Program-made: the position numbers and the translations under genes
Shown: one piece after another, positions 1 through 64,000 of the stretch
Numbering within the stretch: the first letter of the stretch is position 1
How the letters are laid out: each line of letters opens with the position of its first letter
Assembly: GCF_018350175.1 (NCBI RefSeq)
Contig: NC_058369.1
Location: forward strand, 4,650,001-4,714,000
Length of the DNA stretch: 64,000 nt
Reading direction: 5' to 3'
Origin: Felis catus
Lineage: Eukaryota
Notes under the pieces: generated by a model
Databases searched by the model: none
The model's input: the letters and a program-made list of their open reading frames with translations, nothing else
What the model was told of the DNA's origin: nothing

Positions 1-332
1 CAGTCAGAGAAAGACAAATACCACATGATTTCACTCATATGTGGAATTTGAGAAACTTAACAGATGATCATGAGGGAAGGGAAGGAAAAATAAGATAAAA
101 ACACAGAGGGAAGCAACCACAAGAGACTCTTAAATATAGAGAACAGACTGGGGGTTGATGGGGGGGGGCGGGGGAGAGGGGAAAGTGGGTGATGGGCATG
201 AAGGAGGGCACTTGTTGGCATGAGTACTGGGTGTTGTATGTAAGTGACGGATCATTGGGTTCTATTTCCTGAAGCCAACACTGTACTGTATGTTGGCTAA
301 CTTCAGAATTAAAAAAATAACAAGAAAAAATA
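1..332 (+). mobile_element. Carnivore L1 3' end
   Basis: CAGTCAGAGAAAGACAAATACCACATGATTTCACTCATATGTGGAAT, G-rich 3'UTR and A-rich tail, same sequence family as 10120-10460. Confidence 0.85.
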
Positions 333-968
333 TTGCTACATATTTTGTCTTCATTTATAGACCTCGAGCAAACACATGCTTTTAAAGAGCTTTGTGGTAT
401 TTCGCCAGAACGTGCTGAGCCCTCACAGGTTGGTGAAAGTGTTATGGCTTCCTTTTTATTTATTCATTCATTTATTGCAGTTACAAATGACTCAGACAGG
501 ACTTTGTACGTAAATTTTGTTCACCATTGGGATTATCTCTGTGATGCAAGTTCCTGGAGGTTCAATGACCGAGTGGGGGCGGTGAAGGTGCTAGATGTAC
601 ATCTACATCTCAACACAACTTGACACATTGCACACAGAACACTGCGAGATAGGAGCGTGCCCGCATTTGCTGCAAAACAAACTCGGTTTTAATTACTGAT
701 TTGAGAAGCCAAAAAAGAAAAGATCTTATTATTTTCTAGTTGGCTGCTTATTATTTATGTATATGTAACAATTATTATTATATCATATAAGATACACTAT
801 ATTATATACAGCATATAATACACAATATGTAATAAATACATTATTATATCTTATGAATATTATATATGTGTGTATATCATATACCATATAATAAATATAT
901 TATTTTATAATATAAAATATTATATATTGTGTATGTATATTATATACAATATGTATATACAATTCTAT

Positions 969-1298
969 CAGAAGCTGGCAAACCATGGCCCTGTACCGAT
1001 TCTATCCAATGTCTTCTTTTGCATGGCCTGCGAGCTAAGAATGACATTTGTGCTTTTAAATGGTTAAAAAAATAAAACAAGAATAGTATCTTGTGACACG
1101 TGAAAGTTACATGAAATGCACATTTCAGTGTCCACAGATAGAGTTTTATTGTCACACGGCCACATTTGCTGATATACCGTCTGTGTCTGCTTTTCGGGTA
1201 CAATGGCAGAGCAGAGTCCTTTCCACAGGGATCGTATGGCCCCCAAAGCCAAACATATTTAACATCTGGCCTCTACAGCAGACGTTTGCCAACCCCTG
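969..1298. mobile_element. MER58-type hAT-Charlie DNA transposon
   Basis: Terminal inverted repeats CAGAAGCTGGCAAAC ... GTTTGCCAACCCCTG and internal GCGAGCTAAGAATG resembling MER58B. Confidence 0.75.
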
Positions 1299-1434
1299 AC
1301 CTATATGACTGATTAGCTCTGCTGATGGGTTCGGGCTACTCAGAAGTGTTTTAGAGGAGAGAATCTTGGGGAGACCCTTTATAACCTAATCTGCATTCAA
1401 TTCCTTAAGTTCTGGTGGTTTTGCCAGAGCCTTT

Positions 1435-1669
1435 TCTTTTCTTTTTAATTTTTTTAATGTTTATTTATTTTTGAGAGACAGAGAGAGAGAGAGAGACAGA
1501 GCGCAAGCGGGGGAGGGGCAGCGAGAGAGGGAGGCACCGAATCGGAAGCAGGCTCCAGGCTCCGAGCTGTCGGCACAGAGCCCGACGCGGGGCTCGAACT
1601 CAAGGACTGTGAGATCGTGACCTGAGCCGAAGCCAGACGCTTTAAGCAACTGAACCCCCCACGTGCCCC
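1435..1669 (-). mobile_element. CAN-SINE (tRNA-derived) with TSD
   Basis: Full SINE flanked by TGCCAGAGCCTTT (1422-1434 and 1670-1682). Confidence 0.9.
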
Positions 1670-3153
1670 TGCCAGAGCCTTTGTGATAGAAGAGAAAATA
1701 TCCAAGTGCGTTCACACCAGGGAAAGGTAACTACTATTTTGTGAAACTTTTGTTTCCGTTTGATAAGTACCTGGAAATGCAGGTGATGACGCTGTGGACA
1801 TCTGGTAGGGGTCATAGCCATGTCTCCTGCACCCTGGAAGTGTCCCCCACTCACTCAATTGGCTGCATTTAGAGGCAGGCTGAAGGGAGGCTCCCTGAAC
1901 GCTCCTCCCCGAATCCACGCACAGAGGAGCGTTTCGCGTAGGCATGTGCGGCTAGACTGGGGTCTCAGCCCAGCCCTACGGCAGCCCTTTCTCGGTGCCT
2001 TCTCTGGGGCCCCCACCTCAGGGTGGACTGCCAGGGACTCCAGGGAGAAGGGTCCCAGACCCCCAAACCTCTTCTCCACCTCAGAGACCGGCACGTTCAG
2101 CCCCCTCCAGTTTTTCAGGCAAGAGCACTGAGGACCAGAGTCAGTAACTCTGTCCAGGAGGAGCAAGAAACAGGGAGACCACAGAGAAGCCCTGAATCTC
2201 AAACTTCCGTGCCCCTCCCCCCGGCTCTGGAAAGCGGTGGGGTCAAAGTAACAGGGCAAGACTGAGGGAGGCATCTGGGACTGAGCTCCCAATCCCCAAG
2301 CCCCCAAAACATCTCCTGGACCCACCAAGTTCAAATCCTAGCTCTAAGTGCCACGGTGACCCTGGGCATATCTTTCGCCTCCCCTTTGACTGAGCGCCCT
2401 CAGTATGCGCAGGGCACAGAGCAAAGCACGTTGCCTGCACCACCCACCGACCGTCCCAGAAGCTCCAGGGCCAAGGGCGGCCTGCCTTATTCACCACAGT
2501 CTCCCCAGCACCCCGCAGGAGGAGAGGCACGGCCACATGAATCTTCGGCCGCTTGCGTCTTCTAAGCTTTCCTGAAATGCCACTGCCATCCAGGCATTTT
2601 GAGCCCTTCCGATATGGCCTCATACCAAGGATGGGGGGAAAGAGGACTACTGTGCCCAGAACTGAGGGGTCCCCGGGACAAGAGACTTCCGATGCTGAAA
2701 CCAGGATAGTCCCCAGCAAACTGGAATGAGTTTGTCAACCTAAGCTGGGCGTACAGCTGAGAACAAAATAGACACAGCCGTCTCCTCCAGGAAGCCCTTC
2801 CTGATCCATCCCTCTGCCACTGGCTCATGGATCACCTCTGCCCTCCCCGCTCCCCAAGGCTGCCCCCGCACCTCCCATTAGAGCACCATCACCCTGGCTT
2901 GCGAATGCCTGGAGTCACATGCGTGTCCTCCGCTCCAGGGGAACAGGGAGCCTGGCTATTTTCCTGGTCACCGCTGCATTGCCAAAACCTACCACAGATG
3001 CCCCATGAATGAACAAAGGCCAGCACTCCTTGCCTAACAGACGGACGAAAGCTCAGAGAGGTGAACGCTCCAGCAGGATTCTCCAGCGGCCGTGTGGAGA
3101 AGCCGGGGTTTGAAGCCCCCGTCCGGCGAGACCGCTGCCCCCAGCCCTCTCAC

Positions 3154-3246
3154 CGTGTTGTAGAACTCGGCCACCAGCTCCGAGTGCTGAAAGTTACTCT
3201 CGCACCAGTCCACCTCGGAGCTCTGGTAGGCGAAGATGCTGGGCAT
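3154..3246 (-). CDS. ACER1: Alkaline ceramidase 1, first coding exon (rest of gene lies beyond window start)
   Basis: Encodes MPSIFAYQSSEVDWCESNFQHSELVAEFYNT (31 codons, 93 nt), the recognisable ACER1 N-terminus with the DWCE-N motif; ends at donor ACG|GTGAG (3154/3153); divergent from CLPP as in human. Confidence 0.95.
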
Positions 3247-4221
3247 CCTGATGTGGCGCCCGCTGCCCACTGGCTGAGTCTGGCGGAGAGCAGCATGAGA
3301 GCCTAGGAGGGCCGGGCCGGGTGAGACGGGCAGAGGGCAGCTGTTGCTCCACAGCAGGGAGGAAAAACCTGCCGAACCGCTCCCCGGTTGCACCAGGACG
3401 GCCTACCTGTGCGGCGGCGGTGGCAGCTGCCCTGGGCAGAAGCCGAGGGGCTGGCACCATCCAGGCAGGGCACGGGAGGGCCAGATCATGGGCCTCCCGT
3501 CCCTACCCACGCGGAGTGGGAGTTAGGGGTCTGGTACGAGAACGGTGATTTAAAATATTAATGAGCCCCTGGAGACGAGTACCCTGGCTACCCCCGCTTT
3601 GGAGGCGGGCAGACGGAGGCAGAGAGAGCAAAGCCCCCTGCCGAAGGCACGCAAGGTGAAAACGCCACGACGTGGAAACAGGCAGCTGAGTCCAGACTCT
3701 AGGCTCTTACCCATTAGGCTGAACTATGTCCACGCTGTCAAAGCTCTGTGCTGCTACTCGCCACACGGGGGGCAAGGGCAGCACACCCAGCCCGAGGGGC
3801 TTGGCTCAGCTCCCTTGTCGTCCTTGGCTGTGTAACCTTGCCCTATCATTTCTCCTCTGGGGGCCTCGGTCTTCCTGTTTGTGCTATGGGAAGGCGGGGC
3901 TGGATTGAAGCCATTTCTCTCGGGTGGTCAAAACTACGCCCAGAGTGTCCCAGCTTCTACCAGGGGCCACCTGCAAAACCCCCATGAAGGGAGGGATCTG
4001 CAGAGTTCCAAGTCTGGGGGTCCCTGGGCCTGGCTTCCAAGGGCTGTGGCAAGCGCTGGTTTTGGAGTCAGCAAGGCCTGAGTTTGAATTCTGACTTCCT
4101 CCCCTTCCTAAGCTGTGTGACCTCCTGGGCAAGTGAATCCACCTCTCTGAGCCTCAGTTTGCTCATCTGTAACACAAGGAGGGTGGCGGTAGGCCCAGGT
4201 GTCTTTATAAAGGCACACAGA

Positions 4222-4428
4222 GGGGCGCCTGGGTGGCGCAGTCGGTTGAGCGTCCGACTTCAGCCAGGTCACGATCTTGCGGTCCGTGAGTTCGAGCCCC
4301 GCGTCGGGCTCTGGGCTGATGGCTCGGAGCCTGGAGCCTGTTTCCGATTCTGTGTCTCCCTCTCTCTCTGCCCCTCCCCCGTTCATGCTCTGTCTCTCTC
4401 TGTCCCAAAAATAAATAAAAAACGTTAA
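4222..4428 (+). mobile_element. Young felid SINEC_Fc-type SINE
   Basis: GGGGCGCCTGGGTGGCGCAGTCGGTT...CTTCAGCCAGGTCACGATC...(CT)n...AAAATAAATAAAAAACGTT. Confidence 0.9.
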
Positions 4429-5220
4429 GATGGGAATAATAGTGCCTCTCAGAGCTGCTGTGCAAAGTTTGCCTTAACTGCTGGTGCATCCACTTCCCAT
4501 TCATGGCAGGGAAATAAATTGATTTAAGCTTTATAATTCTGGGGGTAGTTACATGAATCTATACATGTGAAGAAATTGCACACACACACACACACACGAA
4601 CGAATATAGCAGGTGTTGAGATCTGAATCAGTTCTGTAGATTAATCGATGTAAACGTCCTAATTTTGAAACTGTACCACTGGAGAAAACTGAATAAAGGG
4701 TACAGGAGACCTCTCTGTGAAATTTTTGCAACTTCTTGCGAGTGTACAATTATTCCAAAATAAAAGAGTTGTGTTTCTTTTTCATTAACTGATTTAGGTT
4801 TTCAACTGGAGGAAGAACGGATCAGCAGACTGTGGTATATCAACACAATGGAATATAAAGGAGCCTGCCTTATAGAAAGAAATCCTGGCACCTGTTACAA
4901 CGTGGATGAACTTTGAGGACATTGTGTTCAATGAAATAAACCAGACACAAAACAACAAACACTGTCTGGTGTCCCTAGAGGCGTCCCGTCCACAGAGACA
5001 GAGAGTGGATGGTGGGAGCCAGGGGTGAGGCAGGGGGTGGGGAGTCCGTGTTTCATGGGGACACAGTCTCAGTCTGGGGAGGTGAAAGTTCTGGAGACGG
5101 ATGGTGGGCAGGGCCGTACCATTATATGGAAGTCCTTTATGCCACAGCTTAGCCATGCAAACCGTTTCAAAATGGTTCAGATGGTCAACTTTAGGTTGTG
5201 CATATTTCACCACAGTTTTA

Positions 5221-5447
5221 TTTATTTATTTTTTAATTTTTTTTAACGTTTTATTTATTTTTGAGACAGAGAGAGACAGAGCATGAACGGGGGAGGGGCA
5301 GAGAGAGAGGGAGACACAGAATCGGAAGCAGGTTCCAGGCTCTGAGCCATCAGCCCAGAGCCCGACGCGGGGCTCGAACTCACGGACCGCGAGATCGTGA
5401 CCTGGCTGAAGTCGGACGCTTAACCGACTGCGCCACCCAGGCGACCC
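5221..5447 (-). mobile_element. Young felid SINEC_Fc-type SINE with TSD
   Basis: TSD CACCACAGTTTTA at 5208-5220 and 5449-5461; inserted at the end of an old L1 3' fragment (~4820-5210). Confidence 0.9.
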
Positions 5448-6284
5448 ACACCACAGTTTTAAAAAGCCAATGGTTTAGGTTTCTAAAGGGGGTTTTGTCT
5501 GATAAAACATCAATAAATAAGAGTTCAGGCAGAAGGTAGATAACATGAAAATCTTGAGGGTGGTCTGTGAAAGTCAGAAATTTGGGGACTACTGAGGCGC
5601 GTGCTCAGGGCCCAGCCCAGAGCCTAATGTGGCTGCTGTCACTGGTATACTCCTTGTTGTTATTATTATCCACAACTTGTCAGAGCTTCCATTTTCCACC
5701 CCCTGCCAGGTGCCCAGAGAGCTGCCTTCCAGATCCTCTGGGAAGACGGGAAAGATGCCAGGTTTGGAGATGAGATAAGTTCCCAGAGCCTGAATTAAAA
5801 GTGCTGCCCGAGTGGCTCTCTACTCCCCCAGAGCAGCTGGAATCCCACTGTCTAGCCTTAGCCCTGGCCCCCAAATCCCCTCCCCAAGTGGGCCAGGAGA
5901 GCAAACATATACCAACCCCACCTCTCCCAGTCCAGCTGAAAGTGGAGAGCCTGAGTCCCTGAAGGCGGGGCGGGGGGGGGGGGGGGAGGGGGCGAGGTGC
6001 AGGGGGCGGGGTGCTGAGCACTCTGAGGCCCCTCGCTGTTCAAATCCAGGGCAGGGTACAACTGTCGGGATCTGGCCATCAGGGACCTCAGTGAAGGGTT
6101 TAGCAGCAGGAAGCAAGGTGGTGACAGGTGCCCATGTCCGGTCCAGCCTGGAGAGTTTGGGAAATCATCCTGCACAGAGCCGACTAGGAAAACAGCACAG
6201 CCAGATAAGTGTGTGATTTCTCTCTCTGCTAGGGAGAGAGACGGAGGCTAGCGTGTGCAAAGGGCCAGAGCCTGGGAGAAGGGG

Positions 6285-6690
6285 TGTATGAGTTCTGGGG
6301 GCTGCTTACAAATTAAGACAGTGGCTTAAAACAACACACACATATTATGCTACAGTTCTAGAGATCAGGAGTTTGAAATGAGTCTTATGGGGCTAAAATC
6401 AAGGTGTCCACTGGACTGGCTCCTCCTGGAGGCTCTAGAGGAGAATCCATTCCTTGCCTTTTCAGCTTCTAGAAGCTTCCCTCATTCTTTGGCTCTGGGG
6501 GGGGGGGTGCATCCTCCATTTCAATGCATGCTGCTCCCTTTTGGATTCCATCATCACACCTCCCTCTCTTTGACTGTGACCCTCTTCCAAGGACCCTGGG
6601 ATGACACAGGGACCACCAGGACAATCCTGCAGAGTCTCTTTGCAGGTAACATTCCCAAGTTTCAGTACCAAGGATGTGGGTATTGGGAAG
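6285..6690. mobile_element. MLT1 (MaLR) LTR
   Basis: GTGGCTTAAAACAACAC...ACAGTTCTAGAGATCAGGAGTTTGAAATGAGTCT...GGAGAATCCATTCCTTGCCTTTTCAGCTTCTAGA, typical of MLT1. Confidence 0.7.
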
Positions 6691-7574
6691 AAATGCTAAT
6701 CTACTCACCAAGGGGGAAGGAGGAGGGTCTGGGGGTAGCGGCATTGGGGGCTGAGAAGAGGGATGAAATAAATTCGGGCTAGATGGATATGCGCACAGAA
6801 TTGGGGATGAGAATGGGCATGGGGCTGGGGAGTGGACAGGACGATGGGGTGTAGAGGGGTTTGGGAAGGGGCTGGAGACTGGGTTGGGGTTGGAGAAGAG
6901 GTCAGGGGTTTATGGCAGAATTGGAGATCGAGGTGCTGGGGATGCAAAGGGGCCAGTGTGGGCCTGTGGGTGGGGCTGGGACTCTGTCTCTGGTGGACAA
7001 GGGCATCCCTCCCACTCCCCTCACCCGGGCAAAGGTCTCACGTGTTCTTATTGGGGGGGAGGTCTCTTCCACTCTTCTTCTCCCTCCCTTCAACACCCTC
7101 CCCAGGTTTGAAGCTGGGGTCTGTCCTTGGCTTCTGTCAACTGCCAGTGCGCACCTGGTCCAGGTAACCGGTCACAAAGACCATCAGGCATCCCAGCCCC
7201 GCCACGCTGCTCAGTTGCAAGGCCACTGTTAACTCCTCTCACCCCCACCATGAGCCTCAATAGGAAAGGGACAGATTTCTTCTTATCCGTGTTCTCATAA
7301 GCATCACATAACAGGTGCGCATCACAGAAAACACAAGTCAGCAAAGAGAAAATTAAACCCCCTGATCATTTTACAGTCTGGCCATCCTAAGTGCTGTAAA
7401 TATTGAGATATTTTCAACTTAAAAAATTGTTTATATAATTTTTTAACAAAGATTTGGGTATATGTATGTTTGTTACCGAATTTTTTCACTCAAAGTGTCA
7501 TTAATACCCTTCCATAGTTCAAAGCATATAGAAAACCACATATGACACAAAACTTACCATCTTAGCCATTTTAA

Positions 7575-7634
7575 TCTATGTATCTATGTATCTATCTATG
7601 TATCTATGTATCTATCTATCTATCTATCTATCTA
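7575..7634. repeat. (TATC/TATG)n tetranucleotide microsatellite at a SINE tail
   Basis: Seen directly; adjoins a minus-strand SINE at ~7635-7807. Confidence 0.9.
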
Positions 7635-8600
7635 TTTATAGAGAGTGGGAAAAGGACAGCGGGTGAAAGGGAGAGAGAATCCCAAGCAGGCTCCACACTA
7701 TCAGGGCGGAGCCCGAGGCGGGGCTTGAACCCACGAACTGTGAGATCATGACCTGAGCTGAAATCAAGAGTCTGATGCTTAACTGACTGAACCACCCAGG
7801 CGCCCCACCATCGTAACCATCTTTAAGTTCACAGCTCAGGGGCACCAAGCATATTCACATTTTTGTGCAACCACCCCACCATCTGTCTCCAGAACTTTCC
7901 ATCTTCCCACACAAGACTCTGTCCCTAAGAAATACTGACTCCCCACCCCCTCTCCCAGCCCCAACACCCACCATCGACTTTCTGTCTCTATGGATGTCAC
8001 TCCTCTAGGGACCTTCTATGAGTTCCAGTCTGAGTTTGAAGGCCAAAGAGCCAGAAACACCCATGTCCAAGGGCAGGAAAAGCATCTCTCTCAGGCATAG
8101 AGCAAAGTCCCCCTTCCTCCACTCTTTTCTTCTATTTGGGCCCTCCGTGGCTGGGATGATGTCCATCTACGCTGGTGAGGGCATCCTGTTCACAGAGTCC
8201 ACTGATTCAAATGCTAATGCCTTCTAGAAACACTCTCACAGACACGCCCAGAAGAAATGTTTTACCAGTTACCTGGGCATCAGTCAAATTGATACATAAA
8301 ATGAAGCATCACAATGGGTGCCTCACTATCATTTTCTTTTCTTTTTCTTTTATAAATAATGTTACAGTGAACGTCTCAGAAGGCTTAATCTTCAGCAACA
8401 AATAATAACAAAGTCTAATGCTTCTCTATCCAATATGGTAGCCTCTGGTCACAAGGCTAAGCCCTTGAAATGGGGCTAAGTGCCATGTGTTAAAATAATA
8501 GTGTCTTGGATATTGGGTTAAATAAAGGATATTATTAGAATTCATGTCAGCTGTTCTGTTTTTCTTTCCCAAATGTGGCTACTAGAAAATTTTAAGTTCC

Positions 8601-9535
8601 CACAAACATATGGCCAACTAACCTTTGACAAAGCAGGAAAGAATATCCAATGGAATAAAGACAGTCTCTTCAGCAAATGGTGCTGGGAAAACTGGACAGC
8701 GACATGCAGAAAAATGAACCTGGACCACTTTCCTACACCATACACAAAAAGAAACTCAAAATGGATGAAACACCTAAATGTAAGTCAGGAAGCCATCAAA
8801 ATCCTCAAGGAGAAAGCAGGCAAAAACCTCTTTGACTTTGGCCGCAGCAACTTCTTACTCAACACTCCTCCAGAGGCAAGGGAAACAAAAGCAAAAATGA
8901 ACTATTGGGACCTCATTCAAATAAAAAGCTTCTGCACAGTGAAGGAAACAATCAGCAAAGCTAAAAGGCAACCGACAGAATGGGAGAAGATATTTGCAGA
9001 TGACATGTCGGATAAAGGGTTAGTATCCAAAATCTATAGAGAACTTATCAAACTCAACACCCAAATAACAAATAATCCAGTGAAGAAATGGGCAAAAGAC
9101 ATGAATAGACACTTCCCCAAAGAAGACATCCAGATGGCCAACCGACATACTAAAAAATGCTCAACATCACTCATCATCAGGGAAATACAAATCAAAACCA
9201 CAATGAGATACCACCTCACACATGTCAGAATGGCTAAAATTAACAACTCAGGAAACAACAGATGTTGGCAAGGATGCAGAGAAAGACGAACCCTTTGCAA
9301 TGCAAACTGGTGCAGCCACTCTGGAAAACAGGATGGAGGTTCCTCAAAAAATTAAAAATAGAACTACCTTGGGGCGCCTGGGTGGCTCAGTCAGTTAAGC
9401 ATCTGACTTTGGCTCAGGTCATGATCTCGCAGTTCATGAGTTCAAGCCCTGCAGCAGGCTCTGTGCTGATAGCTCAGAGCCTGGAGCCTGATTTGGATTC
9501 TGTCTTCCTCTCTGTCTGCCCTTCCCCTGCTCACA

Positions 9536-9577
<42 letters not shown>

Positions 9578-10470
9578 AATAAATAAATATTTTCAAAATT
9601 TTTGATTAAAAAAAATAGAACTGCCTTAAGACCCAGCAATTGCACTACTAGGTATTTATCCAAAGGATAAAAAAAAATGCTGATTTGAAGGGGCACATGC
9701 ACCCCAATGTTTATAGCAGTGTTATTGACAATAGCCAAAGTATGGAAAGAGCCCAAATGTCCATTGACTGATGAATGGATAAAAAGGATGTGGTATATGT
9801 ATATACAATGGAATATTACTCAGCAATCAAAAAGAATGAAGTCTTGGGGCACCCGGGTGGCTCAGTCGTTGAGCGTCCAACTTCAGCTCAGGTCATGATC
9901 CCACGGTTCGTGAGTTTGAGCCCACATCATGCTCTGCACTGACAGCTCAGAGCCTGGAGCCTGCTTTAGATTCTGTGTCTCCCTTTCTCTCTCTGTCCCT
10001 CCCCCACTCACATTCTGTCTCTCTCTCAAAAAAAAAAAATGAATAAACATTTAAAAAAATTAATGATGTCTTGCCATTTGCAACAATGTGGATGGAACTA
10101 GAGTGTATTATGCTAAGTGAAACAAGTCAGAGAAAGACAAACATCATATGATTTCACTCATATGTGGAATTTAAGAAACAAAACAGGTGAACAAAGGGGA
10201 AGAGAAGGAAAAATAAGATAAAAACAGAGAGGGAGGCAAAGCATACGAGACTCTTAAATACAGAGAACAAACTGAGGGTTGCTGGACGGGAGTGGGGGGG
10301 GGGGATGGGCCAAATGGGTGATGGGTATTAAGGCGGGCACTTGCTGGGATGAGCACTGGGTTTTATATGTAAGTGATGAATCACTAAATTCTATCGCTGA
10401 AATCATTATTACATTATATGTTAACTAACCTGGATTTAAATAAAATAAATAAAAAATATAATGGAAAAAA
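8601..10470 (+). mobile_element. 5'-truncated L1 (ORF2 C-terminus plus 3'UTR), interrupted by two SINEs and inserted into a MER33-like element
   Basis: ORF 8573-9355 translates L1 ORF2 ([29 protein letters not shown]...[10 protein letters not shown]); SINEs at ~9371-9615 and ~9846-10062; flanks TAAGTTCCCA / TAAGTCCCA rejoin a MER33-like sequence (8420-8600 plus 10477-10525). Confidence 0.9.
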
Positions 10471-12665
10471 ACCCTGTAAGTCCCATATGTGGCTCACATA
10501 AGATTTCCACTGGATGGGACTGGACTAATGATGTTGTCAGGAAGTACCAAGCACTGTGCTACCATTATCTCCTTTCATTGCCCCAGATACCGCAGAAGCC
10601 CCAGGATATGGAAGTAAAACTGTTTCTGTAGCTTAGTCGCTAAGACACCACCCCCCACCTCGCCTCATGGGGTGATCTTATGGAGGAGAAAACAGAGGCT
10701 CTCAGAAGTTCAAGTGATCTCTCCCAGAGTCACACACAATGAGGGGACACCGTTTCTCAAAGGGTGGGGACCGCTTTATGGTCTTAAATAGCGTTGGATC
10801 CTATTGTGAGAAAGTCAGTCTCTTGATTTCTCTTCCCGGCTGTTTTTGGTCAATGAGAAAGCCTCCGTTGGGTGTTCCGGTACCTTCAGAGCCTCTCTAT
10901 CAATTCCTGGTCTCCCCTTCTGGGCTAGAATTTCACCTTTTGGCTTCTCTGTATTGATTTTTAGACAGCTTTATTGAGGTGTAATTGACATAGAATAAAC
11001 TTCGTATGTTTAAAGTATTCTCATTCAATACATCTGGACATATGCACACACCTTTGAAATCACCACCAAAATCCAGATAATAAACAGACCTATATTGTTG
11101 CTTTCTATTTATCTTTGTATTTATCTTGCCTTCTATTTACTGCTTTCTAGTTGATCTACTTTTCTAGCTCTCCATTTAGGGCAGCACTGTAGAATTGCCT
11201 TTGGGAATAAATGTGTGTATTAACACTTTTGAAAAATGAGTTCGTTTGAAAACAACGTTTAAGTAAATAATGGCTGCAGATACAGCTGGACAAAGTTTAA
11301 AATGTGAAAATTCCCAGGGTTGTAAAGGATGTGATTGAACAATTGGTGAAATTTGAATATTGACCGTATATTGAAATAGTATTGTATGACAATACGATTT
11401 TTGAATTTGATACATGAGTTGCAGTTATGTATGAGAGTGTCCTAGTCGTTAGGAGACACATCCTTCAATATTTAAGGGTGAAGGGACATGATGTCCACAA
11501 CTTGCCCTGAAATAGCAAAAATGGGGGGAGAGATGAGAGAAGGAAGGGGGGTGGGAGAGAATATGGCAAAATGTAAGTGATTGGGGAATTTGGGTGAAAG
11601 GTACATGGTTCTATGTATTCTTGCCATTTTTCTGTTGCAACAGAAATATTTCAAAAGAAAAAGAAAAAAAATATGTTGGCTCATCAAAAGCCAAAAATAT
11701 GTTGGCTCATTAATAATGAGGATGGGGAGAGCATCCTGTTATCCCTGACTGGTGGAAATGTGAGATGGTCAACCACTTTGGAAAACGATATGACATTGCC
11801 TAGTGTGTTATTGAGCAGACCAGGCCAATTGCTAGAATAAGACAATACATCAAATCTCAACGTCATAAGACATAAAGTGCGTTGTGTGCCTCTGCCCTGG
11901 AAGGCTGTCTGTCTGTCCGTCTGCCGGTCTGTCAAGTGGCCCAGGCTCCTTCCATCTTGTGATGTTCCATCCCCACACCATGTGACTTCCATCCCCAGCA
12001 TGAAGTTTTCAGGGTGCCCCGCCCCCCAAGTAGGAAAAAGAGAGCCTATGGAAGAGACGTTGGATTCTCAACCGCCTCAGCCCAGGAGGATTCCCCTCAC
12101 TTTAGCATACTTCCTATTGGTCACAATGAGTCCACGTGACCTCAACCAGACGCAAGGGGAGCTGGGAAATGTAGTTTCTGGCAGAGCAGTGGCTCCTCTG
12201 TGAAAACTCTACCCTGTGGAAAGGGAGCCTGAATCTTTGTCACGGAGCAGGCTGCCTCTGCCACATCCAGCAAAGCTGCAAACGAACATGCCCTGTGATT
12301 GGGAACGTCCCTCCTGGGTTCACATTCCTCGGAGAAACTCTCGCACATGGACTCAGGACTCGTGCACAAGATTATTGAGAGCTGGCTGAAACCCTGGAAG
12401 TCTGAATACTCACGAAAGGCGGACTCGATAAATGAACGATGGCATTTTCATTCAGTGGAATACACATAAGTGAACAGCAGGGACATGCATCCACATGAGT
12501 GACTCCCAACAAGATAATGCTGGACCAAAAAAAATGTCACAAGGCAGTACATCTATTCATAGAATGGCAAAAATCAGGCTACATTAAATAAATGATATTT
12601 AGGGTGGGGCTGCTACCCTCACACACGTGTATGGATGTATCTGTTGTTAAAATATTGCGGTATTG

Positions 12666-12896
12666 GGGGGCGCCTGGGTGGCTCAGTCGGTTGGGCGTCC
12701 GACTTCGGCTCAGGTCACGATCTCGCGGTCCGTGAGTTCGAGCCCCCGTCAGGCTCTGGGCTGATGGCTCAGAGCCCGGGGCCTGCTTTCGATTCTGTGT
12801 CTCCCTCTCTCTCTCTGCCCCTCCCCCGTTCATGCTCTGTCTCTCTCTGTCCCCAAAATAAATAAACGTTAAAAAAAAATTTTTTTTAAATAAAAT
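12666..12896 (+). mobile_element. Young felid SINE with TSD
   Basis: Flanked by AAAATATTGCGGTATTGG / AAAATATTGCAGTATTGG. Confidence 0.9.
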
Positions 12897-13418
12897 AAAA
12901 TATTGCAGTATTGGTTGGTACCTAGCTGCTGCTTCAAGGCTCCCTCACTCTGGTGGATCCCCGACCACACTGACTTTGTCCCTATGACCCTACAGACTTC
13001 TTCACGACCCAGCAGCTAATGGGTTAAGATCCGGTAACTATCTTTAATATTGCCTTGGGTTTAGGGAGACAGGCATATATGATTTTTTTAAATGTCTTAA
13101 AAAAAAAAAAAAGCAAAGGGATCGTGAATACCAAATCCAGAAGGGTGGTCATCTCAGTGGGAGGATCGGGGGAGACTATGTATCCACTAAGAGCCCCACA
13201 CGGGTTTTCATTGGGGTCAGTGTGTCTCCTTCCTGTTTACATCCCAATACTCCAGGACAACAAAGGGAAGATATCATTAAGCCCCATTAGAAGCCATCTT
13301 CAGGGCCATGTGAACTGTTCCTGCTTCCGACACATCCCCAAGTGGCCTCAAGGCTTCAAGAAATCCATCACCACTGCCTTCTAATGTGGCTTAACTCCAT
13401 TACTTATTTGCAGAAGCA

Positions 13419-13611
13419 TTGTCAGATAAAATACAGGACACCCAGTTACATTTGAATTTCAGATAAGGCAAACCATGAATAATTTTTAGCACAAGTGTGT
13501 CCTCAATATTGCGTGGGATGGACTGAAACTGCTGAAAAAGTATTCCTCGTGCATCTGAAATTCAAATTTAAATGGGCCTCCTGTATTTTTATTTGCTCAA
13601 TCTGACAACCC
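13419..13611. mobile_element. MER53-type palindromic hAT MITE
   Basis: TTGTCAGATAAAATACAGGACACCCAGTTACATTTGAATTTCAGAT ... ATCTGAAATTCAAATTTAAATGGGCCTCCTGTATTTTTATTTGCTCAATCTGACAA long inverted arms. Confidence 0.8.
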
Positions 13612-14014
13612 CATTTTGGAAGCTTTTCCTTCACCAGACCCCTCACCTTCTTCCTCCCTCCCATAAGAGAGTTTCACAAAATGTACCTCCACTTCTGAGA
13701 TCCAATAACCCTCAATGGTTATTCTGAGGCTCACCTTTTGCTTTTTCTCCTGGTATTCACCTGTAGGGGAATACTGACACTTTGGGAGACATATTGCCAA
13801 CTGGGATTTCTGCCAGATTTTAAGGTTCAGAGGATTTAGGCTTGCAAGTTTAGCCCTGAAATTCAACGTTTCTCTCCAACATCACAGCCAAGATCACTGT
13901 GGTCCAAGGGGAGAAACTCTGCCTGTTCCTTCTCTTTCAAAGGGAGGGAGGAGAACCCCCCCCCAAAGTCTAAGTTATGGATCAGATAATACCGATTATA
14001 CAAAAAAAAAAAAA

Positions 14015-14437
14015 AGTATGTTGAAGTTGCAACTCCCCAGGACCTTGGAATGTGACCTTATTTGGAGACGAGGTCGTTACAGAGGTGATGAGGTTAAGAC
14101 GAAGTCATCAGGACGGGCCATAATCCATATGGCATCCTTAGAAAAAGAGGAAATTTGGACAGAAACCCACAGAAAGGGAGGAGACCATGAAAGGACACAG
14201 GGAGCATGCCATGTGGGGACAGGATGGGTCTACAAGCCAAGCAAGACCATCGATGGCCAAAAAAACCCACCAGAAGCTGGGGCAAGCAAGGAAGAATGCG
14301 CCCCTACAGGTTCCAGAGGGAGCACGGCCCTACTGACACTTTGATCCCAGACTTCCAGCCTCTAGAACTGTGAGACCATGCAGTTCTGTTGTGTAAACCC
14401 CCTGGTCTGTGGTGCTCTGGCAGCTCCAGGAAACTCA
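14015..14437 (+). mobile_element. MLT1 (MaLR) LTR
   Basis: GAATGTGACCTTATTTGGA...CAGACTTCCAGCCTCTAGAACTGTGAGA...GGCAGCTCCAGGAAACTCAT. Confidence 0.75.
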
Positions 14438-15056
14438 TGAAGATTTTGGGTTTCCATCTCGAAACTGACTTGGTGGGTTGAGATAGTGCTGCCCGGAGTG
14501 CAGAGCAGGACAAAATGTTCCTGGTAGGGTGGCCAACCCAGCCTCAACTGATCGGGGCTTTCCCACTTTTGACAGCGAAGATCCCCTGTGTTGAGAAAAG
14601 CCCCAGGAAAGCGGGGCGGGTTGCTCGTCCTGGTGCCCCAAATGGTTTGCCTCAAAAAGGCTAAAATTAGAATTCCTCCACGATGCAGAGCAACTTCACT
14701 CCTACTTATCCAAAAGAACTGAAAGCAAGGTCTCAAAGACATTTGCACACCCATGTTCACAGCAACATGATTCACAATAACCCAAAAGATGCAGCAGTCC
14801 CAGTGTCCATCAACAGATGAATAAACGAAATGTGGTGGGGATGGTTACACAATGATGTCAGTGTACTTAATGCCATAGACTGTACACTTAAAAACGGATA
14901 AAATGAGGGGCACCTGGGTGGCTCAGCCGGTTAAGCATCCGACTTCCGCTCAGGTCATGGTCTCACTGCTCGTGAGTTCAAGCCCCAGGTTGGGCTTTAT
15001 GCTGACAGCTCACAGCTCGGAGCCTAGAGCTTGCTTCAGATTCTGTATCTGTCTCT

Positions 15057-15199
15057 NNNNNNNNNNNNNNNNNNNNNNNNNNNNNNNNNNNNNNNNNNNN
15101 NNNNNNNNNNNNNNNNNNNNNNNNNNNNNNNNNNNNNNNNNNNNNNNNNNNNNNNNNNNNNNNNNNNNNNNNNNNNNNNNNNNNNNNNNNNNNNNNNNN
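15057..15199. other. Assembly gap (N run)
   Basis: Ns. Confidence 1.
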
Positions 15200-16235
15200 C
15201 TTCAAGCTGTGTTACAAAGCTATGATCATCAAGACAGTATGGTACTTGCACAAGAACAGACACTCAGATCAGCAGAACGGAATAGAGAACCCAGAAATGG
15301 ACCCACAAACGTATGGGCAACTAATCTTTGACAGAGCAGGAAAGAATATCCAATGGAATAAAGACAGTGTCTTCAGCAAGTGGTCCTGGGAAAACTGGAC
15401 AGCGTCATGCAGAAGAATGAACCTGGACCACTTTCTTACACCACACACAAAAATAAACTCAAAATGGATGAAAGACCTAAGCGTAAGACAGGAAGCCATC
15501 AAAATCCTCAAGGAGAAAGCAGGCAAAAATCTCTTTGACTTTGGCCACGGCAACTTCTTACTCAACATGTCTCCAGAGGCAAGGGAAACCAAAGCAAAAA
15601 TGAGCTACTATTATAAAAAGCTTCTGCACAGCGAAGGAAACAATTGGCAAAACTAAAAGGCAACTGGTGGAATGGGAGAAGATATTTGCAAACAACATAT
15701 GAGATCAAGGGTTAGTATCCAAAATCTATAAATAACTTATCAAACTCAACACCCAAAAAACAACCAATCCAGTGAAGAAATGGCCAAGAGACATGAATAG
15801 ACACTTTTCCAAAGATATCCAGATGACTGACAGACACATGAAAAAATGCTCAACATCACTCATCATCAGGGAAACACAAATCAAAACCACCATGAGATAC
15901 CACCTCACACCTGTCAGAATGGCTAACAGTAACAACTCAGGCAACAACAGATGTTGATGAGGATAAGGAGAAAGAGGATCTCTTTTGCATTGTTGGTGGG
16001 AATGCAAGCTGGTGCAGCCACTCTGGAAAACAGTATGGAGGTTCCTCAAAAAACTGAAAATAGAACTACCCTGTGACCCAGCAATTGCACTACCAGGCAT
16101 TTATCCACGGGATACAGGTGGGCTGTTTCAAAGGGGCACGTGCACCTTAGTGTTTATAGGAGCACTATCAACAATAGCCAAAGTATGGAAAGAGCCCCAA
16201 TGTCCATCGATGGATGGATGGATAAAGAAGATGTG

Positions 16236-16269
<34 letters not shown>

Positions 16270-16655
16270 TGGAGTATTACTCAGCAATCAATGGCATAGT
16301 TGCTATTTGCAACTATGTGGATGGAACTAGAGGGTATTATGCTAAGCAAAATTAGTCAGAGAAAGACAAATATCATAGGACTTCACTCATGAGGACTTTA
16401 AGATACAAAACAGATGAACATAGGGAAAGGGAAGCAAAAATAATATAAAAACAGGGAGGAGGACAAAACATAAGAGACTCTTAAATATGGAGAACAAACA
16501 GAGGGTTGCTGGAGGGGTTGTGGGAGGGGGGATGGGCTAAATGGGTAAGGAGCATTAAGGAATCTACTCCTGAAATCACTTGCACTGTATGCTAACTAAC
16601 TTGGATGTAAATTAAAAAATAAATTAAATAAATAAATAAACAAATAAATAAAATA
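15200..16655 (+). mobile_element. Carnivore/felid L1 3' portion (ORF2 C-terminus, 3'UTR, A-tail); 5' end lost in gap
   Basis: Frameshifted ORF2 pieces (IKTVWYLHKNRHSDQQNGIENPEM...; [28 protein letters not shown]); internal (TG)n at 16238-16268. Confidence 0.9.
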
Positions 16656-19527
16656 CTATGGAAGAGTAACAATGTCATAAACAAAATCAAAACTACTCTA
16701 ATGAAAAAATAAGATTAAAAAATTTTTTTACATTTATTTATTTTTGAGAGACAGAGTGAGACAGAGCACAAGAGGGGGAGGGGCAGAGAGAGAAGGAGAC
16801 ACAGAATCTGAAGCAGGTTCCAGGTTCTGAGCAAGTGTTCAGCACAGAGCCCAATGCACGGCTCGAACCCACAAACCATGAGATCATGACCTGAGCCGAA
16901 GTCGGTCACTTAACCAACTGAGCCACCCAGGTGCCCCCCAAAAATAAGATTTAAAACAGTGTAATTCTATTTATTTTTTGAAATTTTAACAATGGCTATT
17001 TTAGGTGATTGAATAAAGTTCTTTGTTCTCTGCTTAAAAAAATAATAATAAAATTTTAAAAAGAAGAAGTGATAAACTGTGTCAAAAGCTGCTACTAGGA
17101 CAAACAACACAAGGAAATGATGATTGACCATTGAATTTGTTGTAACTTTAGGTCATTGATTTCTTATTTTTAAAAATTTCTTCTTTTTTAAATGTTCTTA
17201 ATACTTACTTTTGAGAGAAAGAGAGACAGAGACAAAGTGCGAGCAGGAGAGGGGCAGAGAGAGAGGGAGACACAGAATCCAAAGCAGACTCCAGGCTCTG
17301 AGCTGTCAGCACAGAGCCTGACATGGGCTCGAACTCATGAACCATGAGATCATGACCTGAGCCGAAGTCGGATGCTTAACCGACTGAGCCACTAAGTCAC
17401 CCCAATCTTTCTTCTTTTTTAATATAGGCATATACAGCTATAAATCTTTCTCTAAGCCCTGCTTTAGTTGCACCCCAATACGTTTTGATGTTATGTCTTC
17501 ATTTCCATTCATCTCAAAGCATTGTCTATTTTCCCTTGTGTGACCTTTGAATTTAGCTATTGAAACTGGTCTTTGAATGTGGCCATCTAGAAGCCACTAA
17601 TGACTTTGACTGACAGCTGGTGTCTCAGGGGAGTCATGAGGGGGAAGCCCAATTAGAGTGGGCTCAAGAGACAATGAAAAGAGGAGTAGAAACCAAGAGG
17701 AGATCCAACTCTTAAAAGTTGTTTGTTTTTTTTTTTCTGTAAAGGAGAATGAATAAATGGGTAATAACTGGAGGACAATGTGGGATCATGCATCTACCTT
17801 TTTTAAAGATGGGAGCTATTAGTACATGTTTATAAGCTAATGGGAATAATCAAGAAAAGAAGCAACATCTGATGTAGTAAAAGGAAGTAGACACTTAAGA
17901 AGAGTGATGACCTTGGGTGGAATGGAATCCAGTATGTAGGTAGGGAGAGTTGGCCTTGGCTGGGAGCCTGGGAGTCATGATAACAAGAGAGAAGGCAATG
18001 TTGGCAGCCTATGTGCTGTGGAAGTCCCCTTCTGTGGCTTTGTTTTTGCAGAAGATAGGAGGCAAGGTCAAGAACTGAGGTTCAGGAGGAAGGGGAAGAC
18101 TTGAGGGGAGAAGGAAAGGTGAGATGTTACCATACGAGAGAGTGGATAAGTGAATGGACCAGGACACATAGGACTGCTGGGCAGGAAATTGGTGGTCAAA
18201 AATCTCAAGGGAGACCAGTTGGCATGGCTGTGTATGAGGCTTCCCAGGTGCAGGTGAGGAGTATACGCAGGGCTGGCTTTAATCAGGCCAAGTCTGACCA
18301 CGTAAATGTGATGAAGGAAGAGGCAGACGAGGGAGTTGAGGCCATATGTCAAGGAGCGATTGTAACGGAAGACCATGGCTCTAAACCGAGTGAGGGGACA
18401 GGGGAAAGGGAGGAAAGGGTCCATGGATTATAGGTTCTGGCATAGTTAAAGGATTGTTTGGATAGGAATACCAAATGCAGTGAGCTATCATTGGACCAAT
18501 GATTGGGGAATGAAAGAATCCAGTCACCAAAGACTATATACTATGTGATTCCACATATATGAAATTCTAGTTAAGGGAAATCTAACCTAGAGTGATGGAA
18601 AGTTGGACCAATGATTGGGGATAAGATGGAAGGGGTGGGGTTGATTACAAAGGGACCCAGGGGATCTTTTGGAGGTCATGGAAATGTTCTCTCTGTTGAC
18701 TGGAGTAGTCATTACACGGCTTTGTCAAAACTCATCAAGCTGTACACTTAAAATGGGTATATTTTATTATACAAATATACTTCAATAGAGTTGACTTTAA
18801 AACAAGATGGACAGGGAAGGAGAGGGGAGAAAGACAGAAGTGTACAGGGCTGTGGTCTTTGGATTATGGAGTCCACATTATCTAATAACCTCCTTGTTTT
18901 CCCCCTTCGATATTACATCAAGGGGATAAAAATGGTGGTCTCTTGGACAGTCCAGGCTATACTGAGTGAGAAGGGGCATGAAGGAACTTTCTAGATCTTG
19001 AACATGGTAATGGTGACACAGGTGTAGACCATGTGAAAAACAATCCATTGACCTATACAGTTAAGATGTATGCACTTTACTGAGTGTATGTTAAACTCCA
19101 GTAATTTTTTAAAGTTACACCATGGAAGTCTTTTCATGTCAACAAAATGAATGCACAATATCATTTTTATGACTGACACCCCATTTAAATGACCCCCCTC
19201 TCCACTAAACCGGCTCCCCGAAGCATCTGACGCTTCTGAAACTGATGGCAGATCTCAACAGCCTATGCCCCTGCCAGACTTGCCCTACTTGATCCATTAT
19301 CTTCCTTGCACCTGTGGCTGCCTCCCCACACGCGGGTCCTCTCCTACTTCTCTGACTGGCCGGCCCTCCTTCCTCTTCTCTCACTTCAATCCATTCTTGG
19401 GACAGGGTGGGGGAGGGAAGATCTCACCTGCTCCATATTCCCTGGGTGCCAGAATTACAGAATCATCAGCTTCCTGGAAATCTCCAATTGGATATTTATG
19501 GGCTGCACAAACTTACCAGGTCGTAAC

Positions 19528-19718
19528 CCAATGGCTCTCAAGTGGGGACACTGAGTAATGTCTAGAGACATTCTTGGCTGACATATCGGGGAACACTACT
19601 GGCGTCTAGGGAATAGAGGCTAGGGATGCTACTGAGCTACTATGCTACAATGCACAGGATGACCCCATACCACACAGAACCTAAATGTCAAGAGTGCTAT
19701 AGTGGAGAAATCCTGCCC
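19528..19718. mobile_element. MER20 hAT element
   Basis: CAATGGCTCTCAAG...CTACTGGCGTCTAG...GAGGCTAGGGATGCT...AATGTCAAGAGTGCT...GAGAAATCCTG; related copies at ~25890-26100 and ~32000-32210. Confidence 0.7.
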
Positions 19719-22700
19719 TAAACTAGCTTATTATCTTCCCCCCAAACCTATGTCTCCATCTCTGTAAAAGGCACATTCATGCACCCAATGGCTCTAGCCA
19801 GAAACATGTGAACCTTATTTACCCATAAAAATGAATTCAGTCATTCATATTCAATCCATTCCTGAATTAGTTAGGTAATAACTAGCTGCTGTAATGAACA
19901 AACCTTAGAATGTCTAATGACTGAAATATGATGCAACCTTGTTGCTCACTCATCCAAATCCAAAAGGAGTGTTCCTAATTGACAGGTGGCTCCCTTCCCA
20001 GGCTTCTTCTATGGTTCCACCCTCTTTATCAGGCCACTTCATTTCTTTGCAAGAGCCTGTGGGAGGAGATTAAGAGTGGAGAAGTCACAGTTGCTTCCAA
20101 GGCGCCCTGGCATAGAAGTGTCACACATCGTTTCCTTGCAGGGTCCATTAATGAAAACTCATCAAATGGCTCGTCAGATGCAAGGAATGCTGGGAGATGT
20201 AGTCTCAGGGTGGAAGGATATGGTGACCACCCTCCAAGATGGCCTTCAACGATGCTCACCTCTTGGTATTATCCCCTTGCAGAGTCCCCTGCCCTACATG
20301 GAATCATGTGTGACCATTAGAATACCTTGAAAGTGACAATGTGTGCCTGGCAAAGCTAGGTTGCATAAGACATTATAGCTTCCACTTTGCCCTCTTGGAT
20401 CATTTGCTCTAGGGGGAGGCCAGTCACCATATTGTAAGGACATTCAATTAATCAAAAAGTCCATGTGTAGCTACACATCCAATTTGTCCAGCATCCAACT
20501 TGTGAATGAGTCATGTGAGTGAGGAATCTTAGAAGGGGATCCTTCAACTCTGGTTAAGCCTTTGGATAGGACTACAGCTCTGGTTGACATTTTGAGGCCA
20601 CCATTATGAAAGACCCCAAGTGACAACACTTAGCCAAGTTGCCCCTAGATTCCTGACCCACAGAAATTATGTGAGATAATGTTTATTGTTATTGATAATG
20701 TTTTTTTAAGATCTTATTTTAAGTAATCTCTACACCCAATATGGGGCTCGAACTCACAACCCCAAGATCAAGAGTCTCATGCTCTACTGACAGAACCAAC
20801 CAGACGCCCCAAGTTATGGATAATGTTTAAAGCTATTGTTATTGTTTTCAGCTACTAAATTCTGGGTTAATTTGTTATGCAGCAATAGATAACTGTTACA
20901 AAGGAGAAGCATGACTTTTAGAAGACAATTTAGTCTGCAATCTGCAAGCTCTGTCTGTTCTACCTCCTCCTACAAACACTTCATAAGTCCGTCTCCTCCT
21001 CTAGATTCTACTCACACAAGCTGCCACATTTCTCTTCTGAATGGCTACACCTATCCCCTCACAGGTCTCCCTTTGTAGAAGACGTTCGTCATGTCTTTTC
21101 ATCTTATTGGTTTGTTTGCTTGTTTGTTTTGCTTTCCAACATCCAAGCATTTCTTTTGGGAGTGGGAACTTCGTGCTCATCCAGAGGTGGCTGTGACCTC
21201 CTCGGCCAATTGTCCCTAATGCTCAATCTCTGGATCCTTCTGTCTATTTTTTCCAAGTGGATATTCCAGACTGTCACCCATGCTGGCAAACCTCCAGTAA
21301 TCTACAAGATTCTCTTTGTGCTTAAGACAATTTCTGTTGCTTTCAACCAGCAATGCTGACTGGCACATCCGTCTGGACCATTGCCTCATACAATCCATTC
21401 TCCAGCCATTAGCCATTCCTTCATTGATTCAGTAAATGTGTGCTGAGTATCTACCATGTGCCAAATACTGTTCTGGGTGATGAAAGTATAGCAGTGAAAA
21501 AAAAAAAATAGAGAAAACCCCTTGCTCCAGAGGGAGCATTGTACCAGGGGAGACAGACAGTAAACAAAATAAGTAGTAAATGTATCACATGGGAGCATTT
21601 TCAAGCTTCTGTGTGCATATGGATCACCCGGGGATCTTGTGAAAATGCAAGTTCCTGTTCAGTAGGTTTGGGATGGACCCTAAGAGTCTGCATTTTATTT
21701 AAGGTTTGGTTTCTAAGTAATCCCTACACTTAACATGAGGTTCAAACTCGCAACCCCAAGACCAAGAATTGCATACTCTACCGACTGAGCCAGCCAGGCG
21801 CCCCTAGGAGTCTGCATTTTGAGCAAGATTCCAGATGATGCTGACACTGTTGGTCCATAAAGCATACTCTGGGTAGGGAGGTGCTATGCTCATAAGTTAC
21901 GCATCAAGAAAAAAAAAAAAAAGCCGGGGATGGGGGTGCCCGGGGTGGCTCAGTTGGTTAAGCCTCTGACTCTTGGTTTCCGCTCAGGTCGTGGTCTCAC
22001 TGTCGGGAGATTGATCCCTGCTTTGGGCTCCTGTGCTGACGGCACGGAGCCTGCTTAGGATTCTCTCTCTCTCTGCCCCTCCCTTGCTCATGCTCTCTCT
22101 CCCTCTCAAAATAAATAAATACACATTAAAAAAGAAAACCAAAATAAAAAATAAAATGATTCCTCCAGCCACTGAAGGGAACAGAATTTACAAGGGAGCA
22201 GGAGTGGGGGCTGGGATACATAGGAGGAGGTAATGTCTACAACTGTCTGGGTGAGAGGTGATGGCGGTTCCAACCAGGGGGGAGGTGCTGAGCTCTGGGC
22301 AGACGTGCAGGGTTGAGCCCGCTGGATTAGCCAACAGCTTCTGGGCCGTGAAGCCACAGAAATGAAGAACAGCTCCAAGCAGGGGCAGGTGGAAGGGGCA
22401 GTGCTTTGGGTGGGGGATAAGATCAGTAGTTCTTCTCAGACGTGTCATTTCGGTGTCTAATCAGACATCCAAGGGGAGATGAGAGGGAGGGAGGTCTGGA
22501 GCTTGGGAGAGATATCTGGGTGGGAGAGACGAACCTAGGAAGCATCAGATACGCAGGTATTTAAGGCCAAGAGCCCCAAGGGGCTTCCTGAGGGAGTGTG
22601 GATAAAGAAGGCGTCTCCAAGGCTGGAGTCTCTTTAAAAGATAAATCTGAGGGGCGCCCCAGTGGCTCAGTCCGGTTGAACGTCCGACTTCAGCTCAGGT

Positions 22701-22929
22701 CACGATCTCACGGGTTTGTGAGTCTGAGCTCCACGTCGGGCTCTGTGCCCACAGCTCGGAGCCTGGAGCCGGCTTCGGATTCTGTGTCTCCCCCTCTCTC
22801 TGCCCCTCTCCTGCTCACACTCTGTCTCTCTTTCAAAAACAAATAAACATTAAAAAAACATAAAAGACAAATCTGATAAGAGAAAAGTGTATTTCATTGC
22901 AGTGAAGATATCCATCAGCAAGGAACAGG

Positions 22930-23165
22930 TTAAATATATATATAATGAATATATTAAATATTATATATAATATATGCTAATTGTATAATCATTAATATAT
23001 TAATTATAGTTGTATCATATATAATTTTACATTTCTATTGTATAATATATGCTTATAAAATAATTAATCTAATAATTAAAATTAAATATAATTGATTTAT
23101 TAATTATATATGAATAATATATAGTAAATATATATACTCATATATATATATATATATATATTTAA
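22930..23165. repeat. AT-rich low-complexity / (TA)n tract
   Basis: Almost pure A/T; a similar tract lies at ~755-960. Confidence 0.85.
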
Positions 23166-23380
23166 ATTTTTTTATGCTTACTTTAAGAGAGAGAAAGAGA
23201 GAGCATACAAGCAGGGGAGGGGCAGAGAGAAGGAGAGACAGAATCCCAAGCAGGCACCACACCATCAGCCTGATGCGGGGCTCAAAGTCACCAACTGTGA
23301 AATCATGACCTGGGCTGAGATCAAGAGCTGGATGCTTAACCGACTGAGCCACCCTCATAGGAGCCAAGTGCCCCTATGCT

Positions 23381-23531
23381 NNNNNNNNNNNNNNNNNNNN
23401 NNNNNNNNNNNNNNNNNNNNNNNNNNNNNNNNNNNNNNNNNNNNNNNNNNNNNNNNNNNNNNNNNNNNNNNNNNNNNNNNNNNNNNNNNNNNNNNNNNNN
23501 NNNNNNNNNNNNNNNNNNNNNNNNNNNNNNN
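23381..23531. other. Assembly gap (N run)
   Basis: Ns. Confidence 1.
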
Positions 23532-23564
23532 GGTGGTGGCCCTCCTTCAAGACTGACTGACATG

Positions 23565-23952
23565 CACAATGTGGATGGAACTGGAGGGTATTATGCTGAA
23601 TGAATTAAATCAGTCAGAGAAACACAGATATGATATGTTTTCACTCCTATGTGGATCTTGAGAAACTTAACAGACGACCATGGGGGAGGGGAGGGGGAAA
23701 AATAGTTACAAACAGAGAGGGAGGGAGGTAAACCATAAGAGACTCTTAAATACAGAGAACCGAGGGTTGATGGGGGGGGTGGGGGGAGGGGAAAGTGGGT
23801 GATGGGCATTGAGGAGGGCACCTGTTGGGATGAGCACTGGGTGTTGTAGGGAAGCGATGAACCACGGGAATCTACCCCCAAGAACCAAGAGCACACTTTA
23901 CACACGGTATGTTAGCCAATTTGACAATTAATTATATGGAAAAAAAAAAAAA
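23565..23952 (+). mobile_element. Short 5'-truncated L1 3' end with TSD
   Basis: L1 3'UTR plus poly-A flanked by GACTGACATGC on both sides. Confidence 0.85.
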
Positions 23953-26264
23953 GACTGACATGCGTCTTTTGCCTGTTTTTTTCCTCTCAACCTCCATCCA
24001 GCTTCTTGGAATGGAAATGTGCCAGCTGAAGCCCCAATTTCGATTTCGAAACAGGGAAAGCCCCGCCCTAGAAATGGCTGAGGAGAAGGCTTCTGGAGAC
24101 GCCATGGTACAGAGCCACCCTGCCCACCCCGAGTGCCAACCTCCAGACTATCACTTGGATGGAAAGACATTTCTATCTTGTCTAAGTCACTGGCACTCAC
24201 AGTCATGCCTAACTAATAAACCCTGGATCAGAGGAGGCAATGTTGATAATTGTTGTAACTTAACATTTTATATGATTTAAAAAAAAAAACAAACAAAAAA
24301 AATTTTTTATATGATTTAATCCGCCCCTCTTTCTGGACACTCATTTCCAATTCTTTGCTAATGTAAGTGTGCTAGACTTGTCTCCAAAGACGGCCACCAT
24401 CAATTCTTTCCATCCCGTGCGTCCCTGCCACGTCCCACACCAAGAGTCATTTCCCCTTTCCTTCTCCTTGCATCTTGGTTTGGCCATGTGACTTCCTCTG
24501 ACTGACAGACGGTGGCAAAGGAGCTGCCATGTGACGTGTGGGCCAAGCTTTTAAGAAGACAGGTAGCTTCAGGGGCGCCTGGGAGGCTCAGGTGGTTAAG
24601 CATCTGACTCTGGATCTCAGCTCAGGTCATGATCTCGGGTTAATGAAACTGAGCCACGCGTCAGGCTCTGTGCTGACAATGTGGAGCCTGCTTGAGATTC
24701 TCTGTCTCCCTCTCCCTCTCCCTGCCCTTCCCCCAACCCTCTCCAAAATAAATAAATAAATAAACTTTTTTTTTTTTTTTTTTTTTAAAGAAGAAGACAG
24801 GTAAATTCTGCTTTCTCTCTCGGGAGCCAGTTGTCAGGTGAGACCTAAAGACCACCATACTGTGAGGAAGCCCAAGCAGCCACATGGAGAGAAAGAGATG
24901 CCTCCCTGGCAGGGGTGAGGCTCCAGATGTGTGTCTGCAGGATGTTCACGGTGGATATTCCAGCCCCAGCAAACCCTGGGGCTCTGATTGTACAGGACAA
25001 TCAGAGGAGCCCAATCCAGATTCCCAAATTGTGAGAATAAGCCACGGCTGTTTGAAAGCCCTAGGTGTATGGGATGATTTGTCACGCAGCACTAGCTAAC
25101 TGAAACAACAGTCAGAACAGTTATAAACAGTTCGGCCATAAACAACCCTGGGCCAAATCTTGGTGCTCACCTTTGGTCATTTCCTACAAATGAGTAACTG
25201 GAAGTGGACTATGGGAGTCGGAAATGGGGTATCAACTTGCTTTTCAGAGAAGTGTAGCAATGTCTGTGTGTGAGCTGTTTATGGGGGTATCCATCTACCC
25301 GCGGCCTCTTCAGCCCTGGGTTTTCCATTTCTTTTCTTAATTTTCAATTTCTATCCATTTCAATAGGCCTGTTTTGCATACATCAAAGAACAGATAACAG
25401 TATTTAGAGCTTCTCTTTGACCACAGAGTAATAACCTAAAACCAGTGGGACGGACTGATTTTATAGCCAAGCGTCAAAACATTCCTCCCTCTCTCCATCC
25501 CTCACTCCCTTACCACCTACTTATATGGACTCATTCACTGAGAACATATTTCACAAGTCAGGAGGAATAAGTCACACAGTAACTGAGTGCCTACGATGTG
25601 CCAGAAACTGTTCAAAAGTTGTTGTTTTTGTTTTTTGTTTTGTTTTTTTTTTTTCATTTCAGCATTTCGGGTCACTCTCCACTTTAATTTAAATCAGTGA
25701 TTTTCAGGTGGCTCAGTCGGTTAAGCGTCCAACTCTTGGTTTCTGCTCAGGTCATGATCTCATGATTCGTGAGTTAGAGCCCCACATCGGCTCCGCGATC
25801 AGAGTGTGAACCCTGCTTGGGATTCTCTCTCTCCCTCTCTCTGCTCCTCCCCCTCTCTCAAAAGAAATAAAATTAAAAAAAAATTAAATCAGTGATTTTC
25901 CATGGCAAGCAATTCTTCCTTCCAGGAGGACACTTGGGCATGTCTCAGACATTTCGATTGTTATGATGGGGCAGTGCCACAGGCGTCTAGTGGGTCAATG
26001 CCACTGATGGGGCTCAACATCCCACAATACACAGGATGGCCTTTCCCAAACAAAGAATTATCCAACCTAGAATGTCACTAGTCCCAAGGCTGAGAAAGTC
26101 CAATGTAAATGAAACGGACTAGAACAGGAAAAATTAGAAAATACCAGAAGGTGATTGCTCAAAATAAGAATAAATATCATTTCATGAAACTTTTGTATTT
26201 TTGTGGGCTCAGACACTATATAAGATGCATCTCTCCTTGTGAGTCCTGATAAAAAGGTGTCATA

Positions 26265-26487
26265 GGGGCGCCTGGGTGGCTTGGTCGGTTAAGCGTCCGA
26301 CTTCAGCTCAGGTCATGATCTCACGGTCCGTGAGTTCGAGCCCCGCGTCGGGCTCTGTGCTGACGGCTCGGAGCCTGGAGCCTGTTTCAGATTCTATGTC
26401 TCCCTCTCTCTCTGCCCCTCCCTGTTCATGCTCTGTCTCTCTCTGTCTCAAAAATAAATAAACGTTAAAAAAATTAAAAAAAAAAAA
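26265..26487 (+). mobile_element. CAN-SINE with TSD
   Basis: Flanked by AAAAAGGTGTCATA on both sides. Confidence 0.9.
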
Positions 26488-28924
26488 GGTGTCATAAATA
26501 CTGTCCCAAGGACCATTGAGCTGAAAAAGACCTTTGGCTTCAAAGGAGCTCACCTCCCACAGATGATAAACAGGAAAACAAAAGAACTGACGTAATTGTT
26601 TTTGGATAGCCATTTAAAGAAGCAAAGGTCGCAGAGTGTCTCTGGGATTAGCAAGGGGAATCAGGGAAGGCTTCCCCAAGGAGGTGACATCTGGGGGGAG
26701 ATCTGTGGGCTGGAAAGGAGCTGGATTCAGGAAGAGGATGCCAGCAAAGCCCAGGTGCCTGGATGGGGCTTGGTGTGTTTGAGGAACAGAAAGCTGGCCA
26801 GTGTCACTGCTAGAGCGAAGCGGGTCAGGAGGCTGGAGGCAAGTGAGGGAAGAGGTCAGCGAGGGTGACAGGGAGCCAAGGGAGGAATATGGTTCGGTGA
26901 GCTTTCTCAGGGTGCTGGATGAAGAAATAACCGCAGGACACAGGTTAAGCTGGAACACACATTACAGAGGGTGGAAACAAGGACAGAGGAGGTGAAAAGT
27001 AGTTGATCTGTGGACAGGTAGAGCCGGTGAAGCAAAGGGAGGCAGTAGCGGGGGGGGGGGGGAGCTTTGGGGGAGGGACTGCGGGGGCGGCAGCACCTGA
27101 TGGCTCACCCTTCTCCCCAGGGTAGGGCAGGCGCTTGGGCCCTAGGGGAACTGGCTGGGCAGGGCCACCCACCTGACTCATAGCAGAAACTGGGACATTC
27201 CATGCTGCCCACTACCTCCACAGTCCCCACTGGGGAATGTCACTCCCAGTGCCTGGACACTGACCCCCGACCCCCAAGCCCTGTCAGTGAGGCCTAGATC
27301 TAAGCCTTCTTCCAGGGGTGCCTCCAAGGCCTCCTCTAAGCTTTTCCACTTCCCCATGTCCTGTTCTCTGTCCCCATGAGACCAGGATTTGTGTGAACAC
27401 AGAGTGTACCCTTGTCTATGGCACTCAGCATCAATTTGAGGGTCCAGCATTTAGGCACTGTCTGCCTGGTGAACTCCTATCTATCTGTCAAAACCCACCT
27501 CAAAAGGCCCCTCCTAAGGGAGGACTTCTTGCACCCCTGTGGTTCCTGGCTAACACATCAATAATTAATACCCATCAGTAGTGAATACAGGGGCGCCTGG
27601 GTGGCTCAGTCGGTTAAGAGTCCGACTTTGGTGCAGGTCATGATCACGTGGTTCATGAGTTCAAGCCCCGCATCGGGCTCTGTGCTGACAGCTCAGAGCC
27701 TGGAGCCTGCTTCAGATTCTGTGTCTCCCTCTCTCCCCTGCTCACGCTCTGTCTCTCAAAAATGAATAAATGTTAAAAAATATTTTTAAAAGATAGTGAA
27801 TGCCCATTCTGAGGACCTTACAACAGCCTTAGGATGTTCGTTATTATCATTATCCCTATTTACAGATGGAAAACTGAGGCTAAGGGACACACAGCTAGTA
27901 AGTAATGGAGCCAAGATCTGAAGTCAGGTGCCTTCAATATGCTGCATCGGCAGAAGGTATCCCTTTTTTTAATGTTTATTTATTTTTGATACAGAGGGGC
28001 AGAGACAGGGGGACAGAGGATCCAAAGCAGGCTCCGCACCAGCAGCAGAGAGCCCGACAGCAGCAGGTATCTTTAAATCCTTCCCTGAGATTGGTTCGAT
28101 CACTGCCATTTTCCAGATGAGAAACTTCAGGCTCAAAGGTGTTAAGCAATGACCTAAGATCACACGGCACGTCAGGGGTTGAGCCAGTTTGGCGGGTGGG
28201 GCAGCTGCCTCTACAGCCCTCAGCTCTTAACCTGCCTCCCTTGTCACCTCTTGCTGCAAAGTGTAGTTAATAAGCACCTACTGTGTACCAGGCACAGTTC
28301 TAGACTCTGGGGACAATTCTAAGAAGGTGGCATTTGAGCCGAAAGATGAAAGAGAATTCGCCTTGAGACGACTGGCAGGTAAAGAGAGGTCCCAAACGTT
28401 ACCGGGAACCTTCCTACTTCCATCTCTCTGCCCGTTCTCCTCCCTCTACCAGAAATGTCTTTTCCCACCTAACAAACTCCTATCCACCCTTCAAAACCCA
28501 GCTCCAATACTCACTTCTCCTAGGAAACCTTTCCACAGGCATCTCCCAGGCAGAGTCTGCAACACCCTTCCTTGGGCTCCCCAACAGCCTGAGTCCATAG
28601 ATGAAAGAAAAGGTCTCAGTAAGGAGTCAGCTCCACCGAACTGGAAACTCGGCTAGGCCAGGGCTCAGTGGGCACAATGGCGCTGATTTTTATTTATAAT
28701 ATTATTTTTTTTTTAAGTAAGCTTTACGCCCAATGTGGGGCCTTAACTCACGACCCCGATATCAAGTGGGACGCTCCACCGATTGAGCAGCCAGGCACCC
28801 CAGGAGCTGATTTTTAAATTAAAAGAACGATAGGAAAAAACGTAACTTGAATATGGAAAAAAAAATTAAATAAGGAACAACAAATTCATCACGTAAGGTG
28901 ACTAGAACTGCTCGCTTCAAACGT

Positions 28925-29061
28925 TCTCCGGCTCCGCCCCCTTCGTGCTCCGCCCCCCCTCCCAGGATGTGGGCGACCTGGTGAGCATGCGCTCTGGGCG
29001 CAAAGCACGCCGGGAGTTGTAGTTCCGCCATCGGACGGAAGCCGAGAGGGACTGCAGCGGG
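28925..29061 (+). promoter_or_regulatory. CLPP CpG-island promoter
   Basis: GC boxes (CTCCGCCCC twice, ~28933-28958); ZNF143/THAP11-type motif GGGAGTTGTAGT at 29012-29023 (reverse complement ACTACAACTCCC); CpG-rich through exon 2. Confidence 0.75.
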
Positions 29062-34296
<5,235 letters not shown>

Positions 34297-34479
34297 GACC
34301 TGGCCCTCACCCTCCAGAGGAAAGCTGGGGGGGGCGGGGGGGGGGGCCAGGCGCCGGTCAGACCCTGCAGCTGAAGCCCTGCCCACCCCTCGCTGCTGAG
34401 CTGGAAGGGCCCCAGGAGGAACTCAGATTTGGGGGTGCCACTAAGGGCAGATATCTTGAATGAGACACTGTGATTTTCA

Positions 34480-34485
34480 ATTAAA
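34480..34485 (+). terminator. CLPP polyadenylation signal (ATTAAA)
   Basis: ATTAAA ~185 nt after the stop, followed by T/GT-rich sequence. Confidence 0.7.
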
Positions 34486-34724
34486 TCTTTGTAGTCTTTG
34501 ATCCCCATCTGTGTCGCCTTCCCTCCCCGCTCCACCGTGTGCCCTTCACGAGGCCTCTTCTGCTTTTGCCCTGACCCTGAGACTCTGACCTTCAGTTCCC
34601 TAACTTCAGCAAACTCTACTGAGCAAATACGACATTTCAGGCACCGTTCTAGAGACCACGGTGTATTGTGAAGAAAACAACAATCCCTGTCCTCAAAGAA
34701 CTTATTCTTGTGGAAGTAGACAGT

Positions 34725-34954
34725 TTTTTTATTTATTTTTTTTTAATTTTTTTTTCAACGTTTATTTATTTTTGGGACAGAGAGAGAGCATGAACGGGGG
34801 AGGGGCAGAGAGAGAGGGAGACACAGAATCAGAAACAGGCTCCAGGCTCTGAGCCATCAGCCCAGAGCCCGACGCGGGGCTCGAACTCCCGGACCGCGAG
34901 ATCGTGACCTGGCTGAAGTCGGATGCTTAACCGACTGCGCCACCCAGGCGCCCC
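34725..34954 (-). mobile_element. Young felid SINE with TSD
   Basis: Flanked by GACAGTTTTTTT on both sides. Confidence 0.9.
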
Positions 34955-36769
34955 GACAGTTTTTTTAAAAAGCAGGGAAAGAGACATGCAGTGTGAGTGC
35001 GTGACAGTTTTAGATGGGGTGGCCAGTGAAGGCCTGGCTGAGGTGAGGCTTGAACAAAGACATCTGAGGTGAGGGAGGAACACAGCAGTCTAGGCAGCGG
35101 GCATAGCAAGTGCAAAGGCCCTGTGGCAGGACTGTGGCTACCATTGTGGGAGGGGCCAGAAGGAGGCTCAGGTGGCTGAAGTGGAGTGGCGGGGGGACAG
35201 TGGAGATTTGAGAGCAGAAAGGAAGGAGGACAGATCTTCGTGCCTGGTAGGTGTGAGCAAGGAGGGAGATGAGCCCAGGAGGGTTCTGAGAAGAACAAAA
35301 AGCAGGACTACTAGGACTCCCATGGAGTGGTGGGCAAAGTGCAGCCAGCATGGAAGCCTGGAGACCCATTAGGAGAAGTGGACTAATCAGAATAATCAGA
35401 AGGCTGGCAGCCCCAGCTAGGTGGTCAGAGAGGGTCAGATTCCAGCCAGGGCTTTGGGTTTTTTTGGGCCACTCAGGCGCCCCTAGTGTGTGTTTATTTT
35501 TGAGAGAGAGGCAGAGCGTGAACAGGGGAGGGGCGAGGGAGGGGCACAGAGACAGTGAGACACAGAATCTGAAGCAGGTTCTGGGCTCCAAGCTCCGAGC
35601 TGTCAGTGCAGAGTCGGACGCCTGGCTTGAACCCATGAACTGGTTGGGGGACCGGGAATCAGAAGTTGAGTTTGGCCGTTACTGGTGTTGATGTGCCTTA
35701 GACATCCCAGGAGATGATGAATCTGTGGTCAGAGCTGGGGATAAAAATGTAAAATGAAATAAGAACGTATCTCTATAAATAAGCAGTCAGGCTAAGAACT
35801 GGCTGCTGGATTTGGCACAGTGGAAGTCACTGTGCCTCAAGTAGGAGCATTTCCCGTGCTGTGGGGGCCAAAGCCAGACTGGAGCGCATCCAGGCAGCAG
35901 GGGCAGGAAGACAGGGGAGCTGGACAAGTTCTTCAAGGAACTTTGTTGTATAAGGAGAGCAGAGAACATGGGGCTGTCACTGGAGGGGTCAGGGAGTCAA
36001 TATTTCCACAGGTATTTCTAAAAGGATAAATCTTTTAAAAGACAACCACAATGCCACTTGAAACCTAAAAAAAATAACAGTACTTACTACGGTCAAATAG
36101 TCAACCAGTGTCCAAATTTCCCCAGTTGTCTCTATTTTTATTAATTTGTTAAATCAACTTCCGAATAAGGCGCATACCTTGCAACTGGTGGAGGTATCTC
36201 AAAGTCTCTTTAACTGTGGGTTTTGCCCTTAATCTCTGTCTCAATCTCTCCCTCTTTTTCTTGTCTTCCTTTGAAATTCCCTTGTTGGAGAAACAAGGTC
36301 CTTTGTCCTGTGGACTTTTCTCTGAATTTTGATGATTGGATTAGGACGGGTTGTGACATCTGTCCTTGATATTTCCGGTGACTTGAGGTATAAAGAGACA
36401 CCATCCCACCACCCTAGGATCATGACCTGAGCTGACATCGAGAGTCAGATGATCAACAAATAGGCAGACACCCAGGCGGGTGGGAGCCAGTCTGTACAGG
36501 GGTGGGAATAACCCAGTCCCGAGGGGAAAAGGGTGATGCTTGGTTTTAACCTTTGACCCCAACCTCTAAGTTGGCCCCACTCCCTGTGCCTTTGACCTCT
36601 GGCCCTGACCTCTGTGCCTTTGACCCCTTCATCTCAACCTGACTGTGCTGTCCCCTTAATCTCTAGTCCTGGCCACCTCCAAAACCTGGGCGTTGGCCTA
36701 AATCCTCCTGCAACTCCTGACCTCAAGTTCGAGGCCATAACTCGCCGCCGAGCCCCGACCCCCGGCCTC

Positions 36770-36997
36770 CACCGTGGACGACGCCCAATAGCGCGCGAAA
36801 GGAGGCGGGTGCTATGGGGAGCCAATAGCTTGAGACGCGAGCTGAGCAGCAACCAGTACTCTTGACGGGGCGGAGAGCAAGGCGGGACTCCGAGGAAGGC
36901 CAATCACTGAAGGGATTCGGAGAAGCCACAGCCAATGGCTCCGGAGCGGGGGCGTTGCCCTGACTCCGACAGCTTCCAAGACCCGGCTCTGGGGGCT
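36770..36997 (+). promoter_or_regulatory. ALKBH7 CpG promoter with CCAAT/GC-box array
   Basis: CCAAT at 36785, 36822, 36900 and 36932 interleaved with GGCGG GC boxes. Confidence 0.75.
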
Positions 36998-38604
36998 ATG
37001 GCCGCAAGTGGCCGCCTGGCGCTGGGGACCCTTCCCCGGTCCAGCTGGGTGCGGGGCTCGGGCCCAGCCGTACTAAGCCGCCTTCGGGACGCGGCCCTGG
37101 TGCGGCCCGGCTTCTTGAGCACGGCCGAGGAGGAGACACTGAGCCGCGAGCTGGAGCCCGAGCTGCGCCGCCGCCGCTACGAATACGATCACTGGGACGC
37201 GGTGAGGCCGGCGGCCCCGGGGGGCGGGCCTCGGGGCGGGGCTACGGCGGAGGCGGGGCCAGTGACGTTAGAGGTGAAGACTGGGGTGGAGCGCTGGGTC
37301 GCCGGGGGCTACGGCTGGGAACGCGGCTGGCGGCATGGGGCGGAGTTTGATGCCGAGGTGTTTTGCTGGCCGGGAAAGCACTTTGGAGATGAGGGCAGGG
37401 CCGTAACTGGAGGGCAGACTTGGAACTGTGGGGTGTTTGGGGGACAGGACCAAGGTTAGGGGCGGAAACAGGTGTGGAGCTAGATGAGGGAGGGTCACCA
37501 GTTCGGTGCGGAGACAGAGGACTGGAGTGGGATCAAGTTGCGGGCGGAGACAAAATTGAGTATTGCGGGGGGCCAGCGTTGGGGACTGGATCTGGGACTG
37601 AATTGGAGCTCAAGGGCGGATACAAAGGAGTAGGACTAGACCTAGATGGGGTAAGGGTTGGGGTTGGGGTTTGAGACCCAGGATTATGGGGTAGATAGGA
37701 CCAAGGTGGTGAGTTGAAGGCGGGGTCAAGGGTCATGTTGGGAAAACCAGTCCTTTGCTCTGCACTCTGCCCCCCACCACCGTGCCTCAGTTTCCCTGTT
37801 CCCTCTGAGAGCTTCCTGGCCTGACCCAAATTCTCCGTGCAGGCCATCCACGGCTTCCGAGAGACAGAAAAGTCACGCTGGTCAGAGGCCAGCCGGGCCA
37901 TCCTGCAGCGTGTGCAAGCGGCCGCCTTTAGCCCTGGCCAGACCCTGCTGTCCTCGGTGCATGTGCTGGACCTGGAACCTCGGGGCTACATCAAGCCACA
38001 TGTGGACAGCATCAAGGTGGGCAGCGGCCAGAGCCTTGGAGCCCCCAGCTGGGGGTGGGCCGGCCAGGCCACAGACTGACTGGCCACCATGCCCTCTCTT
38101 CCAGTTCTGTGGAGCCACCATCGCTGGCCTATCCCTACTATCTCCCAGCGTCATGCGGCTGGTGCACACCCAGGAGCCGGGGGAGTGGCTGGAACTCTTG
38201 CTGGAGCCAGGCTCCCTCTACATCCTTAGGTACTGCTCAGCCGAGGAGCCCCCACCCCACCCGTAACTCATCAGATGCTCACCCACCTCACACGTTGCAC
38301 ACCTTCTCTTATTCAGCCCTCCCCGCAGACGCGATCATCTCCTCCCCCCACCCCCCTCCCGCGCGCCCCACCCACCAGGCAGCCTGCCCTGCGCAGGGGC
38401 TGCCCTCACCCCACCCAGCCCGAGCCTGTTTTCTCTTGCAGGGGCTCGGCCCGTTATGACTTCTCCCATGAGATTCTTCGGGATGAAGAGTCCTTTTTCG
38501 GGGGGCGTCGGGTTCCCCGGGGCCGACGCATCTCTGTGATCTGCCGCTCCCTCCCTGAGAGGATGGGACCAGGTGAGCCTGGGCAGCCCCCCCCAGCCTG
38601 CTGA
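36998..38604 (+). CDS. ALKBH7: AlkB homolog 7, mitochondrial 2OG-Fe(II) dioxygenase, 4 exons, 221 aa
   Basis: Exons 36998-37201, 37843-38016, 38105-38229, 38442-38604 (666 nt incl. TGA), GT-AG. Motifs [15 protein letters not shown] (HxD), FSHEI (distal His), RRISVICR. Confidence 0.97.
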
Positions 38605-38659
38605 ACGCCAGGCCCTTCCCTCAGGTTCTCCCCCCCACCAGACACACACCACGTTTGTG

Positions 38660-38665
38660 AATAAA
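38660..38665 (+). terminator. ALKBH7 polyadenylation signal (AATAAA)
   Basis: AATAAA 55 nt after the TGA. Confidence 0.8.
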
Positions 38666-38822
38666 GTTGGAAAACGGACAGACTGGCCTTCCTTGAGCTG
38701 GCTGCTTGCAGGCGCCGAGAGGTGCAGGGGAAGCCCAGGACCCTCCCTGTCCACGCACAGGGAGCTCGGTGGCAGGGTCAGGGCACACCCTGGCTGAACA
38801 CAGTCGTGCAGCAGCGGTTTCC

Positions 38823-38828
38823 TTTATT
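38823..38828 (-). terminator. PSPN polyadenylation signal (AATAAA on minus)
   Basis: TTTATT on plus, ~120 nt downstream of the PSPN TAA. Confidence 0.7.
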
Positions 38829-38946
38829 ATGCTCCTTGCAGGCGGCCCCCAGCCCACCGCCCCTCTGATCTCATCGGCATCCAAGTCTCCGATAAATAGG
38901 TCAGCAGGGCTCCTCAAGCGGCTGCAGGGCCCCAGGCCTGGCGTCC

Positions 38947-39473
38947 TTAGCCGCCGCAGCTGCAGGCAGCCGCCGAGAGCTGGGGCAGCCGCTGCCAGCG
39001 GTGGCGGTCATCGAGAAAGGCCACGTCGGTGTAGCGGGTGGGCTGGCAGCAGGGCCCGCCGTGGGCTCTGCCCTGGCCCCGCAGCCGGGCCAGCGTCAGG
39101 CCGTGCTGGGTGCGGGCACCGCGGGGGCAGCTGCCTGCACAGTAGCGGAAGATGACCGTCTCCTCGGAAGCGTAGCCCAGACCCAGCTCGGCCACAGGTA
39201 GGGGCAGGCTCCACAGCTGGCACGGGCTGGCCAGGGCTCTGCGCAGGCGGGCACCTGCAGGGGACGAGGGGCAGCTGACAGTGAGCAGGGTCTGAGCAGG
39301 GAGGAGTGGGGGAGTCGTGCGGGGTCCGGGGGGTTCTTACCCAGCTGCGGCCTCAGGGTCCCTTGTGGCTCTTCCTCCACCACCGGAGCCCCCCGAGCAC
39401 CAGGGCCCCTGCCGAGGCCCGGCTGCAGCGACAGGAGCAGCAGAGAGCAGAGTAGGACTCTTCCTGTGGCCAT
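38947..39473 (-). CDS. PSPN: Persephin (GDNF-family ligand) prepro-protein, 2 coding exons, 146 aa
   Basis: Exons 39341-39473 and 38947-39254 joined across an 86-nt GT-AG intron (CTGG|GTAAG ... CCCTGCAG|GT). Signal peptide MATGRVLLCSLLLLSL, furin site RLRR, 96-aa mature cystine knot ALASPCQLW...LGLGY...FRYCAGSC...PCC...ACSCGG. Confidence 0.96.
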
Positions 39474-42050
39474 CGTGACGGGCAGATCCCGAGGGTGGGG
39501 ACGCCTCGCACCCTCAATTTATTCCCCAGCCTGGGCTGGGGAAATAACCTCTTCGTTGCCGCTGCTGTAGTAGCAGGAAGACCCCGCGTCCCGTACCGGC
39601 TGCTCTTCCGCATCCTCAGGGCCAGGCAAGCCAGTCCCTTGGCCCCACACCCTGTGCTTCTAAGAGTTAAGCACTCACCCCCTCCCTGCCCCATCCAGAC
39701 ATTCCGCAGACCCGTTTCCGACACCCCCTCTTCCCCTGATTTACGACTGTTGTGGCAGCCAGAGCCGAGCCCAGGGCGGGCAGCCCGGTCCCCCACCCCA
39801 CCTGCTTTCTGGAAAGAGTTGGGGGGGCATCGTGGGCCCGCCAGGGTGGCCCCTCCGCACTCAGGCAGGGTGCCAGGGCTCAGGGGTCCCCACGTCGGGC
39901 GCCGGGTGGGGCAGATAGGTGTGTGGGAAGAGAGGGGTCAGCAGGTGGCCAAGCCAGTGGAGAATCCATCATGGCTGCCACCTGGAGGATTAAGACATCA
40001 TGCCCCTGTCTCCGGGCCTGGCTGAGCCAGCACCAAAACAGGAAAAGGGAGAGGCCTGGAGACAGCCAAGAGCTGGGACACAAGGGTCGGAAGCTCACCC
40101 TGCAGGAACTCCTGTCTCTAGAAGGCCCACCTGAGGCCCCTGGGACCTGGAACCTCAGCCCTGTCCTGGCATCAGGGCGGGAGGGGAGCTTAAGCCCGCC
40201 GGGTCTGAGAGGCACAGCAGCAGTTTCCAGTGGCTTCCATGCCTGGCCCCTGTAACATCAAGGAAATGAGACCATCCCTTACCTATGAGAGGGAGCTAAT
40301 CAGTCTTTCCCACATGAGGTTCTGAGGACAGAGAGATGGCGCATTTAAGCGTGTGATCCGCCGCCTGACAGAAGCTCGCGAGAGTTTTCCAGGCAAAGAA
40401 GCCCAAATAACTTAGGGAGGTTTAAAGAGGTGCTGGATCACACACAGGTAAGACCAGGTAAAAACTCGGATAAGACCCTGCAGCCCAGACCGGCAAAACC
40501 CAGAAACTGTGGGCACACGTGGCTGCGGGGAGGGGGGGGTGGTGGCGTGCGACGCAGGGGTGCCCAGGCTGTGGGGAGGGGTGTAAGCCAGAGGCTGTTG
40601 AGCATTTGCTGCTGAAACTGCAAGTCACATCCCCGAGCCCCAGGAAGCCTGTGTCAGGCGGGCACAGACACAAACTCAGGAGTGGCCGCTGGCTCTTCGT
40701 ACTAGCGAGGGCTGGACCGACCCAAACTCCCACCTGCTTTGCACTGCTTCCCTCGCTCGGCAGTGGTGGGTACTGGCTACCGCAGTGTCGTTGAGACCAC
40801 CTTCGGACGAAAAGAGTCACTGCTCCAAAGTCGCCCAGAATCCGACACGGCCAGGATTTGGAGCCAGACCCTGCTGAACACCAGGCCCTGGCTCCTAACC
40901 ACCAGGGCGTGTGGGCTGGCCTGGTGGGGAGAGGCCTGAGGCCGCAGTTCCGTGGCAGGTAGGGCAGGGGTAAGAGCGTGGAGGGCCATGTGTCAACGCT
41001 GCTTTCTTTCTGCCCCAAAAGGCCTGGCGGAAGGATGGGGAGGGGCGTTAAGACAGACCTGAGACATTCCTGGGAATTAGCCTGCCGTCTCCGGCATCCC
41101 TGCTCACGGAAGCCCCACATCCTGCCCCCAGCCAATCACTCGGGACGGGTTCTAGCCAGCGGCCAAATTCCATTTCTAGCGATGAAACTGGCCACGAACT
41201 CCAAAAGCCCTCCCACGGCACAACCCTAGCAATGCTGGATAAAATAAATGCGGAACTAACTCATTGGAATATAAGGGAAGCCCTGGAAACATCACTGGAA
41301 AGCTGAAAAATAGGGCCCAGGCGCCAACATGAGCAACAGAAGAGTGTGGGATTTTGTGGCCACGTTGGGACAGAGCCCGCCAGCCGAGAACCACTTCACG
41401 TGGACTCAGTCCAAGGCTCCTGGGACACCTGGTGGGGAACGGAGGCTAAAAGCACCTGTAGGGTTTGCCTGCAAAGCCAGCTGCCCAGGAGGCCCACGCA
41501 GAGCCCCTCAGCCGGCCGTGAGTCCCCACCCAAAGTTAGGAAACACAAGAGTCAGTCGTGAAGAGAAGTCAGAAGAGAACACGGGATGGCTGTCAGCTTC
41601 GGGTATCAGATCTCTGGCAGAGATAGGATGCTCACAACAAAAACGTGGAGGAAAGGATCAAAGCCACTGGGGGCAGAACACTTAAAACAGACCAGCTGAT
41701 CTGAAAAGGAAGCAAAGATCGTTTGAGATTTGGAAAACTGAGTCAGGGAAGCCAAGCACTTCCTGGGTTCACGGGGGATAAACTACAGCCGAAGACAGAA
41801 CCAGGCGCCGGAGCTGGAGAGACTGCCAGCCTGCGACGGCAGATGCTCAGCGAGCACAGCTGGCGGAAGGCTAAGAGGAGCAAGCTCTAAGGGGCAGGGA
41901 AAGTTCCGGAAGGAAGGGCCCGAGGGACAGAGGGAGAGACATGAGCTAAGAAAATGGCCAGCGTTGTTCTGGAATTGGCAACCTGGGGCGCCGGGATTCA
42001 GGCAGCAGGTGACAGACAACGCGAGCACCAGAGAAGTTGGGAGGCAGCCG

Positions 42051-42056
42051 TTTATT
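42051..42056 (-). terminator. GTF2F1 proximal polyadenylation signal (AATAAA on minus)
   Basis: TTTATT on plus, ~25 nt downstream of the stop codon. Confidence 0.6.
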
Positions 42057-42080
42057 GGGCAGGTGGGTGGGCGCCGGCCA

Positions 42081-45000
42081 TCACTCCTTGAGGGAGAAGT
42101 GCATCTTGTCGCTGATCATCTTGCGCTCGGGGTTGAGCCGCTTGAGGATCTGGGCGAGCACGTTCACCGTCTGCTCGCTGCTCAGCCCCGTCTTCTTGGT
42201 CTGGAACTTCTTCAGCAGGTCCTTGGTGGTCATGGGCTTCCGAGTCAGATAGCGGCGCACCGCGTCCTCTGTCACCTGCACATCGCTGAGGAGCCGAGCG
42301 GAGGGCGGGGCGGGTGGGCGTCAGTGAGAGGCCTCCCCGCGCCCCTGCCCTGCTCCCCTGCCCCACCCCCCACCACCCTCGCCAACCTACCCGCTGCTGG
42401 GGGTCGACTTCCCGGACTGGGGCTGAGGGGTCGACTTCCCGGACAGGCTCTGGGGCCCGGCGTCCAGCCGCAACCGCTTGGCCACCGGCGTCTCATTCGT
42501 TCGCTTGCCTGGGGGAGCAGGGGAGGGGTTGAGCCCCGGGCCTGGGGGGCTGGACCCCCAGGGGCCCAGGAGGAGCGGGGCTGGGACCCCGTGTCCAGGG
42601 GGCCCCGGGGTGGACAGGCCTCTGCTCCAACTCTGGCCTCTGTTCCTGAGGCAGGAGGGGAGACTGAGGGCAGAGGTCAAGAGGTCGCGGCGAGGGGTGG
42701 GGCGACGGCCCTGCTCACCCTGCTCCAGCTTGGTGGCGGCGGCCCGCAGGGTGGAAGAGGTGCTGCCGCTCTCCGCGCTGGGTGTGCCCGGCCGGCTGTT
42801 GCCCCGAGAGCTGCCTCCCGACGGCCTCCGCTCCCTCTTGGGGGGCGTCTTCTTCTTCTGCGGAAATGGGGTTGGGATGTGAGTCTGGAGACAGACGCCC
42901 GCCCACCCGCTCCTGCCCGGGCCCGGGCCTCACCGCCATGAAGAGGGCCGAGGACGCCTCGCTGTCGATGTCGCTCTCCTCTGAGCTGTCCGACTCGTCG
43001 CTGCTGTCTGCATGGGGGCCGGAGGAGTGTCAGCGCCAGGGCGCCCCGCCCCGGCTCCACCCCAGATGAGGGGCTCTGGGAGCGGGCCCCCCCGGGCAGC
43101 GGGGAGGGGACCCACCTTTCCTGCGCTTCTTCTCCTGAGGCGTGGGCGCCTTCTTCTCCTCCTCCTCCTCCTTGTCCTCCTCGGGCGGCTTCTCCTCCTC
43201 ACTCTCCTCGCTGCTCTCACTCTGCTCATCTACGCCCTTGGGGCCCTCCTCCTGCTGGGTGACCTTGGGCTTGCCCTCCAGCTCATCCTGGGAGCTGCTG
43301 GAAGGCGGAGAACCAGCCGAAGACCGTGAGGGAGCGCGTGGGCCGGGCTGGCGCAGGCCTCACGCCCACCTCACACCTGCCTCCCGCCTGCCTCACCTTG
43401 AGCCGTCGGACATGTAGTCCACTTCCTGGCCCTCAAAGTCCCCGTCGTCGCTGTCTTCGAAGGCCTCGTCGTCGGACCCCTTCTTCTTCTTCTTCTTCCT
43501 GCCTCCCTTGGCCGGCGGTGCCTTCTTCTTGGCCTTGGGAGCTCTGCCACCTAGGGAAGCAGAGCGGGACTCAGGCCGGGCACTCGTCCCGTTTGGGAAA
43601 CCTGAGGATGTCTGGACATCTTGGGGGCCTCACTGAGCACGGAGAGACGCCCAGGACTGGCCTCTTACACGTAAACTGACCGGTCCAAGTCTATACCCCC
43701 AACTCGCTTTCTCTGACTCACACTCAGGGCCACCATCTCCGTCCCTGCATCCCCCAGAACCGTGTATCGGACAACTAGAGCCCACCCCTGTAGCCCAAGG
43801 CCCACCAGCATCATTCAAACGGGCCCATCCAAAGCTGTTCACCCTGCCCTGCGCTGCCCATCCATGGACACCCCAATAAAGGCTGCAGCTGAGACCTTCC
43901 CGTTGCTCCTCTCTGCCTCCTACCACCTCCCGTGCTTCCCCAAGGGCCGGTGCAGCGGGCTGTGCCCTGTCCTCATTCCCAGGGGACTGTGAGTGACTCA
44001 GCTTTCCCTCAGTGTCATCAACCTTCCTGAGTCGTCACTCAGACACCTTGAGGGAGTACGACCCAGGCTGGTCCACACGGCCACCCAGGGGGGCTCCACC
44101 AGCCTCACCCTCCTCGCCGCTGGCCTCGCTGTCGTCAGACGACATCTCCAGGTCATCCTCCAGGTCGTGGATGCGCAGCTCACTGGCCTTCTTGCGGCTG
44201 CGTTTCTCCTTCTCCTCGTCTTCCTCATCCTGGTCCTGATCCTTGAGCCGCCGTTGCTGCATGATGCTGAAGTGGTTCAGGACTTTGTTTCTCCTGTGGG
44301 CAGGGGAAGGGTACAGTGGGGGCTGACAAGGGGTCTGGCTCCAAAACTGGGCCTCCTCCCTGCGTCTCCACCAGGCACTCCCCAAAGGGGAATGACAGAC
44401 ACGACTTTGGTGACATGAGGGGACTCACACCCATGGCATGGAACACCCTGAAGTCACATGGGAGAGCTGGCCCTGCTTTGATCCCTTGTCTGTCCCATGT
44501 CCCTCAAAGATAAGGTTTCATGTGGTGTTGGGAGAGAGCATCTCTCTCCAGCTCAGGTCCTTTCTCAGACAACAGAATCTGGACACAACATATTCATGTC
44601 CATCTGTTTTTATGGTAGTTTATGGATGCCTTTGTGTTTATGAGAAGAAATAACTTTTCATTTACTTTGATGATAAAAGTTTTAAAAAATATGACTGCAT
44701 CTATGGAGAGCTTAGGATTACATCTAACAGCATAAGCAAAGTTCATCAGTGCTGTGAAAAGGAGTAAAGCTCCTGCACAAGAATGTGAGTGTAATTAACA
44801 CTACTGAACAGTACATTTAAGTATGGTTAAGATGGCAAATTTTATGTTTTTTACAATTAAAAGCATTTTTAAATTTTTTTTTTTTAACGTTTATTTATTT
44901 TTGAGACAGAGAGAGAGACAGAGCATGAACAGGGGAGGGGCAGAGAGAGAGGGAGACACAGAATCTGAAACAGGCTCCAGGCTCTGAGCTGTCAGCACAG

Positions 45001-48000
45001 AGCCCGACGCAGGGCTTGAACTCACGGACCATGAGATCATGACCTGAGCCGAAATCGGACGCTCAACCGACCAAGCCACCCATGCGCCCCACAATTAAAA
45101 GTATTTTTAATGGAAAAGAATGATGGGGGTGCCTGGGCGGCTCAGTCGGCTAAGCGTCCAACTTTGGCTCAGGTCATGATCTCACCATTCCCGAGTTCGA
45201 GCCCTGCGTTGGGCTCTGTGCTGTCAGCACAGAACCCGCTTCAGATCCTCTGCCCCTCCCTGGTTTGTGTGCACACACACTCTCTCTCTCAAAAAAATAA
45301 ACATTAAAAAATAAATAAATAAAAATTTAAAAAATTAAAAATTAAAAAAGGAACAAAGCACTGATATGTGCCACAACGTGGATGAACTTGGAGGACATTA
45401 TGGCGACTGAAATAAGCCAGAGGCAAACGGACAAATACTGCATGATCCGACTCATAGGAGATCCCTAAAGGGGTCAAACTCACAGAGACAGAAAGTAGAA
45501 TGGTGGGAGCCAGGGGCTGGGGGAGAGGGAGAAAGAGTTACTGTTTAATGGGGACAGAGTTTCAGTTTGGGAAGACGAGAAAGTTCTGGAGAGGGATGGC
45601 GGTGATGGTTGAACAATAATGCGAATGGGCTTACTGTCACCAAACTGGACACTTACAAACGGTTAAATGACAAACTACGTAGTGTGGATTTCACCCGTAG
45701 TTGGTCCAGCCATAGCCCTCCGGTCTGGGGGGGAAGCCAAGTGGGCCCCGGGGATCTCCCCCCGCTCTGCCAATTCCTGCTCCAGGGCTCAGCTCAGCAG
45801 CTACTACCTCCCCAGCCCTGTGTGTCCCTGATGCCTTCATGTCCGTCTCCCCCACTGAACTGGGAGCTCCCTAAGGGCTTGGTGGAGTCCGACCTGGTCA
45901 CCACCGAGTACCCAGCCCCCGGCCAGGCAGAAGTTATGGTGACACACTCCATTTCCAAGTGTGTCAGCCCCTTCTGGGGAAGCTGGGGAAGCAATGCCCG
46001 CACCCTGCCTCCCTCCAGGCCCAGCTGTGGCTCACACTCACCTTTCCCACTCCTCCTCGGCCTCCTCGGCAGTGAGCGTGCGATGCCGGGCCAGCGGCGT
46101 GAAGTTATACCAGTTGTGCACAGGGAAGGCCTCAAAGGCCCCATCGGGGCACTGGGTGAAGATATAGTAGGACGTGTTCTCTGTCACGCCTCCCTTCTTG
46201 ATGCCCTTGAACCTGCAGGGAGGCAACGTCACAGCCTGGCCCTCACGACCAGCCCCCTGGCCTGCCCTCTCTCCAGAACCACCTGGGTTCTCTGAGCAAA
46301 CTCCAAGCCTGAGAGATCCTGGGCCGGCCCTTCAACTGTGTGAGCCTCGATTTCGGCATCTGGAAAGCCGGGCAGCACTCCCCACCTCACGGAGCGAGCT
46401 CGGGGCTCCCCTCGTGGTACGTATCACGGCCCTTTCTGGAAGGACCGCGTTAGGTGAGCTGTGAAGCAGGGGCGCCGCAGTCACACCCCTCCGGATTTGC
46501 CTCCAGGTTTCTCCTCATGCCCGAACCAGTGCCAGCCTCCTCCTGGCCTCTGCCCTCACCCTTCCCTGCCCTAAAAGTCTGGGAAGTCTTACGAGTGCCT
46601 TTCCCTGCCCACGGCCTTCGAGGCTCCCCTGGGCCCCGGCCCACCCATGCTCCAGCTGCATCCTGGCACCCACCGTCCTGCGCTGTGCACCCGCCCTCTG
46701 TCGCTGTCACACCGTGGAGATCCGCACACCATTCCCTGCTTTCGTGCACACTGTTCTTCCCGGAGCCCCCTCCATCCACCTGACCTCCCAACCCTCACGG
46801 CCCCCGGTCCCCAGGCGGCTGCTCGCTGCGTGCGGTCAGGACAGGCTCTCGGGCTTCCTGTATGTACCCTGGTCCCTAAGGGCTCCTGCACCAGCACCAG
46901 CCTGGTTCATCTTCAGAAAGAAAACCCCACGAGGGACGCGGGAGTTCAGGGAGGGACGCCCAGCCGAGTCAGGACGCGAGGGGGTCGCGGGAGGCACTCG
47001 CCGCTGCCACCACTTACTTTCTGCCCGACTTGCCGTTGACGCGAAGCAGCCAGGGCTGGTCCTCGGGCCGGAACTCCTTGAGGACGATGCCGTACTTCTT
47101 CCTCCTCGCCTCCTCGCGAAGCTTGCGGTTGAACTCGCTGCCCGCACCCGACTCGGGCATCTCCTCCTCCTGGTAAATCTTCTTGTTGCTCAGGTCTCGC
47201 TCCAGCCGGGCCTGGAGTGACGGAGCAGGCGCGAGGGCAGGCAACAAACCTTCCGTCAGGGCTGCCTGCCTTCGCTCGAGCTGTGCCCGCCGCCCCCCAC
47301 CCTGCAAGAACACCCGAACGCCCTCTTCACCCCACCTCCCAGGCTGAGCTGCGGACTTGCAAAGCCAACCTCCTGCTTAGCGAAACAAAAAAGGGGTAGA
47401 ATGCTGGCCTTCGGGGGTGCATCTGGGCGAAGGCATGTGGGCAACCTCGTACCAGGTCTACTTGGCAGCTTTGGAAAGTTTGAAATTCTTTCTAAATCAA
47501 CATTTAAAGAACTAAATCAATAAACAAACAAACAGTGAGATCATTTTGGTGATAGGGCAAAAACAAAAAACAAGGAACTGGCCCGCTCTCTGCATTCAGG
47601 CCGTTTTCCAAATTTTGATCTTTAAAATGCACGTGCCGCTCACCCTAGAGGTCCCTCCTCCAGACAGCGGAGGTGAAATGACACGCGCAGTGCTGTTTAG
47701 CACACCAGTCTGTTGCAGCAGAAGACTAGAAGTCAACCTAACGCACATCAGCGGGGCACTGGCTTCATGCACGGGGCCTCCTCCACACAATGGAAGACAG
47801 AGCGGCCAGAAAAGAAAAAGGGGGCGACTGTAGGGAACAAGTCCCAAGGCCGCAACTGTAGGGAACAAGTCCCAAGGCACAGTGACTGAAAAAGGCAAGA
47901 TGACCCACACTGCTTCCTACTGACAAGAGATTTCAGACAGCTGGGAACAAAAAGATCCTACCAGCTACCAGGAAGAAGGGGGAAAAGTCCCTGGCCCAGG

Positions 48001-51000
48001 GGCAGGCCACGTTTTTAGAAACAAAGTCTTACTGGCATACAGCCACGCCCACTCGATGTGTCCCTGTGCCTTTACTGCGCATGTGCGGACACGCAGCGTT
48101 GAGGAGCTGCCGCACAGACACCGGCCAACCAAGTGCACCATAATTACTGGTCCTTTAAGAAAAAGCCTACTGACCCCTGATACAAAGGACAAGAGGGAGA
48201 ATGGCAGAAGCTCTCCACAGCCCACACCAGAAGCCAGAAAACACTGGAACAAAACCCTCACAACTTGAGAGAAAATGGTTACCAGGCTAGCTTATGATAC
48301 CCAGTCGAGCTACCCAGCCCGAGGCTGGAATCTGGACACTCACAGGGGTGCGAGGGAATTGGTGTGCACCCCGCACCTTTTTGGGGAGCCGGCCCAGGAT
48401 GTGCCTCACTACAAAAGGAAGGTAAACAGGCCTGATTCCCCGAACACGGTCACCCCAGAGGGCAGGGCCCCTGCCTGGCGTGTTCACCTTTAGCCCAGCG
48501 GAGGGTCTCCAGGGACAGTTGCTGAAAGAATGCATTTGGAGGGGGTTTCTGCCCACACGTTGCCCTGGGTGAGCAGCGGCTACCAGAGGAGGAGGACGTC
48601 CCCTGTGGTTTTAAGTGCTTAGATGGCTGTACCCGCCCCCTCCCTTGAGTGACTAGTGACAGGGGGGTATCAACCCAGCAGATTAGTTTTCTCCAGGGAA
48701 TGTAATCCCCCTCGTTGGTTTTTAGGGAGTGTGCCGTTTAGGCAATGAAAATTCAAGGGGCTGCATTTCCCTGTGACTAGGTTTTTAGGGAGTGTAACCT
48801 CCGTGTGGTGAAAGCAAGGAGTGATGAGTGACGTCCCCCCATGACGATCGGGGAACAGGGTATGTGTAACCCCCAAGTTACTAGCGGCTAGGAGATCACG
48901 TGTCTCGAGAGGTGATAACTATGCAGGCTCCGCACCTCAAGGCAGTGGGTGACGAGGGGCATGGACCCTCCAAGGGGACGAGTGGCTGAGGTGCAGACTC
49001 CTCTCAGTTCTCATGGATGCCGGGACAGGGCATCTCCTACGGATGACGGATCAAGAGTCGTGGGTTCCCAAGGTATTTACCAAGTCACTCCTCTTAGCGA
49101 GGAGTATTTGGGGGCAGGGTACCCGAAGGTGGCTTATTTCTCTCTCCTGGATGGTAAATGATGAAGAATGTCTCCCCACTGAGTGATGAGGGATTTGGAA
49201 ACACTGCACCCTCTCTGGATAACTTAGGCGGGGCCAGAGGTGGGGGGAACATGCTAGTCTGTATACAAACATGTGGGCAGCTGGCCGTGCTGACAGGCAG
49301 GCACCCTACAAGGGAAGAGGGCGCCTGGAGCAAGCATCCACCTGCCCAGTATCCAGAGGAGCACGTTGTTAGCACGTCTCTCTCAAATAGTCTCATTTGC
49401 TCAGCTGGGTGAAGTGAAGTTTAAAAATAGACAAAAGAGGGGCGTCTGGGTGGCTTGGTCAGTTAAGCATCCGACTTCGGCTCCGGCCGTGATCTCACAG
49501 TTCGTGGGTTCAAGCCCCGCTTTGGGCTGTCTGCTGTCAGCACAAAGCTTGCTTTGGATCCTCTGTCTCCCCTGCTCTCCGCCCCTCCCCCACTCATACT
49601 CTGTCTCTCAAAAATAAACATTAAAAAAAATGTTTTTTTAACAGCCAAAAGAGGGGCGCCTGGGTGGCTCAGTTGGTTGTGTCTGAGTCTCGATTTTGGC
49701 TCAGGTCATGATCTCGCAGTTTGTGGGATTGAGCCCCATGTCAGGCTCCACACCAGTAGCACACAGCCCACTTGGGATTCTCTCTCCTACTCCCCTGGCC
49801 CTCCCCCCCCACCCCCGCACACCCCCACCCCCGCACCCCCCCACCGACCAGCTTTTGCATGCACACATGTGCGCTGTCTCTCTCAAAATAAACTTAAAAA
49901 AAAAAAAATAGTCGAGAGTGGCACCTGGGTGGCTCAATCAGTTAAGCACCCAACTCTTGATTTCAGCTCAGGTCGTGATTTTACAGTCTGTGAGTTTGAG
50001 CCCTGCATCAGGCTGTCTGCTGTCAGCACAGAGCCCACTTCGGATCCTCTGTCTCCCTCTCTTCCTGCCCCTACTTGTGCTCTCTCCCAAAATAAATAAA
50101 CATTAGGGGTGCCTGGGTGGCTTAGTCGGTTAAGCGTCCGACTTCAGCTCAGGTCATGATCTCACAGTCCGTGAGTTCGAGCCCCGCCTCGGGTTCTGTG
50201 CCGACAGCTCGGAGCCTGGAGCCTGCTTCGGGTTCTGTGCCTCCCTCCCTCTCTGCCCCTCCCCTGCTCACGCTCTGTCTCTATCTCTCAGCAATAACTA
50301 AATGTTAAAAATAATAATAATAATAAAACAAATACACATAAAAAAAGAAAAAGATTCTCTCTCCCCCTCTCCTCCGTTGGCTCTTTCTCCCTAAAACAGA
50401 TTTTAGAAAAAAAAAAAAAAAAAAAAGTCCAAAGGCAGACCTGTGCTCGACAACCAGCTGAGCAGTCGGAGCTGCCCGACCGCGGGAAGGCCGGACCGTG
50501 CCGACTTCAGACTTGGGGCCAAGTCCCCTGCTGGGCGGCTCCAGTCTCTGTGGCTTTAAACGCTGCTCCAAATGCCCAGATGTGCCCTCCCGCTCTCCCA
50601 ACTCACAGGTCCAACTGCTCACCTACCGTCTCCTCCGGGATGTCTAATATAAGACGTCCCAAACTGAACTCCCCAATACTCCATCCATCTGGCCCTGGCA
50701 CCCCTCAACATCCAATCATTAACCGACCCTATGGGCTCCGCTCCAAACACACTAGAATCCACCCACGTCTCATAACGCTGTTTGCTCCATGCAACCATCA
50801 CTCGCCTGGACCACAGCCGACGCCTCCAGCCTGCACACCCTTCATCTGCCCTTGACCCCACAGTCTGTCTCCTGACAGTGCCTGGATCACTTTATAACTC
50901 CCCTGTTTAAAAAAATTTTTAATTTTTTAAATGTTTGTTTATTTCTGAGAGAGAGAGAGAGAGAGAGAGGAGAGCGAGAGAGCGAGACAGAGCATGAGTG

Positions 51001-52641
51001 GGGGAGGGCAGAGAGAGAGAGAGAGGGAGACACAGAATCCAAAACAGGCTCCAGGCTCTGAGCTGTCGGCACAGAGCCCAACTTGGGGCTCAAACTTGGG
51101 AACAGCAAGATCGTGACCTGAGCTAAAGCTGGACGCTCAACCCACTGAGGCACGCAGGGCCCCCCACCCTGATTTAAAACTCTTTAATGGCTTCAATGTT
51201 TGTGTTCCACCCCAAAATGCAGATGTTGAAACCTCACCCTCAGTGGGATGGTAGGGGGAGGTGGGGCCTCGGGGAGGGGATTAGGTCACGAGGGTGGAGC
51301 CCTTGTGAGTGAGATTAGTGCCCCTACAAGAGAGGCCCAGAGAGCTCCCTCACCCTTTCCGCCATGTGAGGGCAGTGAAAAGACAGCCATCTATGAAGCA
51401 GGAGGAAGGCCCACACCGGACCGAAAATCTGCTGGCGCCTTGATCTTGGACTTCCCAGCCTTCAGAATTGTGAGAAATAAACCTGTGTCGCTTATACGCC
51501 GCCCAGGCTATGGTGTTCTGTGAAGGCAGCGCCCGTGGACAGAGGTGGCTTCCAAATACCATCTGTAGGAGGCAGCCCCCTCCCTGGCCCAGATAACTCG
51601 AGGCCAAAAATGCCCGTCAGTGGGCACAACTTGTACATGCTCTCCTTTCACAAGGCCTGGGCAGGTGCAGTTAGGCATCCAAATCTGCCTCCCAGGGATG
51701 CACCCAGCAGCTCAGCCTGGGCCTCAGCACATCATTGGATCTCCGCTCCAGGAGAGGTGAGGAAACCAAGCCTCAGTTAGTACTATCACAAAGGGGAACT
51801 GTTACAACCCAGTGCAGGATCCCCTTGTCACACTCACAATGGAGACTGACCTGATTCCAGGTAGCGAAGTTGACTTTATCCGCTGCGTTGAAGGCCATGA
51901 TGTTGTATTTTTTAGTTGTGTTTCTGGAACGGGCAAGTAGGGGCAGTGCTCAGTTACTCGTTCATTTAGCAAACCCTCCCGGGCTCAGCAGTGCTGGGGA
52001 CCCACCAAAGACCCCAGGGGTTCCCAGTCTGTCAGGGAACAGATCCATGCCCTCCCAACCCCGTGCGGAAAGAAAGCAGAAGGAGGCACAGAGATCTGGG
52101 GGAACCAACATGTGGGAATAATGAGGAACTCTGCCCTGGGGATGGGGGAGGGCAGGCAGGGAATGCTTCCTGGGGGAGGAAAGTCCTGGAACTGGGTTTT
52201 AGGGAACCAACAAGAACCCACCCCACAGAGTCACAAGCGGGGAAGAGGCATTCCTGCCAGAGGGAATGAATGCTAGGCCAGAAGGCTGCATCCTGCCGCC
52301 TATTGAAGCACTCCTTCATTCGTTCTGCTCCAAACACAGAGATGCCCCCAGAGAGGCCTCGGCTGAACTCCAGCCCCGTCCTCAGGTCCCCCTGCTCGTC
52401 AGAGCGAGAAGCACAGGCGGTGCCAGCCATGTCTACGAGCTCAGGGAGGTATAGAACCCCTTTCGGAGAAGTGGGAAGAGGGGTCAGGGACTTACTTGGG
52501 AACGCGAACGACATACTCGGTGACGTTCTGGCTGCCGGGGCCCTGCGGGCAGAGAAGGCGGGACGGTGAGTGCGGGGCTGCGGAGGCCCCCGCAGGGACC
52601 CCCCCCCCCCAACTCCGCCGCATACTCACGAGGGCCGCCAT
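42081..52641 (-). CDS. GTF2F1: General transcription factor IIF subunit 1 (RAP74), 12 coding exons, 517 aa
   Basis: Exons 52630-52641, 52496-52542, 51851-51923, 47018-47211, 46042-46212, 44109-44293, 43397-43550, 43116-43297, 42934-43007, 42719-42857, 42391-42508, 42081-42285 (1554 nt incl. TGA), all GT-AG and phase-compatible. MAALGPGSQNVTEYVVRVPK ... C-terminal winged helix VTEDAVRRYLTRKPMTTKDLLKKF...HFSLKE. Confidence 0.98.
44870..45345. mobile_element. Two head-to-head CAN-SINEs in GTF2F1 intron 5
   Basis: Minus copy ~44870-45090 and plus copy ~45125-45345, embedded in old L1 3' fragments. Confidence 0.85.
47827..47878. repeat. Short tandem duplication (24-nt identical core, 28-nt period)
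   Basis: ACTGTAGGGAACAAGTCCCAAGGC at 47827-47850 and 47855-47878. Confidence 0.9.
49439..50340 (+). mobile_element. Four head-to-tail CAN-SINEs in GTF2F1 intron 3
   Basis: Starts near 49439, 49652, 49918 and 50106, each GGGG(C/T)GCCTGGGTGGCT-like with a (CT)n/A-rich tail. Confidence 0.9.
51190..51545 (+). mobile_element. MLT1A-type MaLR LTR
   Basis: AATGTTTGTGTTCCACCCCAAAATGCAGATGTTGAAACC...GGACTTCCCAGCCTTCAGAATTGTGAGAAATAAA. Confidence 0.75.
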
Positions 52642-53360
52642 GGGCGACGACGTTCGGTGGTTCGGGTCCGGTCCGGTCCTGTCCGCGTCCCTCAGTCGCG
52701 GGGAAGCCGCTCTCGCGGTGCCGGGTCTCTGGCCCCGACCGAGGACCCCAAGGCCGAGGTGCCACCGATCCTGGGAGCAACTACCGGGAAGCCGTGCTCG
52801 CTCGGCCGGCTCGGCGACCACTCCGGTCACGTCTGCGCCTGCGCCTAACCTGGAAGAGAAACTCGGGGTGCGTCGCGATGGCAACCTCCTCCGCGTCACG
52901 TATTTCCCCTCGACTCTTTCTAGAGGGAGGAGCCACGACCGACCCGCAGCTGGAGGAAGCGCCGTCTACCGCCCGGACCCGCGCTCGCGGCTCTATATAG
53001 CGCTGTTAATTTAATCTGCCGGGTGGACACGCCTCCCCGTGACGACACTCTCCGCGGGGCATCCTGGGAGGGGAGGGAGGAACTGGCCTTCCTCGCGAGC
53101 TCTCGCGCGCCTCGCGCATGCGCCACTCCGCTCCGGAAGTGCGCCCAAGGAGGCCGCGTCACCATAGCGACCGAGGTCTCTTTTGCGGCTAGCTGCCACG
53201 GCTCCACCTGAGCCTCTTTAGGGTCATTTCCTCCTTCTGCCCCTGGGAGACCTCATCATCTCGCCAAACGATCGGGCCCTTGTGACGCTGAGCCGAGCCA
53301 GGAGGCGTCAGAGCCTGGGTGGGGGTGGGGCGCGACCACTCCACGGGCCGCTGACGGGAT
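52640..53360. promoter_or_regulatory. Bidirectional CpG-island promoter, GTF2F1 / AK-like locus
   Basis: NRF1 GCGCATGCGC 53114-53123, ETS/GABP CCGGAAGTG 53133-53141, CTCGCGAG 53092-53099, palindromic CTATATAG 52993-53000, X-box-like sites 52872-52885 and 53158-53171. Confidence 0.75.
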
Positions 53361-55574
53361 GGGTCTGTGCAAGTCCAAGCTGCCCCACAAGGGCAGGGCC
53401 TTGAGATCCAGGAGGAGGGTAACATCGCGGGGGGCGGGGAGGGGCTGGATCATTGGGGGGAAGTAAGGAGGCTATGAAGGGCATGAGGGAGGTACATACA
53501 GGTGCCCCACACCCCAAGTTCAGGTGTGCGCATGACCCCCACCCACCCGTGGTGGTAACACAACTGCACATGCTCAAGGATCAGCCCTTCTTTGATCCAC
53601 TTGAGCACCTGCTGTGCCAGGTTCTGGGCACTCCACGGTGAACGTGTCAAACTAGCTCCCTGGCCTCCTGGAGATTACAGCGTAGTGAAGGAGGCGGTCT
53701 CAGAAAATGGGATCTACGAGCAGGAGGGGACAGGGGAGCCACAGGGAAAGAGGCGTCCGCTCTGAGGGCTCCGGGAAGAGGGGAGGTTTATGCTCCGCCC
53801 CGTGGAATGCCTAGGAATTCACTAAGCAAAGGCGGAAGGAAGCAAGACAGCAAAATTGCGCTATAAACTACCACACTCCACAGACATGCCTGGTAGCCAT
53901 GGGCGTGCATTTATTTACTCATCGCCCACTACTATATGTCAGGAACCGTGCCAACTATTAGAAATATTGGGACCAGCAAGACAGAAACAGTCCTTGCCCT
54001 CATGGAGTAGAGTCTGGCTGGGGAGAGAAGCAAGAGCAAATAAACAGGCGAAATCGTTACTAATCGTGGCTGTTGCTGTGGAAGAAATGGGGCTCTGAGA
54101 TGGAACGATGGGGTGGGAGGCTCTTGGAGTCTGACAGGTCGGCTGTGACCTGAAGGAAGAGGAGCAGGGACTTACTGCAGCAGGGAGGAGGCGGGGCACA
54201 GGACAGCAGGAGAAGGATAAGTTTGGCAAGTTCAAGGGACAGAAGAGGCCCCTGGGGCTGGACCAGCGTGAAGGAAGAGGAGGGTGGCGTGGGATAAGTC
54301 TGGGGGATGGGCGAGTCCCCGCCCCACTCTGAGCCTGTTTCCTCAAGTGTAAGATGGGATAGTAGAGTCACTGAGATTCTTCAAGGAGATGCTGTGTGCA
54401 GAAGGCCTGGCCTGCTCAAGTTCACATCCTCCCGGCTACCTGTAACAGAACTAACGATGCCATGCCTGAGTGTACCATTGGGCATGGATGTGCACCCCCA
54501 GATGCCACCCTAGGGCATAGCCAAGTGGGTATTCCAGGAGACCTGTGTCCAGTGTCACTCACCCAAGGACACACACTAAGCTGTGGACACAGTCACCTCA
54601 GCGTGTGTTGGCTCCTGTAGGCATCAAACCCTCTCCCCACCTCTTCCCTGGGCCCCCCAGACATCCTCAAGTCCGCTCTGATCGTCTTCGTGATGGGTGG
54701 CCCAGGTTGTGGCAAAGGGACACGGTACAAGAACATGGCGACCAAATATGGCTTTTGCCACGTTGGACTGGGCCAGCTGCTGACCCAAGAGGGCCAATGC
54801 AGGACCCAGTGGGGCTGGGGGGCCTGTGACATCATGCTGCAGGGGCTCCTGATGCCCATGGTGAAAGCTCACAGGCACAGGGGCAGAGGGAAGGAGGAGG
54901 TACCTTCCCTGGAAACCCTGTGGAAGCAGATAGGCCCAGAAGGTTCTGGCTCCCGGCCTGGCCACAGCTTTGCTGCACTGAGCCTCTGTGTCCTCACCTG
55001 TAAGATGGGAGACCAGCTGGCGTCTGTAGGGACAGTTGGCTGACGTCATTCTCATAAAGCACTTGGTGGAGTGCCTGACATTTAACAAACAGTAAAGTTA
55101 GCTCGTATTTATTCCTTTTGTGACCTTGGGCATGTATATCAACTGGCCCCTCCTGTGCCCGTTCCCTTACCTGGAAAATGAAGGTCACCCCTGTATCTAC
55201 CCGTAAGAAGGTAGTGATAAATGAATGAGACCTCGCGAGCCTGGCACACGGCAGCCACCAGCCCCTGTAGATGGCCTCAGTGCATCAGAGTGGCCCTGGG
55301 GCACCAGGGCAGACCTAGAACCCCAGGCACTGGCCAGGGCAAGGGCTCTTCTGAATTCACCAGAAGTCCAGGCCAAGGGAGAAAACTTGACAAAGTGGCC
55401 ACGTGGGGGTGGGGGTGGGGGAGCCTGGGGCACCAAACCCAACACCCCTCTCCTTCCCAGGGCATCATCACAGACCTGATCAGCAACACCATGCTGTCGT
55501 GCCAAGAGAGCTGGGCCTTCCTCACCGACGGCTTCCCTTGGAAGCTGAAGCAGGCCAAGGAGTTGGAGCGCATT
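53359..55574 (+). pseudogene. Intron-containing adenylate kinase (AK1/AK5-like) gene or unitary pseudogene, 5' part
   Basis: Exon 54661-54860 (200 nt): DILKSALIVFVMGGPGCGKGT (P-loop)...KYGFCHVGLGQLL...DIMLQGLLMPM|GT. Exon 55461-55574 (114 nt): GIITDLI...FLTDGFPWKLKQAKELERI|GTGAGT. Putative exon 1 53359-53418 MGLCKSKLPHKGRALRSRRR|GTAAC. Intron positions match the AK1/AK5 family. LID and C-terminal exons were not found in the window. Coding versus pseudogene status is unresolved. Confidence 0.8.
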
Positions 55575-58500
55575 GTGAGTGACCCCAGGGTGTGTGAGAA
55601 TGTGGTGAAGTGTGGAGCTACTCTCCCTCCCCACCTTGGGTGGAGATCGGAAGGGATAAGACTGGGGAGAGCAGTTGGCGGCGGCGGGAGGGGGGGTGTG
55701 GACTGGAGTTTTAGATTTTCAAGGGACAGTCAGAAGACTGTTGGAAGCTTCTAGCCACTGTTGGTGGCTAGCTGCCGAGCTCTCTGAGGGCAGGGACAAA
55801 GTCATACTAATCTTTTCCTGCACACGGATCATTTGCCCCCTGAGTAGCGCATGGGTTTAGCATCATCCCTGGGCCATAAAGATGGAGTTATTCAGCCACC
55901 TGTCCCCAAATGGTCTGAGAACAGACCCTGTCCTTAGGCGTTCACGAGACAGACTCAGTCCCTGCCGGTAGACAGACACTGACCAACACGTGACTTGCCG
56001 AATGAAGCTGAGACGTTTCTGGCAGCAGTGAAGGCAGCAAAGAGCAGAAGACAGAATGACGTCCCCGAGGGACACACGCGGGCTGTTTGAGTTGGGTGGC
56101 CCCGGTGGCCTCCTCAAAGCGAGGACGTGGGACAACTGAGCAGCGAGAAGAGGAGCCAGCCCGCGTTGGCAAGTCACACTCGGTCTTCAGGTTACTTCTG
56201 CCGGCAGCGCTGACTTCCTGGAAAGGCCCACCCAGGCCCCTGAACAGCCGTGGCTGGAGAGTCCGGAAATGGCCGAGCAGGACAAGAGGAACTGTGGTGG
56301 GTTGTCGGGCCCCGGGCTTTTCTGGAACTTGCCAGATGCCGTTGAAATGCCTTCAGAGAAGCGCAGGCGGGAACCAAACCGACGTCACCACCGAGGGCTG
56401 GGGCCGCTATCCTCGTGGGCAGGCGGGGCCCTGCCCTCTGTTAGCACCTGCACGGGAGCAGTCCTGTCGGGCTCCTGGCAGTGACTTCCAGGGCAATGGA
56501 ATGGGTTCCCTCTCCTGGTCTGGGAGCTCTGAGGGCAAAAGCCGAGCTAATGAATTTCTCTGTCCTCAGCAGCCCCGGGCCAGCGGTTTGGACCCTATGG
56601 CATTAAAAAAAAAATTTTTTTTTTTTAAGCTTATTTCTTTGAGAGAGTGACCAAGCCGGGAGGGGCAGAGAGAGAATCTCAAGCAGGCTCTGAGCTGCCA
56701 AGCACAGAGCCCAACTTGGGGCTCGAACCCACGAACTGTGAAATCCTCACCTGAGCTGAAATCAAGAGGCGGGGGCTTGGCCGGCTGAGCCACCCCAGCG
56801 TCCCATCCCTACAGCATTTTTAAGAGTTTTTTTCTGCAGCAGTGGCCACCCTTCAAATATCGAGAGAGGCCACGTCAGAACTCCCGGCTTCCCTTGCAAA
56901 GGGCCTGACTTGGCAACGTGGGGCCTGCATGTCCCCATGGCAACAGCAGCATGAATGCATCTCGAGCTTTTTCCTGAGCTCAGGGCTGTTCTTGACACTA
57001 CACGGATGAGCTCTGAGCTTTTGGAACATTCCAGAAAAGCGTTTCTTGCACCGTAAGCATCCTGCTTTTTTACAGAGGGATCGGGCAACTTGCCTGGGTC
57101 ACACAGTTGGTCTCGAGGCCTAGATGTTAACCATGTCAGCAGGGGTTCCCTCTCTGCTTCCCCCCCCCCCACCAGGGTCCCCCTACTCCCACGGAGGGTT
57201 GCTCCTCCATCATGGAGGCCGAGCGCCACCTGCCATTAGGATCCTGCTCGCGTTGTGGTTTTATGCTAAGAGGAACAGAACACATGCCTTCCTCGTACCC
57301 ACGTGGCTGCCAGAAGTGACGAAACAAACAGGCCTGGGTTATGAGAGTGGATTTTCACTGCGGAGAATTTTCTAGATCTCTGTGAGCTGCCGGCCCCATG
57401 TTGGCCTTTGAGGACCCTGTAGGCCCCTGCCTTGGGTCTGTCCAGGTATCCCTGGAGGCCACCAACTTGGCCCTTCAACCTGGACCCTGCCAGGCCTGAG
57501 TGTTTTAGCTCCACCTGTGGTGTGAGTCAGTGCAGTGGGTCTGGCTTGAAGCCAGCACTCCAGAAGTCTGGGGATCCTTCTCTTTGCCATTCCTGTTCTC
57601 CCTCTCTGGACATTCAAAACACTGCTGGGGGGTTTCTCGGGGCCAAGGTGGTGAAATTCACAGGAAGCCAAGGTGAAATGACATCTTCTAGGGAGATCAA
57701 TGCCCCATTTTACAGACAGGGAAATCGAGGCCCATGGAGGGCAGGTTACTTGAGGTTGGCTCCTGCCCCTTAGGAGGCTGGCCAGCCTAGTTCAGACACT
57801 GGCTTTGGAGCCAAGGAGACTGGCACTCAGGTCACGCTCGGTCACTTTCTCCACCTGTCTGTAATCCGCACAAGACCTGGCTTCCCGAGCCTCAGGTCCA
57901 TCATCTGTGAATGTGGACAGAAATGCTACAAGCCTCTTTTCCATGTGGGGAAGGTGGGGAAGGCTTCTTCCTGGGACGGTTTCCCGTCTGTTTCCAAGAT
58001 TGCTTCAGTCACCTGTGCACCTGTCCGAGAACACAAGCTGGGGGGAGCCGAGGCCCGTGGTGGGTGGCCTGTGGCCTGTGAACACATGGCGACTCCCTGC
58101 CAGGCTGCACTGTGCACAAGGGGCAGTGAGGAGGACCAGATAACACTTGTGCAGCCTAGATTATCATAATCCGGTTGGATTTCGTTGGAGCATCCGTGAA
58201 CCGTCTCCCTGAAACGCCCAGACACGGGAGGTCATTTCTCTGAGTCGATGTTCCCCCCAAAGTGTTAACCTGCAAGGAAGCTCCCCTGTTCACGACAGAT
58301 TTAAAAAAAATTTTTTTTTTGGATGTTTATTTTTAAGAGAGGAAGAGAGACAGAGCGTGAGCAGGGGAGGGGCAGAAGGAGAGGGAGACACAGAATCCAA
58401 AACAGGCTCCAGGCTCCCAGCTGTCAGCACAGAGCCCAACGTGGGGCTCGAACTCATGAACTGTGAGACCACGACCTGAGCCGAAGTCAGACGCTTAATC

Positions 58501-59336
58501 GACTGAGCCACCCAGGCGCCCCATAAGACATTTTTAAATAATTATGTATTTCTTTTAAATGTGTTGATAAATTACAGGCTCACAGGAAATTGCCCTGTAC
58601 CCTTCACCCAGGTCCCCCTAGTGGTAACATCTTCTTCTATGGGCGTCTGGTATCACAACCGGGCTCTTTGCGTCGCTAAGTATTCGATTTTACACTTACC
58701 TCCAGAGCAAGTGATGCTCCCTTTCTATTTGCCAAAGTACTCGTTGCCCTCCTCCCCGCCCCCCCTCACAAAAACCCTTCCCCCTCTCCTGACCCCACAC
58801 AAAAAAAGTAGAAAAAGGCAGCTGGAGGGATGCGGTGTGAGATAACAGGGCTGACAGTGAAGTCCAGGCCAGTCAGTCTATGAAAGTTGACCCCGTGAAG
58901 CCTCGCACTCCGTCCTCACCAGGAAGAGAGGTCTTTGTGGCATTTGGGGGTGCGCGTGCCCCCCGAGTGGAAAAGCCAGCAAGGAAGTCCTTGGTATTTT
59001 TGTGATGCCAGATTTCAAACACGTACATAGTTGGATCTAGGGGATCTAAGGGATCTCCACGTCAGCAGATCGAAGCATCATCGAGGTCCGGTCACACTTG
59101 CTGTATCTATGCCAAAACGTCTTCTCGCGATTGCTGACTGTGCGCTTTGAAGCAGATTCCCAGGGGCACCTGGGTGGCTCAGTGGGTTAAGCATCCAACT
59201 TCAGCTCAGGTCACAATCTCGTAGTTCGTGGGTTTGAGCCCCACGTCGGGCTCTGTGCTGACAGCTCAGAGCCTAGAGCCTGGAGCCTGGTTCGGATTAT
59301 GTGTCTCCAGCTTTCTCTGCCCCTCCCCCACTTGCA

Positions 59337-59369
<33 letters not shown>

Positions 59370-59847
59370 AAAAATAAGTAAACAGTAAAAAAAAAAAAAA
59401 AAAAAAAAAAAATTGAAACAGATTCCAGATCCCATTATGGGCGCTCCGTCACCCAGCCGCTCCTGAGATGATTAACATTCATGCCTTGAGACCATTTGAT
59501 GTCCAGGCCACCTCTGAGTTTCCCCAGTGTCTGAAGAATGTCTCTTTGATCTCTGGTGAGATTTGCGAGTAGGACAAGGCCCACACCATGCTAGGTGTCT
59601 CCTAATCTGAGGAGGGAAGGCCGCCCGGCTTGCTTAGTCCTTCCGGCCTTTGACTGGTCTGGGTCCGTTATCCTGTAGAGCGGTTCACGTTCGGGATTTT
59701 TCCCGGGGCTTCCTGCCTCGTGGTATTATCTAACTCATCTCTCTGTCTCTCATTTGTGCTGCACATGCAAAGTTAACTCCCAGCGCACTCAGATTCAGGT
59801 TCAATACATCTTGTGCTTTTAAAAAAAAAAAATCTGTAAATATGCCA

Positions 59848-59848
<1 letters not shown>

Positions 59849-59893
<45 letters not shown>
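59849..59893. repeat. (TA)n microsatellite
   Basis: Seen directly. Confidence 0.95.
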
Positions 59894-59896
<3 letters not shown>

Positions 59897-60089
59897 GTTT
59901 ATTTCTGAGAGAGAGGGGGGTGGGTGGTAGTGGGAGAGAGAGAGGGAGAACAGAATCCCAAGCAGGCTCCAGGCTCTGAGCTGTCAGCACAGAGCCCGAC
60001 GCGGGGCTTGAACTCATGAACCGTGAGATCATGACCTGAGCCGAAGTTGGATGCTTAATTGACTTAGCCACCCGGGCGCCCCACTTTGA

Positions 60090-60287
60090 NNNNNNNNNNN
60101 NNNNNNNNNNNNNNNNNNNNNNNNNNNNNNNNNNNNNNNNNNNNNNNNNNNNNNNNNNNNNNNNNNNNNNNNNNNNNNNNNNNNNNNNNNNNNNNNNNNN
60201 NNNNNNNNNNNNNNNNNNNNNNNNNNNNNNNNNNNNNNNNNNNNNNNNNNNNNNNNNNNNNNNNNNNNNNNNNNNNNNNNNNNNNNN
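60090..60287. other. Assembly gap (N run)
   Basis: Ns. Confidence 1.
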
Positions 60288-62429
60288 AGCAGGGGAGGGG
60301 CAGAGAGAGAGGGAGACACAGGACCAAAGCAGGCTCCAGGCTCTGAGCTGTCAGCACAGAGCGCGACGCGGGGCTCGAACTCACAAACCGCGAGATCATG
60401 ACCTGGGCCGAAGTCGGATGCCCAACCGACTGAGCCCCCCCCACCGGCGCCCCACTTTCAGTATATATTTTCTAAAAGATGAAGGCGTCTGTAGAATCAG
60501 AATGCTTCCATGATCTTAATATCTTTCATATCATCAAATAGCTGATCGCTATTCAGATTTCCGGTGAACAACCTCAAAATCTTGTTCTTCTTACCCCTGG
60601 TTTTAATGAGGATTCACGTAAGGCTGACACTGCAGCTGGTCACTCTCTGTCACATTCCTGGTCATCTGTAGGTGCTTGTTCCATCCCTGCTGCTTTGGTT
60701 TCCTTGAGATTGTTTACTGAAGAAGGCACATGTTCGGGTCTCCTTATGTCTCCCAGCCTGGATTTTGTTGATTGCAACGCATTTTTTACCACGTTCCTCT
60801 CCTCCCCTAGATTTCCTGTAAATTGGTGGTGGGTCTAGAGTCTTGTTTGGGACTCAGATGTCATTTCTTCACGCTTCACAGGCATTGACGTGAACTTCTG
60901 TTGGGTGGCACACAGTGCTTAGGCGTCTCTTCGACGTGGCTGGTTTATCTTTTAAATACATACGTTCAAGTGTGGGGGCGCCTGGGGGGCTCAGTCGGTT
61001 GAGTGTCTGACTTCAGCTCAGGTCATGATCTCACAGTTCGTGGGTTCGAGCCCCGCGTCGGGCTCTGTGCTGACAGCTCAGAGCCTGGAACCTGCTTGGG
61101 ATTCTGTGTCTCCCTCGCTCTCTGACCCTCCCCCACTCAAGCTCTGCCTCTCCGTCCTTCCTCGGACGGCCATTTTTCAGACTCAGGCCTTGGCGTCCTA
61201 GTGACTTCCAAGGGCAACCATGAGGCTGGTTATTGCTGTCTGCCTTTGTCTTGTTCTCTCTCATCACTAGGAACTCATGGGTCAGCTGTCACGTCTTTGG
61301 TCAGGGGGAGCCCCTTCTCGCTGACATGTGTGTCTTCCGATCTCCAGCACGACTTTTCACATTTCCTGACGGGTCCTAGAACTGGCCATGCCTCGAAGGA
61401 ACTCCTTTTATTGGGGTGGGGGTGAGGGTCCAGTCTGGGTGTGAGGGGTACTCATCGCCACTGAGTTGTCATTTTCCAGGCCCTGCCAGCGAAGGGGGCA
61501 GGGGGAATCACAAGTTCATACTGATGCTTCCAGTTTACAATGAACATGACCATGATTTTTTCTCTTTTCCTAAAATGTTTGACTCCTAAAGCCATTAACA
61601 CAGTCCTTCTCATTATTCCATTAGCTGCAAAATAGCTTGCCAGGAATACACCAGTCTGAACCACTAAGAATAAAACGACTCAAGGAAGTTTAAGATTCTC
61701 TGCAGCTCTGATTTTCCTTATAATATTCCTCACTGCGGATGTGTAATAAAAACACCGAGTTGCCTGGAGTAATTATTTTTTTCTGTGTAGTTATGCATGA
61801 AAGTGACATTCAGTGGGGGGACATTTCTTTCAATTTGGTTTGGGATATTAGGGAGTGCTTTCTTTTTTTTTTTTTTAACGTTTATTTTTGAGAGACAGAG
61901 CATGAGTGGGGGAGGAGCAGAGAGAGAGAGGGAAACAGAGAATTGGAAGCAGTCTCCAGGCTCTGAGCTGTCAGCACAGAGCCTGACTCAGGGCTCGAAC
62001 CCACAAACCGGGAGGTGAGATCATGACCTGAGCAGAAGTCGGATCAAAGTCAGAGCCACATAAAAAGGTATGCTCGGAGAGAGCTTGTTTCCAACCTTTC
62101 CTGTCCACTCTTTTCCGCCATGGGGAACTATTCTCATTAGTTTTTTGGTTTTTTTGTTTTTGTTTTTGTTTTTTTTTTAAGTTTATTCACTTATTTTGAG
62201 AGAGTGGGAGAGGAGCAGGGGAGGGGCAGGGAGAGAGGGAGGGGGGAGAATCCCAAGCAGGCTCCACACGTCAGCGCAGAGCCCAGCTTGGGGCCCGAAC
62301 TCACAAACTGTGAGATCATGACCCGAGCTGAAATCAAGAGTCGGACACTTAAGCGACTGAACCACCCAGGCGCCCCTCTCATTAGTTTTTGGTTTGTCCC
62401 TTTGCTGGTGTTTATTTTGCAAATATGAA

Positions 62430-62433
<4 letters not shown>

Positions 62434-62478
<45 letters not shown>
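62434..62478. repeat. (TG)n microsatellite
   Basis: Seen directly. Confidence 0.95.
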
Positions 62479-62479
<1 letters not shown>

Positions 62480-64000
62480 CACAGAGATCCTCCCCACACG
62501 AAAATTGGCGTTCTGTACATACTAATCTTCATTTTTAAAAACTTTACAATGTATCTCGAAGATCTTCTATCCGCGTTGACGACTTCCTTGTCCCCTTCTA
62601 TAACTAGTATCCGTTGTGTGGTACATCCATTGTTTATTTAGCTGAGTTAGTACTTGTAGGACCACAGACCATAAATCGTGGGACAATTTATTGACAGACA
62701 AGAAGCTGTTTGCAGTCTTGTGCCACTCACTACAGTGTCGCACGAAATGACCTTGGCGTGTCATTTCGTATTTTTTGCTAGGATCTTTTCATAGGTTCTT
62801 CAGGGTGGGTTTGCTAAAGAGAAACGTGTCCGCCATTTTGCGAGCTGTCACCACACTCTTTTGCATTGCCACCAGCGATAGAGGAAAAGGTCCTTTCCTC
62901 ACACCTACAACCAACAGAGGATACTGCCAAACTTCTGGGTGTTCTTCTGACTTGTTAGGTGTGAAACGGCATTTGGGGGTAGTTTGAAATGGGCATTTCT
63001 CTTACTATGAGTGAGATCACACATCTTCCCCAAAGTTTAAGGACCGTTTTAATTTCTTCGGGGTGCTCTTTATCAATCTTTAGCTATCTTTGTTTTAAAA
63101 AGACAGATTGTTGGTCTTTTCTCCTTGATTTCTAGGAACTCTTTATATAGTAGGGCTATTAGCCCCCCACTTTGTCAATTATCTTTTGACCTCACTTTAT
63201 GGTATCTGTTTGCCATGTATAAGTTATTTAAATTTTTTTTAACATTTATGTATCTTTGAGAGACAGAGAGAGATGGAGCATGGGGGGGGGGGGCAGAGAG
63301 AGAGGGAGACACAGAATCGGAAGCAGGCTCCTGGCTCTGAGCTGTCAGCATAGAGCCCGAGGCAGGGCTTGAACTCACAAACCACGAGATTATGACCTGA
63401 GCCAAAGTCAGATGCTCAACCAACTGAGCCACCCAGGCACCCCTATTTAAAAATTTTTAAATCATATTTATCAATATTTTGTTATTTCTTCTTAGACTTT
63501 AAGACTCCCCCCCGCCCCCAATCCTAGGCTTATAAGGGGATCCATTCATGGCTTATTTAGCACTTGTATTACCTTATTTATTTTCTTTATTTTATTTTAT
63601 TTTTATTTTGTTTTATTTTATTTTTTAATATTAATTTTTGAGAGAGAGAGAGTGTGACAGAAACAGGGCACGAGCAGGGGAGGGGCAGAGAGAGAGGGAA
63701 CTCGAAGCAGGCTCCATGCTCTGAGCTGTCAGCACAGAGCCCAATGCAGGGCTCAAACCCACGGACCATGAGATCATGACCTGAGCCAAAGTCGGATGCT
63801 TAACCGACCAAGCCACCCAGGCACCCCTGTATTACCTTATTTCTTACATTTCTATCTCTGATCCATTTGGGACTCATCTTAGTTTTGGGGATGCGGTAAG
63901 GGTTCAATTTGATCTTTTTCCAAATTGTGATCTAGTTGTCCCAGGGTCATCCGGTTGAAAGCCTGTCCTTTCTCCATTTTGGGGGGATGCCACCCTCACC

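Follow-up and report, generated by a model that had tools for sequence, protein, structure and literature searches.

The stretch of DNA analyzed here, 64,000 nucleotides of the Felis catus genome (contig NC_058369.1, positions 4,650,001 to 4,714,000; hereafter the window), probably contains exons 1-3 of an unnamed paralog of the adenylate kinases AK1 and AK5, whose orthologs form one clade extending from amphibians to mammals; the intact orthologs are predicted to be lipid-anchored, short-LID nucleoside-monophosphate (NMP) kinases, and the cat copy is likely to be a pseudogene that was inactivated in the cat family. A broader reading, towards which we lean slightly, is that the AK1/AK5 set has a third member in tetrapods, which would be their tenth adenylate kinase; this enzyme, anchored by lipid and with its NMP pocket remodeled, works in mouse, rat, dog and marsupials and was lost independently in cats, in Old World monkeys and apes including humans, in whales and cattle, and perhaps in birds, frogs and fish. 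The adenylate kinases counted in papers number nine (PMC8726475).

Kinase exons in the cat window

The features relevant to the locus are as follows:

30741-34296, plus strand: CLPP
38947-39336, minus strand: TGF-beta-family gene
42387-52641, minus strand: GTF2F1
52400..53300 (approximate), no strand: CpG island between the GTF2F1 and kinase start codons
52630..52641, minus strand: first coding exon of GTF2F1 (MAAL), the head-to-head neighbor, with its ATG at 52641
53359..53418, plus strand: kinase exon 1, coding part; 60 nt, donor GTAACA, phase-0 end, protein start MGLCKSKLPHKGRALR
54619..54660, plus strand: upstream AG acceptor stretch, a candidate alternative start of exon 2 with first base 54621
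54661..54860, plus strand: kinase exon 2; 200 nt, beta1, P-loop GGPGCGKGT and NMP-binding helices; acceptor CCCCCAG, donor ATG/GTGAAA
55461..55574, plus strand: kinase exon 3; 114 nt, DGFP motif; acceptor TTCCCAG, donor ATT/GTGAGT

The two splice-bounded NMP-kinase exons at 54661-54860 and 55461-55574, which an earlier note had recognized from the letters alone, are borne out by their AG/GT ends, their motifs, the phase 0 found at the 3' ends of both in the splice-frame analysis, and the Pfam ADK profile. The latter matched exon 2 with 42.2 bits (cut-off 26.8; E = 1.2e-10) and exon 3 with 23.6 bits (E = 6.1e-5), a score that alone lies below the same cut-off. Translations of the kinase exons matched PDB entries of AK1 and AK5 about equally well (E = 1-3e-10), and the P-loop GGPGCGKGT of cat exon 2 conforms to the pattern GxPGxGKxT. 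The ADK similarity of exons 2-3 is far beyond chance. The presence of two introns with splice sites within the coding region excludes a processed retrocopy, as the same note had argued.

It had further supposed that the last exons lie outside the window. Ten queries covering exon 4 onward, six of them felid, retrieved only noise from the 64-kb window (best 29.6 bits, outside the locus), and an exon-3 control query in the same search gave E = 1.5e-23; the LID-encoding and final exons (4-5) are outside the window. Three assembly N gaps are present (15057-15199, 23381-23531 and 60090-60287). The last of these, 198 nt long, has a size that fits exon 4, and it was dropped as a candidate for that exon, as SINE sequence lies on both of its flanks. 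Intron stretches at 53903-54037, 55607-55753 and 56200-56292 match read-through models of hippo and fur seal; as far as tested, these are conserved non-coding DNA and not extra exons.

Genomic neighborhood and the intervening CpG island

A profile scan of 69 of the 72 ORFs in the window identified the neighboring genes, with TFIIF_alpha Pfam matches at 42387-47376 supporting GTF2F1 on the minus strand. The TGF-beta-family gene at 38947-39336 is, from its position, presumably persephin, and we take the order CLPP, persephin, GTF2F1 to be that of human 19p13.3. The closest proteins and the SINEs of the window point to the cat family. The proposed head-to-head arrangement with GTF2F1 holds: 718 bp separate its minus-strand ATG (52641) from that of the kinase (53359). 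Windows of 200 bp starting at 52400-53100 have a GC content of 0.65-0.72 and a CpG observed/expected ratio of 0.8-1.2, which drops to 0.5 at 53200, so that the kinase ATG sits barely outside the edge of the CpG island. The island at 52400-53300 is likely to be a bidirectional promoter, and the kinase would be transcribed from this GTF2F1 CpG-island promoter in the opposite direction. A palindrome at 53114 and a motif at 53133 are, we assume, of the NRF1 and ETS type, respectively. Upstream-running models from camel, baiji and macaque match the window at 52640-52776, 53118-53225 and 53278-53418, with the camel model reaching the GTF2F1 start codon, which indicates the same head-to-head GTF2F1 context in other placentals.

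Distribution and annotation of orthologs

Searches with exon 2 yielded 126 candidates, 118 of which passed, and every organism-named one among these was from a therian mammal. Most are labeled "adenylate kinase isoenzyme 1-like" and they include mouse Gm17949 and human XP_016882293.1; together with rat A0A8I5ZQM1 these database entries are 65-88% identical to cat exon 2 and represent the same gene, often mislabeled as AK1 or AK5, a practice that can corrupt orthology calls. From the shared name, the human entry is probably LOC390877. Since automatic annotation lists the gene in many species, the description of it as "hidden" was overstated: it is not undiscovered, but a real, unstudied member of the known ADK family. 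No study of it was found in the literature covered, and gene-loss screens beyond this coverage may list it. LOC390877 appeared as a mere list entry in the papers examined and nothing was found for Gm17949; of the listed papers on AK phylogeny and duplication, none concerned this gene, judging by title or the start of the abstract, and those listed for ak5l or for GTF2F1, KHSRP and pseudogenes had no bearing on it. Nothing was found for it in connection with unitary pseudogenes or an AK1/AK5 paralogon.

When a marsupial protein served as query, the best 120 of 192 matches also included platypus, turtles, alligators, lizards and snakes. Echidna and salamanders came from a search of representatives combined with name look-up, while axolotl and three caecilians were reached with a newt query. 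Among the newt-query matches listed (the best 120 of 1343), only those amphibians score closer to the family than to AK1. Thus, the gene is old, as had been proposed, with orthologs throughout tetrapods from amphibians to mammals; no fish, frog or bird ortholog was present among the matches listed (the best 120 or 150 of each search).

Intact orthologs are of the five-exon type, 212 aa in length, and start with MG-x-C. The 212-aa paralog is intact in rat and Mus caroli, and exons 2-4 are intact in the house mouse; an intact rodent paralog, if true, would be an overlooked phosphotransfer enzyme, one that might make up for the missing activity in Ak1 knockouts and set rodents apart from humans. 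In 30 of 174 family models, ranging from marsupial to primate, the 114-nt exon 3 is skipped in frame with removal of the DGFPR motif, which may reflect either an inactive isoform that has been conserved or merely the way such genes are annotated.

Phylogenetic position and origin

In a tree of 61 hand-picked domains, the 29 rows belonging to the family form one clade (support 98/86), within which amphibians, amniotes, squamates, mammals, therians and placentals are recovered as supported groups. AK1 including its lamprey member (95/90), the AK5 C-terminal domain (AK5-C; 99/95) and the AK5 N-terminal domain (AK5-N) all stand apart from it, though the branching order of these four groups is unsettled in this tree. 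In reduced trees of 25-26 rows, from which felids, most placentals, AK5-N and long outgroups were left out, the family is sister to AK5-C (98/93 and 97/93), in agreement with the affinity that the earlier note had suggested; this link joins two long branches, which might be pulled together by their length. The sampling of AK5-C amounts to four domains, and the family is sister to, not inside, the sampled amniote AK5-C. The lineage is therefore its own, as had been claimed, and nested in neither AK1 nor AK5.

These results bear on whether AK1 recently gave rise to the gene in a single lineage, as a copy or retrocopy, as might be read from the label "isoenzyme 1-like" and from the scores of intact orthologs (186 bits against AK1, 173 against AK5). 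The gene has introns and its members form a separate clade from amphibians to mammals; moreover, a clade uniting the family with tetrapod AK1 is rejected (p-AU 0.003), and one uniting it with all AK1 is weakly rejected (p-AU 0.035). A recent AK1 copy is refuted by the separate clade together with these tests, and we assign it practically no probability.

Like AK1 and AK1beta, with which it shares about 44% identity (rmsd 1.3 A), the family has one ADK domain with a short LID, the P-loop and catalytic arginines, and an MG-x-C start joined just ahead of a (D/E)-x-L-K motif. It differs from AK1 in forming a separate clade, having the acylation start as its main form, bearing NMP-site changes at positions 38, 39 and 41, evolving faster, possessing an invariant CC near the amniote C-terminus, having been repeatedly damaged, and lacking an intron inside the VVG-GPG region. 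With AK5-C it shares, besides the sister position in the reduced trees, the junction G-x-L-V-P-x/G-x-I-L and the C in D-C-S-x-x-T-M. Unlike AK5, a group marked by two ADK domains and an N-terminal extension, the orthologs are 212-aa single-domain proteins without the N-terminal domain or first ADK domain, and with the acylation start; they also keep the LID arginines, some of which are missing from the AK5-C domains sampled. Sampled AK5 C-terminal domains from catfish, cobra and gerbil (P0234, P0258, P0446) have degenerate LID motifs and long branches. CMPK1 shares the short-LID NMP kinase fold, but scores only 114 bits compared with 186 for AK1, at about 30% identity. Indirect evidence on intron positions in AK1 and AK5 comes from aberrant models, whose breaks follow GELVPL and EFEKK or FEDQ and precede GPGSG; this fits the introns that the earlier note had stated for them.

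Several AK1-type loci encode long, AK5-like two-domain isoforms. A 627-aa AK1 isoform from Xenopus tropicalis (P0321), which has an internal MG-x-x-C start, can be aligned with both domains of gerbil AK5; a comparable isoform is encoded in the frog Hyperolius (P0336), and in a river lamprey protein (P0207) the N half is of the AK5 type and the C domain of the AK1 type. These frog and lamprey forms suggest that the ancestral locus made both a long two-domain and a short acylated product. AK1 and AK5 thus look like halves of one ancestral design, from which the present gene would have kept only the short acylated form.

We take AK5 to lie at 1p31 near FUBP1, AK1 at 9q34 near FUBP3, and the present gene at 19p13.3 near KHSRP. 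The regions 1p11-p32, 9q33-q34 and 19p13 are described as paralogous regions derived from two rounds of duplication (PMC1309616). The gene may have arisen by duplication in early vertebrates, with the AK5 C-terminal domain as its sister. Alternatively, the C-terminal half of AK5 could have been duplicated as a single gene later, in the lobe-finned or tetrapod stem rather than in the early-vertebrate genome doublings: only tetrapod members occur among the matches listed, and a grouping of the family with amniote AK5-C to the exclusion of catfish AK5-C is not rejected (p-AU 0.305), so that including the catfish domain did not date the split. Against this stand the duplication-derived paralogy of the three regions, the AK5-like two-domain forms encoded by the Xenopus and lamprey AK1-type loci, and the lack in AK5 of the MG-x-C exon that this gene and the long AK1 isoforms have. 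We consider the later duplication unlikely, if still a serious contender, and tentatively favor the early-vertebrate origin.

Predicted fold, catalysis and membrane anchor

The model of a marsupial ortholog (pLDDT 90.8) has as its top Foldseek match human AK1 with bound Ap5A (rmsd 1.3 A) and adopts the closed, AK1-like form; matches in the ESM Atlas were limited to general ADK/UMP-CMP clusters. A residue table in AK1 numbering was prepared from 64 hand-picked proteins, one per species. When felids, catarrhines and the cetacean/banteng group are set aside, 41 of the remaining 48 species have all of the arginines R44, R97, R132, R138 and R149, namely amphibians (5/5), reptiles (8/10), monotremes and marsupials (7/7), placentals (16/20) and caniforms (5/6), the exceptions being alligator, garter snake, sloth, shrew, camel, ground squirrel and polar bear. 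Mutants of human AK1 are reported to retain about 20% activity (R44A and R97A) or less than 0.1% (R132A, R138A and R149A; PMC8297476). The P-loop lysine, the five arginines and the DD pair are retained over the whole tetrapod span.

The NMP site shows a different pattern. The position of AK1 T39 is L, M, I or V in the tabulated proteins where present (n = 64), apart from two lynxes that also have L, and positions S38, D41 and E62 of AK1 are likewise changed in the family. T39 of AK1 is, we presume, an adenine contact, and CMPK1 is presumably also without Thr at this position. The hydrophobic residue together with the changes at 38, 41 and 62 suggests that the acceptor may not be AMP alone; those at the S38, T39 and D41 positions may shift the NMP preference.

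The N-terminus points to lipid modification. Motifs for N-myristoylation and palmitoylation consist of a Met-Gly start with a Cys nearby and a small residue at position 6, a pattern to which the cat start MGLCKS conforms by prediction. Cys4 is found in 43 of the 50 proteins, out of 174, that have an exon-1 start (absent in 7/50). Myristoylation of Gly2 and palmitoylation of Cys4 would tether the enzyme at membranes, where it could run the reaction ATP + NMP <-> ADP + NDP in the manner of AK1beta, which is described as myristoylated and membrane-bound (PMC2680645). The product of the intact gene is therefore probably an NMP kinase with a lipid anchor, which would buffer nucleotides at a membrane. 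Close to the C-terminus, all 19 amniote orthologs aligned have a Cys-Cys-Ser motif, possibly a second acylation site or a redox switch.

The altered T39, S38, D41 and E62 positions, the 30 models lacking exon 3 and DGFPR, and the repeated loss across lineages could also be explained if the whole family were a pseudo-enzyme or acted on a non-AMP substrate, serving as a membrane nucleotide sensor or adaptor. The retention throughout tetrapods of the P-loop lysine, five arginines and DD pair, and the closed AK1-like predicted model, argue otherwise; we regard this explanation as distinctly unlikely and favor an active, membrane-held NMP kinase in species with intact genes.

Decay in felids and separate damage in other lineages

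The cat copy departs from this picture, contrary to the working gene that the earlier note had implied, by an exon-1 frameshift, lost catalytic arginines and decay common to felids. Exon 1 here has 60 nt and ends in phase 0, whereas exon 2 requires phase 1. Orthologs have RPQEK followed by G or D over a phase-1 intron, while cat exon 1 reads RSRRR, with QEE in the shifted frame at that point; this match suggests that one base was lost near 53407-53409. As exon 1 is short by one base, the splice from 53418 to 54661 encounters a stop six codons into exon 2. The frameshift is a single assembly base within a short C run and is known from this assembly only. The AG at 54621 is the sole nearby acceptor that keeps frame with the short exon 1, with the reading then being open; with other exon-1 donors (53463, 53492, 53502, 53518) and exon-2 acceptors (54593, 54602, 54672), the reading runs into a stop or the phase does not fit.

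Within exons 2-3 the equivalents of R44 and R97 are T and W, and the invariant QC after the P-loop is RY. Altogether 15 of 62 conserved columns are altered, compared with 0-6 (median 2) in 24 other mammals, and those altered in cat include eight that are invariant in all 24 (Q42, C43, R62, A65, I75, L91, G106, F122). Several of the changes are R-to-W or R-to-C, as would be expected of CpG decay. All 38 residues of cat exon 3 agree with the Iberian lynx model, which indicates that the changes in this exon are not sequencing errors. In felid exon 4, 8-9 of 31 conserved columns are altered versus 0-5 in the comparison set; R149G, a codon deletion and four further changes, among them L148W, Y172D and F181S, occur in all six felid models from big and small cats. 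The R44 equivalent is lost in all six felid database models, none of which uses exon 1, and five lack exon 3 and begin inside the first strand. The felid stem branch in the 61-domain tree measures 0.32 as against 0.024-0.053 for other placental pair stems. The felid copy thus bears, at the orthologous locus, disabling lesions of the kind that define unitary pseudogenes (frameshift and residue losses), and is probably a pseudogene inactivated in the cat family; its significance is mostly that of a marker of gene loss.

Some features speak against decay: exons 2-3 are stop-free, their AG/GT ends and the P-loop are intact, and RefSeq lists felid models as protein-coding. A felid protein might still be made via the 54621 acceptor, which gives an open frame, or by starting at an internal Met (54693), and act either as an enzyme of low activity or in a non-catalytic role; six felid protein models exist in databases, and AK4 is described as having a function in spite of being inactive (PMC2680645). 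In view of the altered columns that are invariant in 24/24 mammals, the exon-4 lesions common to all six felid models, and the skipped exon 3 and start within the first strand in five of them, this seems quite improbable, and the pseudogene is the preferred reading.

Among the hand-picked species, the full arginine set is absent not only from all seven felids but also from all five catarrhines and all four species of the cetacean/banteng group (0/7, 0/5 and 0/4 retain it). The catarrhine, cetacean and banteng damage appears to be separate from that of felids, and such parallel damage in several mammal lineages offers a ready test of which trait made the gene dispensable. In gibbons, camel and dolphin only 4-6 of the 62 conserved columns are altered, which makes gene loss there less certain.

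The substitution at R97 in cat exon 3 is the same as that in PDB 8x1g, the solved human AK1 R97W mutant. This mutant is reported as open-state (bioRxiv 10.64898/2026.05.29.728804); no activity data on AK1 R97W were found in the literature. The exon-2 donor is GTGAAA in cat, and 13 read-through models from other mammals have Val-Arg (GTG-Arg) at this point, which suggests a weakened +5 base in cat. An in-frame GT near 54901 (window 54861-54906) agrees with the model of the Iberian lynx, in which HRGRGKEE leads into exon 3, and is possibly a cryptic donor in felids.
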